A stretch of 64,000 nt of DNA from Cetorhinus maximus (GCF_964194155.1 NC_135879.1:26040001-26104000), one strand, 5' to 3'; counted from the stretch's first letter, positions 1-64,000 are shown. The notes: generated by a model from the letters alone, not told the origin. Numbers and translations: made by a program.

Positions 1-2100
1 ATCATTTACAGCCTCCCCCCCTCCAACCTCCGCACCCTTCCCACATCACAACCTTCCCCCACTGCTGCAGTCAAGTCAAAAAAAAGAGAACGTGCTGAAT
101 TTTATTTTATGGTTTAAATTTTTTGCTGAACTAGATTTTGAACCCTATCATCCGTGCCTAATTGCATCCGGTGAGCTTAAACATAGACTGGTAAGAGAAA
201 AATGTTGGGACGTGCCCTATTTATGCATAGGTTAGTGTTAGAATTTGAGTGCACAGAAAGCGTGTAACCTTCCTGCTGTTTGTCCAGCCAGAATCAAACT
301 ATGTGTTGGATCATTGGTTGCAGAGTAACCTCAAGGTGAGTAGAAAGGATCTCAGATCCCAGTAATAGGTCTACCATGCTATTTCCCAGGCGTGATGGCT
401 GTACACCATCAACAATGCCCTGGGGAACTGTGCATCCGCCTGGTCCACGTGTCAAATTACTGAGCTCGGAATAAAATGAGTTGATTTGATTCCAAACCAA
501 TTTAAATCAGGTCCTGCTGGTTAAACTCTGCAGGAGCTTTGGAAAACCCAAACCTCCGGGTTTCGCAGCTGCTAAATCTACTGTTGCTATCTCCTTCCCA
601 CCTTACAGCTATTATCGGAGCCTTTCTTAGAACCAATTCTACACAGAACAACAACAAGCATAAGTTGAACCTTTGCTGGGCAGGCAGCAAATGCCAGGAT
701 CAAAAAGCAAAATGCTGTCGATAATACAACCCTGAAACAAAATGAGAAAACGCTAGAAACACTCGACAGTTTAGTCGGTATCTATGGGGAGAACAAACCA
801 TTTCAAATGTGATATTTTCTCTTAGCTCTATTTCTCCCCCTTGTTCTATAGCTACCCGCTGACAACTGTGGCTCCATCAGCCACTTAAACAGAGAGCTCA
901 TTACAAAATATTCATTTTGATGAGCATTAATGAAAGAAGAGAAATATTTTCACTTTACAACAAAAACCCCAGAGCATAGTTTTGACCAGATTCTGTACTC
1001 AAGGTGTGTTGTGATTATGCCTGATCCATTTACAACGAAATTTAAAAGGGCCAGCTGCCATGACAACCCTGAATATAATTATCTATGCACGCCACAGAAT
1101 AATTCATGCAGTGGGACTGTTTGTTGCAACTTAATTGTTGACATTTAGATAATGAAGAATTCATTTGGAGCTTGGGAAATACGGCTATTGAATTGGAGCT
1201 GGATGTGATTAATTGTCAATTAGTTAAAGCCCAACAGGGAATATTCTACACCTTGTCATCTTTTGCTAGCAGGCCTATGCATGCCCTTTAGATCTGGGAG
1301 ATTGAAAAGCTACATCTGTTTCTTTTCATATGTCTTCCCAGTAGGCAGCAAAGCACAGAAATCTGCCATTACCTATGTGATCGATTGTGGGGTCAGATTT
1401 TGGGGGAAGTCTAATTGAACTATGACCATACAAGAATTAATGATAGGTTGGCGATTGTCATTTTTTGATAGCAGAGATATGAGGGAAGGAGAGTAAATTT
1501 GCTGCTACCCTTACATCAAGTTGGCATATTGCTGGGTGGCTTTCTTGCGCCACTATAGAATCCAGCCCAGCAGGCTGGAACAAGGCCAAAACAAGAATTC
1601 TCATCAGCTGAGAGCTTTGCAAAAGCCCAGGAACTTGCATAGACATAAGAGGTGTCCCAATAGTTTGTTTATCCTACCTTTGGTGCAATACTCTTGTTCT
1701 CATTTGCTGGCAGTGTAACAAGGTGGGTGTTGCTGATGTGTGCTCACTGGCACAATGCACAAGCCCTGCATATATAAGTTACCCCACCTCTATAATTTCG
1801 GGCAAAGTGTGGGCCTCACAACTCAATGGACTTTGGGACTGCTAGGCTGCCCTTCCATCTACAGGACAAACCTATAATCCTGTTTGATATCAGCTTGTTG
1901 TTGAAATGGCAAACACAAATAGCTACAGAATTACTGAATTAGTAATACTAATAATCATAAGTTTAGAAATGGCTTCCATTGTTATTATACCAATACCTTC
2001 TTGTCAATATGAAACATTTTCAGCTGTTAACTGGAGTGAAAGTGGCAGTGTCACTTCAGACTCAGGCCCCAATACGGTTCCTAAATGTATTGAAGCCAAG

Positions 2101-3844
2101 TTTTTTTTTAATCATTCATAGGATGTGGGCATAGCTGGCTGGGCCAGCATTTATTGCCCATCCCTAGTTGCCCTTGAGAAGGTGGTGGTGAGCTGCCTTC
2201 TTGAACCACTGCAGTTCCTGTGGTCCCACAGTGCTGTTAGGAAGGGAGTTCCAGGATTTTGACCCAGCAACAGTGAAGGAACGGCGATATATTTCCAAGT
2301 CAGATGGTGAGTGACTTGGAGGGAAACTTCCAGATGGTGGTGTTCCCATCTATCTATTGCCCTTGTCCTTCTAGATGCTAGTGGCCGTGGGTGTGGAAGG
2401 TGCTGTCGAAGGAGCCTTGGTGAATTCCTGCATTGCATCCTGTAGATGGTACGCACTGCTGCCGCTGTGCGTCGGTGGTGGAGGGAGTGAATGTGATGCC
2501 AATCAAGCGGGCTGCTTTGTCCTAGACAGTGTCAAGCTTCTTGAATGTTGTGGCAGCTGCACTCATCCAGGCAAGTAGAGAGTACTCTATCACACTCCTG
2601 ACCTGTGCCTTGTGGACGATGGTGGACAAGTTTTGGAGGGTCAGGAGGTGAGTTAGTCATCGCACGGTTCCTAGCCTCTGACCTGCTCCTGTAGTCATAG
2701 TATTTATATGGCTAATCTAGCTCAGTTTCTGGTCAATGGCAACCCCCAGGATATTGATAGTGGGGGATTCAGTGATGGTAATGCCACTGAACATCAAGAG
2801 GCAATGGTTGGATTCTCTCTTGTTCGAGATGGTAATTTCCTGGCACTTGTGTGGCACGAATATTACTTGCCATTTGTCAACGCAAGCCTGGATTTGTCCA
2901 GGTCTTGCTGCGTTTGGACATGGATTGCTTCAGTATCTGAGGAGTCAAGAATGGTGCTGAACATTGTGCAACCATCAGCGAACATCCCCACTTCTGACCT
3001 TATGTTGGAAGGAAGGTCATTGATGAAGCAGCTGAAGATGGCTGAGCTGAGGACACTACCCTGAGGAATTCCTGCAGTGATGTCCTGGAGCTGAGATGAC
3101 TGACTTCCAGCAACCACAACCATCTTCCTTTGTGCTAGGTATGACTCCAACCAGCAAAGAGTTTTCCCCCTGATTCCCATTGACTTCAGTTTTGCTAGGG
3201 CTCCTTGATGCCACACTCAGTCAAATGCTGCCTTGATGTCAAGGGCAGTCACTCTCACCTCACCTCAGAAGTTCAGCTCTTTTGTCCATGTTTGAACCAA
3301 GGCTGTAATGAGGTCGGGAGCTGAGTGGCCGTGGCGGAACCCAAACTGAGTGTCAGTGAGCAGGTTATTGCTAAGCAAGTATCGCTTGAAAGCACTGTTG
3401 ATGACCCCTTCCATTACTTTACTGATGATTGAGGGTAGACTGATGGGGCAGTAATTGGCTGGGTTGGATTTGTCCTTATTTTTGTGTACAGGACATACAT
3501 GGGCAATTTTCCACATAGCTGGGTAGATGCCAGTGTTGTAGCTGTGCTGGAACAGGTTGGCTAGGGACGCGGCACGTTCTGGAGCCCAAACCTTCAGTAC
3601 TATTGCTGGAATGTTATCAGGGCCCATAGCCTTTGCAGTATCCAGTGCCTTCAGCCGTTTCCTGATATCACATGGAGTGAATCAAATTGGCTGAAGACTG
3701 GCATCTGTGATGCTGGGGACCTCCGGAGGAGGCCAAGATGGATCACCCACTCGGCACTTCTGGCTGAAGGTTGCAGCAAATATTTTAGCCTGATCTTTTG
3801 CACTGATTTTCTGGGCTCTCCATCATTGAGGATGGGGATATATT
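2101..3844 (-). mobile_element. 5'-truncated CR1-clade LINE (elasmobranch HER1-like), RT region plus 3' tail
   Basis: Minus ORFs GPDNIPAIVLK...DKSNPANYCPISL...QFGFR and GIPQGSVLS...FINDLP...MFADG (RT motifs). 3' tail GGGATGGGCAATAAATGCTGG is shared with HE1-type SINEs. Confidence 0.9.
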
Positions 3845-4547
3845 GGGCAAAATTTTGCCCTTAATGGGTGGGCGGGCCCCACTGGCTCGGCGGCAGGCGG
3901 GCAGCCGATCACTGCCACCGAAACGGGCCCCGCCGCCATTTTAAGTGGGCGGGCCAATTAAGGCCCACCCAGCAGCCTGCCCGACAGGAAGCGCTATGTG
4001 TTTCCTGTGTGGGGGGGGAGGGATTCCCCAACTGTCAAAGTGTGCTCTTTCGTGCATGCACGTGAAAGAACGCACACCTCCCTGAGACTAAATGCTGTCT
4101 CAGGGAGATCACTGACAGCGTTTTAAATATCAAAAATAGAAAAATCAATAAATTATTAACATGTCCCCCTCATGTGACAATGTCACACGAGATGGGACAT
4201 GTTAATAAATATGACTAAAACTTTACTGAACTTATTAAAAACAGACATGAAACCTCATCCCGCCAGTGGATGAGGTTTCATGATTTTTCAGAAGCCCGTT
4301 GGGGCTCCTGGCCTGTCCATCAGCCTTAAGGTTGGACGGGCGGGGCCTTTAATTATTTTAATTGTTTTAATTACCCTGTCAATGGCCTCAATTGGCCTTG
4401 ACAGGTCGGCGGGCGAACATCTGATTTTGCTGTCAATATTTAAATGGGGTGGGATGACGTCGGGGGTCTCGCCCAATGTTATCTCGCGTTATTTTCACGT
4501 CGGCGAGCAGGACCCGCCCCCAACTCGCCGACAGAAAAATTCACGTC
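3845..4547. mobile_element. Non-autonomous Harbinger-type MITE (~700 bp)
   Basis: Imperfect TIRs GGGCAAAATTTT / AAAATTCACGTC with ATT on both flanks. Homologous along its length to 59568-60251. Confidence 0.8.
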
Positions 4548-4776
4548 ATTGTAATGTGAGGAAATTTCACACAGTTTGCGCTTTGCATTGTATTTAGTTT
4601 AACTCCAGTTTAACCATATGTTTACTGATGACTCCCCATTTATAACCACATGCATTTCCAAATCCTTGTTCTTATTTAAAAATCCTCGCATGGCTTTGCT
4701 CCATCCTACCTTTGCAGCTTCCTCTATCTCAACATCCCAGCTTGCACTGTTCATTGTTGCAACTCTCTGCTTCATC

Positions 4777-6975
4777 GGGGGGAATCGTCCTAGATTTGCA
4801 CTAAGTGCGGTCGCGGGCGGGTAAAACGATGTTCATGCTTGGGAACATCAGGAAGGGATGTCCGCTGCACTCCTCAGATTGCAAGGCACGATGGAGGAGT
4901 CCATCCGCCTTCAGGCTGAGGTGATAGCGCCAGCATGCTAATGCACCAAGGTCAATACTGGTAGGATGGCGGCCGCCATGGAGACCATGGTCCAGGACAT
5001 CGATCCTGCACTGCCGCGTGAGCTGAACTCCATCGCTCACACCATAGTTGACCTCCAACAGTGTGTACACACGAGGGGTGTGAGGCAGCTTGATATCACT
5101 CCACTTACCCCTTCTCCTCAAGGTGTCAGCCAGGGGCCCTTGGGCATGCATAGGGAGGAGGGTCAACAGGAGTGTCTGGCCCATCCAAATCCCCTCTTTC
5201 TGTGACCTCAGCAGCTCCAGCTCCACAGGCTGAGGAGGGTGCCACTGCCACACAGGACCCTGAATGCAGGCCAAGCCCCTCCGGGTCTTGGCCCTCCAGA
5301 GGATGCTCGCCAAGGTCATCACGGACAGGGAGTAGCAGTCAGCAGGCTGCCTCCACCACCACTGTGGATGGCCGGGGAGCAGCATGGACCTCATGGATGC
5401 ATTTGTGGGTGGAGGCTTGTGATATCCTACAGAGGTCACCTGTGGAGCCCTGAAAGGAGCCACTGAGTGCCACAGCCACTTCCACAGCCACTGGCAGTGG
5501 ACGCCCCCTCGTGGCGCCAAATCCTGCAGTAGCTGGCAGATGCGAGTGAACATTTCCCTAGACATGCGCAGTCTTTAGCAACTGGTTCTCATTCACCTGC
5601 AGGAACTAAGCACCAACCAGCATCGACTCGCTGTGGCTCTTCGGCGGTGTGTGCGGGAGCCCCAGCCATCCCGTCTTCCAGAGGGTGCTGCCCCTCCCTC
5701 TGAACAGCCAGGCGCCTAACTCACTCTCTTCTTTGTATGTCACGAGCATACAGCTAGCTCACCAGGCTCCATGATCCTGATGTACTCCTCCTGCAGGATG
5801 AAAGAGAGAGACAGGCGGGTTAGCATGGGTGTACTAAGAACCTGTCTTGGTTAAGTCTGAAGGCCCCCTCAACACATCCCGGAGAGAGTGCTGGCCACCA
5901 CTTGGATGGCAAGAGTTTAGTGCTCTGCATGGCTGCCTGAAACCCCACCGACCTCCACCCGACCCCACATTGGTGGCAGCTTCGCCCACTGGACTGCACG
6001 CTGTGCTCTCAGCTCAGGCGCAGGCATTCTCCTAACCCGCATTGCAAGGCTGCACTGTTAGCTTGAACCATGGGGGAGACTGGTCCAAACCGGGATGATG
6101 ACAATGCAAAGGGGTTGTGAGCACCTCCACCAGTGACTGCTCCATGGCCAGCTTCAGCGAGGAGGTTGTACAACGTGCGCAGTTGTCCAACTGTTCTGCA
6201 GTCCACGAAAATGCTCATTACTTTGCAGTCTGTGTCCGAAGGTTGAAAAGCTCTGGAGCTTTTGGTAGCACTTTGATTCCTCTGCATTGCTTGAGTGGGC
6301 AGATAAGCTAGAGGCCCGACTCCAATAATATCAATGTGGCTGCACCTGAACTGTCTCAGCTGCAGAGGAATGGCCACCTTATACAAGGTTTCACTAATGT
6401 GTGGGCGCCTCCCAAACCCAACCCCCCCAACCTCGCACGTACTTGTGCGCTACCTTCAACCGCAGGGCAGCCCTTGCCCCCGCCCCCGCTATACGTACCC
6501 CAACCATGAAGTCCAGGAGGTGACCTGGTTAAGCGCTCCGCAACTTTACTGTGTACTCGCCTCTGAGTTCCCCTCAAATTGCAGCTGGAGGTATGTGGAA
6601 GTAGTGAGGGGTGCAGGTGAGGCTGGCTTGATTGGTAAGCGTGTGAGGATGAGGTGGGGAGTATCTGCATAAGGCATGAATCACATGTGCTTGTGAATGC
6701 TGCTGAATGAATGACAGGGTATTGTGAAGCTGGAGAACCTGGTGGTGTGGTGGGTATGACAGGAAGGTGCATTCACTGACATTGACTACCCGCATGAGGT
6801 CATTAGACCTCATGTAGCATGGCTGCCAGGTTCTTGCATCCAGACTCTGGGAGTTGACCTTCCTGGCCATCTGCCCCCACTGCTTTCTGAGAGTGGTCCT
6901 TTAGGGTCCCCTGGCCACCTCTGGGACCATGGTCTGTCCACCTGTCCACCTGTACCACTAATGCCTCCAGCATTG
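4777..6975. mobile_element. Deleted/rearranged PIF/Harbinger remnant
   Basis: Left end matches the terminus at 45378 (GATTTGCACTAAGTGC..GCGGGCGGGTAAAAC). 4960-5370 (+) resembles the Myb-gene C-terminal part. 5390-5772 (-) is transposase N-terminal sequence (MSREMFTRICQLL; GSFQGSTGDL). 6770-6970 (-) is SANT-like (RSNDLMR). Confidence 0.7.
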
Positions 6976-8649
6976 AATCAGTTAGTGTTGATCCTCCCGC
7001 TCTGTACAGATCTCAAGGACAACTCCCCGGAACAGAGATCAGCATTGGTAGAACACCAGCTGTGATTATTTGGATGAGGTGGGTGCACAAATTTTGCATG
7101 TCTCCCACCTCGATCTGGACAGGCAAAGGCACATTGTGAATCATGATCAGACCCACATCCAAAAATCAGGACAAATAAATCTCTAGGTTTAGGTTTGATT
7201 TGTCCCATTTAACCTCTGTAGCCTGATTTTAACTTGGGACGGGATTCAGGCAAGTGGTGTCTGAAGCGAGAGGCAAAAACTCCCGACTTCAGCAGTGCAA
7301 GACCTGTTGTGATTTTAATTCTCAAAACTCTTCTGTAAGCTGCTGAATGTTGAATGGCAGGAGGCCACTGGGTAGGACTGAAGTTAAGTCGGGTGGGGGA
7401 GTGTTGGGGTGAGGTGCGGGAGGGTGGGAGTGCTTTAGTAATGTTTCAAGATTGGGAGTCGGGGTACCTGAGACACTCGAGGTCCAAAGTTTCACGTGTA
7501 GCCCAGCGGAGCACTCTTACTCCTCCTGGTGCCAGGGGGAAATGTAAAATGCCTCCTTCGGCCTCTTTGTTTCACCTGGCTGGAAAGTCACAATGCTTTC
7601 CCCTCTCAGGTCACTTGTTAAAATAGCATTCGGGGTCTGATTATGGCATCAGAGCCAATCTTCATATTTATAGAAGGGCCCTGTTCCAGCAGATGCCCTT
7701 CCCTTAAAATTAAGGACTGAAGGGAAGGTGGCAGGACAATGGCAGGTAAATCCCCTGCTGATTTTAACTGCTCATCTGCTGATTTCCGTGAGGTAGGCGG
7801 GGTTAAAATTGCCCCTTATAATCCTGAGATGGTTGCTGAGATTTGATGCCCTGTATCATATCCCCTAATTTGATAGTGCATTCATGCTGTATTTATGCGG
7901 AGATCTATTTAGCTGTTGGTTCTCATGGGTGGGAGAAAATAATTTGATGAGCAAACTTACAGTAATTCAGACATTAGAATTTCTGTTCACCTGTTATTTT
8001 GGCCAAGGCTTCAAGCTGAACCATTGGGGGATCTTTAGGTGTTGAGTGTCAATTCTGCTCCCTAGTATTCTTAATTGCCCACTGTTAAAATATTACGAGT
8101 AACGCCATTGAATAAGTTCTGTCTATAGTAAAAAGTGAAATTTGCAGTCAGAAAGTTCACCATTTACTCAGGGTGCTTGGTCAAAGTACACTTTAAGTTT
8201 CAATCAATTAAATGCATGTGGTTCAGAACAGCATAGGTTTGATTCCCATTCCAGCTAAGACTTAAGACCTGCTTCCTCACCATGTCCCTAAGAGTGGAAG
8301 GCAATGGCAAGCCACCACTGACAAAAACTGCCAAGGAAATGGCTCAGGATGAAGGGTCAATCAGCCTTTGGGCAGAGCACACATGAATGAATGTGTGAGA
8401 CAAAATGTAGTGTGACAGTCATCATCTACTAGGATACACAGGTTTGGGAACATTTTGATCAGGTCAGTTCAGTGGCATATACACCTCTGAGATAGTGAGC
8501 TAGCTGTACAAGAAAGTCAATTTACTCATTGTCTCCCAACAATTTACAAGCAAACAGAAAGAAAGAAATTTGTATAGTGGATTTGAGCACTAGCAAAAAG
8601 GCATTTGATTAAACCAAACACTTCAATGATTAAAATGCAATGCAACAAA

Positions 8650-9500
8650 TGTTACTGATCAGAATACAACTGTCTTGTGATTCCCATGGGGCAAACAAAG
8701 AACCAAATTTACCAAATGACCCCAACAAAAACCCAGTGGACAAGATTTCATTTTTATAACTTTTACTTTAACAATCAAACCGAAATCAACATAAACCAAA
8801 CCGAAATCAACATAAACCAAACATGAATGAACAGGCAAATCACAGTCAATATATATTACAAATAGCACATTAAAGAGCGGATACAACAAAGATAGATCTC
8901 ACTGGTTAACTGGGCACTTTACTCAGCATATATGGCACCAGTTTCAGCTACAAAGTCCTTCAAAGCTCTCATCTGCAGGAGTTCGAATTCCAGCTTCTCT
9001 CTGAGGATTTAGCCACTAATTCTCATCAACAGCAGCTCACAACCAGCCCAAGTTCCACGAGCAGTCTCTTTACCACAGTGACGTACTTTTCCAGAACCTC
9101 CTTGGCTCTGTTCATGACAATCTTGTTGATGTGGATCCACCAGCTATGTCCAAACCCTCAGTGACAACCCCTGTGCACTGTATGGCCAGGTAGTAAATTA
9201 CTTCAAGGGACAGAAACAATTGCAGCAATCCTGGTGTTTGTCTATTGCCAGGTCCTGGGTCTAGCCTTCGTGTTCTTCAGCCTACATGCACTGTACCACC
9301 GGGTGATCCGAGCTCAGAGGGCCCTGTGTCTTTTATCTGGTTTCACCCAGCTTCAGATTCAGTTTTAGTTTTATCTCCCTAGAAAGCTTGAAGGTTCAGT
9401 TTTCCTTTCGGTTTGGGTCTGGTCCAAAAAAATACAAGCTTTAAAACCAGGCTCAGTGCACCCAACAGAACATTCGACAAGTCATTTGTTCGAACAGCAG
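8650..9500. mobile_element. Possible LTR-derived sequence with a 21-bp tandem duplication at 8776-8817
   Basis: CAAACCGAAATCAACATAAAC is present twice in tandem. The LTR assignment rests on composition only and the ends are not resolved. Confidence 0.25.
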
Positions 9501-10081
9501 TTCGCATATGATCCCCCACCTGTCCCGCAAACCATAATTTCATCACAACTGAACAACCATTATGATTACAGAGCAATTAAAGGCAATTGTTTATATTACA
9601 TATGAATACACTAAATGCATAATACATAACACATAACAATGGTTGCAATACAACTGAGCACAATTAAAATTATAACAGTACAGATAAATTCACATAATGA
9701 TCATACTATAACTAAATAAATCGAATATGGTTATAGAACAACTGAACAAGATTAATAATAATAGTGTATTTGAACATGTAACTAATTATAAAATAATTGA
9801 ACATAAAATAATTATATGATATTACTTATTATTACATATTATTCATTACAATATGGCAGAATTCACAAAATTACAAGTACAATACAATGGACACAGATTA
9901 ATAGCACAAACATCTGTTATGCACAGGATATTTAATTATACCCTATACATTATTAAAATATAATGTTTTCTGATAATTAAACACAATGCAACAATACTTG
10001 CTAGAAAAAGCATGTTTTTGTATTGCAGGGCTTTAGAATATTCTGCTATTAAAAAATGTTCAACATTATATTTTGTTTCAG

Positions 10082-10205
10082 AAATATACCTCTTGCTATC
10101 TGCATATCAATGGCAGTTGTCACAGTCGGATATGTATTAACAAATGTGGCCTATTTTGCCGTAATGAGTCCTGAGGAGCTTTTGGCCTCTGAAGCAGTAG
10201 CTGTG
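10082..10205 (+). CDS. SLC7A11: SLC7A11 (xCT) coding exon, equivalent to human exon 7
   Basis: ttttgtttcag acceptor, gtgagt donor, 124 nt. Encodes [41 protein letters not shown], matching recalled human x[27 protein letters not shown]...NAVAV. Confidence 0.95.
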
Positions 10206-11196
10206 GTGAGTAATATAGACTTTAATGAAATTTATGTGAAAGAGCCTGATGGTATTTTGAAATGTAGAGTATACTTCAGTTTACAAATGGTTACAAACAA
10301 ACTGGATTACCAACAATCTTCTGAAATTCTCTTCAAATACAGACAGAAGCTGACTTAGTTAAATAAGACCATATGCAAAATATTAGTGATCAATCTTCCA
10401 TGTTTTCTGCAGTATTATGGGTTGCTAACACAGCCTGCAGTTCAAGGTACCGTGTGAATGAGGCGGGAGGAAATACTCTGAAAATAGAGTTGGTACTCTG
10501 GAAAGATGATATCAAGTAAATTAAAAACCCACCCCCATTGTGATCATGAGAATAGAGTTTGGTTGACATGGCCACAGGGAGTGATATGTCACATTTACAG
10601 GTGGATTCTACAACAGTGGGTGCCCAGTGAGCTGAAGCACAACAGGCACCTGTTCCCTGTACCACAAATGAAGAAACATGAGGCCTGTAACTTGCAGTGT
10701 GACCCATTGCAGCTAGCAAGTACAAAGGCTATCATCGCCTGCACCAAGTTGGACGCTATGCTCAATGATTTTAATCCAGCTGGAGCACTGAGCAGGCATT
10801 TTTGTGATTTATGTTGAAGGGCAGGCCACATGGTTTTAAAACAAATTCCAGCCTCCAACAGCCTTAGCACACTTGCCTTCCATATCCCTGGTGTCTCCCA
10901 CCCAGCCTAAATATTTCCCAGTGTACAATAGGCAGCCCTGCAGTAAAAAGTGCACACATAAGCTCTCCATATATTGTCCAAGGAGATCAATTCATTTATA
11001 TGCAGAGCACACTGCAGCGACAAAATGCCGGTGTGATACACAGAGGGTATAATGTCAATGCTATTGAGTTCCCAAAATCAACTCCGTCATTATTAGGGGA
11101 AAGCACTAAGCTGGAGAAAGGATCATCACTCAATTCTTTCCAGGCAACAGATTACTGAATGATCCACTGCTACTCGGGCCCCTGCTCACTCCAACA

Positions 11197-11937
11197 GACA
11201 CAAGATAGAAAGAGTACATACGTCTTTCATTTTGATGAGCGTGTCATTCCCAACGGCCAAAAAAATCTTCTTATAGAAGTAGAATATTAATGAGAAAAGC
11301 AAAAAACTGCAGATTCTGGAAATCCAAAACAAAAACAAAAATACCTGGAAAAACTGGTATGGCAGCATCTGCGGAGAGAAACACAGTTGACGTTTCGAGT
11401 CCGCTTATATTTCACCCCTCTTCTATTTTTACTTAGTTCTGTTGAAGAGTCATTCGGACTCGAAATCCCGTGTTCCTCTGCGCAGATGCTGCCAGACCTG
11501 CTGAGTTTTTCCAGGTATTTTTGTTTTTGTTTAAAACATTAATGAAATGGATGAACTTTATCTCTGGGGAGTAAGTTAAATTATACCTCCTTCCCTTCCT
11601 CTCTTTAGGTCACCCCGTGCTGCATACCCAGAAGGAAAATACAGTAAAAACTGGGAAATAAGAAAACTGGTCCGAACTGCTCTTGTATAACTTAAAATGG
11701 AACACCAGTAAAACTGGGAAATAAGAATACTGGTCCGAGCTGTTATTTTGCCTCCTGGGTGTGCAGCACGGGGTGACCTAAAGAGAGGAAGGAGAGAAGG
11801 TACAATTTAACTTACTCCCCAAAGATAAAGTTCATCCATCTCATTAATATTCAACTTCCGTAAGAAGATTTTATTGGCTGCTGCGAATGACATGCTCATC
11901 AAAATGAAAGATGTGTGTACTCTTTCGATCTTTTGTC
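11197..11937. repeat. Long inverted-repeat (fold-back) element, ~195-bp arms, left arm interrupted by a Penelope derivative
   Basis: 11197-11293 plus 11546-11645 is the reverse complement of ~11740-11937. The spacer carries two copies of CAGTAAAA(A)CTGGGAAATAAGAA(A/T)ACTGGTCCGA. Confidence 0.85.
11294..11534. mobile_element. Palindromic mini-Penelope (two inverted 3'-end copies)
   Basis: Both halves match the 3' end of the Penelope at 43170-43299 in opposite orientations. Flanked by AA(T/C)ATTAATGA duplications at 11283-11293 and 11535-11545. Confidence 0.85.
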
Positions 11938-14306
11938 CTCTCTATCAGCATTAAGCTCATCCAGGTCAGGTATATCAGGGATTTGATGCAGAGTAAAAAC
12001 TCCCTCCACTCTAAGCGTGAATTTAACTGCAATTCGAAGAAGCACCTTGTGCACCATTGTGAACTTTTCCATTTCACATACCCCTTATGCCCTCACTAAA
12101 TAAAATTGCTTGTTATGCACTGCTGAAATGCAGACAGCTTTGACTGTGCTCTCAAGCCCACTTGGGACTAGTTTGAAACTGCCCTAATGTTCTATCTTTA
12201 TAACTAGTACAGAGGGGAGACGTCTGCTGCAGATCCTGGAGTGGATTGAAGCCTGGTCACAAAAGGTGACGGGACATTTGGCCGCCTAGCTCACAGAAGT
12301 ACTTTGATATTCCGCGGCATGGCTGACAAGGTCCAATTTAGGGGGGAAAAAAAGCTTCCCAGCTTATTATTCTGTGTTGCACTGTGTTCTATTTTGGGCC
12401 AATGCGGTCCTGTGAATTTAATATTTTGTCCCTACTCAGGAGGTCTTCAGGATGGCAAAGGAAATATTCTACATAAATCGCATGAAGCGAATACTCAACA
12501 AACAGCTCTCAAATGCAGAATTTATTGCACTCACGAGAAATACCTTAATAAATCACTTGGAATTTCACCACATAAGATAATCGAGCCTTCTTCACTGAAG
12601 GAATCAATTCTACAGAGTCTTTTACGGACTATTTATTTATAGAAATATATATGTACTGATGTTTACACATTTATAATAATAGATTAACTCCTTTTAAAGG
12701 TTGACATTTCGCTAGAGACCAGTGTGGTATTTGTCTATGTAAACAGCCAATAGACAAATCTCCACAATGGCACGGCCAATTTTTCCATTGACTAGCTGAA
12801 CTCTACAGATCAGGAAAGTTCCAGGTTTGATCCCCAGTTCATGCTGTGTCATATGACTGCATTCTTGATAGCATTAAGGATTGGTCTCAGTGCCTGAGCA
12901 GCAATTCAGCATTATCAGGAGAAGGGAGGGGGAAGTGCTAAAAGAAAAGCAACCACTTTGCATTTGTAAAGATAAAGATGGGTTAATTGGTCCACGGTCA
13001 GCGTGGTCATTATGCTTCCAGCTAAATCTACGCACTTAAGCAGCACATGCTGAGGTTTCACCATTTATTTTCGAGGTTTTGGCCTGTCTCCTGTGGACGT
13101 TATAACAGGAGGCCAGGAAAACTCCCAGAGAACCTTTCTAAAATAATCTGTATTTAAAGATGTTCCTATTGAGCATGCTGAATGTGTACACTGGTACTGT
13201 TGAGACTGTACTTATTAAGTATAAACTTACTAAGTGTTTATGTGTTTAAAAAATATGCACTCAGTGCATGGTTGCCAGCAATATTTGCAAAATATATTGT
13301 TCCTTAGTTTATATTTTTGAAGTATGTTTTAGCGAAGAGCATACTTATTAAGTGCACAGCTGTTAATTGATACTTTTTGAGATTATATATATCTACCTGC
13401 ATACCAGTTTATTATAGAGTGGAGCTTTTCCATCCCGCCCATGGCAGGTTTCGTAGTGGGTGGGAGCGGAGAATCCAATGGCAGGCAAAAAAGTCAGAAA
13501 TTCACCGTCGTAAGAAGGGCTTGCAATTCTCCCGATGGTGGGTTTATGGCAGGTCAGATAGCCCCCGACTAGTGGCGCGAACGCCATTTTCATTCATTAA
13601 CATCTCACGAAAGCACATTGAAACAGCTGCTCGCTGAAATCTTGTCACGCCTTTCAATCTTGCATCACACCCGTGGGAAATCACGTCAGCCTCAAACCCG
13701 TTTGAAAAGGGGTGGCGTGCACAAGTCGGACCTCAGTTCACTGGTAACTTCGAGGCGAGTGCAACATACACAGCCTACCTGCCATAGCTCTGCGCCGGTC
13801 TTGTTGAGATGAACACGGCACTGCTGGGGCTGTAGGGTTGGTCTGCTCCTTCTCTTTGCCTACATTGCCCTGAAGAACACCATTGTGCTGTGGTATTCAT
13901 GCAGGCCTCCACTTTCAGAAACTAGCACTTCAACCGGGGGTGGGCTGGGAGATGAGGGTCGGGTTGATGAACACCAAGTGGGCAATGGGGAGGGAAGATT
14001 ATGGAATGGCAGTGAGGGGGAAGGGCAAATAAGAGGGGACATTTCTGCGGTCGCCCTCTAACTTTTTGTTGCCACAGGAGTCTGCTTAGAAAGAAAGTAG
14101 GAAGACCTCCTTGCGATGAAAGCCACTGAAAGCCAATGACTTCATTAGTACTGTTAAAGGGCTACTCAGAACTCAGTGGCTTCACATCACAGTTGCTGAA
14201 TCTCAAGAGTAACACATAGGAATTTAGAATTTGGGAAAGCAGGCAATAGCGAAGGAGGCACAGCTGTATCTTATATGGCATTCCAGCAATGAAGGCCTGT
14301 CACGTG

Positions 14307-14510
14307 CTTGGAAATATATCACGTTCCTTCACTGTTGCTGGGTCAAAATCCTGGAACTCCCTCCCTAACTGCACTGTGGGTGTGCCTACACCACATGGAC
14401 TGCAGCGGTTCAAGAAGGCAGCTCACCACCACCTTCTCGAGGGCAATTAGGGATGGGCAATAAATGCAGGCCTAGCCAGCGAAGCCCACATCCCATAAAT
14501 GAATTAAAAA
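14307..14510 (+). mobile_element. HER1-like LINE 3' fragment nested in the Harbinger
   Basis: GGGTCAAAATCCTGGAACTCCCT...GGGATGGGCAATAAATGC tail, same family as 2101-2300. Confidence 0.85.
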
Positions 14511-14819
14511 ACTGATTGGTCATTAATATGCCACATCAGAGATTGGAGCACAGAGATAGATTGGGTCACTCATCTCAATTAAACTGTAGCATCCCATGCA
14601 GGGCTTAAGATGTTACACATCTGCGATGCCATCTTGGTCACCTCAATGTGTGTGCTAGTGTCTCAGGGACAAGGCGGCATCAGCCACCATGCAAGTAGGG
14701 CAGGAAAAACTATGGACCCTTACAGTTTCCATACATTTCATCTTCTGATCAAGGGGCTTTCTTGCCCCTTGAATCATTAATGTCTTCAATTTTTCAGTTC
14801 AGAGAGAAGGCAAAAGCGC

Positions 14820-16019
14820 ATGTGGATCCAGGGCTCAATGCTGCCTTTATCAGGGTCCTAATGCAATGGAGGAGATGAGGGAGGGAGAGGCGACTCCGTG
14901 TGTAGCACCAGCAGGAGGGACATGGTCAAGCAGAACCACAGCACAAACAGGAGGGTCAGGAAGAGAGACCCAGACAATGGAGGTGACTCGCCAGACCTAG
15001 GGTTTATCATCCAAGAGTCTCCTATTTACAAATGAGCGAGAGGCACTGCCGTGCACGTCTGTGCTTGTCTCGAGCTCTGGTACATCACATATGCCACATT
15101 CTTTGTGAAGACCTGAGGCCACATGGAGTTGGAGGGTATCCCCGTGCCAGTGGCATTGAAGGTGGCCACAGTGCTCAATTTCTTTGCCTCTGGGCATTTC
15201 CAGGGATCAGCAGGGGACCTGTGAGGCATCCCTCAGTCCGCAACTCATCAATGCATAAAGGAGGTCAGAGATACCCTTTACAGGAAGGCCCATCATTTTG
15301 TCAGGTTTGCTCTGGACCAAGATAGCCAGGCTGCGAAATTAACCGGCTCCACCACCATCTCAGGCTTCTCAAGATTGCAAGATGCAATAGCCTGCACCAT
15401 GTGGCTATACAGGCTCCATAGCAGCAGCCCCTAATGTTTATAAACCACAAGGGCTACCATTCCATCAATGTACAACTGGTGTGTGATCACTGGAAGCACA
15501 GACTGCACCTTTGTGCACCGTACCCTGGGAGTTGCCATGACTCCTACATCCTGAGTCACTCCCAGGTACCTGAGATTTTTGAGGGGCCATTACATCTGCA
15601 GGGATGGCTGCTTGGGGATAAGGGATACCCACTGAAACGCTGGCTGACGACACTGGTGCATTGCCCTCAGAATCATTCTTAGGAGAGGTACAACGCTGCT
15701 CACAGCTCCACATGCCCCCTCAGAGAGCAGAACATAGGGCTTCTGAAGATGCACTTCAGATACTTGGACCGCTCAGGTGGTTACTCCAATACACTCCCGA
15801 CGGAGTTTCCCGCATCATCATAGTGTGCTGCGCCCTTCACAATCTGGCTATGAGGAGAGGTGACCCCCTGCCAGAGGATGAACTGGGGGAGGGCGAGAGC
15901 TCATCGGAAAACAAAGATCTGGACGCCCAGTCACCTCAGGAGGCCCCTGAGAGTCAGTATGAGTGCGTGAGAGATGTGCCTGTGATACGTTAATTGCTGA
16001 CAGGTTCCAGGAAGAGTAA
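14820..16019 (+). pseudogene. Harbinger (HARBI1-like) DDE transposase, disrupted
   Basis: Fragments YPVPVALKVATVLNFFASGHFQGSAGDL, FINHKGYHSINVQLVCD, YPGSCHDSYIL, WLLGDKGYPL, IIIVCCALHNLA, with several stops and frameshifts. Confidence 0.9.
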
Positions 16020-16719
16020 AGTTAAGTGAGGGAATATGGCCACATCTCTCCTAGCCCTCAATGCCATTCCCTTTCATCTCAGGGGATGTCCAACCACTTG
16101 CAGCGAGAACGAGTCCTGCATTCACACTTGCACGTTCTGGCCTCATGAATTGCCAGGCCATGATCTATGCTTTGGTCTATGAGACCCTGTGAGCGAGCAC
16201 ACTCTGGGAACTGAGAGTCCACTGAGGAACAAGAGCAATGCAGGAGAAGACTTGAAGCCTTCTCCACCATCTAATGATGCAAACTGTGACTGAGATGTGG
16301 ATATGCCTAGGGATCTCCTCCTCCTGTGCATATCTTTTCTTCTGCCACTAACACTGAGGAGACACAAATGCCGATCGATTATAAATGCTGATGAGCTGCC
16401 CTTGCTCAATGGTGTTCCTTGAGGAAGGAGGGTTAGAAATGCCTATATCACACACTTCAAATAAAGATTTAAACACATCTCCCTGACATCACACAAGGGT
16501 GCGGAGACTAGTTCAACCGAGGTTGACATCATAGCAATGTGAATCTCACAGTGGGACACTGTCACTGAGTGGGAGGATGGCTGAACCTCGAAATAAGAGG
16601 ATTCCACTGTACAAAAGTACAACGCCTTCAGTTGACAAAACATTCACATAACCATCAAATGTATTCACAAAAGAGCAATTTCTTTACATGTCTAGAACAC
16701 CCATGACCCAAAAGTGACA

Positions 16720-18526
16720 TCAATTTTTCTTAAGTTTCCTAACTCTACCACTACGCCTGGGTGCAGCCCTGATACCCACAGCAGAGGTAGAGACAGCCTG
16801 CTGACTGCTACGTCCTGATGTCTGAGATGACCTTGCTGGACATCCTCTGGTGGCCTGAGGCCTAGAAAAGGGCCTCCTGCTCAGGGACCGAAGCGCCTTG
16901 GGCAGCCTGAGAAGCTGGAGTGGATGGGGTCACAGGCAGAGGGGGCTGTGAGCGGTTGCACACCCTTGGAGTGTCCTGAGAGGAGGCCCCCAGGGTGTCT
17001 GACTGATGCTCATCCCTCCTGAGGGCCCCGCCTTGATCCCTCAGGAGATGGTCCACCCACAGGGATGTCACTTTTGTGAATACATTTGATGGTTATGTGA
17101 ATGTTTTGTCAACTGAAGGCGTTGTGCTTTTGTACATTGGAATCCTCTTATTTCGAGGTTCAGCCATCCTCCCACTCAGTGATAGACCCCACATCACCTA
17201 CATCCTGATGGTGCCCACCAGGGTGTGTGGCCATGGAGTGCAAATCTGGCACCCCTGCTGGACCAAGGTCTCAATGATGGCTGCCAGCCTTCCCTCGGTG
17301 ACCATGAGGCGCTTGCATGTTGGAGTCACGACATCAGACAGAACGTGGACGGACTCCTCTATCATTCGCTCTAGCCTGCTGAGTGACTATTGAACCTCTG
17401 CCTGATGTTCCACCGCCTATCGCTGCGTCTCCAGCATTGAGTTGCCAGCCACTCCCAGAGGCTCATCTTCTGACTTGGACCGAGCAGGTGGCTAGTCTCC
17501 ATCAACCCTCTGAGTGCCTGAGACCGGGGCTGTCCCTGCTTCCGACTACAGTGGGGATGTGTCAGTGAGGTGTTCCCCAGAAAGTGAGCCCAAGCCTAGC
17601 CTACAGCTGTGCCCCACCGACATGTGTGTCTCTGAACTGGTAGAGGGTGTGTGTGAGTGCCATGACGGTTCTTCCAGAGCTTCCTCTTCAGATATGGTCT
17701 GTGGGCTCACTCTGGTGCTGGACTGGCTTGGGGGCCTCGATCTGCTGTTGCCTAGAGAATAGAAAATAGGTTTTCAGTTGATGAGCATGAGCTATATAAG
17801 ATTGCATGTGAGTCACTGTGAATGTCAGGACTTGATGAAGTGATGGAGCTGTGGTCTGGGTTGCTGGGAACTATCCCTGTCCTCCCCAGCCAGCTCAGCT
17901 GCAGCCCCCTCAAACTCACTGAGGGCAATGCTGTCAGCTGTCCCTCCCCCAGTCTGCACTCTTTCTCTCGCGCCTGCTGTGTGCCAGCTTGGCCTGTATG
18001 AAGACAAAAGAAAGGCACGTGATGAGAAGGGGTGGAGCAGAGGTTGGGTGAGATGCATGTTCCCCATGTATGTGGTGAGCCCTCCCCAGAAGGGCCAGAG
18101 GATGGAGGGTGAACAACATGATAGATGGGATGGTGGTGATGTGAAAGTCTTGGTGAGAGAATGAGTGTTGGTATGTGTCCCCCGCTAATGGTTGTGTGAG
18201 ATTCCTGAAGAGAGTAGCCGTTTGAGTGCATGATGCCATGATGAGAGTTTGATATTGGAGGGAGTTGAAGGATGACTTACCCTGGCGGAGCGGATAAGAT
18301 CATTCATCCTCTTCATGCACTGGGTGGCATCTCGTGCGCAGTTGCGCTGACTTGCTGCGACAGCCTCCAAGGGCAAAGAGGTGAGGCTGCTGCACTTCCT
18401 GCAGCCATCCCTGGGATGCAGGGCTTGCCTGTATACCTGCATCCCTCTGATCAAGGCCTGGTGGGTGAAGTGGAGTGCTGCCTCTTTCTTGAGGCTTTTG
18501 GCCTTCCTCTTCTGGCTGCGAGACAT
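16720..18526 (-). pseudogene. Harbinger Myb/SANT-like DNA-binding gene, spliced, disrupted
   Basis: Exon 1 18526-18281 reads MSRSQKRK...RDATQCMKRMNDLIRSAR then a gtaagt donor. The next exon follows ttcatacag and starts at 17993 (AKLAHSRRER..QTGGG with a frameshift). 3' boundary approximate. Confidence 0.75.
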
Positions 18527-19375
18527 CTCTGCACATGCCCGCAAGACAGGTGGGCTGGAGAGAGTGAGATTATGCGTTGGTCTGGCCTTTAAGTCTGGCG
18601 CCCGGACATTCGAACCCACCAGCTGATGCCAGGCGGACGAATCAGCTCCCGACCCACCAGGCGATGCGGCCCGATGCTCATCTGTATATAATTAATGACC
18701 CTCCAAGCGCGTTCCCGCCATTCCGGCCAGCGGGGTGGGCACCGCCCAAACTGCCCGCCACCCGCACTTAGTCTCATAAATGGAAGATTCCGCCCGTAGA
18801 GTTTTATTTAGTCCACAGATCTGCCTTCACTCATTTCTATAGATAAAGCAGTGACAATTCTGCAGATCAGGAGGTGGAAGTGCAGAGGGACAGGAGCTCA
18901 CCTGCTGTCCTGCCTCTGGCCACCAGGATGGGGTCATTTAAATGTGCAAAGGCTTTGCCAGTGCCAGTAGTGGCGCAGCAGAGATGCACACCCACTGAGG
19001 TGTCAGAAAGGTGCCTTGTCCTTCTGAAAGGGGCTTCCCAGGCCTAAAGTTAGCCACAGAAAAGTGACAGCGTAAGTTTACTGATTCGTCTTCAGGGAAT
19101 GGATGGCCATTTTGATGAAGGTAGTCAATCTCTCATGTCTTGGCCATTTGATGGTGGGTTACACTGGCCTCCTGCAGAGTTGCAATGGGAGATTAGGAAT
19201 ACCTTCGCAAAATTTCAGCAGCACTAAGGTTTCTTTGCTCTTTGCTTCCACTTGCTGTTTTTCTTATTCTTGTTCACATGGAAATGAAAATTTAAATCCA
19301 AAACACGAGCATTAATATAACTAGTTAAGCCATTAACAGTATAGGATTGATTTTAACTGCAATCTGATTGTTTAG

Positions 19376-19479
19376 ACCTTTGCAGAGCGATTGATGGGCA
19401 AGTTCTCAATAGCCGTGCCAATTTTTGTCGCTCTCTCCTGCTTTGGTTCTATGAATGGAGGCATCTTTGCAGTTGCCAG
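19376..19479 (+). CDS. SLC7A11: SLC7A11 coding exon (human exon 8 equivalent)
   Basis: tttag acceptor, gtaaga donor, 104 nt. Encodes [35 protein letters not shown]; in phase with the flanking exons. Confidence 0.95.
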
Positions 19480-19982
19480 GTAAGAAATCAGTTCATTTAC
19501 AGGTTTTGTAAATGTGTCAGAAGAGCAGGAAAGAACCAATGTGAACCCATAAATTAAGAGTGAAGAAGACATTTTTTATGCTCACAAAAACAAGTGGGCC
19601 ACTTCACAAAATTTTGCATCATGCACACAGTAAGTTCTTGCTTAACATCGACTCACTTAACATTGTTTCATTTTAACGTCATTAATGAAGTAGTGTCAGT
19701 ATATCCATTTAAAGTTGCCAGTTTCACTTTAACATCGTCTGCCACAGACTTCCTCTTCTGTGGCCTGTCTGCTCACATGACATTTCCCGCTTCGCCTTTG
19801 CCTAGAGTGCCACTCCCTTCCACTCCCGGCCTTCCTGACTCTCACTCTTGCTCTGTTCTTACCTTAGCCCTCAGGGTCTGTTCTTCAGCCGCTTCCAATG
19901 TCTGGCTCCTGACCTCTGGCTTTCCTTCTGAATTCGCACTGACATCCTGGGCTCCATTTAGTGGCAGAGGTGACAGTAGTCA

Positions 19983-20626
19983 CAATCAACATTCCGGAGG
20001 TTACCATTGACCAGAAACTTAACTTGAACAGCCATATAAATACTGTTGCAAGTAACTCACGTACTGACTCCCCAAAGCCTGTCCACCATATACAAAACAC
20101 AAGTCAGGAGTGTGATGGAATTCTCTCCACTTGCGCGGAAGAGTGCAGCTCCCACAACACTCAAGAAGCTCGACACCATCCAGGACAAAGTAGCCTGCGT
20201 GATTAGCACCCCATCCACCACCTTCAACATTTGCTCTGTCCACCACTGACACACAGTGGCAGCAGTGTGTACAATCTACAAGATGCGCTGCAGCAATTCA
20301 CCAAGGATCCTTTGACAGTGCCTTCCAAACCCACGACCCCTATCAACAAGAAAGACAAGGGCAGCAGATGCATGGGAACACTACCACATGCAAGTTATCC
20401 TCCAAACCACACATCATCCTGACTTGGAAATATATCACTGTTTCTTCATTGTCGCTGGGTCAAAATCCTGGAACTCCCTTCCTAACAGCACTATGGGTGT
20501 ACCCACACCACATGGACTACATTGAGTCAAAAAGGCAGCTTAGCACCACCTTCTCAAGGGCAGTTAGGGATGGGCAATAAGTGCTGGCCTAGCCAGCAAC
20601 ACCCATACCCCGTGAAAGAATATAAA
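19983..20626 (+). mobile_element. HER1-like CR1 LINE 3' fragment
   Basis: TIYKTQVRSVMEFSPLA..LKKLDTIQDK peptide plus the shared 3' tail. Confidence 0.85.
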
Positions 20627-23279
20627 ATGTCAGGACTTCAGCTGCTACCTGCACTGACCAACTTCTGTCACTAGATGGAGCCTTATCAATCTAAAAGTAC
20701 CATGTGCTGAGGTAAGTACTGTAATTTTTTAAAAGAATTTAATTGTATTGTATATTGCATTTCTTTTATACTTAGCGATGTATTTATTTTGCAAATTATT
20801 CCAGCTAGGATTGCACAGTGCCGCACGTGTATGGTACAGTATTTCAACACGTACATTCTTTTTTCTTGGCAAGTAATGTCCGAAGGAACTTAACTCTGGC
20901 TTTAACGCTGATTCCTATGGGAACCTATGACTCATTTAAAGTTGCTTCACTTAAAGTCGTGATTCTCAGGAACGCAACCACAACTTTAAGTGAGGACTTA
21001 CTATACTTTAAAGTAATTGGAATCTATGTCTATTGTACGATATTATACTTAAAAATAACATTTCTTTAAAATTATATGACCCTGGAATTCTATGGTTACG
21101 ACCATTTCAGCCATTCAAAAGACCAAGCAGAAGCCCTAAAAAAAACTAAGTTAATGGCCATTTTCAGCCTAGTGATTAGTCATGCAGAATATCAGGATTT
21201 ATGTACTTAACAGTTTAATGGTTTACAATCGCTATTTATCATCATGGTAATAAGTTTTGTTTAATTGCCCATTTGTTACTATTCTCTGCCTGAAACTTTA
21301 GCCTCTCCAATTATTCCATCCCCTCCACCACTTGTGTCTGGGACAAGAGAATGGGAAGCTATCTTATTCCCATGCTAAGATTCTGCCACTCTTGGTTGTC
21401 AGTTTGGAAGTTCCATGGCAATAGCCCAATATGAATCATGCTTCATTTCCACATGTGTTGTGGTACGAAACTATCTGTCAAGCTGTCAACTTCCAACGAC
21501 GGCAATCCAAATTTATTATTGTCAGTTTGGTTCACAGTTTACTGGCTGTTTTGTTACAAAATATCAATTATTGTTTCAAAGTAAAAATGTGATAAGGTCT
21601 AACTAATGTCCCTATTTGCACAGCTAAAAGATTTCAAACAATGTTCAAATTTCTGAAGCTTAGATTGTTCCAGGGTCAAACTGTTATGCAAAGGTATGCA
21701 AATGTGATTTAGTAATTGTAAAATCAAGATTCTGAGTGAGTATTCAAGCAGTTTTACAAAATAGCTTTTCTGCTGATTTCACAATTATCTGATGAACATT
21801 AGACAGTAAAGTATTCAAATGAGATATGCGGCCAATGTGAGGGTGGTACAGCGATACACTTCACATTCTGCTGAGAAACAATTTTGAATCACAATGACAA
21901 GGGATCCATTGTCATTCAGTTTTCACAGTAGTCCAGTTTGGCAAACATTAATTTCTTTAAAGATTAACTTAAAATATTTTAATAATGGATTAACATTTGT
22001 AAGTGTTTCTTCATGATAGCTTTGTGCAGAATCTTCCATCTATAAAAAATATGCAAAATTTACCAATTACTTTAATTACTGACCAAACTCTAGAGGTACT
22101 GTAAATGTTTTATTGCTGTAAGTTCAAAATCTACATTAATCAAATATTATGGTCCCTTCTAGGTAGGCATAAGCTTTCCAAAGAATTTGGTTGCCTCCGA
22201 TTTTCCCCCTAAATTTTGTGGATGCATGTCAATGCACCAACCCAGGACATACCATGTGGTGCAATGAACAGACCATGCACAACCAATGTTCCCTTTAAGG
22301 TATGCAGGAGCAGACCTTAAATTTATTGCAGATTTTGTTAAGATAAAGAAGCATTGCTTGCCAAGAAAAATGAATTCAAATAAAGGGACCAGTCTTTATA
22401 TGATATCTTGACATATCTTCATATCAAGGAGCAACAGTCACATATTAAAGGAAACTAAGAAAACATTTTTTTTATAAAGTATTTGGTATTTTCCCTGTCA
22501 GTTAAGAATGTATATTACATTGCCCTGATCATTTGGTGCGTTTTTATGGTGAGCGGATGTGCAGAATAGGATGATCTCTAGTTTCAGTTGCAACCTGTGC
22601 TGATTTGGCCAATCGCAGCCAGGGATGTGACAAGGGCAAGTTAATTGGCCTCACTGCCAGCTTTAAAATCCGGCTTAAAAAGGCAACCATACATTCCATT
22701 AAGCTTCTAAACCAGATGCTGAAGAGTTTCACTGTCACTCTTCTGACAGTGGCCCTTTTACTCATGGCATCCAGTGTAGCTTCTCATGCATAATAATCTG
22801 ACTAAATAAGTTAGCTGTAACATCCCTCGCACTTTGATTATCTTCTATTGGCATCCTTTAGTGAGACAACCTCCTCCTTTAACAATATCCAATAATGTTA
22901 TAAAAGTAGCAGCAGGACCAAGGGGGAAATCAGTTGCTTTTTTTCCCTCGTGGAGTCAATCAAATCACATTAGAATTTCTCCTGAAGTACTAAATAAAAT
23001 TCCTCCATATTATAAGCAGCTGAAAAAAATGATCGAATGTTAATTTATTGCAGACTGAGTTATTTGTTGTATGTTACTCAGAAATAAATGAGGTGGCTGA
23101 GGTGAAGGAGATTGCATGTGACATATTTAAGCTAAACTTGTTAAAGCCTGGCGACCAATGGTTGCTTTTAAAAAGAGAGCTCAGAATGTCACTAATAATC
23201 TGCGCAGACTCTTAGATATTGCATTGGCATCTGCTAGTTAACAGAGAACATAATCTGTTGTATCTCTTTAATCAAATAG

Positions 23280-23376
23280 AATGTTTTATGTTGCTTCGCG
23301 AGAGGGTCATCTTCCTGAAATCCTGTCCATGATCCATGTTCGTAAGCATACGCCTCTTCCAGCTGTTATCGTGTTG
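23280..23376 (+). CDS. SLC7A11: SLC7A11 coding exon (human exon 9 equivalent)
   Basis: aaatag acceptor, gtaaga donor, 97 nt. Encodes [32 protein letters not shown], nearly identical to recalled xCT. Confidence 0.95.
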
Positions 23377-23477
23377 GTAAGAAAGCATCTCCAGTCATTT
23401 AAGTGTGTATTCATCTGACTTCCAACCTCTTAGTTGTCAATTTCACATCACAACATGACTTTTCATGCAGAAATATT

Positions 23478-24140
23478 GGCCGGATTTTCACTTGCTGGAG
23501 AGGTTGGGAATGGGTGAGAGTGTGATTTAAAAAATCACGGTCCGGGAGGGCATCTCTGAATCCCAAAGCCTTCGGGACACACTCCAATTTTCAAAGTGAG
23601 GGCAGGGGGGGGATAGAATGGGGAACCCACTCACCTCCAATTAAGGACACATTAAGCTCCTTTTGGAGCTTGTTACTGGGCCGGGGGGGATATTGTGACT
23701 GAAATTTTCAATGGTGAATTCGGTGAACCCATAAGTCTGGTCTACGTTAGTACACAGTTGTCAGATTCAAATTGGGTTGGAGAGAAAGCTTTATTTATGA
23801 ATTGAAAATTATCAGGCCCTGGGGGATCTTGCGTTGTATTGCGCACATTACCTCTGATCTGGTTGCTTGGACGCTTTCTTAAGCGTTTATGCTATTGGCT
23901 CTCTTGGCAAGGCAGCCACATCATGACTGCCACCTACCTTTGCCACTCGTGCTGTGCAGGCAGCTCCCACCTCCTCAGGAGACTGAGCCCCACTAATTGA
24001 ACACTGAGCTCGCCTCCTGCCGAATTAGGCCATTAACGTTTCAAAACGGTGTGGCAGGAGCAACACAGTCAAGGCTTGGGGTCGGGACCCGGAACTTAAT
24101 CTGGATGTCGGATTCCAAGCCCTGTTTTGAAAATCCAGCC
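23478..24140. mobile_element. Harbinger-type MITE
   Basis: TIRs GGCCGGATTTTCA / TGAAAATCCAGCC; flanks ATT/CTT. Confidence 0.7.
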
Positions 24141-26026
24141 CTTAAGCTCTCTATTACGAACTGGGGGGTTAGTGTTTTTCGTTGACTTTGCATGTAGTTG
24201 GCAAAGCTGGAATAGAGAAAATGTGAAAAGTATATAAGTACCAAGAGCATTTTTTTTTAGAAAGAAAAGAAAGCAAGAGGTACCTTTCATAATTCAATCT
24301 GTTTTCACTGGCACTGAGATGGCTCATTTATACTGGATGCCAGATTCAGCAACAATAGGACAATGGCACAAGCTTGTGACCAACAACCACAGGGGATGAT
24401 CTTTCTGGTTAGGCATGGAAGACGTTTACCTGTAACCAGACCCAAAGTGACTGTTCTGATGGTTAGTGCCACCATTACAGGTGGTTTAGTGTTGCTGCTA
24501 CCAATACTTTGTGTTGGAGAATATATCCCGCACCTCGCACTTGATTCTAGAATCATAGAAAACTGCAGCCCAGTAATACGAATGAATTATATCCAATTTA
24601 TTTTCTAAGAATATAAAGAAATACGTGCTGTACTGAATTAGATGCTGGCCTTTCAACTCTGACAGGTTTGAAAGCTGGCCAACTAAACTAGAATGAAAGT
24701 ATGGTGGATGTCTTAGCTGGCTAGAGTGCTGTAGGAAATTAATTGAAGTATCTCAACCTAATAGAATGAATACAGCACAAATTTAATTTGGCACTAAATT
24801 GAAAATCTCATATAGATTTCAGGAGCAAAATCAGGAAGCAGTTTTACACACAAAGGTTTTTGAAACCTGGAGTGGAATCGTGTACCCTCTCCCGATGGGA
24901 GTTTGGTGTCGGAGGGGCATTTAATTAGGTTGGACCCCACTACCTTCCTGCCTCCACCCAGCTTAGGTCTGGGGCTGCCCTGCAACCAATTGAGGCCATT
25001 ATTAATGCCCAGTTAAGGGCCTTATCCCGCCGCCATTGGTATTAACCCAGAGTTGAATCAGGGGTTCACCATGTGGGGAGCCTGACAAGCAAATACGATG
25101 TGGGCTCCCAGAGCAGTGGTGCCTTGTTCAAATGCACTCAGTGCCTGATCAAGGGACCCGGCATTGGTAAGGGCTGAGGGCAGTGGAGGGCTTGGGGCTT
25201 GGGGCGTGGTTGGGGGGAGGGGGGAGCGCCAGTTGTGAGTCATCCTCCTGCTCTTGCTGCCAACTACCCTCCCCCCTCTCATCCCCCATGATCTCCACAC
25301 TGTGACCCCCCCACCCCACCACCTCCTGAGATCAATCATCTGATCCGAGACGTCGGATGGGTGTTGTACCAGCAGCAGCCACCATCTTCCTGGTGGCGCT
25401 GCTGAGTACAGAAGAATGGAAGAGCTGCCGGCCTCTGATTGGAGTTGAGCCGTGATCTAATTGAATGGTAGGGCAAGCTCAAGGGGTCGAATGGCCAATA
25501 CCTCATCCAAATATTCTTATGTTCCTAAAGGCCATTGGTTGCTTAATATGAATACAATTCACATCGGGCAACCTGGCCGCCTGGGAGCAAGCATTCCTTA
25601 AACGGGCTCTTTAATAAAGGAAGACTCAAGATAGATAAGGGAGAAGATGCTTATTGACAGTTGGAATATCATCCTTAAAAATACTGGGCTCACAAGTAGA
25701 GGATGAATGTTAGGATATGGAAGGTAAGAAGTTCACAACACAAGCAATAATTCACCCTACCCTTCAGTACTTTGCACTTATGATGCTGAATAAATCTTGA
25801 CACTTGAAGTTCTGCTACCTGAGAATGTGCTTCACTTATCTTCTGTTCTATATTGCTTGTATTACCCTTGGGCATTTCAGATCTTTAATATGTGAAAAGA
25901 TAATGAGATTAAGACTGGAAAAATATCTTAATTTAACATGCCAATACAATATTTTGTCTTATCTCATCCTAAATCCTGCTGAATCTCTTCCAGCCTTAAA
26001 TTTGTTTAAACCTTCATCTTTTGCAG

Positions 26027-26176
26027 TACCCTTTAACTATCCTCATGCTGTTTATGAGCGATATTTACAGCCTATTGAACTTCCTGAGCTTTGCCCGATG
26101 GCTCTTCATTGGACTGGCAGTAACTGGTCTGATCTACTTGCGGTACAAGCGTCCGGACATGCCACGGCCATTTAAG
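26027..26176 (+). CDS. SLC7A11: SLC7A11 coding exon (human exon 10 equivalent)
   Basis: cttttgcag acceptor, gtaatg donor, 150 nt. Encodes [50 protein letters not shown]; the FARW motif is characteristic of xCT among SLC7 LATs. Confidence 0.96.
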
Positions 26177-29100
26177 GTAATGTTTACTGCGGATCAGTAC
26201 TATAGACTGGCCAATTCAATTTGGAAAGATGAATATTGGCATGCTGTGCCTTTCTTGTCCTTTGTTTGCTGAGTACATTAATGATGCGTATCACTGTGTA
26301 GCATTCCTGTTTAATTCAATTAAAGCATCAAAAGTGGAACACTGTAGCTGAACATACACTCATTTGCGGCTGTAATATTTTCACAATTTCAATCAATTGC
26401 GACAAAATAACACTGAGGATTTAATTTTATACCCTGTCTTAGCATGGTTTCATTATTTTTTTTCCCCAGCTTTACCCCTTCTTCCTTCCCCATATGAAAG
26501 TGTTTCCTTATGTTAGAGTATGGTTCGATCAGCCCTTGTCACCTTCCAGTACCTTGCCCCCAGTGGAATTCCTCATGTGCAAGTCTGAGAATACTGTATC
26601 AATAGGGATCTAATGGGTGACCCCAATGCCCACAAACACTCACCAGCTGGAGTGATGATCACCTTTTTCCACTCTCCACACTGACATGTGCAGATATGAT
26701 GTGTTGCATTCTAATTCCTACCACAGTTACAGTCATGTAGCTCATTACATCAGAGTCTTTGTGGGTTCAATATCATACTGCACTTCAGGCCAGTGTCCCA
26801 GTTATTTCCATCGTTTTTATGGGCTCACTATTTTGTACGTAAAAAAGTTGGCCTTGTTCAACATGGGTTAATTACAGCCCTTTTTAAACTTAGCAAACTG
26901 CATCTGACATATAGTGCTCACTTTGGGGTCTTAAAGTAACTAATCCCATTGATGACTAAACCCTTGTTCACCTCTAGCAAAAGGAAGAGGAGAAGATTAC
27001 TACCGTAGCTATAGCAACAAATCATATTTTCCAATCAAACTGTTCTATGCATTTTTACGTCATGTTCCTATATTGGAAACTAATTTCACAATAACTAAAT
27101 TAATCAAAACTCAGGAGTAGCTTTATTATTCCAGTATTACCCCATAACAAATAAAACAATTTTTGATGACTCTGCTCTTACTGTTATTCTTCCTTTATTC
27201 TCTCTTTCTGTCCTATCTTTATGCCTTTCACTTGAATTTCTTTATTATCAACCAAATCTAATTTTATTTTTTCTAGCCCTTTTCTAATTGTAAAAATAAA
27301 TGTTCAAGATTGACATTTCTCTTCATCCTCCTGCCTTTCGTTGGGGGTGAGGCCCAGTTTGAAAGGCCATTTTTTTCTTTCACTTATCAATAGCCAAGAA
27401 TTGACCAGTTTGTACCATAGATCAAATTTTGTCGTGTTTTTATGCATTGAATGCTGAAGAGGAGTCCAACAGCGTGAGCACTCAGCGGGGCACTGAAAGG
27501 GTTAATAGCACCAACAGTTGAAAGAGCAGGCAAACAGCGTTAGGCCATGGTTTAAAGCATGATAATTACTGTCACTATCATCCTATAACTTCTCACCAGT
27601 AAAGCCAGAATCTTAAAAATCATATTCAACTATGGGGCATTAAAAATAATAACGCCACATATTGCATTGCATTATGCATTTATGCTTATTTATTCATTTT
27701 ATATGCACGTTAGCATTTTGCTCACAGCCTAATAAATTACACAGATTGCTTTTCCTGCCATAAGTGTAGCTCACTGAGATTTTTCAGGAATGAGACTGCT
27801 GACAGTGAAGAGTTGATTCAATTAATTAGTTAATATTGATTTCATTTATTTAGGTTGATGAAAAAGATGGACAGAAGGATAATTTTTTTTTTGTGGAAAA
27901 GCCAACACTAATTATTGCTAGTTACGCATTTCCTTTCTTTAAAACAAGGAAGTATAAGGCCAAGTGGTGAAAATGGTCAACCAACTGCTAGGAAATAAAT
28001 GGAGAACAGCTACATTTGGAACAAGTTTTTAAAAAAAACACACAAATGCTGATCCCTGAAGGTGGTTGACCTAGTGTCCGTGAACCATGTCAGCCTCATT
28101 CCTACCAGATCCCTAAGTATGACTCTGTGGAAGTATTATTGGACTAATCAGTCATCCACTGAACAAAAACTGCATTCATCTGGGGCCACAGGTTTTGCAC
28201 ATACCCAGGTCTGGCAGTGTTCCTAGGAAAACACATTTCTCCCCCCACATATGATCTTATAAAATACCACAGGACCAATTTGCCTGATTGCAGTTATAAT
28301 CTATGTATTTTTTTAAAAATCCAAATGTCACTCAGTTACATTTTTCGTTCTTGACCTTTGCCCGGTAATTGTAAGCACAGCAGCAACCCGACAAAGGCTT
28401 CATTCAGGTTACGTTGAAATGATCAATGTCCGATTTGATTTACTGGTGCTACCTCAGACTGTTTATGAATCTGGAATATCAGGTAGCTAGGAATATATTG
28501 CAAGGCGGGAATGTGGCAATCGTTTCAGATGACATCATTAACTATGAGAGCAAAATTCATGCAGTGCATTGGTCTCGCCTAATCCATAAAATTTATTATT
28601 GTCTTAAGTTAAACTCATTTTTTTATGCTGTATACATACTGCACACTATATTCCACTGTAATCCCTACCACATCGAGGGTGGTATCACAATCCCAGTCAG
28701 CCCCATTCCTACTAGGTCCCTAAGTAACACTCTGTGGAAGTAATATTGGACTAATCAGTCTTCAACATTATGCAGTACACTCTCAGTCCAACAGTGTATT
28801 TAATTGCAGGGGGCAGGGGGGCACATAAGCAAAATAAAAAGGGTATCAAGATCTATAAGTCATTCCATCACACTTCAGTTGTATGCCTTAGGCTCAAAAT
28901 TGCTGGGGTCAAGGAGAGTGATATGGAAGCAGACTGCTAACAGGAGTTGGCCGAAATCTGGGGTAGAATCTAAATATACCAGAATTCCACCCCTTTCCAG
29001 CCCCATTACATGTTGTACAACTGAGGGCTATTGGAAACCATCCCATTGCCAATGGATTTGCCGCATGTCTATCTACCATCTCACATAGATGGAAGGATGC

Positions 29101-29552
29101 CGATAATATTGTGAGACAGAAAGCGCAGGGTATTCACTTTCTGAATGTATGACTCCCTGGCTCCCAACATTGCTAAGGCCATGGGAGGTTGAGTTAAATC
29201 AATCCCTGGACTGGATGTAGCAATGCAATGGAGCGCAAATCAGTCATTTGAAATGCCAAAAATGAGGGAGCAGGAAAAAGCTTTCCAATGTGTTTACCAC
29301 CTCCTGCACTGGGCACTCCAACATCATGAACGTTGTGGCAAAATGCTGCAGCAAATACCTCCTTCCCCAACAGTTGAGGCAGAAGTCCCAGTTGTGGTGG
29401 AAATGAGGTAGGCAACTGCACGTAAGATTTTAATTATCCTGACCCCGTGATTCCCAATGGGGTCAGGAATGTCAGGCTCAAGACCAGCCCAGGAATTCTA
29501 GGCCCCCTCTATCTCATTTACATCCCTTCTGCCTCCAGTTCTCTCACACCCT

Positions 29553-29682
29553 GGGCGGGATTGTCCGCACCGGCCTGCCGCCGGGATCTTCCGGTCCCGC
29601 CGCAAGTCAAACGGACTTCTGGCTGGGGCACCACCTCACCCGCGGCGGGTCTCACCCACAACGGGGCCAGAAAATCCCAGCC
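29553..29682. mobile_element. Tiny (130 bp) GC-rich Harbinger-type MITE
   Basis: Ends GGGCGGGATT / AAAATCCCAGCC; flanks CCT/TCT. Confidence 0.6.
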
Positions 29683-29777
29683 TCTGTCTCAACGCTCTTT
29701 CCATATCATTCGTGCTTGCCAGAGCTCACTCTTTGTCCACCCCGCACACATCTGCTTCTGCCTCTCGCTCAGGCAAA

Positions 29778-30485
29778 GGGCAGAATTTTTCCAAAAAGGT
29801 CAGAGCCCCGACAATGGCCAGAAATGCAAGTCGGCAGCATGCATGGCTGTCCGGCTAGGTTTACCCTCGATTTTACTGGTGGCAGCTCATGAGTAAACTA
29901 CATCTGGAGTTGCTGCCCTGTGTAGGATGGCCCTCTGCTCTCTAGAGCTGCTGGCCCAGTCAGAGGGCCGGAAGATCAGCAGCCTCGTCAGCGCCACCAG
30001 GAACAGGAGCCATTGCTGAGGCAGGCAGGGGCCCTGGAGCCTACACCAGGTAGGCTGATTGTATGTTAAAAAAAAAACTTAAAGTTATATTGATAGAAGG
30101 GGAACCCCTCTGAACTAATGGCTGGGACTGCCTTCCCTGCACGCGACCCCCCCCTCTTTGAAATAAAAAATACTTCACCCCCTGGGCTGCTGCTGGGAAG
30201 CCATTGACATTCAGCTGATGGCCTCTCCACCTGGCAGTGGTCTAATCCGCTGTCGGCAAAATGCCAACAACCTGGTAAAATAGCCATCAATGGGAAATTT
30301 GAATATTTAAGTTTGCTTTCCACTTCCTTCTGGCTGGAAGCCTGTCCGAAACCGATCCCACCATCAGTAACATTTCCCGATTTGCTGAGGAGCTGATCTA
30401 CAATGGCTCATTCCGATTTTACCACTCCTCCTCACCCCCTCCCCCACCATGAACCCGCCTCTTGCAGGCTGGCAAAACCCTGCCC
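29778..30485. mobile_element. Harbinger-type MITE
   Basis: TIRs GGGCAGAATTTT / AAAACCCTGCCC, with AAA on both sides. Confidence 0.7.
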
Positions 30486-31642
30486 AAAATGTCTGTGTGC
30501 TTTTCTCTGACTTTTGCACTTGCTCTCTGACTTACTGGAGATAGATTTTGGCACTGTGTGATAATGTAAAATGGTCAATAGTGTAAAACTCCCGATTTTA
30601 ATTTCCACTGAAGTCCTAAAATAAAAACCAGTAGCTGTAAAATGGGCTGCCGACTCACTGTCATCCACTTTACACAAGATCAGAATCTACCTTGCACTTT
30701 CTGTCTCAGACAACCTCTTGCTCCACCTCGCTCACTTGCTCTCTGTTTTATTGATGCTCCCTGTTTCTGTTTCTCAAATCTAGGCAATTAAGCCTATAGT
30801 TAGGCTACAGTCGGAGAACCGTGTGCAAATTTGATGTGCAGATTGGCCTTTCTCTGGGCTGGGAACTTTTTTGGCGCTGTGATTATTATTTCACTCTTTC
30901 AATCAACTCCCCACTCTCTATTCCTATTTCTTTCTTTCTATTTGTCTATTCACTATTACATCTCGAACACTCCCTCTCAGTCCCACTCACTCTCTCAGTG
31001 TTTTACTCTTATACTTGCATACATTCTCTCCCTTTTCACGCATTCATCCTGCATCTCACTCTCTCTCAAAAGTGAATTGAAAACGTATTATGAAAATTTA
31101 CCATTTTAATAACAAAGCATATATGGGATTAAATTAGACCAAAAAAAACATTGAGGGAACGCACTCCTGAATTGCTGATATTTGTTCCCAGTGGTCAAAG
31201 GTCTTAGCCAGCTGTATGAATTCTTGCAGTGATACCTTTACTGCCATATATAGAGAAATAACCTTGTAAATACCATGGCAGATTTAATGGGAAAAATTGT
31301 CCTTTTCTATGCTGTAGCATTCTATAATTGTGTGAACAAGTTTGATCTTAATTGGAGCTTGCACTGGTAAATGTTAGCTCTTCAACAGAATATCTCAATT
31401 AAAAGCTACTGATTTTACCAGCCTCATTCCTGACTGTATGCCAGGATGAATTAAAAGTCAATGCATCTTCACCCACCTGTGTGGCACTCTGGCAGAGCAG
31501 ATCTCCCTTTCTGAAAACCCACCCGATTTTTATCCCATTGAAATTTGTAACGGGTGAACATTCTGCTCCCAGCTCATTGCCCAGACAGTGAAGGTGAAAC
31601 TTTGCCTAGTTGCATTTCAATAATTTCTCTTTGTTGTTGCAG

Positions 31643-31820
31643 GTGCCTCTGTTTGTCCCAGCTTTCTTCGCTTTCACCTGTCTCTTCATAGTGGCACTGT
31701 CACTCTATTCTGATCCCATCAACACCGGCATTGGATTTGTCATCACCCTGACTGGTATTCCTGCCTACTATTTGTTTGTGGTTTGGGACAAAAAGCCAAA
31801 GTGCATCCAAAGGCTGATGA
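31643..31820 (+). CDS. SLC7A11: SLC7A11 coding exon (human exon 11 equivalent)
   Basis: ttgttgcag acceptor, gtaagt donor, 178 nt. Encodes [59 protein letters not shown]. Confidence 0.96.
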
Positions 31821-32138
31821 GTAAGTAATATATCTCTCTGCTTCAATGTACAAGATAAACCTCTGCATGAACTTTTTCCTCCCACTGTGCAGTGTTACGT
31901 CGAGGCAGGATATTTAGCCTCCGATGGGGGCAAGCATGGAGGTGGATGGGTGTGAAAATTCACGCTGTAGGCCAGCGTGCCAGTTTTCAGCTCCATGCTT
32001 CTCTGCGCCATTTTCCCTGAGCTGGGATGGGAGGTGGCAGGTCTACCCACCCACAAGCAACAGGTAGCCACTTAGCAATAGTTAAAGGCCAATTAAGGTC
32101 TGTTGTCGGAGGCTGACTGCAATTTTCTAGTCAGCCTC

Positions 32139-35075
32139 TGTAATGAACTTGAAGTACCAGCCAGGTGTCTTACCTGAAATAGATAACTTTATAACAGCGC
32201 TCTTTTAGAAGCTACATGCTTGAACCAGGTCCACGACTAAAAATCTCCACCCCAAGATTACCCACGCTTAGAACAATCGTCAGATCAATCACGTGACCCT
32301 CTAAAGGCAGGAGGAAAGGTTACACCTTCAATCACTAGATTTCCTTCCCCTTTAGTATTTTTTACGTTTCCTATTTACAAAGAATACTTTAATCCACAAC
32401 ATGTACATACATACACAGATCATGTAATTAAAGATTAAGTCTCTGGGTGGTTTTCTAATTCAGTTCGAGCGGTGTAGCTCTACCACTTGAGATTCTTCCA
32501 CTGGATCGACTTGATCAGGAACTGCAGCATCAGAGACATCCTTAGAAAGTGGCAGTTCAGGATTAGGTAATTCAACAGAGACATCAGGTATGTCTATTCT
32601 AGGTCAATCTGTCACCTCAGGGATTAAATGTTTGACATCAATTACAGGTGGAATAGCTGGTTGTTGGACTGTCTCTCCACTCCTTAGATGATCCACATGT
32701 TTTCGAACAATCCGGACTTCCACTTCCACTTGGAATGACAAAGGTCAAGTTTAAGAGGCAATTATACCAGGAACCCAACTAGGACCATTTCCAAAATTCC
32801 GCACAGAAATTGTATCTCCCACAGTAAATCGTTGAGCTTTGTTATGAATATCGTGATTCAATTTCTGAATACTCTGATTTTTCTCTACCTTCCTCTCTAA
32901 GTTTGGAAACACCAGACTTAACCTTGTATGAAGGTGGTTATGATTTCATCAGTAATTCAGACGGTGTTGAACCCATAGTTGCATAAGGAGTCGTATGGTA
33001 ATTGAAAAGAAAACGTGAAATTCGAGTTTCTAAAATTCATTTGGATAACTTCTTCATTCCTGATTTGAAAGTTTGCACTGCTCTTTCAGCTAACCCATTT
33101 AATGGGAGATGATATGGTGCTGTTTTAACATGCTTAAACTCATGAATCTCTGAAATCCTGTACTAGTACAGTACTATTATCCGAAACAATGCCTTTCGGT
33201 AGGCCATGTATACTAAAACATTGGTGCAGCTTTTCTTTAGTTGCACACGATGTTGATGATCTAATTTCATACACATCCATCCACTTAGAATCCACATCGA
33301 TGATCAATAAAAACATGGTAACTAAAAATGGACCTACATAGTCTATATGTAGTCTAGCCCAGGATCGAGCAGGCCACTTCCATGGATGCAGTGGAGCTGA
33401 AACGGGCAACCTTTGTTGTTACTGACACTAGAGACAGTGCTTGACCATGCTTTCAATGTCACTGTCTATACCTGGCCACCAGACATAGCTTCGTGCAAGC
33501 ATCATCATCTTCAATATGCCTGAATGCGCACTGTGAGTCTCTGTCAAGAGTGGTTCTCTTCCTTGTGAAGGGACGACAACTCTTGATCCCCACAACAAGA
33601 TTCCATCTTGATAACTTTACTCTGTTTTACAAGCATGGAATGGTCTTATCTCTTCAGACATTGGTGATTCGACCATCCTTGCAATACCTGGTCTCGGACT
33701 TTTGACAAAATTGGAGCCCAGTTTGTCCAATTCCTTATTTGTTTTGCACAGACCAGTGACAAGTCCAGGAAATTCAACACCAGCACAACTTCTTGAGGCA
33801 CTGTTGCATGTACAATGCTATCTGGTAACAGAAGATGACTGAGTACATTTGCAATATGCATACCAGGACAGTGCATAAAGGTGTACTCATACACCGATAA
33901 AATCAAAGCCCAATGTTGAACTCTTGCTGAGGCTATTGGCAGAATGGTGGTGTCCTTAATAAACCCATTAGTAGTTTATGGTCCGACACTATGGTGAAAT
34001 GTCGTCCATGCAGATACTGACGGAATTTCTTCACTCCAAATATTACTGATAAACCTTCCTTTTCAAGTTATGAGTAACCCTTCTCAGCTGCAGAGAGGGT
34101 TCTGTAGACATAGCCTATTGGCCTTTTGGTTTTGATTTCTGACTTTTCTTCTTTTGTTTGCTGCAGGATTTTGTCTCACCCTTCATTTTGATTTCACAGT
34201 CGGCCAAATTCCTCTCTGGTGAAATCTTAACTTGGTTCAATTCAATAGTTGAGCTACCCATTGTTATGTTAGCCACTCACATCTTAGAAAGTTCCACAAC
34301 ATTTCCTTCTAATGCCTCTTTTGTTTCAATCAGCTGATTCTTCTCTTCTGTCTCCTTCTTGTATCTTTTGGCTTCCCCCTGGAACATTGAGCATTGTTGT
34401 GTCTTTTCTGCCAACTGTTTCTTCAGTTTGTTCAGAGTGGCACTATATTCTTTTTGTTTCTTTTCGTGATTTTCCATCGGAACCAACTCTGACCTGAGGG
34501 ATCCTTGCATCCTAGTGAAGGTCCTTCGATTCTCCTACCCATTCCGAAATACACTGTCATATTCCCTTATCAACTCAGGAATCCCCCCTGTTCTCACTTG
34601 AAATATTTCTGACCAGTTGAGCTTAATTTTTTGGAACCAATCGCAGCCCAGAAGATTAGGCCCTTCACCTGTTACTATGATCACTGGAAGCTGGGCCATC
34701 TGTTCCTGTAGGACACAGGTACTGTGGCGATGCCCTTTACCTGTATCAATTCTCCAGTGTATGTCTGTGGTCGAGCTGTGGTTTGCTCCAGATTCAGTGG
34801 TTGAGCACCTTCATTAAATGTGTGTTCTCTCACCACTGTGATTGAGGCTCCAGTGTCTACCTCCATGAGTAGACGCTTCCCATTCACTTGAAGGGTGACA
34901 GTAATTGGTTCATTTTTTTACTGCTTTGTCATTGTATAGGGAATAGATATCGGTATCGGCAGCCTCTGGTTCTGTTTCATTATTCACTTCAGTCATCTTG
35001 GTCCGCTGTCTGATTTCCTGTCTCGATTTCACTCTGCATTGCTTTATCACATGCCCTTTTTTGTGGCAACTGTAA
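32139..35075 (-). mobile_element. Decayed Gypsy/Ty3 LTR retrotransposon (gag knuckle, protease, RNase H, integrase, PPT, 3' LTR); RT absent
   Basis: Minus strand: SCHKKGHVIKQC (~35070), MEVDTGASITVV protease, RPIGYVYRTLSAAEKGY..LEKEGLSVIFGVKKFRQYLHGRHF RNase H, WARLHIDYVGPF..IDVDSKWMDV integrase. PPT AAAGGGGAAGGAA at ~32341-32354; LTR ~32339-32139 ending TTACA. Confidence 0.9.
34130..34515 (-). other. Non-retroviral coiled-coil coding fragment (UACA/RAI14/ANKRD24-like) embedded in the Gypsy pol
   Basis: ORF 34277-34510 MQGSLRSELVPMENHEKKQKEYSATLNKLKKQLAEKTQQ... resembles the recalled UACA repeat (IQECIKVKYAP..KFKATEKELKDQLSEQTQKY). No RT motifs are present. Confidence 0.55.
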
Positions 35076-35437
35076 CTGAAATTTCTAATGTCCGATATCA
35101 GGGTTTAAACAAAATAACATTCAAATTAAATGTTTTACAATAACAAAGCTAATTATACTAATTGTTAACTTTGCATCTAGTAATGCCTTTCACTTTTACT
35201 TTGCCACTCCCTGAGATATTTTTAGCCAGAATTGTGCCTCTCTGAGCAGAATTTAGGTTACATGTGCTGTTCACCTAATTTCTCAAATGAATCAGTATTG
35301 CTCAGTTAGCTGCAGTTTTCTTTAGCTCCGTAGTAGTTTTTCTACAAACAATTTTGAAAAACTGTAGGAAACATTTCAGAAATCTTTACTGAAGTAAAAT
35401 TTGTATCTGTTTTTTTAGATAAATAATACAGAGAGGG

Positions 35438-35575
35438 GTGTGTGTGTGTGTGTGTAAGAAACTATAGTATTCTAAGACACATCTGAGATTGATTTTGCTT
35501 TGTGTACATTAAACTTAAAAAAAAAATTAAACTGACAGAGAGAAAAATAGCCTGGAGCCAGAGAGAGAGAGAGAG
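35438..35575. repeat. (GT)n and (GA)n microsatellites
   Basis: gtgtgt... at ~35438-35454 and agagag... at ~35560-35576. Confidence 0.85.
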
Positions 35576-35584
35576 AAACAAGGA

Positions 35585-37135
35585 AAAACATTGTGGAACA
35601 CCTTTCAAAACTTCAGGATGCATCATAATGTCTTACAGCCAATGAGATACTTTTGAAGTGTAGTTACCACTGTAATGTAAGAAAACAGAGCAGCCAATTT
35701 ACATTCACCAAACTCCTACAAATAGTGTTGAGAGAAATAGCCAGTTACCAGTTTTAACAATGTTGGTTGAGAGATAAATGTTAGCCAGGGCATTCTGAGA
35801 ACTCCCTTGCTCTTCTGTAAAAAGTGCTACAGATCCTTTACATTGACAGGAAAGGACAGGCATGGGGCCAGATTTTTGCAGGCCTTTGAAAATGGTGCAT
35901 GTAACCCAGGTTCCCTTTTCCTTTTCCTTTTCCTGCAGCTCCCATTTTTGCTGGCAAGGGGAAGAGGGAAGGGTGTGAATCACAAAGGCAGGAAACCTGA
36001 ACTCAGCAGGGCCATTTGAAAATTGTGCTGAGTTCAAAAATACCCCAATTTTGGCTGTTCCAAAAGCCTTAACCCACAGTGTGGGAGTCACGAATTTATT
36101 GAGGAGACATATACACTCTTGGAGGGTGGACAAGGTCTGCTTAAGTGACATGATTTTAAGTTATTTAAATCCCCAGCCCTTTAAACATGAAAAAACCAAG
36201 TGGCAGCTGTCAGAATAAAAAAAAAGTGCTACTGGAGTGCATTAATGTACAGGCCATCTGGTGTAGCTTAGGAAAAACATGACCACCTGTTCCTACAGTT
36301 TCAATAGATTTCATTGTTGACAGTTCCCACAGACTTTTATTACAGCTGAGCCCATTATGAATGCTTGGCTGAGTTTCAAAAGCTCTAAAAACCATTTACC
36401 TCAACAGGGGGACTGATTTCACATTTTGATTGACAGCTTTAAGAGGCTATTAAAGGATTAACTGTCCTTGATGTGGCTACTGAATAAAAGTTTGTTTTTA
36501 ATAACAGATTGACCACTTGTAAGGATTTAAAATCTTTGAATGGGTATCAAGAATGAGCGATTTTTTTTCTATATCAAGTGTGTATGATATAGAGGTCTCT
36601 TAGATTGTTAGAAGTTTAAATAGCTTTGCATCTCCACATGGCTCCTGAGGTCTGTCCAAAATGGATACTGGTGAGTGGCTGTGGAGGTGGTTGAGGGTAT
36701 TTATGAGGTGGCATGAAGGTGGCATGGGTGTTTGAAGGTGCATGGAGGCAGTATGGGGGCATGGTTGTGTGTTGGGAGGTGATGGTGTGGGTTGAGGGAT
36801 AGAGGCCTAACAGCTTTTTACAAAACTGGGCTGAAGTCTCATAGAAACACTGCAGACCTACTAACCAACCCACCTTGGCACACCACTGCCTCCAAGGCCA
36901 CCTTTGAACTGCCTCCAGGGGCAGCAGACCCGATTCAATCATGCCCCCATACCCCTGCGGCCAAAATCATACATGCAGGGGTCATTTGCATGGAGATGTG
37001 TCTGCCGAGTAGGTAGATTTCCTGACTTGAGCTTCCCTCCTCCACTCTGAAAAATCCAGCCTGCGGTCTCAGATTAATGTCTCATCAAAAAGACAGCATT
37101 TCTGACAGTGCAGCCCTACCTCCATCTTAGATGCA
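35585..37135 (-). mobile_element. Deu-domain SINE (AmnSINE1/SacSINE1-like) split by a MITE at 35866-37061
   Basis: TTACAGCCAATGAGATACTTTTGAAGTGTAG..GGTTGAGAGATAAATG resumes after the insert as TTAATGTCTCATCAAAAAGACAGCATTTCTGACAGTGCAG. Insert ends GGCCAGATTTTT / AAAAATCCAGCC. Confidence 0.65.
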
Positions 37136-37729
37136 GAGTGGGGTTTCAAGCAATAATCTTTAAGCGCAGTTCCGTTGAGTACCACTGAACTTACAAAGGG
37201 GGAGGGAGAAAGAGAAAGGTAAGATAATGATCTATTTTTGTTTCTGGCATCCACTCCATGTGCTTGATGATATCAATGGGTGGTCCAATTAAATTTCATG
37301 AATGGGCCTCATTTAGTTATTGTATGAGCTGGAAGTGTTAATTGCACAGCTTATAGGCAGCTTGCTTTTTGAGAGGGCAGCAAATCTTCTGGGCAACGTC
37401 AGAAGCAGTACTTTAAAAAGGTTTGTCGAAAAGGGAAGGAAGTGGGTTAACAGAGCTGCAGATTGTAGTGCAGATGGAACACCAAGCAGCAAGGAGTTAT
37501 ACTAAAGTGAATCTTTATGGATTAAAAGTCCCCAAAACAATGAAGGAAATATCAATACCAATACCATTTGTAAGTATTTAAAATCTTTGAATGGGTATCA
37601 AGAATGAGAGATTTTTTTCTATGTCAAGCATGTATGAGATAGAGGTCTCTTAGATTGTTAGAAGTTTAAATAGTTTTGCATCATCCACGTGGCTCCTGAG
37701 GTCTGTCAAAAATGGACACTGGTGAGTGC

Positions 37730-40170
37730 TTACTAATTCAAACCTAAGCAAGGCTGACTTCAAAGGAGAATAAACTGAACAGGTTAAACTGGGCTGAGCC
37801 GTTGACAAATAAACCCCACAGAAAAACAATGGAAGGCATTCTAAGAAATATTTAGTACAAAACCAATACATACCCCGAAGGAATAAAGGTTCCACTTGTA
37901 CAGTCAAGCAACCATGGTCTACATAAGTCTTATGACGGATTATAAAGCTAAAGGATATATCTTACATAAATGCCAAGACAAATGGTAATCCAGTGGGCTG
38001 GGAGAATTATAGAGGCTGACAGCGGGACACAAGGAAAATATTAATAGACACAAAAGTGAATGCTGAAAAAAAACTTGCAAGTAATATAAAGACTAATATT
38101 AAAAGATTTTATAAATATATTAAGAGTAGGGGATCTCCAAAGGTGGGTGTGGGCCCAAAAAGGACAAATGGGGTTGATACAGTAATAGATAAGAATATAA
38201 TGGCATATTTATTGAACAAGTATTTTGTACCAATTTTCACAGTCGAGGATCAAGATAAAACAGCAGCAATAGTAGGAAAACTAAAACATAAATTAATGCA
38301 TTCAATATAAGAAACAAAGTGGTAATGGGGTAAACATGAGACTTGGGATAGATAAATCCCCAGGACCTGATGGCTTCTACCCTAGGATATTAGAAGAAGT
38401 AGGTGAGGAAATTGTACCTTAATTATAATCTTTCAAATCTCTCTTGAGTGAGAAACTGGGCCGTTAGACAGCAAAATTGTTACTGTCACTCCATTACCTA
38501 TGAAGAGTGGGAGACTGAGAGCAGGTAAATACAGGCCTTCCATTGTTTTACTGATTTAATGTCAGTTATGGGAAATGACTAAGCTCTCTCATTAGGGATA
38601 GAGTGACTGAGCACTTGAACATAACTGTGATAAAAGCAAAAAACTGCGGATGCTGGAAATCCAAAACAAAAACAAAAATACCTGGAAAATCTCAGCAGGT
38701 CTGGCAGCATCTGCGAAGAGGAACACAGTTAACGTTTCGAGTCCGAATGGCCCTTCAACAGAACTAAGTAAAAATAGAAGAGAGGTGAAATATAAACTGG
38801 TTTAAGGGGGGGGGGGAGGTGGGACAAGTAGAGCTGGATAAAGGGCTAGTGATAGGTGGAGATAACCAAAAGATGTCACAGACAAAAGGACAAAGAGGTG
38901 TTGAAGGTGGTGATATTATCTAAGGAATGTGCTAATTAAGGGTAGAAAGCAAGACGAGAAAGGTACAGATAGCCCTAGGGGGGGTGGGGTGAAGGAATCG
39001 AAAAAGGCTAAAAGGTAGAGATAAAACAATGGATGGAAATACATTTAAAAATAATGGAAATAGGTGGGAAAAGAAAAATCTATATAAATTATTGGGAAAA
39101 AAAGTGGGTTGGGGGGGGGGAATCGGAAAGGGGGTGGGGATGGAGGAGAGAGTTCATGATCTAAAATTGTTGAACTCAATATTCAGTCCGGAAGGCTGTA
39201 AAGTGCCTAGTTGAGAAGATGAGGTGCTGTTCCTCCAGTTTGCGTTGAGCTTCGCTGGAACATTGCAGCAGGCCAAGGACGGACATGTGGGCATGAGAGC
39301 AGGGTGGAGTGTTGAAATGGCAAGCGACAGGGAGGTCTGGGTCATGCTTGCGGACAGACTGAAGGTGTTCTGCAAAGCGGTCACCAGGTCTGCGTTTGTA
39401 CCAAGACAAGTTTGTACTAAGACTGGGTGACCGCTTTGCAGAATACCTTCGGGTGTTCCACTAGGGCTATCTGTACCTTGCTTGTCCTGCTTTCTACCCT
39501 TAATTAGCACATTCCTTAGATAATATCACCACCTTCAACACCTCTTTACCCTTTTGTCTGTGACATCTTTTGGTTATCTCCACCTATCACTTGCCCTTTA
39601 TCCAGCTCTACTTGTCCCACCCCCCCTTAAACCAGCTTATATTTCACCTCTCTTCTATTTTTACTTAGTTCTGTTGAAGGGTCATTCGGACTCGAAACGC
39701 TAAATGTGCTCCTCTCCGCAGTTGCTTTCAGACCTGCTGAGTTTTTCCAGGTATTTTTGTTTTTGACTTGAACATAACTGGACTGATCAGAGAGCCAGCT
39801 TGCCTATGTTAAGGATAACTCACGTTCCACTACTCTGATTGAATTTTTTGAAGAGATCACTCATAATCTAGGTCAGGGTATTTGATAAGCAGACATTTTT
39901 AGTAAGAATGAAGATGCACAGAATTATCTGCAGCCTTTTGATTTTTCTTGGAAATTGGTTGGGAGAGTAGGGACAGAGAGTGGGAATAAAGGGTCAGAAC
40001 TCTGATTGCTGACATGTAACAGAGATCATTTTTGGGGGATCAACATTTTACCATATTTATTAACGGTTTGGATGAAGCAATAGAGAGATGAATATCCAAT
40101 GGTGCAGATCGACCATGATCTGGCTGAATCTGATTGGAGCAGGATTGAGGGGTTGAATGGCACACGCCAA
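37730..40170 (+). mobile_element. Old CR1-type LINE remnant interrupted by a Penelope fold-back
   Basis: EKKLASNIKTNIKRFYKYIKS..VGP, DKSPGPDGFYPRILEEV; heavily degraded. Confidence 0.75.
38628..39765. mobile_element. Fold-back Penelope derivative (inverted GIY-YIG end plus 3' region, then sense 3' region)
   Basis: 38628-39395 is the reverse complement of ~42590-43299 plus an extension; 39458-39765 is a sense copy. Exact 15-bp TSD ACTTGAACATAACTG at 38613-38627 and 39766-39780. Confidence 0.9.
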
Positions 40171-40934
40171 TTCATGAGAGCGTAAGAAGCAAGAAAAAGG
40201 CGCAGGAGTAAGCCTTTCAGCCCTTTGAGCTTTCTCTGCTATTCAACAAGATCATAGCTGACCTTCCACCTCAGCCATGCTATCTCCATCTTCCTTGATT
40301 CCTTTAGCATCCAAAAATCTGTCAGTCTCTGTGGTAGGCCATGGTCCCTTTGCGTAATACTGCAAATGGCTGCCTCTGCCCTATCCTGTTTCTGATGGGT
40401 GGATTGAGGGAGCAAAGTTTACGGCACTAAGTGACACAAAAATGGCTTTTGAGTCTTAACAAGTTCACAGGAAAATCATACAGTAATTAGGCCGCCATCA
40501 GTTTATAATTAAAGATTGTAAATTTAATTTGAGGACTACATGAAAATTGAAGTACAAGCCACTAGCAATGAGTAGGCAAATTTTTGTTGCTATTTTTGTC
40601 CCCCTACAGGATTTTTTCTATTTTTAATTTAATTTCTTTTGTGTAAAAACGTGAATTTTGAAAAGGAAGCCTAGGCCTCTTTCAGGGACACAGATAGGAA
40701 GGATGTGTAGGAGTTAACTTGTTGAGAGTGGGGCAAATCTAGCCTCTTGGAAGGGACAAAGTGAGTGTGAGGAGAAGGGATAGGGGAACAAGAGCAAGGG
40801 AGGAAACAACAATTCAGAAGGTAGTTCAAAGGTGGAAAAATAAATTACTAATAGGAGTGAAACCATAGTATGAAGGTGAATGAGAATTGGGAAATTGAAG
40901 GAGTATTCAGAGGGACTTATACAGGAATCGTGGA

Positions 40935-43810
40935 ATGTTAACATGTAGGTGCAGCAAGCAATTAGGAAGGCAAATGATAGGTTAGCTTTTGTTACAAAGG
41001 GATTGCAGTGTAAGAGTAAAGAAACCTTGCTACTAATTTACAGGGTGTTGATAAAGCCACACCAAGAGTACTGACCTCAACCTCACAGAGGCTGAGCGTC
41101 AACTCGCAGACACTTCCTCCTACCTCCCCCTGGACCATGACCCCACCACTGAACATCAAGCCATTGTTTCCAGCACTGTTACTGACCTCATCTCCTCTGG
41201 AGATCTTCCTTCCACAGCTTCCAACCTGATAGTCTCCCAACCTCGGACAGCCCGCTTCAACCTCCAACCCAAAATCCACTAACAGGACTGTCCCGGCAGA
41301 CCGATCGCGTCAGCCTGTTCCTGCCCCACGGAACTCATTTCTTGCTATCTTGACTCCATTCTCTCTCCCCTTGTCCAGTCCCTTCCCACCTACATCCATG
41401 ATTCTTCTGACACCCTACATCTTATCAACAATTTCCAGTTCCCTGGACCCAACCGCCTCCTCTTCACCATGGACACCCAATCCCTCTACACCTCCATCCC
41501 CCACCGGGATGGTCTGATGGCTCTCTGCTTCTTCCTCGAACAGGGGCCTGAACAATCCCCACTACTCTCCTCCGTCTGGCTGAACTTGTTCTCACACTGA
41601 ATAATTTCTCCTTAAACTCCTCTCACTTCCTCCAAATAAAAGGTGTGGCTATGGGTACTTGCATGGGCCCCAGCTATGCCTGTTTCTTTATGGGGTACAT
41701 GGAACATTCCTTGTTCCAGTCCTACTCCGGCCCCCTCCCACAACTCTTTCTCCGGTACATCGATGATTACTTCGGTGCTGCTTCATGCTCTTGTCTGGAC
41801 CTGGAAAAATTTATTAATTTTGCTTCCAATTTCCACCCCTCCATCATTTTCACATGGTCCATCTCTGACACATCCCTTCCCTTTCTTGACCTCTCTGTCT
41901 CAATTTCTGGTGATAGACTGTCCACCAATATCCATTGCAAGCTTACCGACTCCCACAGCTACCTCGACTACAGCTCCTCACACCCCGCTTCCTGTAAGGA
42001 CTCCATCCCATTCTCTCAGTTCCTTCGCCTCAGTTGCATCTGTTCTGATGATGCCACTTTCAAAACCAGTTCCTCTGACATGTCTTCCTTCTTCCTTAAC
42101 CGAGGTTTTCCTCCCACGGTGGTTGACAGGGCCCTCAACTGTGTCCGGCCCATCTCCCACGCATTCGCCCTCACACCTTCCTCTCCCTTCCAGAAACATG
42201 ATAGGGTCCCCCTTGTCCTCACTTATCACCCCACCAGCCTCCGCATTCAAAGGATCATCCTCTGCCATTTCCGCCAACTCCAGCATGATGCCACCACCAA
42301 ACACATTTTCCCTTCACCCCCCCGGCGGCATTCCGCAGAGATCATTCCCTCCAGGACATCCTGGTCCACTCCTCCATCACCCCCTACACCTCAACCCCCT
42401 CCCACAGCACCTTCCCATGCAACCGCAGAAGGTGCAACACCTGCCCCTTTACTTCCCCTCTCCTCACCGTCCAAGGGCCCAAACACTCCTTTCAAGTGAA
42501 GCAGCATTTCACTTGCACTTCCCTCAATTTAGTCCACTGCATTCTTTGCTCCCAATGCGGTTTCCTCTACATTGGAGAGACCAAATGCAGACTGGGTGAC
42601 TGCTTTGCAGAACACCTTCGGTCTGTCCGCAAGCATTACCCAGACCTCCCTGTCGCTTGCCATTTCAACACTTCACCCTGCTCTCATGCCCACATGTCTG
42701 TCTTTGGCCTGCTGCATTGTTCCAGTGAAGCTCAACGCAAACTAGAGGAACAGCACCTCATCTTCCGACTAGGCACTTTACAGCCTTCCGGTCTGAATAT
42801 TGAGTTCAACAATTTTAGATCATGAACTCTCTCCTCCATCCCCACCCCCTATCTGATAACCCCCCTTTTTTTACCAATAATTTATATAGATTTTTCTTTT
42901 CCCACCTATTTCCATTATTTTTAAATCTATTTCCATCTATTGTTTTATCTCTACCTTTTAGCCTTTTTCGATTCCTTCACCTCACCCCACCCCCACTAGG
43001 GCTATCTGTACCTTGCTTGTTCTGCTTTCTACCCTTAATTAGCACATTCCTTAGATAATATCACCACCTTCAACACCTCTTTGTCCTTTTGTCTGTGACA
43101 TCTTTTGGTTATCTCCACCTATCACTGGCCCTTTATCCAGCTCTACTTGTCCCACCCCCCCTTAAACCAGCTTATATTTCACCTCTTCTATTTTTACTTA
43201 GTTCTGTTGAAGGGCAATTCGGACTCGAAACGTTAACTATGCTCCTCTCCACAGATGCTGCCAGACCTGCTGAGTTTTTCCAGGTATTTTTGTTTTTTTC
43301 CAAGAGTACTGTGTGTAGTTTTAGTCTCCTTACACAAGAAAGAACATTCTTGCCCTGAAGGTGGTGCAAAGGTTCGCTAGACTAGTTCCTGGGATAAGTG
43401 GATTAACCTACAAGCCGACATTGAGAAGACTAGGCCCATATTCCCTAGGGTTTAGAAGAAAGAGAGGTGATCTAATTGAAACATGGAAAATTCTTGAAGG
43501 GCTTGTCAGGACAGATGCTGAGAAAATGTTTCCCCTGGCTGGGAATTTAGAACACCGGGTCACACTTTCAGAGTAAAGGGTTGATCATTTAGGATTGAGA
43601 GAAGAAGAAACTTCTTCGCCAGAGGGTTGTAAATCTTTGGAATTCTCTACCCCTGAGAGTTGCTGAGTAGATTCAGGACAGAGCTTGATGGATTTTTGGA
43701 AACTGAGGGGATTAAGGGACATATGGTTAGTGCAGGAGGTACATGATCAGTCATAATCTTGTTGTATAATGGAACAGGCTCAAAGGGCCAAATGGCCTAC
43801 ACCACTTCCT
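40935..43810 (+). mobile_element. CR1 LINE 3' portion, host of the Penelope insertion
   Basis: QVQQAIRKAN..LLLIYRVLIKPHQEY continues after the TSD as CV*F*SP..VQRFARLVPG..RGDLIETWKILEG. Confidence 0.8.
41074..43299 (+). mobile_element. Penelope-like retroelement (5'-truncated): RT plus GIY-YIG endonuclease, frameshifted
   Basis: GVAMGTCMGPSYA, FLRYIDD, LPFLDL RT motifs; LVHCILCSQCGFLYIGETKCRLGDCFAEH..GTLQPSGLN GIY-YIG. 12-bp TSD CCAAGAGTACTG at 41062-41073 and 43300-43311. Confidence 0.93.
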
Positions 43811-45612
43811 GCGTGGAATGCTATGGGGGGAGGGCGGGGATGACACGTCTCCCCCCCCTCCATCAGAAACCATATCAGTGTGGCACGTTCCATGCCAACC
43901 CGCTCCGCAGCCATAAAGCACTAATGAGGACTAATGAGTGAGACTTCCACGCCTCATTGGGACAGAGGTCCCGCCCCCTAGTGCTGCCGGCCAATCCATT
44001 CGGCCGGCACCTCCATCAGTCCCAGCAGCACCAGGAAGGTGTTAGTGCCAGCTGCCGGGACTGCTGCTGAAGAGAGGAGCCCAAGCTGCGCCGTTCTTAA
44101 CATATCCCATTTCGTCATGGAGCATTACGTCGTACCACATGGTTAAAAGGGGACTATTACTGGAGTGTCGAATATTTTATGACTGATTATGTTTGTTGAA
44201 GAAATTTCATTCTTTTCGCTCAGCTTGTGCTCCTATGGTCTGCAGTTACTATAAAGACACATTTTCCAATCTGACATTTAATCCATTGATACAAATCACT
44301 TCAGGGACTCATTGTTCCTCTGCTGTACAATTGTTTCTCTCGTGTAAGTTCACTGCAGTTAACACAGCATCACTCATACTGGAACAGTACTTTCCTATTA
44401 AATGTTACCTTACTGACTGCTAGAACATGTATTCAATAGCGGAGGAAATTTCTAATGAGCGGATTGGCTGCCTTTCTTTCAGTGGGGACTTGAGCAGCAT
44501 GTCAGCTGAAGAGGGGGTAGTGGGCTGTGTAACTGCAGTTTGTAACTGTTGCATACAAAACATTCCTTCTCCATGTGCCGAGGGTGAATTCAGGGCTGGA
44601 GACAGTGACATCAACACTGAGCAGATGGAGAGCGCCAGGAAGGAAAAGAAAACATAAAATAAGACTGAAGGCAATGTTTAGATTTCTCAGCACAGAGCTT
44701 TAGCTTCATGGGTTCTGCTGAAAGCACCTCTTCCACTAGATTTTATTATCTCTGAGGGAGCAGACCAGCCTCACTTCCCTTGCCAGGCTGTTGCCAAAGT
44801 TGGGCCTTCATTGTGTAGTGATGTATTTCTGAAAGCCTCTGAAAGCCACAGCACCTTGGTGACAAATGATAGACGGTGTTTACATGTTGTTACAGAACAC
44901 TACATGACCCCCAGATGAGTGTAAACACATTGTAGCATTCCTTCGGTATTCTTTGTTGGGATTATTAAGAAGTTCTGACAATAAAATCAGTTAGTTATAA
45001 CCACAGAGTCTTTATTTAGATGTAACAGTGGGGAAAAGGTCAGCACAAAATTTTTTTTAAATGAATTATGGACATCTTTGTTACTTAGGTTGTGATATAC
45101 CGTGTCGCTATTTGTTTCTTATGTTGGTGTTAATAAGGAAAAATGTGGAGCATCAAATGGGGTTGAACTGGAATAATTAGGCAGAAAGAATTAATTTTTA
45201 TTTTGAGGCAAACAAACATGTAATAGATGCTAAAAAGAGAACAATTTTGTTTATAATCTGCAGATCTCCAATATATACATTGATTAAGAATCTGATCACT
45301 CCTGATCTAAAATATGTCAAGTTAGTCCAAATGAGCAAAGAACAACAGGGCCTAAGCTTAGTTGCGGAACAGATTATGGGCAGAATCATAACAGATTTGT
45401 ACTAAGTGCAGTAGCGGGCGGGTAAAACAACGGTTTACCCATTGGCCGCAATGGAGGCTTTTCATGCCGTATCGTCCCAAACCCACCGCATAAATTATGC
45501 AATTCCTGAGAATACGCCGTTTCCATGGCAAGCGGGCTCTCATTCACCCATCACGCCATTACCGCGCGCACACGTCTCAGTGCTTCCAGCCCACAACTGC
45601 TGCAAAGAAGAC

Positions 45613-47150
45613 ATGGCCCCGTATGGCAGAACAACTGCAGCCCCCAGGTTCAATGATGCGTCCCTCGAGCGCCTTTTGGATGCAGTTGAGGCTCGCCAGG
45701 ATACGCTCTGGCCACAGGATGGGCAGCAACCTCACTAATCCAGCATGGGAGTCGGTGGCAGTGGTGGTCAGCGCCAATGCCCTGAAAAAGAGGACAGCCA
45801 CCCAGTGCCATTACAGCATAAATGGTCTCATCCGTTCCACCAAGGTAATTCACTCTACTCATCACTCTCAACTCACAAACCCATCACACATCCACAGGGA
45901 TCTTACACCTCAAGGGACAACAACACTAACTCTCACATACACCCTCACGTCTCCATCAGGCTCATACCCTCTGGAGCTCACGTCCTCATCCCATCCATGG
46001 CTCCACTCACCACACAAACATTCCACGTAGTGCCATTGTCCTGCTCACACGCCACCTGTTATCATGCAAGAGAAGCCTGCTCACATCAGCAGGGAGAGAT
46101 CCCAGACCGGGGTGAACTGGCCCACATTAGGCCCATAACTCACTTTGAGGAGTGTGCCGCCACACTGACTGGTGAGGACGTGGAACCTGCCTGAGGTGAT
46201 GGTGAGGTCAGCGGCAGACACCCTCGTGAGGATCCTGCACCGCATTATCCCTTTCTCAATGCAAATGTGAGTGCTCTCTCTCCTGCTTTTGACTCTGCTG
46301 CCGTGCATTAATTATCTCTGCTTTGATTCAGAGGGAGCTCTGCCAAGTGACTGACACCCTCAGCCAGCCAGTCCCTCAGCTCCATCCATGTCCTCACCTC
46401 CAGCCAAGAGGACACCTCTGTTATTGAAGAGCTAGAAATAAGCAGCCTGGAAGACCTGTCACAGCGCTTACCCACACCCTCCACCAGCGCAGAGACACAC
46501 ACCTCGTGGGACCTAGATCGAGAGTTGGGTCGGGTTCACAATCTGGTGGTCACTGCACGGACACGTGTCCACAGCAGCAGGAGGCAAGTTCAGCCGAGCT
46601 TCCCAGCGCTCAGAGGACTGCTAGGGAGCAAGTATCTGTGAGGTCCGAGTCAGATGATGAGCCTCTAGATTTGGCCTTCCAACTCATTGTGGAGGATCAG
46701 CTGAAGGCATGGGAATGCTACACAGAAATGTTGGAAACCCTCAGCGGAGTGGAAGATGAGTCAGAGGAGCGTGTCCGTCTGCTTCTGATGAAGTGGTGCC
46801 CACATGTACCCATATGCAGGTCTCCATGGGGAGACAGCGGACGCCATGGAGACCCTGGCCCACCAGAACGCCAAGATGTGTGCAGACCTGCACTCCATCG
46901 CAGGAACCATGGGTGAGTTCCTGCAGTGTCAACACGAGAGAGAAACAGGGCACCTCGACGTCTCTCCAGGTGCCCCTTCCCCTCAAGGAGTCAGGCCGGG
47001 GACCCCAGGCACCTGAAGGGAGGAGGAGCAGCAGCTGAACATCCCTGGGTCATCCATTCAGGAATCTCAGAGTCTGTCCTCTCCCTCCGAGTCCCCTTTG
47101 CCTGTGAGCCCCTCAACCTTGTCCCCTGTCACTGCAGAGGGAGCATCTGG
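45613..47150 (+). pseudogene. Harbinger Myb/SANT-like gene, spliced, disrupted
   Basis: Exon 1 45613-45844 MAPYGRTTAAPRFNDASLERLLDAVEAR..AWESVAVVVSANALKKRTATQC then gtaatt. Later exons include EKPAHISRERSQTG and an S/T-rich region after tttgattcag (46331). Confidence 0.8.
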
Positions 47151-47399
47151 CCATTGAGTGATTCTGGAGGGAGAAGTGTGTGTGTGTATATGTGGCAGGG
47201 TCTTTCGGAGCCTTGTGCAAGCACTCTCCCACGCACGCGGATCCTTCACATATCATATTCCCCTCAATGCCCTGAGCATTTTCAATGCTGCCTGCTGGGG
47301 TTTGCTTTCAGTTGTCCATCTGAACTGACCTACATCTCCATCCACCCAATGATCACACTCACACGCAGCACCTGATCTCGCCCACCATGACTCTCGTTT

Positions 47400-48560
47400 C
47401 ACTTTCGATTTGGACAGCAAGGTCTGGATTCAGTTTTTCGTGTGTTTCCCCATCTTTTCCCCTCCCCCAGTCACCATTTCCTTTCCCACATCACAGTTAA
47501 CATCCCCGGCATCACCTCCCACCTCCCCTCCGTGACCTACCAACCACAGCCCTTTTCCTTTGAGGATGTCCAGGTGAACTTGCACGTTCCCTTCCTTCCC
47601 AAAAATCCCACCCCCATCCACATTAACCTCCTCGACATCCTCCTTCCCACCCCCAAGGTCCGTGTCTGCCTTTGAGTCCCCACCAACCACCCACACCACC
47701 CCTTCTACCACTACCATTGAATCTTCATCCTCCCACCCTACCGCCTCACACTGCCCTCGGTCATTCTCCCCTTGGTCATTCTCACCATTCCCTCACACAC
47801 ACCCACCCTCAGTTCGCCTGCCAGTAAACAGTCATGTACCCAATAGACCCCTTCCCTGCACATTCAACTCAAACCCTCCGGACCCCTTCCCCCCCCAGAA
47901 CCCCTCCCCCTCTCTGGACCCTTACCCCCACCGGAACCTCTTCTCCCCCCCGAACCCCTTCACCCACAGAAGCCCTTTACCTCCCCTTAGTCCTCCCAAA
48001 CCCCCGGACACCTCCCCACCCCCAACCTCCGCTTAGTCCCTCCTGACTCCCTCAGATACCCTTACTTCTTCTGCCACACTTAGTCCTCCCCCAACGACTC
48101 CTTCCTCCAGCCTTACCTCTTGCTCCAACCTCACTTTTTTCTCCAGCCTTACTCCTTCCCCCTTTCTGACTCCCTCAGACAACCTCACTTCTTCTTCCAG
48201 CTTTACTCTGCCCCCCTTCCCAACTCCCTTCTCCACCCTTACTTCTTCCTCCACTCTTACTCCATCCCCTCTCCGCACTACTTCCTCCCCAGGACTCCCT
48301 CCCATCTCCACACTCCTTCCTCCCTCTGGGCTCCCTCGCCTCTCTGCACTCCTTCCTCCCCTGGTCTCCTTCCCCTCTCTGCACTCCTTCCCGCCCTCTG
48401 AACTTCTTCCCTTACACCTTCAACCCCTGTACACCTACCTCCCCATTTGCTATCTTCTCCCCCATTACACCCCCTTCCCCCTGTACTCCCTTTCCCCCTC
48501 CCAGCCTCACCCTCCAGACACCTTCATTCCCCCAACCCAAACTCGCACGCCAACAGGCCG
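47400..48560. repeat. C/T-rich low-complexity tract with a degenerate 18-bp minisatellite (~48040-48400)
   Basis: Repeated CCTTACTTCTTCCTCCA-type units; minus-strand translation has 6-residue periodicity (EVRLEE/GVRLEK). Confidence 0.8.
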
Positions 48561-49295
48561 AGTGCACTGCCTCCTTCATTGAGAGAGTGGCGACTCTCAT
48601 AGAGAGACAGCACCAAGGACAGAATGAGGAGTTAGGTGCCCATCCATCAATGCTGAGCAGGGAGGTTCAGAGTGACCTCACATTGGTGCATGAGCTGTTT
48701 GCCGTCTCTGCCAGCTCCTCTCAGGGCACTCTGGATGACAGCAGCAGCTCCTCCACCCCTCCGCCAATGACCATGGCAACTGATGAGGCTGCGATGACTG
48801 GGGAGATGCCAGCTGTGGCATTGGCAACTCCCTCCCAGGTGGGGTTAACACAGGCTCCATTGGCCAGGGGATGGCCGCCAAGGTCATCATGGCCAACAAG
48901 ACAGTAGAGTCAGTAGGCTGTCTCCAATGCCAGTGCCAGAAAGGGGTGGGCACCAAAACGTAATAGTTGGAAACCTAAATTAAAGGCATCATGAGCACAA
49001 GAGAGACAGTTCACAGGTGATTTTATGTTCATTTATGTTTGCTTTATCTATACTGATCTGGCAATGAAGACCAGAGAAGGTTATGTCATTTTGTTTTTGT
49101 CGTCAGAGCCTGAGTTTGCTTCACCTATTTATTTTATTGGTGCAGGGTACGCCAGTATGTAATGCTGGATGTAAGCGGCTCTGAACTTTATTACACAGGT
49201 ACTGAGTGTTCTTTGGGTTCAAATGAAAGGGTCATTCAGACATCAGGGATGGAGGTGGCAGCCCTGGTATGTGGTTGAAGCTGATCTTTGGCAGC

Positions 49296-50522
49296 CTAGC
49301 TGAAGGAGCATTGGGACAAGGTGTCACTGCCTCCCAGGAGGTTACCGAGGTCTGCCACCATGTCCTCAGCGTTTTCCTCACCGTGGTCCTCTTCTGACTC
49401 ACCACTAGATTCATCATCTGTGGCCTGTGCAGCTGCGTCAAGATCCTCTTCCTCCAGTGGGTCCCCCTTTGCCAGTGCCAGATTGTGGAGAGTGCAGCAT
49501 GTAACTACTATCAGTGATACCTGCTCTGGGGGGTACTGTAGTGCACCCCCTGAACGGTCCAGGCATCGGAAGCGCATCTTGAGAAGACCTGTGGTCCTCT
49601 TTACCACCGCCCTTGTGGAGGCATGACTCCTATTATAACGCTTCTCTGCCCCTGTTCTTGAGTGGAAGAGAGGTGTCATGAGCCACCTCTTCAATGGATA
49701 GCCATTGTCACCCAGCAGCCATCCATCCAGTCGGGCTGGAGCACTGAGGAGCCTCGGCACCTGGGAGTGCCTCAGGATGTAAGCATCATGGGAGCTGCCA
49801 GGGTACCTTGCACAGAATTGCACAATCTGCATCCTGTGGTCACACACTATCTGCACGTTCATGCAGTGGAATCCCTTCCTGTTGACAAAGGCACCCGGCT
49901 GACCCACTGGTGTCTTGATGGCCACATGTGTGCAGTCGATGGCACCCTGCACGCGGGGGAATCCAGCAATTGCTGCAAAGTCTCTGGCTCACTCAGCCTG
50001 GCCTGCCTCATCTGTATGATAAAGAATAAAGATCAGTACCAGCCTGAGCACAGCTTCTGTCACCAGCTTGACACAACTGTGGACAGCTCACTGGGAGACT
50101 CCACACAGATCCCCCACTGACCCCTGGAAAGAGCCGGAGGCATAGAAGTTGAGGGTCACTGTGACCTTCAGAGCTACTGGCATGGGGTGTCCACCCATAC
50201 AGCCGGAGCTGATCTCAGGCCCAATCATCTGACAAATAGAGGTCACTGTCTTCCTTGAGAGGCGGAGCCTCCTTCGGTATTGCACCTCAGACATATTGAG
50301 GTAGCTGCATCACCGCCTGTAAACCCTGGCAGCAGGATAGTGGCGTCTTCTGTGGTCCCTTCTGCCTTGGACTACCTGCTGGCCCAGTGCCCCTTGTGCC
50401 TGTTCTTCTCCTCCCACAGGTCACTCTCTTGGAAGCTGCATTGGGACACCTGGCCTCCTCTCCCTTCTGCCCCTCTCTTCCTCCTCAGAGGAGGTGCCAC
50501 CAGCAGAGACCACAATCCCCAT
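49296..50522 (-). pseudogene. Harbinger (HARBI1-like) DDE transposase, frameshifted
   Basis: ATG at 50522 after a ccttccag acceptor; RRRLRLSRKTV..PVALKVTVTLNFYASGSFQ, then GAIDCTH, NRKGFH, PGSSHD, LLGDNGY, VVKRTTGLLKMRFRCL, LHNL, acidic tail. Confidence 0.92.
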
Positions 50523-51154
50523 TACCAGGGTAACAGAAGGCTATCTAATACCTGGAAGGGTCCACACGGTCCAAATCCTCCGGGGGCCTTGGAGACACCA
50601 AGGAGTCCTGAAATGAAGCCTGCAAATGCTACAAATGAAAACCTGAACAGAGATGAAGCTGCCAAGTACCAATAAGTCACCAGCAACAAACTATGTACCA
50701 AACTCCCCACTACTGACACTGGCAATGCAGCTCACTCCTTTTATCCCGCCCGTGGATGAAGTTTTTGAAAATGTCGGCTGGTTGCCTGCCCCTTTTGCTC
50801 GTGCGATGAGCGCAAAATCGCACGGGCAACAAAAAATCGCTGTCAGTTGGATTGGTAATGGCCTTAAGTGGACTTTTAATTAATGGCTGGCGCAACTCCA
50901 GCACCCGCTTGCGCCCACCGAACCCGAAATGTCGCGCAAGTGCACAATGACATCGGGACGCTCACCCGACATCATCGCCCGCTATTTTACGCCCAATTGG
51001 GTTTTGGGCACTGGCATTTCAGATGCCAGTGCCCAAGTCATTAAAAATTGGGCACAGCATGTATGTGTCTCTTTTAGGTTAACTAGTTTTATAGTAGCCT
51101 AAACAACAGGCCATAAAAGAACGGCTGGAGGCTACAGAGCAACAGGTAAATCTT

Positions 51155-51292
51155 TATGAAAGCAAAACACTGCGGATGCTGGATATCTGAAATAAAAACA
51201 GGAAATGCTGGAAAAACTCAGCAGGTCTGGCAGCATCTGTGGAGAGAGAAGAAGAATTAATGTTTTGAATCCTTATGACTGCTCTTCAGAAG
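51155..51292 (-). mobile_element. Penelope 3'-end fragment
   Basis: AAAGCAAAACACTGCGGATGCTGG..AAAACTCAGCAGGTCTGGCAGCATCTGTGGAGAG, same as 38633-38760. A more degraded copy lies at ~704-800. Confidence 0.8.
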
Positions 51293-51423
51293 AAATTTTC
51301 ATCTTTTCATGTGGAGGATAGAAAGCAGGAATGCCATTCTTGGATGCACAGCAATGCCACTGCCTGCTATTGTGCTCATTCCCCTCCCATTACTTCACCG
51401 CCTCTCCACTCCCAGCTTGGAGA

Positions 51424-51790
51424 GGTGGTGGCATAGTGGTATTGTTACTGGACTTGTAAATTCAGGGACCCAGGGTAATTCTCTGGGGACCTGGGTTTGA
51501 ATCTCCACCATGTCAGATGGTGGAATTTGAATTCAATAAAAAAGAAAAACTCTGGAATTAGAAGTCTAATGATGATTATGAAACCATTGCAGATTGTTGT
51601 TAAAAACCCATCTGGTTCACTAATGTCCTTTAGGGAAGGAAATCTGCTGCTCTTACCTGGTCTGGCCTACATGTGACTCCAGACCCACAATGTGGTTACC
51701 TCTTAAATGCCCCCTGAAGAAGGCAATTAGGGATGGGCAATAAATGCTGGCCAAGTCAGTGATGCCCACATCCCATGAATGAAAAAAAAA
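51424..51790 (+). mobile_element. HE1-like tRNA-derived SINE
   Basis: Pol III A box TGGCATAGTGG, B box GGTTTGAATC, core AAAAACCCATCTGGTTCACTAATGTCCTTTAGGGAAGGAAATCTGC, and 3' tail identical to the HER1-like LINE. Confidence 0.85.
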
Positions 51791-52609
51791 CCCACCTGTG
51801 GGCTGTCCAAATTTTGAGAAGGTGCCCAATCAGAAACCTGTATCAAGTGACTGATGTTATATAGGCGAAGCCAAACTTCTAGTGAGCCTCTGGCCTTTAT
51901 CTTTGTTGTAGGCCCATTGCTGTGCCCACTTTGTGCTGTTTTCCAGTGGGGAAGCAATTTCATCAGCTATGAGTAGCTAGGGACCAACAGGCCCCTATTA
52001 ATCACCATACAACCATCCCAGAATAGACCCTGGCCAATTTTGTGGCTATTAATTTAAATGGGGAGACAATTAGACAGACTCTGATATGGGTGTAAAACTC
52101 GCATGCCTAATTTCCCATTATGTGCTCCACACAGTTGATCATCTACACACAAGCACAACAACAGGGAACTTCTGGCATGCATCCCACACTAATGACACTG
52201 GTCATGTTTAACTCAGTGTGCTAACGCTAAGAATCTATCGCTGCTTAATGATTAATCAAGTTATCATATCCCATTAAAAATTCTACTTTCGGTGTGTCCT
52301 GCGGTTTATTGACTTTAATTGTCACAAAAATGATTCCTCGTTGAACAAATTGAATTGAGCATGCCAATAATCCTGAAAAAACAATTGAACATCACAGCAG
52401 ACCACCAAAAAATCATGACTTATTGGATTCCATTGTATTCCCAAGGAACCAGCATAGATTGGGGAGGAATTACAACAGACACAAAGGCAGTAGACTGCTA
52501 GGTAATTGTGATGGACATGGCGCATTCACGTAGAGCATGCACATAGCCACTATAACTGACTCAAAATTAAGGATACATACACAGATACCGAACTGTTGAA
52601 GAATCTACA

Positions 52610-53125
52610 GAATCATAAAATTTACAGTACAGTGGATATGTATTCAGCTTAACTGCCATCTACTTGTGTAACTGTTCGAATGGGGCTGTCTGCTTTAATA
52701 CTAATCATCCTTTCTCTGTATCCTTTTAAATTCATCCTTTTCAAATGCTTGCCCACTTCTGATAGCACCTACTTCAACAGCCATCTGTAGTAAAGCACTC
52801 CATGTTCTACTAATCATTTATGTGCAAAGTGCCTTCTAACTTCCTTCTTCATTCTTCTCAGGACAGTCCTGACTCTCTTTCTCCATGACAGTTTCCAATG
52901 GTTAACTACTTTCTAACTGGTTAGCCTCTCAATAGTTTGAAAATCTCTGTTACATCCATCCAGAGCCTTTCCTATTACAGTACAAAATCATCCAATTTTT
53001 CAAACATTTTTTCATAAGTATAACCTTTTATTCCAAGTAAAATTTTAGTGATCCTTTTCTGTACCCCTTCCATGGGTCTACCTTCCTTCCTGTAATGTGG
53101 AACAGAAGATTTCACTCACTACTCC
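52610..53125 (-). mobile_element. Very old CR1/L2-type LINE 3' remnant
   Basis: AGAATCATAAAATTTACAGTAC start and degenerate ...TACTCCAGTTGTAGC motif, typical of minus-strand CR1 tails. Confidence 0.45.
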
Positions 53126-56100
53126 AGTTGTAGCTTAGTTTAGTAGCCTGGATTTTGCTGTCATAATAATGATGAGGCTAGCAGCACTTATCCTTATTAT
53201 AGGGTAAATTTGACAGCAACTTGTGGCATCTACATGTGCAATTAAACATGGGTTTTAGCACCCCGCCCTCCCCCCCCCCAATCAACCGGCATATTTGAAG
53301 ATGGCGGGGGGGGCAAGTAAAATAAAGCGAGTGGCCAGCCCATTGCCTTCCCGCCCAACTCCAATCTGTCCCGCATGTTACAGTGGGCAGGTAAGGCTTC
53401 AGGTAGCCAACTCGCCCTTAGGCCTATTGAAGCCCTAAAGTGGCCGATTAAGGGCCACATAGGGACCTCATTACACCGCTGCCACAACATGGGGCTTTGG
53501 AAGGCAGAAGGAAGGCAGGCAGTCCGGCAAATTTCAAAGCACAGTTAAAGTGGGACGGAAGGGGATACCTCTTTTGGAGGGTCCCCACTGCCCATCGCAG
53601 GCTCCCTTCCCAGGATGGTTCACCCCCTTTGTACCTCCTCCACAGGCCTCTAAAACCCAATGCCCCATTCCCCTTCCCCCCCTCGCTAGGATCCCCACTC
53701 CCTCCGTGACCAAAATCCTTTAACTTAACTTTAAGTCAGGGAGACATCTTCTTTCTTCTTGGTGACTACTTATAATCCCAGCAGTGGCCACTACTTGCTT
53801 CTGGAGCTGCTGAGACTACAGAGCTGCTGGCCATTCAGATTTCTGGCACCTCTCAAGGGCGGGACTTCCTGTCCCTGACGCGCAGAGGTCCCAGCAATGT
53901 AGTTAAAGCTGCCCCTAGCATATTATAACTATGGAGCAGCCAGATTTAAAGTCGGCGAGCTGGCAACTGACTTTTCAACATGGGCTCACCATCCAATTAA
54001 GGTTGGCAGGTGGGCTCCTGACACTGGATGGCCAATGCTTGGTACTGCAGTACTGGAGAGAGTGACGGCCAGGTGATGCAGGTGAGGGAGAGAGGGGACA
54101 CCTCAAGATGAAGGAACTCTCTCAGTATGACCAAAGGTTTTAAAAATAAAAGTTTACACCAGCCAGACCACCCATTTTTATCATCAGCAATGGGGACGAG
54201 GAGATGAGGCGGGGTTTAAATGTTTCTCAGGCACTGCTCTCCCCACCGGCCCCCAGCACATTAATTGGCCATTCCTTTGAAAATCATGTCTGGTGACTAC
54301 TTTGCACACAGTGTGGGAACAGTACCTGGATTTGATCCAAGTTTTGGGAGCTTAATTCCAAAACATAAAAATTTGCCCACTGTATTAAAAAGTTCATGGG
54401 ACTAAGCGCTGTCCCACTGTGAAATTCACCCCATGGAATTCCCGAAGTTGCTGTCAGGAATACACTGCTCCTTCACAGGGTGTGTTGTTACAGTCCTCAC
54501 TGAAAGACTTGGCATTATCATTGTAATGGCGTGAACTTGGGGTACTTTCCCATTAGTTCATGCTAAAGTTGGCTAAGAAGGCTAAGCATAACAAATAATT
54601 TTCTTTTATCTTTGAACACAAGTGTTCTCAACTTCTAGATCTTTGGTACAATTGTTTCCAAAGATTGTTTGTAAAATTATGATTAAATTTAGTCTTCTCC
54701 CGTTCCTTCAATATGCTGGGATGCGTACCGCCGGGATCTATTGGCTTTCCTATTCCTAGCTCCATGAACTAAAAAATACTGTGGGCAAGATTTTTGATTT
54801 GGAGTCAAGTTCCCAAAACTGGGATCAAATCTGGATCCTGTTCCCACACCGTGTCTGAAATAGTCACCAGGAATGATTTTCAATGGAATAACCAATTAAT
54901 GGCTGAAACGCCATCCAATTAAGGTTGGCAGGTGGGCTCCTGACACTGGATGGCCAACACTTGGTACTCCAGCACTGAGAGAGTGACTGCCTGATGGCGC
55001 AGGTAAGGGAGAGAGAAGGCACCTCAAGATGAAGGCACTCTCTCAGTACCACCAAATCTTTTAAACATAAAAGTTTACATCAGCCAGACCATCATTTTTT
55101 ATCATCAGCATTGGGGATGAGAGGGAGTTTAAAGCCCTAGAGCACTACCCCCTCACCCCACCTCCCTCGTTTCACTGGCCAAAGCAGGTGGCTCATTTGC
55201 TAGCATGGGAGAGGGGCCTTAATAAACCTCCTAACTGCTTTTCTTATCAACCCAACACTTGAGGGCGGGTAGCCATTTCACCCCCAGTCCAGCCTGTTTC
55301 AAGATGGTCAGAGATTGGATTATACTGGCACATAAACCAGTGAGGGTGGGGGGGCTGGAGGGGGGTGGGATTCCGGGACCACAAGACCCCCGTCCCACCC
55401 CCACCGACCAGTGCAAATTCCTGTCTTTTTTAATATTCATCTTTCAACATCCTCCTCAGTCATACTACCTCCCTCTGTCTGTTTTCACTATTCCCTCATT
55501 CTTAATACAAAATGGCCACCCCATCTTTAAATGGTCTCGCCATTCTTTTAGTTTCTTTCCTTACATGTTGAATTATAATGCTGTTTCATACTCCTAATTC
55601 TAGCCTTCCTAATCTTTGTCCTTTTGTTTCTTTCCTTTTACACTGTTTATACTTTTCTTCTGAACCCTTCTATACTTATCTTGAGCTTCCTTTTCAAACA
55701 GGGTACTTTTGATTTTGAACAAATGAGCCACATTGTCGAAACGAAAATCAGGAGAGGCATATGACATGTAACAGATCCAATATCACCTACATTATGCTGT
55801 CACCCAAAGGCAAACTTACTCCCATTTTATTTCTCTCATTTTGACATATTCCCTTTGGTCCTCTGAGTAAGAATGCATTTTGCCTGTACCTTTCTCCTCT
55901 GCCATTTCAATATTTCTAACTGCTCTTCCAGCTGTTTGATCTTCCTTCTTTTCACCAATTCATCTCCTTCCATATCATTGAAATTAGCTAATTTCCAGTC
56001 CCAGCAGCTTTATTTTAAGCTTCAATTGGCCTTTGCTTATTTTACAAAGTGAGTATAATTAGGTTGTGTCACCATTTTCCATGTGCTGTCCTACTTGCAG

Positions 56101-56157
56101 ATTGCATGTTTGTCCTTCTTCGTTACTCAGAATATTTTATTTTTAACCAAACACATT

Positions 56158-56820
56158 GGCCAGAATTTTACATCCCACGCGCGCCCGACCTGAACAGACA
56201 TGAAATAGCGCCAGGTGATGTCGGGCGAGTGTCCTGATGTCATGGCGTGCTCGCGATATTTTGCTCGGCGGTTCGCACGCGTCAGTCGGAAGCGCGTCTG
56301 CCGACAATTAAACAGGCCAGTAAGCCGATTAATGATGCTATTAACTAGGGATTTCACGTGGCCCGTCCGCATTTACGGTTGGCAGATGGGCCATTCTCCC
56401 AGGCGGCATTCACATCTTTGCCCAAACCTCAATCCAGGGCGGGATGCAATCTCCATGGAGAAATAAAATAAAAAGAGATATCTGGGGATTGGCTTTTTAT
56501 GAGGTCTGCTTTCAGGGCTTGGTTGTGCTGCATGGACATCTTTTGCAGCATTTTTGTCATTTCCTTCATTCTGTGGAGGTCTGCAGCTCCCTGGGGCAGC
56601 TGCCTGCCTTCAGGGGGCTTACTATAAGCGCTCAGCCGCACCCTCAGTTATGCGGGTGCCCACCCTCTTCCCGCCCCTACCCCAACAGCGCTGAGCATGT
56701 CTCAGTGCACGTTTCGCACTAGCTGGCTGTTAATTGGCCAGCCAGTGTGAAATCGCAGCCAGGGACCCATTTCCCATCCACTTCTGGGAGCGCACGCCTG
56801 ACGAATGAAAAATTCTAGCC
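56158..56820. mobile_element. Harbinger-type MITE
   Basis: TIRs GGCCAGAATTTT / AAAATTCTAGCC, exact ATT duplication, TGATGTCGGG..CCTGATGTCA subterminal box. Confidence 0.85.
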
Positions 56821-56899
56821 ATTGACACACAACTTGACTGAGTAATGAGGGTAACCCCTGGAACTCTGAAATCAACTCCAGTTCAGTGGTTAACAGTCC

Positions 56900-58200
56900 T
56901 CTCAAATATTTCCTCTCCCTCCATTTGACGGGATGCAACAACACGCAGAGAAATAACTCATATCAGCAGCATCGTGGACCTCCCCATCCACAGAGACCTT
57001 CAAGACCCCCAAGACCCCCAACTCATCACATGGCTCTATGAAACTCCCACTAGATGTAAATCGAACATCTCAAATTCCATAACACTGGAGGAAAGCTTGG
57101 GCAGAAAACATCCTCCCAAATAAACACATTGTCTCCGACTCGACTTCTCAGCAACCAGGCTTCCATCTCTCCCAGGGCACGTGGACAACCTTCAATAGAA
57201 TAGGAATTGGACATGGTCAATGTGGCCACCTGGTGCACAAGTGGCACTTCAAAATCTCACCTGGATGTGACTGCAGAAACTCTGATCAAACAATGGAGCA
57301 CAGTTCCTCAGCGTCGTGTCCTAGGCCCAACCATCTTCAACTGTTTCATCAATGATTTTCCTTCCATCATAAGGTCAGAAGTGGGGAAGTTCATTGATGA
57401 TTGCACAATGTTCAGCACCATTCGCAACCCCTCAGATACTGAAGCAGCCCATGTCCAAACGCAGCCAGATCTGGACAATATCCAGGCTTGAGCTGACAAG
57501 TGGCAAATAACATTTGTGCCACACCGGTGTTCATTTGTGTGATGGAATACTTTCCTGGATGAGTGCTGGTCCAGCCACACTCGAGAAGCTCTGTGCCATC
57601 TCGGAGAAAGCCGCCCGCTTGATTGGCACCCCATCAACAAACATTCATTCCTTTCACCGCCGACGCACAGTGGCAGCTGTGTGTACCATCTGCAAGATGG
57701 ACTGCAGAAACTCACTAAGGCTCCTTAGAAAGCACCTTTCAGACCCACGACTGCTACCATTTAGAAGGATAAAGGCAGCAGATGCATGGGAATACCATCA
57801 TCTTGAAGTGCCCCTCCAAGCCACACACCATCTTGACTTGGAAATATATTGCCATTCCTTCACTGTCGCTGGGTCAAAATCCTGGAACTCCCTCCCTAAG
57901 AGCACCGTGGGTGTACCTACACCACATGGACTGCAGCAGTTCAAGAAGGTAGATCACCATCACCTTCTCAAGGCAATTAGGGATGGGCAATAAACGCCGA
58001 CCTAGCCAATGACGCCCACATCCCATGAATGAATTTTAAAAAGTAACATCTTGCTGCTGACTCAAGTTTGAAGATGACATCCTGGAGCTACATTTGCTCT
58101 CCAGCAAGGCTTTGGACTGGTTAGGGAACTTGACATTAAAACTGTGATGACAACTTCTGCTCCTAAAGCCACACAAAAGAAAGAGGGAGAAGACTCAGAG
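56900..58200 (+). mobile_element. Vingi/Ingi (I-group)-like LINE 3' fragment, split by a HER1-like insertion
   Basis: Reads DLPIHRDL..QQPGFHLSQGTWTTFNRIGIGHGQCGHLVHKWHFKISPGCDCRNSDQTMEH, and after 58043 KFEDDILELHLLSSKALDWLGNL. Confidence 0.7.
57303..58042 (+). mobile_element. HER1-like CR1 LINE 3' fragment
   Basis: VPQRRVLGPTIFNCFINDFPSIIRSEVGKFIDD plus the shared tail. Confidence 0.88.
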
Positions 58201-58401
58201 CTAGATCTAACACTGCATCTGTCCTTCTTGTACATGCAACATACTTCTCAGATGACAGTTCTTGATGCAATTTAAACATCCCTCCATGAACATTTGTCTT
58301 TTACAGTAGGATAGTTTTAGTTAAAGTGTTCCATTATTACAATTAACCATTTAATCCTCAATTTCCTTTCTACTGTTCAATGGTCTAAAATGCATTCCAA
58401 T

Positions 58402-59190
58402 ATAGAAACATAGAAACTAGGAGCAGGAGTAGGCCATTCGGCCCTTTGAGCCCACTACACCATTCAATATGATCATGGATGATCATCTATCTCAACGCCA
58501 TATTCCCGCTTTCTCTCTATACCCCTCGATGCCCTTAATATCCAAAAATGTGTCAATTTCATTCTTGAATGTACTCAGTGACCCAGCCTCCACAGCCTTC
58601 TGTGGTAGAGAATTCCACAAGTTGACCACCCTCTGAGTGAAGAAACTTTTCCTCATCTCAGCCCTAAATGGCCTGCCCCATATCCTGAGACTGTGGCCCC
58701 TGGTTCTAGACTCCCCAATCAGAGGAAACAGCCTCCCTGCATCCAGTCTGTCGAGCCCTGTTAGAATTGGATAGGTTTCAATCAGATCCCCTCTCCTTCT
58801 AAACTCTAGTGAATACAGGCCCAGTTGAACCAATCTCTCTTCATACGACAGTCCTGCCATCCCCGGTATCAGCCTAGAGAACCTTTGCTGCCCTCCCTCT
58901 ATTGCAAGTATATCCTTTCCTAGGTAGGGAGATCAAAACTGCGCACAATATTCCAGATGTGGTCTCACCAAAGCCCTGTATAACTGCAGTAAGACATCCC
59001 TACTCCTGAATTCAAATCCTCTTGCAATGAAGGTCAACATACCAGTTGCCTTCCTAATTGCTTGCTGCACCTGCCTATTTACTTTCAGTGACTGGTGTAC
59101 AAGGACACCCAGGTCCCTTTGTACATCCACATTTCCCAAAATATCACCATTTAACTAATACTCTGCCTTTCTGTTTTTCACACTGAAGTG
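58402..59190 (-). mobile_element. CR1 LINE 3' portion (second family)
   Basis: QRDLGVLVHQSLK..LYRALVRPHLEYCAQF, LSYEERL..LGLYSLE..RGDLIETY, FFTQRVVNLWNSLP; TTTCTATGTTTCTAT-type tail. Confidence 0.9.
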
Positions 59191-59567
59191 TATAATGAAG
59201 CGTATAACGGAGACAGATTGCATCTTATTTCTTAATTGTGTCTTGACACATTAGGCAGGCATATTGCTATTAGACCACCGAGGAAATCCATATATTGTGA
59301 ACACGATGATGCCATCAGGGAGCACAAATTTTGAAACTATAGTCATGTTGTTATACCTTTCTCTAGCAGAACCTCTAGTGGCAAGAGCTTGCGCATGGAA
59401 TCTTATTAGCCAGAGATGTTGTTGCGCTCCAGCTACCACAGTTCTGGTTGATTAGGAAACTCTCCCACTCCTATCAGCTGCCATAGGCGTATCAGAAGCA
59501 ATTTATAGGTTGATAATCAAAAACTCTTTGGCCACATTATGAACACACCTTCCATAGGCATCAAATT

Positions 59568-60251
59568 GGGAGAGAATTTTCTCCCCGTTGGGCGGGCCGG
59601 TCAGGAGCGGGCGCTGGTGAGTGCAGAGCTGATTGCCACCCGCGATCGGCTGTGCGCCGCCATTTTACATGGGCAGGCCAATTAAGGCCCGCCCAGCATG
59701 ACAAGCGCCCGACAGCACTCAGCACCACCTGTGCGGGCGGGGGGAGAAGGGAGAGCCGGGGCCTGCGCTCTTTAGCGCATGCACGTGAAAGAGCGCAGAA
59801 ATCTCCCTGAGGCACAGAGCTGCCTCAGGGAGATTAAGTTCAATTTCAAAATTCAAAATAAAGAAAGTGAAAAATCATTTACACATGTCCCCTCATGTGA
59901 CAGTGTTACATGAGCTGGGACATGTTTATCAAATGTTTGAAAAATATTTATTAATTTAATAAGCCTGTCATGAAACTTCACCCCACCTGTGGATGAGGTT
60001 TCATGAAAAATATGAAGGCCTGGCCCCCTCTCCTGCTTGCCAACCTTAAGATTGGACGGGCAGCCCTGTCAATTGGGTAAATTAGTTAATTAATAGCCTT
60101 TGACAGTTCAGTGGGCACGTAGCTGATTCCGGCGTGGAGTCGCCGAACGGAAGATCGGAATGACGCGCGGTGACATCAGGACGCACGCCCGACGTCACTG
60201 CGCATCAGGGTGCAGAGCCTGCATCCGCAAGCCAAACAGAAAATTCAGCCC
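59568..60251. mobile_element. Harbinger-type MITE, same family as 3845-4547
   Basis: Ends GGGAGAGAATTTTCT / AGAAAATTCAGCCC; same ordered internal blocks and hairpins as 3845-4547. Confidence 0.8.
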
Positions 60252-60509
60252 CCGAAGTGGGAATTGAACCAAGAACCTCCAGCTCAGAGATAATAAAGCT
60301 ATCACTGCACCACAGGACCTTCTTATTCGTTACTATACCAAACTATTAGTGGACAGCAAATGAATCACAACATCAGTGGTAAGAATTCTAAGCTGAATTG
60401 TTTGTCACATAATTGCTAAAGTTATTTTATTTCATTGCAATATTCCATGACTCATCGATAAAAAATTAGCAAGCTGTCCATGTATTGCAATGGCAACAAA
60501 ATAGTAAGT

Positions 60510-60750
60510 GAAATAAAAACAGAAAACACTGGAAATAGTCAGGAGGCCTGACAGCATCTGTGGAGAGAGAAACAGAGTTAAGGTTTCAAGTCGAATATGA
60601 TGCTTCATCAGAATCGTTCTGATGAAGAGTCATATTTGACCTGAAAAATTAACTCTGTTGTTGTTCTCTCCACAGATGCTGCCAGACCTGCTGTGTATTT
60701 TCAGCACTTTGTTTTTCTTTCAGATTTCCAGCGTCTGCAGCATTGTGTTT
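60510..60750. mobile_element. Palindromic mini-Penelope with CTGATGA hammerhead-like cores
   Basis: Left half is the approximate reverse complement of the right half around ~60614. TCATCAG at ~60605-60611 and CTGATGA at 60619-60625. Confidence 0.8.
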
Positions 60751-60751
60751 T

Positions 60752-60960
60752 GGGGGTCGGTTAGCTCAGCCGGCTGGAAGGCTGGTTTATCATACAGAGT
60801 GATGCCAACAGTATCGGTTCAATTCTTGTGCCAGCTAAGGTCATCCATGAAGGCCTTCTCAACCTCAGCTGAGGTGTGGTGACCCTCAGGTTAAACTCAC
60901 CCACCAGTCATCTCTCTCTATTGAGAGAACAAGCTCTGGGACTACAGCAACTTTCATTTC
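60752..60960 (+). mobile_element. tRNA-derived SINE
   Basis: A box TAGCTCAGCCGG, B box GGTTCAATTC, body GAGGTGTGGTGACCCTCAGGTTAAAC. Confidence 0.65.
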
Positions 60961-61875
60961 AGTAAGTGAATTTGTTAGCTGGACTGGGGGTAAAAACAAG
61001 ACCCATTAATCTCCTTGTGCCTGCAAGTGCAGCTATTGAGATGTTTTTTGTAAGATTCAAACTGAAAACTAAAAATCAAGTAAAAGTTGCAAAAATGTCA
61101 TCCCACCTCCAAGGTCAGAGAATAGGTAAAACCGCTAGCATACTTTCAATCTAGGAATACTAAACGCAAAGATTTCTACTAAAGAGGCTCTGAATGGATT
61201 TATGGTGTTGATCCAAAGAGAAAAGAGAAAAAATCTTTCCCCTGAGTCCATCACCCCCAGGAAACTTAAAATATATTGGACTCCGTAAATTAACAGGAAT
61301 TTACACAGATTAACACAAAGGCAGAGAAATTGGATGGATTGATAGAAACAAGATGGCTAGTTGGCTTGATGTATATTCCAGGAAATTGAGTCAGACAGTA
61401 AGAATCTATTAAAATAGAAAAACAACACTTTCCTGACACTCAATTCCTTATCATTATTACAAGCGAAAAACACAGAAATAAGAATGCGCAAACATCTGAA
61501 CTGGACTAAAATTCAGACATTTGTAAATTACTCCACATAGTTTCAGCTCAGATTACTTTCAATTGTCAAAGCCTTTGGGAGCTCATCCTTGATAACAGGC
61601 ATTAATTTGCAATAAGTGGCAAGACTGTGAGAGATGGAAGAGTCATTCTGGTGCAGTAGGTCTGTGTGAAGGGATGAATCTTATAGTTTTTATCCTCGTC
61701 ATTCCTGATCTGGGAGCCAGTTCCACTTCTAGATGAGAATGGAAAAATATTGCATTTCCCAGTGCGGTTACATCCCCACGTTAATGAAATCCAGTGTGCA
61801 TAACACAAATGGCACAACTGATCTCTGTTTAACTTATCATTGAATGGCGACTGGTGAAAATTTGATAATTACTGT

Positions 61876-62605
61876 TGTTACGACCAGGTGCAAAGGGGCA
61901 AACCACCTCCCCTCTATTCAACCTCCTCAGTTGGTCACAATAAATATTTAAGATTTTTTTTCAAGAGGATATGCCTTTTCCAAATCAGAATGTATTTAAC
62001 TATTGAAGCTGTGAGCCAATCAAACAGGTTTTCTTGAGTCAAAGAGCAAATTTATTAACAACAAAGACTGAGAAAAATAATAATAATGTGACATGAAACA
62101 TTCGGCCTTCATGCAATCTTTTGGGCCCATAAACACAAACTCATATACAGATTTCAGCAAAAAAAAATGGTAAAAGAATATACGGTTAAGTGTCCTTTGA
62201 TTGTCCTTGAGGTGTAGATTTTAAAAACTGTGGCTGATTTGGGTTAGCTGGTTTCAGAGATGCAGTCAGATGTGGAAGTTGTTGCAAATATAACAAGATC
62301 TTAGTTCGTTAGTAGGTTTTTGGTAGAGTTGGCTTCTCAAACCGGGTGGCACTCTTATTCCAAGAGAGAGAGGGAGGGAGAGCAGCCCTCAGCCTGTTTC
62401 CTCTACCAAAGACTTTCTTACCACCACTGTGTCACTTGTAATCTTGTTCAAGTGGCTGGGAAGCCTTGCCTTAAAATACTTCACCCATTGTGTATTTCCA
62501 AGAGGTTTTGGGTGTGTCTGCCTATGGCAGCCATTGTTTCAATATCCAGTACTTTGCATTTTTAACCTCTCTTCCTTAAACAGTTACAAGTTATGATGTG
62601 TGACT
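61876..62605. mobile_element. Probable solo LTR
   Basis: Starts TGTTACGACC and contains TTTATT (minus-strand polyA signal). 3' end (TTACA or GTGAC) and TSD unresolved. Confidence 0.4.
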
Positions 62606-62637
62606 GGATAATTGGAACTGTCTCTCTCTTTTTTCCA

Positions 62638-62812
62638 ATTCATTTATGAGATATGGGCGTCGCTGGCTAGGCCAGCATTTATTGCCCATCCCTAATTGCT
62701 GTTGAGAAGGCGATGGTGAGCTGCCTTCTTGAACGGCTGCAGTCCATGTGGTATAGGTACACCCATTGTGCTGTTGAGGAGGGAGTTCCAGGATTTTGAC
62801 CCAGTGATAGCG
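62638..62812 (-). mobile_element. HER1-like LINE 3' tail fragment
   Basis: GCCAGCATTTATTGCCCATCCC..GGGAGTTCCAGGATTTTGACCC. Confidence 0.85.
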
Positions 62813-63099
62813 ACACACTCCCCTAATGCTGATTTGTTTCTCACCTTCATGGTGGACTGTGGTCTTGCATTTTTAAGCAGTTTGTTCCGTCTCAGTTCAA
62901 AGTGCAAAATTTCCAGTCAGTTGGAAGTTGAAAAATCATACTTTGACCTTGTGACACTACCAGAGACTCTACCAGAAACATACATGGAGTGGAAGAAAGT
63001 CATCCTCGGCCCCGAAGAACTGTCTGAGAGGAAGAAGAAGAAGTATTATTAGACCACCACCCTTGTCAATGTATCCCCTATTCAACAGATTGCCAGAAG

Positions 63100-63270
63100 T
63101 AAGACAGAAAATACTGGAAATATACAGAGGTTTAGTCAACATTTCAAATAAATGTAATGGTTGAGGTATAGTTCTTATGAAGGTTCAAAGCTGAAATGTT
63201 AATTTATCTTTCTCTTGCAGGTACTATTCAAAATGTTATGCTTTTATTTCAGATTTACAGCACTCATGTT
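63100..63270. mobile_element. Old palindromic mini-Penelope remnant just upstream of the last exon
   Basis: ACAGAAAATACTGGAAATATAC on the left; TTCTTATGAAGG..CTGAAATGTTAA..TTTATTTCAGATTT on the right; degenerate match to 60510-60750. Confidence 0.55.
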
Positions 63271-63348
63271 TTCCTTTCTTTTTATACCTCCTAGGATTAA
63301 TTGTCTGTGGTACAGGCATTTGTAACCTTTAGTTTTTTTTTGTGGCAG

Positions 63349-63413
63349 ATTCAATGGCCAGGACAGCCCAGATCATTCTGGAAGTAGTGCCACCAGAAGA
63401 ACATGATGACTGA
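63349..63413 (+). CDS. SLC7A11: SLC7A11 terminal coding exon (human exon 12 equivalent)
   Basis: Poly-T tract then gtggcag acceptor; phase matches exon 11 (A|AT). Encodes NSMARTAQIILEVVPPEEHDD*, compared with recalled human TRTLQIILEVVPEEDKL*. Confidence 0.93.
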
Positions 63414-64000
63414 TTAGCTCCACTGCTGGGACTAGCTGCTGATTGTTATGAATACTGTGAGCCTCAAACTCAAAATTGACTGAAAGAAATTCAGACAAAT
63501 GTATTAAATATTCATATGGCATTAACTCTCAATATAATTTCAAGACTGTGGCTTATAATTCCTTCCTCTCGATTTTTATTAAGGCTCGCAAGAGTGGATA
63601 CATCGGATTTCTTTCTCTCTCCCCATTCATTTACATCTTCCTAACTGCCCAGCCACATTTCTGTTCTATTCTCTAGCTTCTCACTGGTCTGTCCTGGGGT
63701 TTTTTTTTTGCCCTTCCCTCATCCCTCAGGCTGAATACATGTTGCCCTCTACCTCAGCCCTCTTCCATTTTCAGCCTTATAGCTTGTAGTTTTCCTTTGT
63801 GCTTGTCAAGAGAAAATAAAGAAACTAAACACAGAAGAGAAATGATAGCTAAGAAACAAAACAGAGTGGGTGAAATCAGTGCTTCGGGAAGTGTAGCAGG
63901 AAAATAGACCTGAGTAAAAGGTTGTAGTTGACCACTTTATATTCATGTAATTTTTGCTAAATTAAGTGAGGAGAGAAATGTCTCCCATTGGACTATGAGA
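63414..64000 (+). other. SLC7A11: Start of SLC7A11 3' UTR; candidate proximal AATAAA at 63815-63820
   Basis: Directly follows the TGA stop. The AATAAA hexamer is visible but its use is unverified. Confidence 0.6.

Follow-up and report, generated by a model that had tools for sequence, protein, structure and literature searches.

The window, a 64,000-nt stretch of the 4.0-Gb Cetorhinus maximus genome (G000:C1:26040001-26104000), carries an exon of a cystine/glutamate transporter gene and, in the intron that follows, a decayed LTR retrotransposon lying antisense to the gene. We assigned the following features:

31641..31817, plus strand: host exon of the cystine/glutamate transporter, SLC7A11-like (E 5.5e-26 to 7p9u_B); the element lies in the following intron
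35068 to 32139, minus strand: span of the element, antisense in the SLC7A11 intron
34921..35068, minus strand: gag 3' remnant (zinc-knuckle region), the 5' end of the element; 5' LTR and upstream gag are absent from the window
34546..34920, minus strand: aspartic protease and protease-RT linker, frameshifted; 81% identity to RT-bearing parent copies
34528..34545, minus strand: left junction zone, where Gypsy linker meets cargo; parent, family B and family C resemble one another here over a short, imperfect stretch
34343..34527, minus strand: UACA piece 1, host giant exon nt 1659-1842, P0004 aa ~948-1013, 78% over 185 nt
34236..34343, minus strand: UACA piece 2, from nt 2295-2402 of the host exon (aa ~1160-1196); a 450-nt deletion separates it from piece 1
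34277..34510, minus strand: 77-codon K/E/Q-rich frame, a decay fragment of a longer protease-cargo frame
34155..34235, minus strand: segment with no identified donor, shared by families A, B and C
34134..34154, minus strand: start (~20 nt) of the third-donor piece of family B, assigned by position in B and too short for significance alone
33650..34129, minus strand: C-terminal part of RNase H plus tether, without the N-terminal RNase H strand; frame differs from that of protease and cargo
32440..33649, minus strand: integrase (H2C2, core, C-terminal tail), interrupted by stops and frameshifts
32340..32359, minus strand: polypurine tract
32139..32339, minus strand: 3' LTR, 201 bp, common to the RT-bearing parent family

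The backbone has the domain order PR-(RT)-RH-IN of a Ty3/Gypsy LTR retrotransposon. The original prediction had described some 390 bp without RT motifs between the protease/linker and RNase H, and this proved accurate: the protease side stops near 34546, and RNase H begins again at 34129. Compared with an intact related polyprotein (P0021), the element aligns to residue 413 and again from residue 752. In P0021 the RVT_1 domain covers residues 478-636 and the RNase H model begins at 724. The window element therefore lacks RT entirely, together with the first RNase H strand, the one that bears a catalytic aspartate. About 0.4 kb (34130-34545) thus stands where ~1.02 kb of pol, comprising all of RT and the start of RNase H, is expected, and copies of the same family that bear RT (L076, L088, L091) have ~1.02 kb at this position. 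The element is therefore RT-less both by comparison with P0021 and by comparison with parent copies that have the same LTR. Of the two components of autonomy, RT and a complete RNase H, it has neither, whereas the parent family, P, has both.

The window copy is truncated at its 5' end (35068), has a single LTR and a polypurine tract, and is broken by many stops and frameshifts. A contig from a second organism (~96% identical) has the same truncated insertion at the same place, and the same search returned a contig covering the SLC7A11-like exon alone. No further pieces of the family, which we call family A, were found elsewhere in the 64-kb window. We conclude that the copy in the window is dead and 5'-truncated, and that it belongs to a multi-copy Gypsy family with a UACA-derived module in the place of RT.

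The window has other repeats as well. A cluster of direct and inverted repeats with 92-96% identity (38662-39770 and 42582-43297) resembles what we take to be Penelope-like elements; a duplicate of ~170 bp, 93-95% identical, occurs at 36512-36677 and 37563-37728, 1.05 kb apart; and ARAGORN placed a tRNA-like structure at 51422-51515, with a four-base anticodon loop and no anticodon called, that is probably SINE-derived.

A UACA-derived module in two Gypsy backbones

When a natural copy of the insert with an open frame was compared with 5.8 billion proteins, shark UACA gave the only two matches among 1,591 candidates (E 6.9e-15 and 9.4e-13), and the closest named UACA relatives of the insert are those of sharks. 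The insert matches the UACA protein in two separate stretches. The host gene on C27 has a giant UACA exon of 2,715 nt, with a 911-aa frame and AG/GT ends, and the window sequence is 78% identical to it along 185 nt and 76% along 68 nt (exon match E 2e-37). Both pieces lie within this one exon, and the 450-nt deletion between them is flanked by a 9-nt repeat in the host sequence. Given the E values of the protein and exon matches, we do not ascribe this similarity to chance: the donor is UACA. The resemblance to UACA that was originally proposed thus became a significant match to a host gene, and the segment did not align to native pol or to an accessory frame of intact copies. Pfam returned only non-specific coiled-coil matches for the insert, and the ESM Atlas gave mixed coiled-coil families at low recognition, which we did not use as evidence.

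Two details of the original prediction needed revision. The 77-codon K/E/Q-rich helix is real (34510-34277), but it is only a decay fragment of an insert frame of ~131 codons. A second K/E-rich block had tentatively been attributed to another segment of the donor; there is indeed a second UACA piece at 34343-34236, but the ~80 nt after it (34155-34235) match none of the three donors described below. Overall, the insert shares with family B ~100 nt that do not derive from UACA. The no-donor segment is one base shorter in families A and C than in B, so that the frame ends in a basic tail and a stop. The insert frame is fully open in 5 of 20 family A copies and continuous with the protease in two (L005 and L009).

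The chimera is multi-copy. Besides the window copy, all 39 matches listed belong to family A, with 86-88% identity over nearly the whole query, and every one of the 19 copies retrieved has Gypsy flanks on both the protease and the RNase H side. The exact junction motif occurs 23 times in the genome, with 4 of these occurrences among the 39 matches listed, an overlap from which we estimate roughly 200-250 copies. Family A has the LTRs of a Ty3/Gypsy element (~202 bp, TG..CA ends) together with a PBS and a polypurine tract. Two LTRs were present in the retrieved stretch for 11 of 14 copies (nine pairs 82-90% identical; two mis-bounded pairs, 69-71%), and with its paired LTRs and many copies the family has evidently undergone secondary retroposition as a non-autonomous element. 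Target-site duplications agree at four or five of the five flanking bases in 7 of 8 clean-ended copies. In the LTR flanks of L100-L115, 5 of 10 clean-ended copies have duplications that agree at the first four bases but not at the fifth; the duplication may be 4 bp plus one base.

The parent family P has its LTR, protease and integrase in common with A and retains RT. It accounts for 3 of 30 retrieved RT loci, at 81-85% identity, and a query with its RT returned P in all 40 matches listed (83-100%). Between A and P there is no net divergence in gag, RNase H-tether or integrase. When 29 further copies were selected on protease alone, RT was present in 22 and the insert in seven; none was a plain RT deletion. 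The closest named proteins to the integrase region of the backbones are 'K02A2.6-like' (50-57% identity). The A, P and C backbones resemble these Ty3/Gypsy elements in their single Gag-Pol frame and PR-RT-RH-IN order; A and C differ from them in lacking RT and in being non-autonomous. K02A2.6-like elements presumably belong to the Mag clade.

In family C the UACA module replaces RT in a second Gypsy backbone. The families outside the window, and the third host donor, lie at the following loci:

L160-L209, e.g. L197:1170-5171: family C
L030-L048 and L120-L159, e.g. L043:2711-7046 (G000:C2:53795211-53799546): family B
G000:C19:43869056-43870783 = L236:4056-5783, minus strand: third-donor exon, a 576-aa coiled-coil exon of a multi-exon host gene

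All 150 of the best matches listed for C carry this arrangement, and 50 were retrieved. The module has the same 450-nt deletion and one-base shift as in A, and its frame ends in a basic tail; in one copy (L205) it lies in frame with Gag-PR in a frame of 382 aa. Relative to A and P, identity is 63-66% in the backbone and 70-79% in the module. The LTRs of family C measure 256 bp (81-91% identity in 12 pairs), and the family has RT-bearing relatives of its own, 81-88% identical. Its flanks are mosaic: the protease is closer to its own parent (71%) than to A (59%), whereas the linker is closer to A (64%) than to its own parent (49%). At least five right junctions and two left junctions occur, some copies retain a P-type remnant of the RNase H junction, and several subfamilies can be told apart by the amount of RNase H and integrase that they retain.

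Three public protein records (P0006, P0007 and P0010) are element-borne cargo frames filed as uncharacterised or hypothetical proteins. We rejected P0006 and P0007 as independent evidence from other species; P0006 matches a family C copy of this genome at 100% identity.

Family B carries pieces of at least three host genes

Querying with the UACA stretch deleted from A gave family B in 146 of the best 150 matches listed. It is an element of ~4 kb with its own LTRs of 250-290 bp (pairs 75-88% identical), PBS-like and polypurine tract motifs, and one clean 5-bp target duplication among five cases checked. In 19 B loci retrieved at 10 kb, no A or P sequence was found beyond the module. Family B contains up to 1.35 kb of contiguous UACA sequence and forms a stepwise deletion series; in one subfamily the 3' UACA piece precedes the 5' piece.

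Family B also holds a TPR domain (PF25481, score above the Pfam cut-off). The host TPR gene lies on C18, where we defined ten exons with AG/GT ends. Among 59 B copies retrieved, 54 have TPR, and of these 48, 22, 51, 47, 45 and 42 span exon junctions 1 to 6, respectively; junction 2 lies inside a common deletion, and junctions 7-9 inside universal ones. B lacks introns that measure up to 7.5 kb. These six junctions without introns are direct evidence of an mRNA template. Family B thus combines host exon sequence inside a discontinuous LTR element with intron loss at six TPR junctions, both of which are used to recognize LTR-mediated retrocopies (PMC5131818). The RNA route is established for TPR alone, as the UACA pieces and the third-donor piece each lie within one exon; those pieces may have been captured at the DNA level.

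The third donor contributed the piece between UACA and TPR, which matches the host exon on C19 at 80% over 287 nt. PDB and Pfam gave no name for this gene, and a homologue search up to 2,000 aa returned nothing; it may be ninein or ninein-like. Upstream of the exon, L248:6188-6568 contains what we take to be a histone H2B-like frame.

A catshark record (P0010) has the same join of UACA, no-donor and third-donor sequence as B, with 69% identity over 86 aa. A protein tree places B as sister to the gene of this genome (82), after the split from Heterodontus, and of the host-specific sites in B, 9 resemble the host, 17 resemble the outgroup and 5 are tied. Together, the tree position and the site counts indicate that the capture is old. 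The catshark join may have arrived by horizontal transfer.

The 5' stretch of B bears some resemblance to gag, but it had no match to 120 polyproteins, a profile probability of 1.9% and no Pfam match. A survey of 50 RT loci yielded no RT-bearing helper for B, and no host-like long exon was picked out among the matches to the coiled-coil stretch at the 5' end of B. Two further stretches of B cargo, L046:3989-4165 and the sequence corresponding to window positions 34155-34235, are without identified donor, and one B copy (L153:3150-3338) has a TPR piece inside its UACA stretch, an extra rearrangement.

A probably second-hand module and its possible function

Several features tie the A insert to B. 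It contains the no-donor segment and the first bases of the third-donor piece of B, and it has a block of substitutions found in part of B and absent from the host. B copies with the 450-nt deletion exist (L237, L238). In a tree of 257 nt of module sequence from 86 copies and the host (43 of 129 copies were left out for missing one segment), A (100) and C (100) are sisters (100) and are nested inside B (93, 91), within which internal nodes are weak (21-50). Thus, the window copy is a dead A element whose module likely came second-hand from B, probably by template switching, and B in turn likely collected pieces of host mRNAs, a combined account that we consider probable. Host sequence has likely been relayed between families of mobile elements.

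The simplest order of events would run from B to a P-type chimera and from there to A and C. Host mRNAs packaged alongside B RNA would have been joined through template switches guided by microhomology, and B copies would then have been whittled down by successive internal losses between short repeats. One B copy, bearing the 450-nt deletion, would have recombined into a P-type genome between the protease linker and RNase H, and this chimera would have given rise to A and, via a switch at the protease end, to C. RT-bearing helpers would have copied all of these in trans, with flank exchange between elements and helpers continuing. An in-frame PR-cargo-RH-IN fusion was considered as the original chimera and rejected: a linker of B length had 0 matches in A context, compared with 23 for the junction motif of A, and C has the same shift.

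The joins themselves offer short similarities. At the right junction 6 of 7 nt are common to B and P, and 9 nt are shared with older relatives; at the left junction the similarity to P is short and imperfect; either may be chance. The join of third donor and TPR has ~9 nt of imperfect microhomology. Repeats at deletion ends measure 9 nt at the 450-nt deletion and 8-13 nt at four others, and three of the eight shared deletions have just 3-4 exact nt in the present host sequence. A search for an RNA record of co-transcription with the LTR element found none; two short contigs came from a run that may be RNA.

Most likely, the cargo is a passenger whose frame is at most weakly maintained, and no function of its own is required. 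An all-coiled-coil cargo could arise because purine-rich, repetitive mRNAs would offer each other many short in-frame repeats. A neutral passenger does not fully explain the three all-coiled-coil donors, or the absence of plain deletions from the 29 protease-picked copies as against seven with cargo.

The same history could instead have involved a selected accessory domain, a Gag-protease-coiled-coil fusion with a basic tail that would aid co-assembly with, or carriage by, helper particles. Judging from the sequences, we regard this as rather unlikely, although it would explain why coiled-coil genes were collected and why the module was kept through many flank exchanges. The seven-to-none count among the 29 copies fits it, as do the module's reading frame, shared with Gag-PR in A (L005, L009) and C (L205), and its retention in C across five or more different right junctions. 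This retention is partly ascertainment, because a recombinant without the module looks like a helper.

Substitution rates bear on the same question. With CpG sites masked and transitions corrected separately, net dN/dS in the coding frame was 0.54, 0.38, 0.58, 1.05, 0.64, 0.49, 1.14, 0.58, 0.39 and 0.70 (the last including the host branch) in 10 comparisons that share data. Eight of the ten thus fall between 0.38 and 0.70, compared with 0.71-3.41 off frame (16 comparisons), and purifying selection on the coiled-coil frame is suggested. However, B1 versus A gave 1.05 and C2 versus C3 gave 1.14, only one interval of the ten lay below 1 (A versus C1 gave 0.38, 0.21-0.75), within-family baselines were 0.63-1.14, and the protease, which may derive from autonomous helpers, was under stronger constraint by the same method (0.20-0.40). 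The A versus P test was uninformative, as there is no net divergence between them. Uncorrected Nei-Gojobori values of 0.21-0.49 were discarded as a sign of purifying selection; within-family values (0.35-0.69) were equally low, a CpG and transition artefact.

The deletions are similarly ambiguous. All eight deletions common to at least three copies are in frame, as a selected domain would predict, but microhomology by itself puts 55-100% of possible deletions in frame, and this null largely predicts the pattern, so we rejected it as proof of selection. The one-base frameshift common to A and C also truncates the B-type frame, and the insert is open about as often (5 of 20 copies) as a control stretch (4 of 18). 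The larger claim, that RT-less LTR elements of sharks built an accessory protein from host UACA, a ninein-like gene and TPR, which spread as a selected Gag-protease fusion exploiting helper particles or host transport, is likewise rather unlikely. If true, it would describe a parasite-of-a-parasite module made of host structural proteins.

Entry of the module into the Gypsy backbones at the DNA level, by gene conversion, break repair or nested insertion followed by deletion and with no RNA co-packaging, seems to us very unlikely. The short junction similarities would suit DNA repair equally well, no junction feature is specific to reverse transcription, and the LTRs of B and of the Gypsy helpers are unrelated. 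Against this, flanks were exchanged repeatedly at homologous pol positions in two backbones, which fits recombination during retrotransposition; the zero net divergence of the A and P backbones despite a long module stem fits recurrent recombination; and spliced TPR places RNA templates in play.

That an A element captured UACA mRNA directly in one template-switch event, as its sense-oriented UACA coding sequence in the place of RT might imply, is more improbable still: ~100 nt of the insert are non-UACA and common with B, the 450-nt deletion is present in B context, A nests in B, and the converse derivation of B from A is contradicted by the longer UACA stretch in B. The insert is thus neither host transcript alone nor closer to the host than to other elements. 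Of the retrovirus-style capture originally proposed, the RNA-level template-switch origin is supported, and direct capture by A itself was wrong, as the insert bears the joins and substitutions of B.

With the relay from B as the preferred reading, these families can be set beside known systems. LTR-mediated retroposition in animals has been explained by a template-switch model (Tan et al. 2016, PMC5131818), and the shark families resemble the cases described there: part of a host mRNA lies inside a discontinuous LTR element, there may be microsimilarity where templates switched, a single chimera combines several parental genes, and secondary retroposition has followed as a non-autonomous element. 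Those cases are young and of few copies, whereas the shark cargo is an old family trait with at least 150 copies per query and has moved into two further LTR backbones, replacing RT. The closest match to family B is maize Bs1, an LTR element with exon pieces of three host genes (PMC5131818, PMC7264820). Bs1 is described with one to five copies and unrelated donor types (PMC5131818), whereas B has at least 150 copies, its three identified donors are all long coiled-coil genes, and it passed its cargo on. Transduced ORFs are said in one account to occur in one or a few copies, with host-gene capture rare (PMC7264820).

Crocodilian ERVs (PMC4299795) are likewise old vertebrate LTR elements with captured host mRNA (KIT-ligand, nectin3); nectin3 replaces a viral gene, indels are in frame and purifying selection was tested. 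They differ in being ERVs rather than Gypsy elements, in having 6-9 copies, in the replacement of env rather than RT, and in near-complete single donors under clear purifying selection, and no relay between families is reported in the parts of that paper considered here. In bdelloid rotifers, accessory ORFs have been swapped between unrelated retroelements, which was ascribed to RT template switches (PMC5408684); they are additional to an intact pol and trace to no specific host gene, whereas the shark cargo replaces RT and traces to named exons. The mechanism is thus already known from Bs1 and LTR-mediated retroposition. A literature survey by title and start of abstract returned no report on families A, B or C, which may be catalogued in Repbase, Dfam or supplements, and it found no precedent for their copy number, multi-donor coiled-coil cargo or relay across three families.

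Gene annotation can be misled by these decayed fragments resembling UACA and TPR, which number in the hundreds. In this genome, captured host coding sequence has become a standing part of three element families, in which joins, deletions and flank exchanges can still be read. The families provide a large natural data set on recombination between non-autonomous LTR elements and their helpers in a vertebrate germ line, and on whether such cargo is ever selected.
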